A stretch of DNA of 18,068 nt from Candidatus Xenobia bacterium. GTDB taxonomy: Bacteria > Vulcanimicrobiota > Xenobia > Xenobiales > QWHO01. Positions 1 through 18,068 of the stretch are shown in pieces. Both the position numbers and the translations under genes were made by a program. The notes under the pieces are model-generated. The model was not told the origin of the DNA. It searched no databases and saw nothing but the letters and a program-made list of their open reading frames with translations. Position 1 is the first letter of the stretch; each line of letters opens with the position of its first letter. The stretch is from NCBI GenBank assembly GCA_045863235.1, contig BTUM01000123.1, positions 1-18,068 on the forward strand, given 5' to 3'.

Positions 1-94
1 ACTCGCGTGGTTACGGCCTCCGCAGTCTCTCTCTTGACACGCATCAGAAATGCCTGGGCCAGATAGAGGCGCTGGCCGGTGGTATGGAAAGTGG

Positions 95-1198
95 TCAGCG
101 CCGGAGCATGTCGGGGTTGCCGGCCAGAGCCTGGACCAGGCTGTCTTCCAGGCGCTCGGCCGGGAAGGCCCGGCGTAGCGATCTCTGAAGGTCTCGCGCC
201 AGTTCGCAGGCCAACGCTCGTCGGTGAGAGAAGAGCTCGTCTTCGAGAAACCCAAACCCGCTCAGATCGGTGGCCAGGTCGTCGCAGGCCAGCAAGACCT
301 CTCCGGCCACTCCCCTCTCGAGGGCAGTGCGAGATGCCACGACGCCGTGGCGCAACCAGAGAATCGAGCCGGGCAGCGCCGGATCCACGTAGAGACCGGC
401 CGCTTCCTGGTAGGGAGAACGGTCATGGCTGGCCGGATCGAGCTGGCCCGTGACCCGGCCGAGCCGAAATTTCCCCCTGCCAGGCGCCGACCTGAGGCGG
501 CGCTGCCAGGCCAGGCTCCGGCGCCCGACCTGGATGCTCTCCCCTCCGGAACATCCGTAGCGAACCAGCTTCCACGGCAGGAAAGGAAGGCCGGTTGAGT
601 ACGGAACGCCAAAATCGGCCTTGATTACCTCGGAGTCGACGTACAGGGTCAAAGGAGCCCATCGTGCGCGCTCGCGTAACAGCTCGACCTCGGGGGAAGC
701 TCGGCCGAGCAGCACGCTCGTCCACCCGAGGCGACGTCTCAGGGTCAGCTTCGTCGCGGCGTCGGGGCGAGGAACAAGAGGGCTAAAGCTCATGGTTCCC
801 CCGCGGAACCGTACCAGGGCCCCACCTCCGGGTCCGGCGGATTCGATCTCCACGGCTGCCTTGTCGAACCCCAGAGCCGTGTTGACTCCGATGGCCAGCA
901 CTTTCCAGGCCGCCTTGAACTCGCCCCCGTCGAGCAGGCAACTCCAGAAACTCTTGAGCTGGTCGGGCAGAAAGGGCTCTCCGTCGTGGATGAGACAGGC
1001 CTGATCGGGACGAAATGAGGTGCGGCACATCCTGGCCCCGGCCGCAACCGCCGACTGGACCCACTTGAGAATGTAGCTGTAGCGGTCGGTGAGCTGCCAC
1101 ATACGCAGCTTCTCGCGCGCCCTGGTCCAGTCCAGCTCGAACCGGCCGCTGGAATCGAGCTCGCCCTCGGAGCGCAGGGTGTTCAGCAGGTCGTCCAC
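95..1198 (-). CDS. Hypothetical protein, probable degenerate GHKL/HSP90-like ATPase N-terminal fold
   Basis: 367-aa ORF with GTG start and normal globular composition. LKWVQSAVAAGA, HDGEPF and LAIGVNTAL fall in the order of the GHKL N, G1 and G2 boxes but lack the canonical residues. Confidence 0.6.
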   Translation of the reverse strand: MDDLLNTLRSEGELDSSGRFELDWTRAREKLRMWQLTDRYSYILKWVQSAVAAGARMCRTSFRPDQACLIHDGEPFLPDQLKSFWSCLLDGGEFKAAWKVLAIGVNTALGFDKAAVEIESAGPGGGALVRFRGGTMSFSPLVPRPDAATKLTLRRRLGWTSVLLGRASPEVELLRERARWAPLTLYVDSEVIKADFGVPYSTGLPFLPWKLVRYGCSGGESIQVGRRSLAWQRRLRSAPGRGKFRLGRVTGQLDPASHDRSPYQEAAGLYVDPALPGSILWLRHGVVASRTALERGVAGEVLLACDDLATDLSGFGFLEDELFSHRRALACELARDLQRSLRRAFPAERLEDSLVQALAGNPDMLRR

Positions 1199-1347
1199 GT
1201 GGATAGGTTCGCAGCCGCCCGGCTGGACCCTCGGTGACGTTGACCCTGGAAACCGGAGGGCAGCGCACAGCCTTCCCTACCCGGAATGTGCGCGGACATG
1301 CTGGCTCATGAGCGTGCAACTCCCCGCACAATCTGCCCGGGTCTCAA

Positions 1348-1362
1348 TGAACCGCCGGTTCA
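1348..1362. promoter_or_regulatory. Perfect 7-1-7 palindrome TGAACCG-C-CGGTTCA, candidate operator
   Basis: Seen directly in the intergenic region between divergent genes. Typical of a dimeric repressor site; the cognate regulator is unknown. Confidence 0.4.
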
Positions 1363-1509
1363 AAAATCGAAACAAGCAAGACCGCAACGAAGCGACTCAG
1401 AGCCCTGTATCGAACATGGGCCCTGGTTGCCACCCCTTCGTGGCCTTGTTTTGACTTGACTGTAATTCTAGGGGTTCCTGGGAGCAGATCGATCCGCGCC
1501 CGCCGCTCT

Positions 1510-1538
1510 GTGACTTGAACGCATTCCCATGCTAAAAT
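1510..1538 (+). promoter_or_regulatory. Sigma70-type promoter for the pilin operon (GTGACT-17 bp-TAAAAT, extended -10 TGn)
   Basis: GTGACT 1510-1515, TG 1530-1531, TAAAAT 1533-1538. The ATG at 1545 lies 6 nt after the -10 box with no SD sequence, so the mRNA is probably leaderless. Confidence 0.6.
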
Positions 1539-1544
1539 CTACTC

Positions 1545-3275
1545 ATGAGCACGAACCTCGAGCGACGCGGTGCCGCTCTCATGGCCGTTCTGCTCGCCAC
1601 CTTGCTCCTCTTTGTCATGGTCAAGGCCCTGGTAGTGCTCACCCACTCCAAGAGCTACCAGGCCCGCCTCCATTACCAGCAACTCCAGGCCCACTACCTG
1701 TGCGAGGCGGCGGTGGCTCGGGCGCGCGCCGAGCTCGACGAGGATCCGGACTGGGACGAGGGATTTGACGAGGAGGCGCTGCCCGGCATCGACGGCACCT
1801 ACTCGGTCCGTTTTCACACCGGTCCGGGCCTTTCCGTGGGCGCCAACGATTCGGTCAACAACATGCGCGGCAAGGCCCTGGTGGCCGGCCCGCGGGGAGA
1901 CGAGACCGTCCCGCCCCATTCGGCCGAGCTGATCGTCACCGCCCGGGTAGGCACCACCGAACGTCGGGTGCGGGTGCTGCTGCGCAAGGGGGGCACGATT
2001 CTGCCGTATGCGCTCTCGGCCAGCAACCGAATCAAGCTCAAGGGCCCGGCTCGCATCAACGGAATCAAGAGCCGGGCCTCGATGACCCCGACCGACGCCG
2101 AGGTGCACTCCAACGCTCCCGGTGGCGCCAACGTGATCACCTGGCAGTCGACCGTGGACGGTGAGGGCCAGTTCACCGGCCGGGCGGAGATCCAGGGCAA
2201 GGTCAGCTCGGTCAGCTCCGCCGGGGGGGCCATCAACTTCGGCAACAATCCCGCCCAGTACTCGGTCTCCGGCGGGTTCGAGACGGGCTCGGCGGCCAAG
2301 CCCGTGCCGAACTACGATCTCGCTGCCGAGATCGCCGACGCACAAGGCCTGCCAGGGATTGCCTCCTCCACCGGCCCCGGGGCAGGCCCTGTCACGGTTG
2401 CCGATTCACGCTTCAAGAACGGGGACCTGAGCTTGAACAGCGACCTGGTGCTCGAGGATGGCATCCTCTACGTGGATGGAAACGTGACCATCAACGGCTC
2501 GGTGACCGGGGTCGGCGCCATTTACGCCACCGGCGACATCTCCTTTACGGGGAACGCCAACATTCGCGCCAACGCGCCCGAGAGCGGCATCGCCATCTAC
2601 AGCGGCGGGAAGATCCAGCTGGCCAGCATGGACCTGGCTCAGTTCCTGGCCGATCTCCAGGTCGGCCTGACCGATATGGACACCATGAACTCCAAGCTTG
2701 CAGAGCTTCGCGATACCTACGACGATTTGGACGTGAGCCAGCGGGAGGCCCTGCTTGTCGACGTGAACGCGGCTGCGACCGCGTTCACAGCCCAGCTGAA
2801 CACTCTGCCTCCCAGTCCCACGAGAGATTCGTTGCTCAAGAGGGTTGAGTACCTGACCACTGTGACCAGCCCGGGCAATCCCGATCAGGCGCAGGTGGAG
2901 GAGGCCCTCACCTTCGGACTTCCCCTACCGGGCCTGCTCTACGCCGTTGTCGGTAACCAGGATTATGACGCCACGGCGCGGCACTTTCTGCCGGGCGGCA
3001 TCGGACCTGAGGACGAGAGCAGCTTTTTCGGCCTGCTCTACTCGAAGAAGTATGTCCACGTGACCAATCACATCAAAGTGATGGGTGGCATCTGGACCTA
3101 CAGTGAGGCGGTGGCGACCCCGACAGGCGAGGACATCGAGGGCGTCACGGCTCAAAATGGCGACATCTTTCTCTACAACGGCTGCACGCTGACCATGGAC
3201 GAAGAATACCTGCGCTCGCAACGCGGTCCGGATTCGCCCGGACCCCCCAACGTGGCCGCCTGGGAACAGCTTTGA
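1545..3275 (+). CDS. PilX/GspK-like minor pilin with large C-terminal domain
   Basis: N-terminus RRG|AALMAVLLATLLLFVMV is a class III signal lacking Glu5, as in PilX/GspK. It is followed by QAHYLCEAAVARA (PilX_N-like) and beta-strand repeats such as GILYVDGNVTINGSVTGVGAIYATGDI. First gene of a coupled operon. Confidence 0.8.
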   Translation: MSTNLERRGAALMAVLLATLLLFVMVKALVVLTHSKSYQARLHYQQLQAHYLCEAAVARARAELDEDPDWDEGFDEEALPGIDGTYSVRFHTGPGLSVGANDSVNNMRGKALVAGPRGDETVPPHSAELIVTARVGTTERRVRVLLRKGGTILPYALSASNRIKLKGPARINGIKSRASMTPTDAEVHSNAPGGANVITWQSTVDGEGQFTGRAEIQGKVSSVSSAGGAINFGNNPAQYSVSGGFETGSAAKPVPNYDLAAEIADAQGLPGIASSTGPGAGPVTVADSRFKNGDLSLNSDLVLEDGILYVDGNVTINGSVTGVGAIYATGDISFTGNANIRANAPESGIAIYSGGKIQLASMDLAQFLADLQVGLTDMDTMNSKLAELRDTYDDLDVSQREALLVDVNAAATAFTAQLNTLPPSPTRDSLLKRVEYLTTVTSPGNPDQAQVEEALTFGLPLPGLLYAVVGNQDYDATARHFLPGGIGPEDESSFFGLLYSKKYVHVTNHIKVMGGIWTYSEAVATPTGEDIEGVTAQNGDIFLYNGCTLTMDEEYLRSQRGPDSPGPPNVAAWEQL

Positions 3276-3667
3276 GCCGTCGCGGTCTGACCCTGGTCGA
3301 GATCTGCCTGGCCTTCTTTCTGCTCACCCTGGCCATCACGACCATGGTGGGGCTCTTCATCAGCGGTTTGCAGCTCAACACCCAGAGCCAGGGTTACCTG
3401 CAAGCATCGGAGCTGGCTCGCTGCCAGATGGAAGCGATCCGCGACCTGCGCGAGTTTCCCGGGCCGGGTCACTTTGATGGGCGGATCCCCACCCCGCAGG
3501 TGGACGACTTCCCGCCTCCCCCTTATCCGGGAGTGGGGGAGCACAAGCTGGTGGTGTCCATCGAGGACCAGGGCAAACTGAAGCAGGTCACCGTACAAGC
3601 CGTCTGGCGCGATTCCAGGGAGGTGCGCCTGCAGACTCTCGTGTTCCCCGTGGCGCCAGCGCCGTGA
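3272..3667 (+). CDS. Prepilin-type N-terminal cleavage/methylation protein (PilV/GspI-like)
   Basis: MSRRG|LTLVEICLAFFLL class III signal with Glu5. The TTG start overlaps the upstream TGA (TTGA). Confidence 0.85.
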   Translation: MSRRGLTLVEICLAFFLLTLAITTMVGLFISGLQLNTQSQGYLQASELARCQMEAIRDLREFPGPGHFDGRIPTPQVDDFPPPPYPGVGEHKLVVSIEDQGKLKQVTVQAVWRDSREVRLQTLVFPVAPAP

Positions 3668-4245
3668 CCAGGCAGCGCGCTCACACCCTGGTTGAGGTCC
3701 TGGTCACGGGGAGCCTGCTCATCTTCCTGCTGGGGATGATCCTGACGATCTACTCCAACGGATCCAGCGCTCTTCGCAAGACCGAGGCCCAGTCGGACCT
3801 GCAGGGTACCGTGCAGACCATCGTCTACCGGCTCAGCCGCGACCTGCAGCGAGGCTCTCCGGCGGGGCTCTCCATCTCCGGATCAGAGGATGCCATCAGC
3901 GTCGCCGTGCCCGACGCCTTCGGCTTCGACGACAATCACGATCTCAACTACGGACGCTATATCGTCTATTATCTGCAAGATCAGATGCTGTATCGGCGTG
4001 AGGTGGAGATCGACGCGGACAACCCGGCCAGCACGAGCGCCATGCCCATCGAGGATTTCCAGGGTCTGGGGCTGGACTCGTATCGCACGGACGGGGTGCT
4101 GGTGGGTCGCGGGATCATCGAGTTCAAGGTCAGCGCCGGGGGCGGTGAGATGGTGAGCGTGACCGTGACTGCCGAGCAGAAGCGCTACGGAAAGCCGACT
4201 CCCGATACCTTCAGCCTGACCACGGGATTCCAGCTGCACAACTGA
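3664..4245 (+). CDS. Prepilin-type protein (PilW/GspJ-like)
   Basis: MTRQRA|HTLVEVLV signal followed by a hydrophobic helix and RLSRDLQRG, a PilW/GspJ-like motif. GTGA overlap with the upstream gene. Confidence 0.8.
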   Translation: MTRQRAHTLVEVLVTGSLLIFLLGMILTIYSNGSSALRKTEAQSDLQGTVQTIVYRLSRDLQRGSPAGLSISGSEDAISVAVPDAFGFDDNHDLNYGRYIVYYLQDQMLYRREVEIDADNPASTSAMPIEDFQGLGLDSYRTDGVLVGRGIIEFKVSAGGGEMVSVTVTAEQKRYGKPTPDTFSLTTGFQLHN

Positions 4246-5765
4246 TGGCCGATAGAGCCCACCCCGATCCCGAGCAACAGGCCATCGAGGCCATGCGCAA
4301 GCAGTTCCCGGGCATGTCCGAGACCCAGATTCGGGCCGCACTGGCTGGCCTCAGCGACGACAGGAGCGGTCGACAACTCAGCGACGACAGGAGCGGTCGA
4401 CAGTTGGGCGCTCCGAGCCCGCCTGCTTCTCCGCCTTCGCCCGAGGGCCAGGCGGTGCACACGCTGCTCGAGAGTTTCCCGGGCCTGTCCGAGGGGCAGG
4501 TACGCGGGGCCCTCAAAGGCCTGGGCCCGAGCCAACCCGAGCCCGTCGCGCCGCCACCGGCGCCGCCCGAGCCCCGGTTGGCCGCCGGGCAGTCTGCTCC
4601 AGAGCCCCGAGCGGCCGGAAAACAGCCTCCTCCCAGGCCGGAAACCCGGCCGGCTGGGAAGCAGCCTCGTCCTGCCGAGAAGGCCCCCGCACCCCCCCTG
4701 GCGCCGGTCAGCGCCGGGGCGGGCCCGGTTCCCCCCGCCCTGGTCGTGGCCTTCTTTCGCAGGCTGCAGGTGATGGTCTCAGCCGGCACCCCGGTGCACT
4801 CGGCGCTCGACTTTCTCGCCGAAGAGCCCAATCCTCGGCTGCGCCTGGCCATTCGCGACGTGCACTATCGAATCAGCTCGGGCACGCAGCTCAGCCGTGC
4901 CCTGCAGGCCCATCCCCGGGTGTTTCCTCCCCTGGCCGTGCAGATGGTCCAGGCCGGGGAGACCACGGGGCAACTGCACGTGACGCTCGGCAGCCTGGCC
5001 GACTATCTCGAGAAGTCCCTGAACCTGCGGAGGCGTTTCGTGGCGGCGCTGGCCTATCCGGGCATGATGGCGGTGGTGGGCCTGGCGGTGGTGGCCATGC
5101 TGGCCCTGATCGTCTTCCCCAAGGAGCGCGAGGTCTTCGAGGGGATGGGAGCGGAGCTTCCCTGGATCACCCGCGCGGTCACAGGCACCTTCGAGCTCAT
5201 TTTCAACCCGGTCACCGTCATCTCGGTTCTGGTGGTGGTGACCACCCTGGTCGTGTCCTGGCCCATGCTGGGGCACTCCTTCTACAACGCCCACCTTCGC
5301 TACCCGGTGGACGCCCTGCTGCTGCGCATCCCCTTGCTGGGCCGATTGATCGAGCAGGCCGCCATCGTCCGGATGCTGACGGCCATGGCCACGTTCATGG
5401 AAACGGGCATCCCCATGACCGGGATGCAGGCGGTTGGGCGTCTATCCGGCAACCTGGTCATCGAGCGACGGTTCAACGCTTATCTCCAACTCATGCGAAA
5501 CGGCTACACCATCGCCCAGGCCATGGAGCAAGCCGATCTCTTCCCTTCGATGGTGCTGCAGATGTTTCGCCTGGGTGAAGAGCACGGCAGGCTGGATTTC
5601 TTGATGCGCAAGACGGCCCGGATGCTGGAGGAAGACCTCGACTACAGCCTGGAGACCCTGACGGCCCTGCTCGAGCCCCTGCTCATGGCCGCCATGGGGG
5701 TCGTGGTCGGGATCATCGTGATCGCCAGCTCGCTGCCCACTTTGCAGCTGCTGCAAAAGCTCTAG
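4245..5765 (+). CDS. pilC: Type II secretion system F family / type IV pilus platform protein with ~165-aa N-terminal extension
   Basis: Two T2SSF domains (FFRRLQVMVSAGTPVHSAL...AGETTGQL and MFRLGEEHGRLD), the motifs ALAYPG and LLEPLLM, and three hydrophobic segments. TGATG overlap with the upstream gene. Confidence 0.9.
   Translation: MADRAHPDPEQQAIEAMRKQFPGMSETQIRAALAGLSDDRSGRQLSDDRSGRQLGAPSPPASPPSPEGQAVHTLLESFPGLSEGQVRGALKGLGPSQPEPVAPPPAPPEPRLAAGQSAPEPRAAGKQPPPRPETRPAGKQPRPAEKAPAPPLAPVSAGAGPVPPALVVAFFRRLQVMVSAGTPVHSALDFLAEEPNPRLRLAIRDVHYRISSGTQLSRALQAHPRVFPPLAVQMVQAGETTGQLHVTLGSLADYLEKSLNLRRRFVAALAYPGMMAVVGLAVVAMLALIVFPKEREVFEGMGAELPWITRAVTGTFELIFNPVTVISVLVVVTTLVVSWPMLGHSFYNAHLRYPVDALLLRIPLLGRLIEQAAIVRMLTAMATFMETGIPMTGMQAVGRLSGNLVIERRFNAYLQLMRNGYTIAQAMEQADLFPSMVLQMFRLGEEHGRLDFLMRKTARMLEEDLDYSLETLTALLEPLLMAAMGVVVGIIVIASSLPTLQLLQKL
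4350..4403 (+). repeat. In-frame 27-bp tandem duplication (LSDDRSGRQ x2) in pilC
   Basis: ctcagcgacgacaggagcggtcgacaa (4350-4376) and ctcagcgacgacaggagcggtcgacag (4377-4403) are 26/27 identical. Confidence 0.95.
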
Positions 5766-5783
5766 CCGGGACTCGGTAGTCCA

Positions 5784-5817
5784 CTCGTGCGCGACCGTAG
5801 GCCCGCGCGAGGTGTCT
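5784..5817. repeat. 34-bp direct repeat, copy 1 (imperfect palindrome)
   Basis: ctcgtgcgcgaccgtaggcccgcgcgaggtgtct, 33/34 identical to 6760-6793. Confidence 0.95.
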
Positions 5818-5921
5818 ACGGGGCCAGTTCACACTATCGTTACACAATCTTTACCAGCCTGAAACCTCGCGGCAACAGGCCTCCCCAGACTCTTGCGCTA
5901 TCCGCGGCACACAATGAGGGC

Positions 5922-6755
5922 ATGGAACCTTCCTTTGCATTCTTACTCCGAACTCTTCGGCGCGAGGCCGGGCTGACCCAGAAACAGCTCGGCGACGCGA
6001 CGAACATTCGTCAGCGACAGATCTCGCGATTCGAGCGTGACCAGGCACTGCCCACCCGCGAGCAACACGCCCGAATCGCGCGGGTGCTTCAGCGCGATCC
6101 CTCAAGGCTCGGCAGAGCGCTCTTCAGGCAAGAGCAAGGACGCAACGGGCTCGCGCCGCTCCCTCACGGATTTCTCCAGCACTTCGGGCGCAGCCCGAAA
6201 ATGCACGAGCCCACCACGAGTGTTTCGCTGACTGCCAGGATCCACACCGCCATCGGCGACGATTCTGGCTTCGAGACCCTCGCTCGGGCGGCTCTCCAGG
6301 AGCCGGGATTTGCGCGGTTTGTCGCGGTGGCGCCCTCTGACTCTTCGGAGGAGGCCCGCTGGTGGGTGGGCCTGAGCTTGCAGGGGGCGCGCTTCTCGCC
6401 GTTCACGCACGCGCGCCTGGGTTGGGAGGGCCCGCCCATTATCCCCTACGGGGACCATCGTTGCGCCTGTGGCAGGCTGTGGCCCGCGCTCTATGTCGAG
6501 AGACCAGTGCCGATGGTGTTTTTCCCTCAGGTCCGCATCAAGACCCCGGCGGGCTTCAGACGAGTGGACGTGAACGTGGCCATGGCGGGCAAGGGATTCT
6601 TCGCAGTCGAGATCAACGGGGAAGGCCATCGGGGAGCGCGAGACCACCTCCGCTCCGGCGAACTGGGCATGGATGTGGTCTACCTGAGTCCAGCGGACGT
6701 GCGCTCAAAGTCCCTGGTCGAGCTCGTCTTGAGCCGGCTTCGAATCGGGCCGTAG
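5922..6755 (+). CDS. XRE-family HTH fused to a C-terminal DUF559/Vsr-like (PD-(D/E)XK superfamily) nuclease-like domain
   Basis: The HTH is LRTLRREAGLTQKQLGDATNIRQRQISRFERDQALP. The C-terminus FFPQV...RRVDV...AVEINGEGH...D.LR..LG..VVYL parallels the DUF559 pattern Q..D..E(V/I)DG..H..D..R..G. Start set at ATG 5922 (277 aa) rather than GTG 5787, which lies inside the repeat. Confidence 0.75.
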   Translation: MEPSFAFLLRTLRREAGLTQKQLGDATNIRQRQISRFERDQALPTREQHARIARVLQRDPSRLGRALFRQEQGRNGLAPLPHGFLQHFGRSPKMHEPTTSVSLTARIHTAIGDDSGFETLARAALQEPGFARFVAVAPSDSSEEARWWVGLSLQGARFSPFTHARLGWEGPPIIPYGDHRCACGRLWPALYVERPVPMVFFPQVRIKTPAGFRRVDVNVAMAGKGFFAVEINGEGHRGARDHLRSGELGMDVVYLSPADVRSKSLVELVLSRLRIGP

Positions 6756-6759
6756 CCTG

Positions 6760-6793
6760 CTCGTGCGCGACTGTAGGCCCGCGCGAGGTGTCT
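6760..6793. repeat. 34-bp direct repeat, copy 2
   Basis: ctcgtgcgcgactgtaggcccgcgcgaggtgtct. It begins 5 nt after the HTH gene stop and abuts the response-regulator stop codon at 6794. Confidence 0.95.
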
Positions 6794-7606
6794 TCAGCCC
6801 CAGAGGTGAGTATACAGCTCTTGCAGCATGAGCGCCTGAGCCCGGCTTTGCTCGGGCAACAGGCGCAGGTGCGCCGCCACGGCCACCTGCTCCTGGTTGA
6901 CCTCGCCGTCGCGGACGCGCTGATAGAAACGGGCGAAGCGCTCAGGCTCGACCCCGCCGGGAGAAGGCCTTGGGATGAACATGTCGGCGCGGGAGAGGGC
7001 CGCCATCCGGTCGATCTGGCACTGGTAGGCCTGGGCCAGATCGGGGTGACTCGCTTCCTCGCGCACCAGCTTCTCGAGCTCGTCCCAGATGGAGAGCGCC
7101 TCCTCCCGGCCCAGCTTGCGCGAGCGCACCCCCACGTAGAAGCTCTGGTAGCTCAGGTCGCGCAGCTCTTCCCAGGGACGCTCGAGGCGGGCGCTCTGGG
7201 GCAAGAGCCCGCGCAGCATGCTGAGGTAGCCTTCCTTCTCGCGGCCCTTCTCCAGCACGCGCTTCACGATCACCAGCAGCTGCTTCACCTGGAAGGGCTT
7301 GTAGATGTAGTCGTCGGCGCCCAGTCGCATGGCCCGGGTGGGAGCGTCCTGGCTGGCATAGCCGGTCATCACGATGCTCTTGAGGCCAGGCTGGGCCTGG
7401 CGCAGGGCCGCCAGGCATTCCAGGCCGTCCATGCCCTCCATGCGAACGTCCGTCAAGAACAGGTCCAGCTTCTTGCGCGAGGCCACCTGGATGGCCTCCG
7501 GGCCCGAGCGGGCCTGGTTGACATCGAAGCTCTGGGTGGTGAAGAACTTCACCAGTAGCGTGCGCAGTGCGTCGTCGTCCTCGAGGATCAAGAGGGTCTT
7601 TCCCAC
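6794..7606 (-). CDS. Response regulator (REC domain + uncharacterised helical C-terminal domain)
   Basis: LLILEDD, FLTDVRMEGMDG (phospho-acceptor Asp), VMTGYA and YIYKPF. The real start is probably GTG at 7606; the upstream part of the 853-aa ORF is antisense to the kinase gene. Confidence 0.9.
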   Translation of the reverse strand: MGKTLLILEDDDALRTLLVKFFTTQSFDVNQARSGPEAIQVASRKKLDLFLTDVRMEGMDGLECLAALRQAQPGLKSIVMTGYASQDAPTRAMRLGADDYIYKPFQVKQLLVIVKRVLEKGREKEGYLSMLRGLLPQSARLERPWEELRDLSYQSFYVGVRSRKLGREEALSIWDELEKLVREEASHPDLAQAYQCQIDRMAALSRADMFIPRPSPGGVEPERFARFYQRVRDGEVNQEQVAVAAHLRLLPEQSRAQALMLQELYTHLWG

Positions 7607-7672
7607 GGCCCGCCCGAGTTCGACGCGTCCGCAAAGAGGCCTCCGGTGCGAGCGGGTGAAACTCAGGCACCT

Positions 7673-10072
7673 ATGTGGGGGCGCATCCTCATCTACGCGG
7701 TGCTGGCGCTGGGGCTCTCGGGCCTGGTGTGGCTGCGCGCGACCGCCCCTCAGCCAGGGCTGGCCCTGCTTTTGTTGAGCGCCCTGGGTCTGGGTCTGCA
7801 GCTGGCCTCCATCTCGCTCCCCGGCTTCGGATTCTTCTCGGCCGCGTTTGCGCCGTGCTTTGCTCTGGGGCTCATGGGTCAGCCGGGCGTGGGGGTGGCC
7901 CTGATGCTGGCCGGCGTGCTGCTGCGCAGTCTGTTGCACCTGTCCCAGCACTCTCCCCAACGCACGGCCTGCGAGGCCCTGGCCGAGCTGTTGCCGGCCC
8001 TGGCAGCCCTGGCGGCCGTCTCGCTGGTGCCCGGCGGTGCGCTCAACCAGGCGGCTGCCGCTCTCATGCTGTACCTGCCCCTGGCTTTGAAGCTGCCCGA
8101 GCTCCTGCTGGCCGACTCGGGGGTGAGCGACGAGCGGATGGCCCTCTGGACCCGCCACCGCGAGCTGACGGGCCTCCAGATCCTGAGCGTGGGGCTCATG
8201 GGACCGGCCCTCGCCTACCTGGTGCAGCTGAACCCCTGGTTCGGCCTGTGGCTCTTCCCGGTGCTGGCCGGCCTGCACCAGGCTGCCCGCATCGACCTGT
8301 TGCGCCTGGAGCTGGTGGACCGCCAGACCCTGCAGCGTCGCGAGGAGAAGTCTCGCCACGCCCTGGCGGCCACCCGCGAGGAGCTGGGTGAAACCGCCCG
8401 GGCCCTGGACATGGAGACCCAGGAGCGGCGCCTCCTGCAGCAGCTGACCTGCGCCCTGGCTGACAGCCCCGACCTCAAGTCGCTGCTGCAGGTGATCGTC
8501 TCCACCACCGTCAAGCTGGTGAGCGCCCAGAGCGTGGCCGTGTTCCTGGCCGACCAGGACCGTCTCGTGCCGGCCGCCCACGCCAGCCCCTTCGGCCAGA
8601 AGCTGGAGGCCGAGCTGATCTTGCGCGAGGGCGAGCCGATCGTGGAGGAGTGCTGGAGCACGGGCCAGGTCACGCTGGGCTCGGGCCGGCGTCTCTTTGC
8701 GGGCGAGCCGACCGCGGTGGCCCTGCCCATGCAGCGCGAGGCGGTGCTCTACGTGGGCCGGTCCAAACAAGGCGAGTTCGCCCCGCTCGAGCGGCAGTAT
8801 CTGCTGGCCATCGCCGGAGCCGGGGGGCTGGGCATCCAGTCGGCCCGGCGCTTCCATGAGCAGCGCCAGGCTCTGGAGCTGCACGCCGAGGCCCACGCCA
8901 AGCTGGCCGTTTGGGTCGAGCGCCTCTCCTACCTGCTCGACAGCGCTCGCCAGCTGGCATCTGGCCTCTCCGTGGAGCAGATCGCCGAGCGCTTGCAGCA
9001 GATGCTCAAGACCACCGTTCCTCACCGGGCCGGTGCCATCCGGCTGGCTGGACGAGCGGGGCTTACCTGGCCCGGCGAGTTCTGGACGACCGAGCGCCAG
9101 GCCAACCTCAAGGCGCTGTCCGAGGTCGTGGAGCGCAACCAGGTGCCCCTGCTGGTGGACGAGCCTTCGACCTTCCGGGGGCCCGGATTCGGCTCGGGGG
9201 TGGGCAGCTTCGTGGCCTGCCCGCTGGTGGGGGACCGCGGCTCGCTGGGCAGCCTGGTGCTGGTCTCGGACGGCGTGCTGACCCGCGAGCAGATGGACGT
9301 GCTGGCCCTGATCGCCTTCCAGGCCGCGGCAGCCCTGCAGAATGCGGCCCTGCACGAGGAGGTGGTGCAGGCCCAGGCCCAGCTGGTGCAGTCATCCAAG
9401 CTGGCGGCGGTGGGCCAGCTGGCGGCCGGAGTGGCCCACGAGCTGAACACCCCGCTGTGCGTGTCCCTGGTGGCGCTGGAGATGCTGCGCATGTACATCG
9501 AGATGGGCCAGCTCGAGGAGGTCGATGAGCAGCTCACCGCCGCCGAGACGGCAGGCAATCGCTGCAAGGACATCATCGCCAAGTTGCTCTACTACGCCCG
9601 CGACTCGGCCAGCGGCAAGAGCGAGGCCGACCTCAACGAGGTGGTGCGCGATACCCTCGAGCTTCTCGGCCGCCAGCTCACCCTGGACGGGGTGCGCATC
9701 GAGCCCCACCTGGCCCCCACCCTGCCGCGCGTGCGCGTCAATCCGAACGAGATCCAGCAGGCCGTCACCAACCTCCTGATCAACGCTCGGGACGCGGTGC
9801 TGCAGGGAGCCGAGCGGTTGGTCACCATCGCCACCGAGTCCGATGACGAGAGCGTGCGAGTCATCGTGACCGACCGCGGCCCGGGTATGCCCCCCGAGGT
9901 GCTCGGGCGCGTGTTCGAGCCCTTCTTCACCACCAAGGAGGTGGGCAAGGGCACCGGTCTCGGGCTCTCGGTCAGTCGCGAGATCCTCACCCGCCACGGC
10001 GGGGATCTGACGGCCGAGTCGGCACCGGGAAAGGGCTCACGGTTCGTGCTGCGGCTGCCGCTGGCAGGCTGA
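7673..10072 (+). CDS. Membrane-bound sensor histidine kinase (multi-TM N-terminus, two GAF-like domains, HisKA, HATPase_c)
   Basis: H-box LAAGVAHELNTPL, N-box NLLINARDA, G1 DRGPGM, F-box FEPFFTTK and G2 GTGLGL. About 200 hydrophobic N-terminal residues. ATG 7673 preferred over GTG 7646. Confidence 0.93.
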   Translation: MWGRILIYAVLALGLSGLVWLRATAPQPGLALLLLSALGLGLQLASISLPGFGFFSAAFAPCFALGLMGQPGVGVALMLAGVLLRSLLHLSQHSPQRTACEALAELLPALAALAAVSLVPGGALNQAAAALMLYLPLALKLPELLLADSGVSDERMALWTRHRELTGLQILSVGLMGPALAYLVQLNPWFGLWLFPVLAGLHQAARIDLLRLELVDRQTLQRREEKSRHALAATREELGETARALDMETQERRLLQQLTCALADSPDLKSLLQVIVSTTVKLVSAQSVAVFLADQDRLVPAAHASPFGQKLEAELILREGEPIVEECWSTGQVTLGSGRRLFAGEPTAVALPMQREAVLYVGRSKQGEFAPLERQYLLAIAGAGGLGIQSARRFHEQRQALELHAEAHAKLAVWVERLSYLLDSARQLASGLSVEQIAERLQQMLKTTVPHRAGAIRLAGRAGLTWPGEFWTTERQANLKALSEVVERNQVPLLVDEPSTFRGPGFGSGVGSFVACPLVGDRGSLGSLVLVSDGVLTREQMDVLALIAFQAAAALQNAALHEEVVQAQAQLVQSSKLAAVGQLAAGVAHELNTPLCVSLVALEMLRMYIEMGQLEEVDEQLTAAETAGNRCKDIIAKLLYYARDSASGKSEADLNEVVRDTLELLGRQLTLDGVRIEPHLAPTLPRVRVNPNEIQQAVTNLLINARDAVLQGAERLVTIATESDDESVRVIVTDRGPGMPPEVLGRVFEPFFTTKEVGKGTGLGLSVSREILTRHGGDLTAESAPGKGSRFVLRLPLAG

Positions 10073-10100
10073 GCGCCCCCCGGCGCCGAACCATTCCTGG

Positions 10101-12179
10101 ATGCAGGAGATCGGCCGCCTCGGCCCGCTGCCCCAGACGTCCTTCCCGTCCGCCGCCCCGATCCCGGCGCCTTCCAACGATCCTCGCGAGACCGTCATCC
10201 TGCAGGGCGCTCGACCTACCGTCACGGAGCCGCTCCAGCAAGCCCTGGTGCTGGCCGAGATGCACTCCAAGATTCCCGCCGAGTACCTGACCCCCGAGCA
10301 GGCTCCCGGCCCGGCCGAGCCCTTCCGCGAAGAGGCCCGCAAACTGCTGTCCAATCCCACCGAGCGCCAGGTCGAGGTGACCGCGCTGACCCTTTTCGAG
10401 CAGAGCCTGGCGGCCGCGCCCCGCACCCTGGTCGTGATCCCGGGCCCGGCGAGCGGTGTTCCCCCCGGGAAAGGGCTGGCCGAGTCGGGCCTCTACACCG
10501 CCAAACTTGCCGCGACGCTGGGCGGGGGAGCCTTCTCCTTGACTCCGGCCATCACGGCCGTCTTGCAGGACTTCCAGGCTGACAAGATCTGGACTCCGGT
10601 CTACTATCAGGGCAGCGCCAGCCAGTACCGGGCGGCCGGCAACCTGGACGAGGTGCGCCTGGCACACCTGGTCACCTCGCCAGCCCTGGAGACCCCGCAG
10701 GGCATCCGCATGCGGGGCATCCTGGCTCGCGAGGAGGCGGCCCACATCGAGGTCGCCCTCACCGAGATGGAGCGCAAGATCCCCGGCTCGACCGATACCT
10801 TCCACACCGTGCACGTGCGCACGCTGCTCGGCGAGAGCCAGGACCCCAACACGGGGGTGGCCTACGGCGGCGTCGCCGGGCTGGCCGGCGCGATGGAGGA
10901 GATCGGGCTGAGCCGCGAGGTGGCCCGCAATCTCGACTCGTGCCGCGAGACCCTGTTCCACGAGGCGGGCCACGAGTTCGATCGGCGCCTGGGCGAGCGC
11001 TTCGGCACCCACTACGCCTCGGTGCACTCCAGCTCGCCCTTCGGCAAGACGAGCGATCCCAACGACTACGTCTCGAGCTACGCCCAGGCCTTCGCCTGGG
11101 AGGACCTGGCCGAGACCCACCGGGTGCTATTCAGCCAGAACGACTCCATCACGGCTCACCCCGATCTCTGGATCCATGCCAACGGTAAGGTGGGCGAGAA
11201 GCTGGCCTGGCTGCTCGAGGAGGGTTACGGCCAGACGGTTGCGCCGCCTTCCGAGCGCACCCTGAAAGCCCTCGAGCGGGCCGAGGGACCCGAGAGCCCC
11301 TTCGGATGGGAGACGCCCGAAGGGGGCAAGGTGGGAGCCCGGGCCGACCTGCAGCGCACCCTGCGGGGGATGCTGGCCATGTGGGACCCGCGCCAGACCC
11401 CGCCCCCCTTCCTGGGAATCGGCCCCGAGGGGGCCAAGCACCGCTGGATCGCCCGCGAGCTGATGGGGGTGGAGCTGCCCGAGCCTCCCCCCATGCCGGT
11501 CGGGGGAGGGATGGGCGGGGGCTTCTCGCCCTACGGTGGGGGTTTTGCCAATCCGATCATGGTCGACAGCGAGCAGACGTTGGAGGGCCTGCATCAGAGC
11601 TTGCAGGCACTCTCGCGTGGCCCCGAAGAGCTCGACGCCAGCCTGGCCGAGGTCCGCACGGCCATCGAGCAGGCTCGCTCGGGCGGGGCCAGCCGGGCCC
11701 AGATCCTCTCGCTCGAGAGCACCCTCAAGATGATCCAGGCCGAGCGCTTTCGACTGGGCGTGCAGCCCCTGACCTTCGGCAAGGTGGCCTCGGGGGAGGA
11801 GGCCAACCTGCTGCTGGTGCGCTACGCCCCGCCCGAGAAGCTGGCCGAGCTGACCTTGCCCGGCGGCGATCTTTCCGCCCAGCAGAAGGGGGAGCTGACC
11901 CGGAAGCTGGCCGAGCTGACGATGGCCTTCGGGAGGGAGTGCTCCGAGCTGATGGGCGAGAGCCTGCGCGAGAATGGCGGCCAGCCGGTGGCCCTGGCCA
12001 GCGTGCAGGAGCGCTTCTTCGTCTCGCAACAGAAACGCACCGCTCACAGCTTTCGCCTGGCCCACCAGCTGTCCATCGGAGGGCAGACCCTGGAGCTGGC
12101 CCTGAAGGAGCGCCTGGAGCCGGGGCTGGTGGGATTGTTGGAGGCCAACCGACCGGGATTCCCAATGCCGCTGGCCTGA
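10101..12179 (+). CDS. Putative zinc metallopeptidase (zincin, lethal-factor/ATLF-like motif spacing)
   Basis: TLFHEAGHEFD (HEXXH at 10959-10973), then YVSSYA and WEDLAE (candidate third-ligand Glu near 11100). Pro-rich N-terminus with no obvious signal peptide. Confidence 0.7.
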   Translation: MQEIGRLGPLPQTSFPSAAPIPAPSNDPRETVILQGARPTVTEPLQQALVLAEMHSKIPAEYLTPEQAPGPAEPFREEARKLLSNPTERQVEVTALTLFEQSLAAAPRTLVVIPGPASGVPPGKGLAESGLYTAKLAATLGGGAFSLTPAITAVLQDFQADKIWTPVYYQGSASQYRAAGNLDEVRLAHLVTSPALETPQGIRMRGILAREEAAHIEVALTEMERKIPGSTDTFHTVHVRTLLGESQDPNTGVAYGGVAGLAGAMEEIGLSREVARNLDSCRETLFHEAGHEFDRRLGERFGTHYASVHSSSPFGKTSDPNDYVSSYAQAFAWEDLAETHRVLFSQNDSITAHPDLWIHANGKVGEKLAWLLEEGYGQTVAPPSERTLKALERAEGPESPFGWETPEGGKVGARADLQRTLRGMLAMWDPRQTPPPFLGIGPEGAKHRWIARELMGVELPEPPPMPVGGGMGGGFSPYGGGFANPIMVDSEQTLEGLHQSLQALSRGPEELDASLAEVRTAIEQARSGGASRAQILSLESTLKMIQAERFRLGVQPLTFGKVASGEEANLLLVRYAPPEKLAELTLPGGDLSAQQKGELTRKLAELTMAFGRECSELMGESLRENGGQPVALASVQERFFVSQQKRTAHSFRLAHQLSIGGQTLELALKERLEPGLVGLLEANRPGFPMPLA

Positions 12180-12187
12180 GCGCAGGG

Positions 12188-12216
12188 AGCAGGCTGGCGC
12201 CATGGGCCAGCCTGCT
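12188..12216. terminator. Hairpin between convergent genes, probable bidirectional terminator
   Basis: agcaggctggc-(7-nt loop)-gccagcctgct is a perfect 11-bp stem, with no U-tract on either strand. Confidence 0.6.
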
Positions 12217-14599
12217 ACGGGACGATAGCGAAGCCGCCCAACTGGTCGTTGTTCTTGTCGACGAAGTACAGGAACTGACTGAACGGGTCGACGATCGTGT
12301 CCCGATTCTCTCCCGTATTGACGGGGCTGTCGTCGATCTCGGTCAGGGCGCCCGTGACCGGATCGATCGCAAAGATGTGCGTCATCGTATCCAGGTCCGG
12401 GGTGACGTAAAGAAATTCTCCGTTCAGGGCCATCGAGACGACCCCCGCGGGACCGGGCAGGGAGAAGGGCGATCCGGCGATCGGAGTCAGAAATCCCGTT
12501 GCTGCATTGATCGCGTGGACCGCGACGCCGCCCGTGACCGGGGTGTAAAGGAACGTTCCCGCCGGATCGATCGCGACCGTGGACCCTTCGGCGGTTGCGA
12601 AGGGAGAAAAAGGGACGGCAGTCAGGATACCCGTGGCGGGAGCGATGGAGAACACGTCCCCCGTATTGGCGAACAACAGGTTGTTGTTGGGATGCAAGAC
12701 GCCCTCCTGCGTTGCCGAGCCGGGGGCCGTGGGAAGAGTCGGACCGATCGCGAGCTGCGTGCCGAGATCGAACTGACCCACGCTGTTCGAGCTGAAATTG
12801 AAGATGTAGACCGAATTGGTCACACCCTGGCGGAGGACCATGTCCAGCGGATTCGCGCCCCCCGTTCCGGCAGGGGCAGTCGGCAGCGTCAGGTCGCCCA
12901 GGCCATTGATGGTAAAGACCGTCCAGGTATTGCTACCCGCATTCGTCACGACGGCCTTGGTGTCGTCGGGAGTGACCCTGACGGCGACGGGTTGATTGCC
13001 GCCCGGTTGATAAGGCGAGCCGCCCAGCCCGGCCAGGGCTCCCGTGCCCGCAGCGACCGAGAAGCCGACCACAGTTTCAGTCGGGGTGAACGTGTTGAAC
13101 TCGGCTACATAAAGGAAAGTTCCGGCGTTCGTGATGGCGCCCCGGACCGGCTGATTGGGAATGGCGAGCGGGAAGCCCGCCAGCGGCGTCAGGAAGCCCC
13201 GCGGGAAGGTCTCATTGAAAGCCGAGCTGGTGGCCGGAGTCAACCCGGTCGTGGTGGTCGCCGTCAGCGTGTAGCCATTTCCGGACTTGCTCAGGATCAC
13301 GTTGTTGAAGGTGGCCACGCCGTTGACCGCCGCCACGCTCAAAGTGCCGCTCAGCGTGGCCGGGCCCGGGTTGCTGGCCAGCGCGATCGTCACCGTGTCG
13401 GTGGCCGTGGTCACCAGGTTTCCGTTCACGTCCCGGATCTCGACCGTGAACAGCGGCATGGCGGCGCGCGCCTGGCTGGTCACAGGTTGGGTTCCGAAGG
13501 CCAGCTGGGTGGCCGGATTCAGCGCGTTAAAAGCGTTGCTGGTGGCGCCGGCCAGGCCGGGGGAGCTGGCCACCAGAGTGTAGCCGACCCCCAGGAGACT
13601 GACGGAAAGGTCGCCGAAAGTCGCCACGCCGTTGACGGCGTTGACCGTAACGGTGCCGTTCAGCACGCTGGAGCCGGGATTTGCCCCGAAAGCCATGGTG
13701 ACCGCGTTGGAAGCGGTGGGAACCGTAATCCCATTGGAATCCTGCACCACCACCTGGACCGCGGGGGTGATGACCTGGCCGGCGACGGTGTCCACGGGCT
13801 GGGTGCCGAAGAGCAACCGGGCCGGCGGGCCCACGCTGGAAGCGATGTCAAACGCGTTGCTCGTGCCAGAGGTCAGTCCGGTGGCCGAAGCCTGCAGGGC
13901 ATAACCGGTCCCGACCTGGTTCAAGGAGAGGTCGGAGAAGGTCGCCACCCCATTGACAGCGCTGGCCGATAAGGTACCCGACAGAGTGGCTCCTCCAGGA
14001 TTGCTCGACAGGCTCAAGGTGATGGTATCGGTGGCCGTGGTGACCAGGTTCGAGTTGGAATCCAGGACCGCCACCTCCACCGGCGGAGCGATCGTCTGGC
14101 CGACCAGCGTTCCGGTGGGCTGGGTGCGGAAACTGAGCTGGGTGGCGGTGGGATTGGGGGTCGGGGTGGGGCTCGGAGTCGGGCTGAACGTGACCTGCAG
14201 GCTGAGCGGGGGGTTCGTGCCCGGCTGGACGTTGATCGGGTCGGAAAGCAGGCTGCCGAGCAGTGTGCCTTCCTCGTCGAAGACGGCCAGCCGCACGCGC
14301 CGCATCCCGATCGGGACATTGCTGATGGTGCGCTGCACGAGGCTCGTGCCCGTGATGTCGATCACGACGGCAGCGACGACGTCCCGTTCGGTCTCGTTGG
14401 CATCCACGATCCGGATGGTCAGCCGGGTAGGAGTCCCGCGGTTCTGCGCGGCGACCTGGCCCACGTCGACGCGCAACGACAGATTCGAGGTCCCGCCCGG
14501 GCCGGGTGGGGGAGCCGGGGTTCCATCGGAACGCATGCCGCCCGAGCAGCCGAGCAAGAGCAAAGTCAGAGACAAGAATGCGAGTTTGGCGATACGCAC
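12215..14599 (-). CDS. Surface lipoprotein with three Ig-like repeats and a C-terminal lactonase-family-like beta-propeller
   Basis: Signal MRIAKLAFLSLTLLLLG|C (lipobox, Cys18), a PTPSPTPTPNPT linker, three ~100-aa repeats (QL.F.TQP...AVNGVATF..L...G.GY.L.A...GL...TS.AF) and propeller blades of type AIDPAGTFLY / TG.LT.I.GSPF. Confidence 0.85.
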   Translation of the reverse strand: MRIAKLAFLSLTLLLLGCSGGMRSDGTPAPPPGPGGTSNLSLRVDVGQVAAQNRGTPTRLTIRIVDANETERDVVAAVVIDITGTSLVQRTISNVPIGMRRVRLAVFDEEGTLLGSLLSDPINVQPGTNPPLSLQVTFSPTPSPTPTPNPTATQLSFRTQPTGTLVGQTIAPPVEVAVLDSNSNLVTTATDTITLSLSSNPGGATLSGTLSASAVNGVATFSDLSLNQVGTGYALQASATGLTSGTSNAFDIASSVGPPARLLFGTQPVDTVAGQVITPAVQVVVQDSNGITVPTASNAVTMAFGANPGSSVLNGTVTVNAVNGVATFGDLSVSLLGVGYTLVASSPGLAGATSNAFNALNPATQLAFGTQPVTSQARAAMPLFTVEIRDVNGNLVTTATDTVTIALASNPGPATLSGTLSVAAVNGVATFNNVILSKSGNGYTLTATTTTGLTPATSSAFNETFPRGFLTPLAGFPLAIPNQPVRGAITNAGTFLYVAEFNTFTPTETVVGFSVAAGTGALAGLGGSPYQPGGNQPVAVRVTPDDTKAVVTNAGSNTWTVFTINGLGDLTLPTAPAGTGGANPLDMVLRQGVTNSVYIFNFSSNSVGQFDLGTQLAIGPTLPTAPGSATQEGVLHPNNNLLFANTGDVFSIAPATGILTAVPFSPFATAEGSTVAIDPAGTFLYTPVTGGVAVHAINAATGFLTPIAGSPFSLPGPAGVVSMALNGEFLYVTPDLDTMTHIFAIDPVTGALTEIDDSPVNTGENRDTIVDPFSQFLYFVDKNNDQLGGFAIVP
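13211..14146 (-). repeat. Three tandem ~300-bp diverged Ig-like domain repeats within the lipoprotein gene
   Basis: AVNGVATF occurs three times and NLVTTATDT twice in the translation. Boundaries are approximate. Confidence 0.85.
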
Positions 14600-14776
14600 G
14601 AACGGGAGACCCCCGACTTGAATGTTCTTCTGGATCCTTGGCGAATCGGCGCCGGAAACCCTGCCCCTCGGCCGGATGGGAAACGGTCATGGTGGGTGAC
14701 CCTCGATCGAGGAGTGGACCCCGAGGCTGATGAGCCTGACGCCCGCGCGATGACCTGACGTTTTCCGAGAACGGCT

Positions 14777-15184
14777 CTACCAGATCACGGTGACTTCAGG
14801 GTGCCTTCCGATTTCGGGGTCGCGGGTGAGGAGCGGGCAGTCCAGGTGGACGGCGGTGGCGGCGATCAGCCGGTCGGTACGCTCGGGGATGGCGTAGAGC
14901 TCTTCGGCCCGCAGCACGATTTCCACTGTCAGCTCAACCGGAAAGAAGGAGCCGGTCGCGACAAGACCCGATACCCACGCCCGGGCGCCGCCAGCCAGCT
15001 CGAGCGCGCCGCTGCGGGCTGCCTCGAGAATTTCCACGATTGCCACGGTGGGAACATACAGGGCAGCCAGGCCCCGGTCTGCGTTCTCGAGCACGCGACG
15101 CGCCTGCTTGCCCAGTCGCTTCCACTTCTTCTGGGCATACCATATCAACGCATGGGTATCCACGACCGCCAGGTGCGTGCTCAT
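14777..15184 (-). CDS. vapC: Type II toxin, PIN-domain (VapC family)
   Basis: VVDTHALIW, VPTVAIVEI, DRLIAATA and LLTRD carry the conserved PIN acidic residues. ATGA overlap with the antitoxin gene. Confidence 0.92.
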   Translation of the reverse strand: MSTHLAVVDTHALIWYAQKKWKRLGKQARRVLENADRGLAALYVPTVAIVEILEAARSGALELAGGARAWVSGLVATGSFFPVELTVEIVLRAEELYAIPERTDRLIAATAVHLDCPLLTRDPEIGRHPEVTVIW

Positions 15185-15498
15185 GGCTCGAACTCGGTGA
15201 GTCTCCGGCGGGCCCGCTCGGCCTGGAGCTTTCGGCCTTCGGCCAGCGCCCTGTCCAGCTCTTCATCCGAGAGGCTGCTGGTGATACTGCCCGCTAATCT
15301 GAAGGGTCGGCTGGCCTGTTTACGCAACTCCTCGACCATCGTCTCCAGGTAGCGAAGGTGGCTGGCGGTTGTCAGTGCCATCGTCTCGGGCAGGTCGCGA
15401 TGTTCCACCAGGATCACCTGCTCGGGGTGCGAGGAAAGGAACTTCGCGATCTCCGGCAAGCGACCGCGGGCCTCAGAGATGTTCAGTTTTCGATTCAT
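15181..15498 (-). CDS. Type II antitoxin, Phd/YefM-like
   Basis: MNRKLNISEARGRLPEI...VILVEHR is a Phd-like N-terminus and the gene lies directly upstream of the PIN toxin. Start is ATG 15498, or alternatively 15516. Confidence 0.8.
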   Translation of the reverse strand: MNRKLNISEARGRLPEIAKFLSSHPEQVILVEHRDLPETMALTTASHLRYLETMVEELRKQASRPFRLAGSITSSLSDEELDRALAEGRKLQAERARRRLTEFEP

Positions 15499-15515
15499 CT
15501 GGCGCGACCTGTCCA

Positions 15516-15561
15516 TGTACTTGTACTGTTTCAGTGTACCAGGCGGTCCCGCGCGAGTCAA
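15516..15561 (-). promoter_or_regulatory. Sigma70 promoter and probable autorepression operator of the TA operon
   Basis: Minus strand TTGACT (15561-15556), 17 bp, TACACT (15538-15533), with extended TG. GTAC palindromic cores at 15517-15520, 15523-15526 and 15536-15539. Confidence 0.75.
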
Positions 15562-15623
15562 CGCCTGCAAGCGTCTTGAGCTGCCAGCCACCAGCAGCTC
15601 GCTCACGCATCACTCTGCTAGGA

Positions 15624-15664
15624 GCGCAGCCGGAAACCCCCTTGACACGGTTTTCCGGCTGCGC
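15624..15664. terminator. Strong hairpin downstream of SUI1 (terminator-like)
   Basis: gcgcagccggaaa (15624-15636) / tttccggctgcgc (15652-15664) is a perfect 13-bp inverted repeat. There is no flanking U-tract. Confidence 0.5.
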
Positions 15665-15681
15665 GACGCCCTCCATGTTGT

Positions 15682-15792
15682 GCTAGAAGTTCGGCCGCCT
15701 ACACCATCTTGTGGTGGCGGAGGCGGGGGTAGGGGCCCCCGAGAGCGTAGCTCCTCCGACACCACATGGGGGTTTGCGGCCGGACTTCTAGC
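15682..15792. repeat. 111-bp palindromic element with 17-bp terminal inverted repeats (MITE-like or structured RNA)
   Basis: gctagaagttcggccgc (15682-15698) / gcggccggacttctagc (15776-15792) has one G-T pair. Inner stem is tgtggtg-g-cggagg / cctccg-a-caccaca. Confidence 0.7.
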
Positions 15793-16126
15793 CTCCGGCC
15801 CGCTTGACCTTGATTCCCCGCTCGCCCAGCAGCTTCTCGATGGCCTCGCGGTGATCGCCCTGAATCTCCAGGGTCTGGCCCTTGAGGGCCCCGCCCGTGC
15901 CACAGCGGGTCTTGAGCGTCTTGAGCAGCTCCTTCAGGCCGGCCTCGTCCAGGGGCAACTCGAAGAGCACCGTGACCGCCTTGCCTCCCCGGCCCGACTT
16001 TTCCAGCCGCATCTTGGCCGGGCCTGAGGACGGCTTCGAAGGGGTCTTCCTGGCCGCGCAGGCGCAGGGTGTCTTCTGGCACTTCGGGCACCAGTTCTCG
16101 TCGGTGCTGTAAACGAACTCCTTCAC
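15788..16126 (-). CDS. yciH: Translation initiation factor SUI1/eIF1 family protein
   Basis: FVYSTD...CPKC..PC.C, RLEKSGRGGKAVT, LKTRCGTGG, LEIQGDHRE and a C-terminal KRAGG. The GTG start at 16126 overlaps the stop of the GGDEF gene (GTGA). Confidence 0.93.
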   Translation of the reverse strand: MKEFVYSTDENWCPKCQKTPCACAARKTPSKPSSGPAKMRLEKSGRGGKAVTVLFELPLDEAGLKELLKTLKTRCGTGGALKGQTLEIQGDHREAIEKLLGERGIKVKRAGG

Positions 16127-17523
16127 GGCGCGTACACCGTCACCCGGTCGCGTCCCTCGCGCTTGGAGGTGTAGGCCGCCTCGTCGGCCAGCCGGTGCAG
16201 CTCCTCGGGCCCTTTCGTGGCCTCGGGATAGGAGGCGATGCCCACGCTGACGGTGGCCCGCAACCAGACCCCCTGGTCGACCACGAAACTGGTCTCGCGC
16301 ACGCGCCGGGCGAAGTCGGTCAAGAGCAGGCGGGCCGCCTCGCCGTTCAGGCCTGGCATCAGCACCACGAACTCGTCTCCGCCGTAGCGCAGGCACACGG
16401 CCGGGGGAGGCAGGCACGCGCGCATGAGCGCTCCCAGATCGCGCAGCACCACGTCGCCGGCCTGGTGGCCGTAGGTATCGTTGATGCCCTTGAAGCGGTC
16501 GATGTCAAAGAGCGCCAGACTGAGCGAAGACTTCTGCTTCACCGCTTCCCTGCAAAGGGTCGGAAAACGCTCTTCCAGCAGGCGCCGGTTGCCCAGGCCG
16601 GTGAGAAGGTCGACGCTGGCTGAGCCGGCCGTGGTGGAGAGCGAGCGGATGCGCCCGGCCAGGCTGGCCAGCACCTGCTCGAGCAACTGGGGATAGTGGC
16701 GCAACAGGCTGCGGAACTGGCCACTCTCCAGGGCCACCACCCGACAGGCCGTTCGGGCGCGCACGGTGGCCGAGTGGGGCACCTGATCGAAGCTGGACAG
16801 CTCGCCGGCCAGATCGCCCGGCCCCAGCTCGCGCAGCACCACCTCTTGCTCGCCCAGCACCTCCAGCCGTCCCTCCTGCACCAGCACCACCTCCCCGGCC
16901 GGGCTGCCGGCGCTCCAGAGCAGCTGGCCTTGAGCCAGGCCGTGAGCGTGTCCTTCTCGGCGCCATTCCTCGAGCAAGGCTTCGCAGGCCGGCGCGTCGG
17001 GCTGCACCGGGGTGCCCAACAGCCAGCTCAGAATCGTGCTCGGGCCTCCCGGATCCTGGTCGATCACCATGTCAGCCTGACGCCTGGCAGCTCTCACCCT
17101 GGCGTAGACCTGGCGCAGGTAGTCCTCGGGCACTCGCTCCGTGCCCAGGCGCCCGGCGTTGCGGCGCAGGCCCAGCTCGAGGCTGCAGGTCACCAGCACC
17201 TTGAGCAGGCGGGCCCCCAGGCGTCGGGCCAGGGTGGCGATGGGGCGGATGCGCCCCGGCTCGAGGTAGTTGCCGTCGAGCACCACGTGGTGCCCATCCC
17301 GGGCCGCGCGCTCGGCCATGACGCGCATTCCCTCGTAGACGCTGGGACGGATGCTGGCCACGAACGAACGCCCGGCGATCATCTCGCGCAGGGGGTCGGT
17401 GCCCAGGTAGATCAGCGGCGGAGTGCCGCCCAGGGCTCGATAGCGAGCCACCAGCTCGCGGGCCAGCGAACTCTTCCCGGCCGCGGGAGGGCCGAACAGC
17501 AAGACGATGGAGCCAGGGGGCAT
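16123..17523 (-). CDS. Diguanylate cyclase with N-terminal P-loop kinase (AAA_33-like) and cNMP-binding domains
   Basis: Kinase part: Walker A GPPAAGKS, VVLDGNY and lid RRNAGR. cNMP part: LGPGDLAGELSSFDQVPHSATVRA. GGDEF part: DLLTGLGNRR, DIDRFKGINDTYGHQAGD, RYGGDEF and SKREGRD. Confidence 0.9.
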   Translation of the reverse strand: MPPGSIVLLFGPPAAGKSSLARELVARYRALGGTPPLIYLGTDPLREMIAGRSFVASIRPSVYEGMRVMAERAARDGHHVVLDGNYLEPGRIRPIATLARRLGARLLKVLVTCSLELGLRRNAGRLGTERVPEDYLRQVYARVRAARRQADMVIDQDPGGPSTILSWLLGTPVQPDAPACEALLEEWRREGHAHGLAQGQLLWSAGSPAGEVVLVQEGRLEVLGEQEVVLRELGPGDLAGELSSFDQVPHSATVRARTACRVVALESGQFRSLLRHYPQLLEQVLASLAGRIRSLSTTAGSASVDLLTGLGNRRLLEERFPTLCREAVKQKSSLSLALFDIDRFKGINDTYGHQAGDVVLRDLGALMRACLPPPAVCLRYGGDEFVVLMPGLNGEAARLLLTDFARRVRETSFVVDQGVWLRATVSVGIASYPEATKGPEELHRLADEAAYTSKREGRDRVTVYAP

Positions 17524-17628
17524 GGCAGGGCGGTTCGCAGGACAGTCGCACGGTCCTGCGGGTTGCGAAGGGGCCTTCGAGCCAACCGTCGAGTCCTTCG
17601 GAATCCTGGGTTCAAAGGAGCAGCAGCC

Positions 17629-18023
17629 ATGGACCCAAGCGTGAAGGTATTCGAGTCGACCAGACCATCAGGACCGGGTCTTCGGTGGTTCGCACGCATT
17701 CCAACCTCTCCCCGATGGGTCACGAGTGGGGAGTGACGGAGTCTTTCGACCGGTCTACCGGCTCGCAGGCGGCCGTGTACACCAACTGCGCACCGCACGG
17801 TCGAGGGGTACGGCTCGAAACCCACAGCCAGGTCGAGATCGCCGCTCTCAAACACGTGGCCGAGGCTGTCTCCACAAGCACGCCGGCTCTCCTGGTCGGC
17901 TGCCTGAGCGGCCCTACCGGGCTGATGGCCGTCAGGGAGGTGGCCTTCTTGACGAATAACTGGGTTCGCGAGCTCGACTTGAAGGGAGCCAGCGATCCGG
18001 CTCAGGTGAGCGAGGGGTGCTGA
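17629..18023 (+). pseudogene. Small hypothetical gene, probably frameshifted near its 5' end
   Basis: SD AAGGAG (17615-17620) precedes ATG 17629, but that frame stops at 17736. The -1 frame is open from before the ATG to TGA 18023 and reads as protein-like. Confidence 0.4.
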
Positions 18024-18068
18024 TCGAATCTCTCGGTTAACTCTCGGTGTTGCTTTTTCTACTCGTGG

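Follow-up and report, generated by a model that had tools for sequence, protein, structure and literature searches.

Layout of the locus

In the 18,068-nucleotide stretch analysed here (the window; genome G000, 97.6% complete), a single 277-codon gene lies between the convergent genes for a pilC-like protein and a response regulator and is enclosed by two copies of a palindromic repeat (Table 1). The locus is intergenic with respect to these host genes and contains neither a self-splicing intron nor an intein. The original prediction, that a one-gene unit framed by two 34-bp repeats sits between the ends of pilC and the regulator, describes this layout correctly: the 34-mers (5784–5817 and 6760–6793) agree at 33 of 34 positions with a period of 976 bp, pilC ends at 5765, and the second copy abuts the stop codon of the regulator (6794–6796, minus strand). 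Their extent, however, was underestimated, the full palindrome being 44 bp long (5776–5819) and lying at the heart of a tandem unit of 62 bp. The second copy lacks the last 2 of these 44 bases, and the TAG stop of the 277-codon gene falls within its GTAG.

Table 1 Features of the locus, with other genomic sites of the upstream motif (window positions unless a contig of G000 is given)
Feature	Position	Strand	Remarks
pilC-like T2SSF gene, left host flank	4245..5765	+	Pfam T2SSF, E 5.9e-47
Repeat copy 1, full 44-bp GTAG…CTAC imperfect palindrome	5776..5819	no strand	includes the 34-mer 5784-5817
Shortened linker	5820..5826	+	16 extra bases here in strains of runs X3 and X9
AT-richer promoter-like region	5827..5921	+	GTTCA start, GGCAA box, -10-like hexamer at 5910-5915
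277-aa gene, XRE-HTH + Vsr/DUF559-like (predicted) nuclease	5922..6755	+	stop codon inside copy 2
XRE HTH domain, residues 5-62	5934..6107	+	Pfam HTH_31, E 9.7e-11
Vsr/DUF559-like domain (predicted), about residues 135-273	6324..6740	+	profile and model comparison
Linker-like remnant, translated as the last codons of the gene	6740..6751	+	homology to other alleles stops at 6739
Repeat copy 2, 42/44 bp, fused to regulator stop	6752..6793	no strand	includes the 34-mer 6760-6793
Response regulator gene, right host flank	6794..7540	-	Pfam Response_reg, E 3.5e-21
Motif site outside the family	C12:110002-110090		upstream of RecQ gene
Motif site outside the family	C1:346285-346373		upstream of ComEC gene
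Motif site outside the family	C26:58823-58911		upstream of weakly SpoVG-like gene
Motif site outside the family	C61:44661-44749		upstream of weakly HicB-like gene

A scan of the 8.36-Mb genome with the 34-mer, allowing up to 9 mismatches, gave four sites (the two window copies, C7:25338 and C39:60134), all of which extend to the 44-bp imperfect palindrome GTAG-N4-CTCG…CGAG-N4-CTAC. With four copies at three loci in G000 and five copies at four loci in G003 (a genome of the same genus that is, like G002, about 65% complete), the repeat is far less numerous than typical REP families; it is not an abundant REP unrelated to the gene, but is tied to the gene family described below.

Each copy had been described as an imperfect hairpin. 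The palindrome is indeed present, but the 34-mer folds no better than shuffled sequences (z about −0.76), and no terminator-like site was found at either copy; the reading of the repeat as a strong hairpin or terminator was therefore rejected. No sigma-70 promoter was found, and a known RNA family was dismissed because a search of the locus against Rfam gave no match below E 0.49. Both junctions are crossed by contigs of run X2 (5404–5889 and 6719–6922), which shows that the full allele did not arise in assembly. As predicted, none of the 14 window ORFs that were scanned with Pfam (of 76 mechanical ORFs) showed a domain of an integrase or a transposase.

Other repeats and genes of the window may be recorded here. 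At 1280–1333 lies a solo copy belonging to the repeat family of the 62-bp array beside the paralog on C64, and the 5′ part of pilC contains an in-frame 27-bp tandem duplication (4350–4402); sequence similar to the latter occurs at many places in G001–G004, so that the duplication is a copy, within a gene, of some other repeat family. An intergenic stretch at approximately 15608–15686 resembles, by eye, a repeat of roughly 100 bp that is present in 181 regions of G000; a nuclease-only fragment at C28 has one copy shortly downstream. At 14777–15606, a PIN-domain gene (Pfam E 1.7e-12) follows an unannotated 141-aa gene, likely as a VapBC-type toxin–antitoxin pair, and 16123–17523 encodes one 466-aa protein that fuses AAA_33 kinase-like, cNMP-binding and GGDEF domains.

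The encoded protein and its predicted nuclease domain

Residues 5–62 of the 277-aa protein constitute an XRE HTH domain (Pfam HTH_31/HTH_3) that matches the structure of the P22 c2 repressor (Z 12.2, r.m.s.d. 2.2, 66 aligned). An AlphaFold model of the whole protein, built on an alignment of 71 sequences, has a mean pLDDT of 92.6; a model of the C-terminal domain alone, made from one sequence, was discarded (pLDDT 34.7). Across the 71 family sequences, E144, D216, E230, G233 and H236 are invariant, with Q203 and D241 being nearly so; the residues of the predicted E-D-x-H-D catalytic motif are thereby kept. When 34 C-terminal domains were combined into a profile, this matched one built from eight DUF559 proteins (probability 92.7, E 4.2e-7, 54 columns) in an alignment that pairs D216 and E230-x-N-G-x-x-H236. 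The DUF559 profile, for its part, matches both 3hrl and I-Bth0305I (3r3p), a homing endonuclease that has E-V-N-G at the position matching the E-x-N-G of the family. Comparison with Atlas clusters of DUF559/MTES_1575 gave a feature score of 0.92 and TM values of 0.54–0.61, the latter under the Atlas naming bar.

Pfam DUF559 (PF04480) had no match in G000 at its gathering score and matched two of the 34 C-terminal domains below cut-off (best E 0.014); the C-terminal profile returned nothing significant from PDB sequences and NCBIfam. Since the family thus falls below the Pfam DUF559 cut-off, and PDB fold searches with the full-length model were filled by matches to the HTH only, the nuclease assignment rests on profiles and predicted models. 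These point to a product that is likely an XRE-HTH fused to a predicted Vsr/DUF559-like nuclease domain: the fusion originally proposed holds for the HTH by Pfam and for the C-terminal domain by profile and model likeness.

An empty site and a relocated ortholog

In G003, contig C8 carries pilC, one intact 44-bp copy and the regulator. This empty site has the arrangement foreseen for removal of the unit, a single repeat between the two convergent genes, and its presence together with the full allele supports the predicted polymorphism. In run X1, one contig (depth 6.5) joins pilC and copy 1 directly to 11 bases after copy 2, while another contains the gene, copy 2 and the regulator; the former join, from copy 1 to the regulator, could be an empty allele, the alternative being a graph artefact. 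No further empty alleles were found in runs X9, X11, X12 and X14, whose cover is patchy. At the same site G001 has neither repeat nor nuclease gene, and a DUF3592 gene instead. The difference between G000 and G003 may reflect a gain in the former or a loss in the latter.

G003 nevertheless possesses an ortholog of the gene, 93% identical and on a different contig from pilC and the regulator; its homology with the window locus runs from about 5814–5827 to 6739. A metagenome contig (L129) that is 97% identical to the G003 ortholog locus places the gene about 850 bp downstream of an array of the window’s repeat (three full units spaced 62 bp, plus partial units), with a DUF433 gene in between. 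The G000 site matching this locus, on C7, holds a solo repeat copy and no nuclease gene. On contig C69, G003 retains a repeat copy, the linker and the first promoter bases, the same arrangement that precedes the gene in X3 (contigs from an RNA run) and X9. No relative spanning both flanks of the solo copy on C39 was found. Between G000 and G003 the gene shows a dN/dS of 0.13 and a dS of 0.26, the regulator a dS of 0.28 and pilC a dS of 0.34; the gene's dS thus resembles those of the neighbouring host genes, and its relocation took place inside the lineage, with the same repeat found at both places. The first 8 bases of copy 1 are those of the resident copy at the G003 empty site, and the first 8 of copy 2 are of the array type.

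The repeat is present in G000 and G003, both with a close ortholog of the gene, and at 2 mismatches it was not found in G001, G002 and G004, all of which are without one; at 3 mismatches these three genomes gave 1, 0 and 6 scattered, unlike matches, respectively (controls, 0–2). Viral contigs contained neither a relative of the protein nor a match to the repeat, and a phage origin was rejected on this ground.

Most genes of the family lie beside a repeat of their own

G000 encodes nine full-length paralogs, the other eight being about 24–29% identical to the window protein. For eight of the nine, the flank contains a repeat with both local and distant copies (random genes, 23/600); the flank of the ninth reaches the end of its contig and has 12 distant matches. 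The repeats of the eight other paralogs are mutually distinct, each occurring at 2–15 loci. Across several genera a local repeat accompanies 36 of 55 distinct family loci, compared with 17 of 300 control genes, these drawn from G000 only; none is seen at the remaining 19, of which 6 have truncated flanks. The periods of the arrays are often 60–64 bp, with recurring sub-periods of 21–23 bp, and most arrays lie downstream of their family gene and are dispersed genome-wide. The family was found in 19 of 151 genomes of the phylum, all of them in the class of G000, with up to 15 members per genome among the at most 16 candidates scored in each.

Most orthologs are syntenic and the gene is under purifying selection: of the eight G000 paralogs with an ortholog of >70% identity in the genus, six are syntenic, the exceptions being the window gene and the paralog on C29. 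What is observed across the family is a pairing of gene and repeat, a different repeat for each paralog, and mostly vertical inheritance. In non-syntenic pairs, a similar repeat was found in 4 of 13 with protein identity >55% (all four from one clade) versus 1 of 328 with <45%. Over all non-syntenic pairs the correlation between protein and repeat was not significant (rho 0.08, p 0.14; 4 of 32 rows dropped, having no usable flank).

These data bear on the nature of the bracketing repeats, which had been likened to an att-site duplication. They are neither att sites nor target duplications made on insertion; each is one of the dispersed copies of a palindrome that lies at the centre of a 62-bp tandem unit. 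Nor does such a reading hold as a general rule: only the window gene among the nine paralogs is bracketed by its repeat, and the repeat is on both sides at 8 of 55 family loci. A lack of flanking repeats at the paralogs had been named beforehand as an outcome that would speak against the element; the other paralogs are indeed without flanking direct repeats, but they lie beside arrays of their own. Together with the synteny of six of eight orthologs, this also speaks against a self-contained element. That the unit moves autonomously as a minimal mobile element, integrating site-specifically at a hairpin as a circle of 976 bp so as to leave attL/attR or a long target duplication, is highly improbable, even though it would fit an empty site with one copy, a copy 1 that starts like the resident copy and a copy 2 that starts like the array type, and the direct orientation of seven of the eight both-sided loci. 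It fits poorly with a single copy per genome, differing junction spacers among strains, a gene dS equal to that of host genes, the unbracketed state of eight of nine paralogs, the mostly syntenic orthologs and the lack of a relative in viral contigs; in eight runs no circle joint was seen at contig level, where joints need not appear.

Fusions of XRE-HTH and PD-(D/E)XK domains are common in defence systems, and the ortholog adjoins a DUF433 gene. One might therefore regard the gene as a stand-alone defence or addiction gene, a self-regulating HTH plus nuclease whose repeats serve as operator or decoy arrays for the HTH. PADLOC matches of the window protein are limited to its HTH, a single one of the 71 family members matches a restriction-enzyme model, weakly, and arrays that lie mostly downstream and are dispersed over the genome are not what operators would lead one to expect; this explanation we consider very improbable.

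Several loci illustrate how gene and repeat may be arranged or separated. At L130:2501-3602, a sister gene (43% identity) stands with a 40-bp tandem array; the corresponding G000 site is without the gene, with one flank inverted, and the L130 repeat is still dispersed in G000, where no such gene was found. On L078/L021 (G004:C16), a sister gene (44% identity) lies between inverted arrays whose unit has a 13–14-base core in common with the window repeat, the best but a weak match among 27 flanks. At L143 (G000:C23:17466-17640), a promoter motif is joined directly to a repeat, and G001 likewise has retained a promoter and a repeat at the place of the G002 gene. As G002:C349 has a family gene between motif and repeat, the gene has been cleanly deleted in G000 and G001, with the repeat persisting. 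Repeats can thus outlive their gene (L130 and L143/C23). Of the 14 abundant repeat families of G000, seven have no adjoining family gene; one of the seven that do is the 181-region repeat, next to the nuclease-only fragment.

A shared upstream motif

A family-wide motif of ~90 nt precedes the genes; it has a GTTCA box, a GGCAA box and, 6–7 nt before the ATG, a −10-like hexamer. In G000 it has 19 matches at E<0.01, against none in the reversed genome; the window copy scores weakly (E 1.3), its hexamer being 6 nt before the ATG. The spacing suggests that the window gene is likely leaderless, and we infer that the motif is a leaderless, co-regulated promoter. It also precedes genes for RecQ and ComEC, and genes with weak similarity to SpoVG and HicB (Table 1), so that the genes behind it may possibly form an undescribed regulon for DNA uptake or repair.

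The motif before comEC and the RecQ helicase gene (19 versus 0 in the reversed genome) would suit a nuclease with a host job, employed in repairing or processing incoming DNA under common regulation with comEC and recQ, and not acting on the repeats; these would then arise otherwise and collect next to the family genes, and host recombination from copy to copy would passively bracket, move and delete the gene. Direct repeats of 34–44 bp do permit host recombination, repeats exist as orphans without a family gene, and purifying selection and synteny suit a host gene. Left unexplained are the different repeat beside each paralog, the enrichment of repeats over random genes and the recurrence of one repeat at the two sites that the relocated gene occupies, and the window promoter is itself a weak match to the motif. 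We consider this explanation, the foremost rival of the model favoured below, unlikely, though not fanciful.

Comparison with known systems

Like insertion sequences and att-integrating elements, as generally known, the unit has an empty site and is bounded by direct repeats; unlike them, it has no transposase or recombinase domain and no multi-copy spread, and the repeats at its borders belong to a dispersed family that was there beforehand. The profile match to DUF559 (PF04480) and REase_MTES_1575 (PF18741; PDB 3hrl) covers the D…E-x-D/N-G-x-x-H…D core, but that is a stand-alone domain of about 110 aa, whereas the window protein, at about 277 aa, also has an HTH and a middle part that is helical, and its family is below the Pfam cut-off. 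DUF559 genes are listed in PMC9881135 as enriched at predicted inversions.

The EDxHD homing endonuclease I-Bth0305I (PMC3239194) similarly combines an N-terminal DNA-binding region with a C-terminal Vsr-like domain carrying E, D, x, H and D residues. Its DNA-binding region consists of NUMOD repeats rather than an XRE HTH, and its target is an uninterrupted host allele rather than a multi-copy palindrome; the window gene, moreover, is free-standing and lies outside any intron or intein.

There are close parallels with REP/REPIN–RAYT systems (REPtrons, TIRtrons). In these (PMC3733652; bioRxiv 10.1101/2021.07.10.451892), a single-copy, mostly vertical gene stands beside its own dispersed extragenic palindromes, several gene–repeat pairs can occur per genome, and repeats outlast the gene; the 44-bp repeat of the window is likewise extragenic and dispersed and has a terminal GTAG. 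The RAYT, their defining enzyme, is an HUH/Y1 tyrosine transposase (PF01797), whereas here the enzyme is an XRE-HTH/predicted Vsr-like nuclease; the repeats of the window family form head-to-tail arrays of about 62 bp, wholly different between paralogs, and GTAG is not common to the repeats of the other paralogs. A search for Y1_Tnp or RAYT-type transposases gave no match in G000 (97.6% complete), and a RAYT-driven REP reading was therefore rejected. Many bacterial palindromic repeat families are without a known mobilising enzyme, among them, according to PMC3733652, the CGTC REPs. In a literature survey that covered main texts, largely those in open access, no paper on a pairing of HTH-nuclease and palindrome was found. 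The family likely represents an undescribed partnership of enzyme and repeat, parallel to bacterial REP elements but with an unrelated enzyme.

A proposed cut-and-repair model

We favour, as probable on the sequence comparisons above, a model in which the nuclease, passed on mostly by vertical descent, would bind its own repeat and nick or cut it, and repair would multiply and homogenize the repeat and sometimes move the gene. The HTH would recognize the dyad boxes of the cognate repeat, and the predicted Vsr-like domain would nick or cut it through an E/D-x-H site; host repair of the RecA/RecQ type, possibly during DNA uptake, would then expand, homogenize and disperse the repeat. Rarely, a segment comprising linker, copy, linker, promoter and gene would recombine into a solo copy such as that between pilC and the regulator. 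Insertion into a resident single copy would leave direct repeats, as at the window locus, and recombination between the two copies would reverse the insertion and give the empty site.

More tentatively, and as a possibility short of an even chance, bacterial repeat populations may have a second engine that works with an unrelated enzyme: Vsr-like nucleases guided by their HTH, as many as 15 in one genome and co-induced with comEC and recQ, each cutting its own palindrome, with repair copying the repeat and the gene occasionally homing into a solo copy. If so, the window locus, with its full allele, empty allele and donor arrangement, would be an example caught in the act. HTH-nucleases each with a different repeat would provide a cut-and-repair route to repeats that lack a mobilising enzyme, and such a family would offer a naturally occurring set of nucleases, each specific for a sequence and with a predicted target. 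The locus makes the idea directly testable, since the enzyme and its putative target, the empty allele and, within one genome, non-cognate controls have all been identified.
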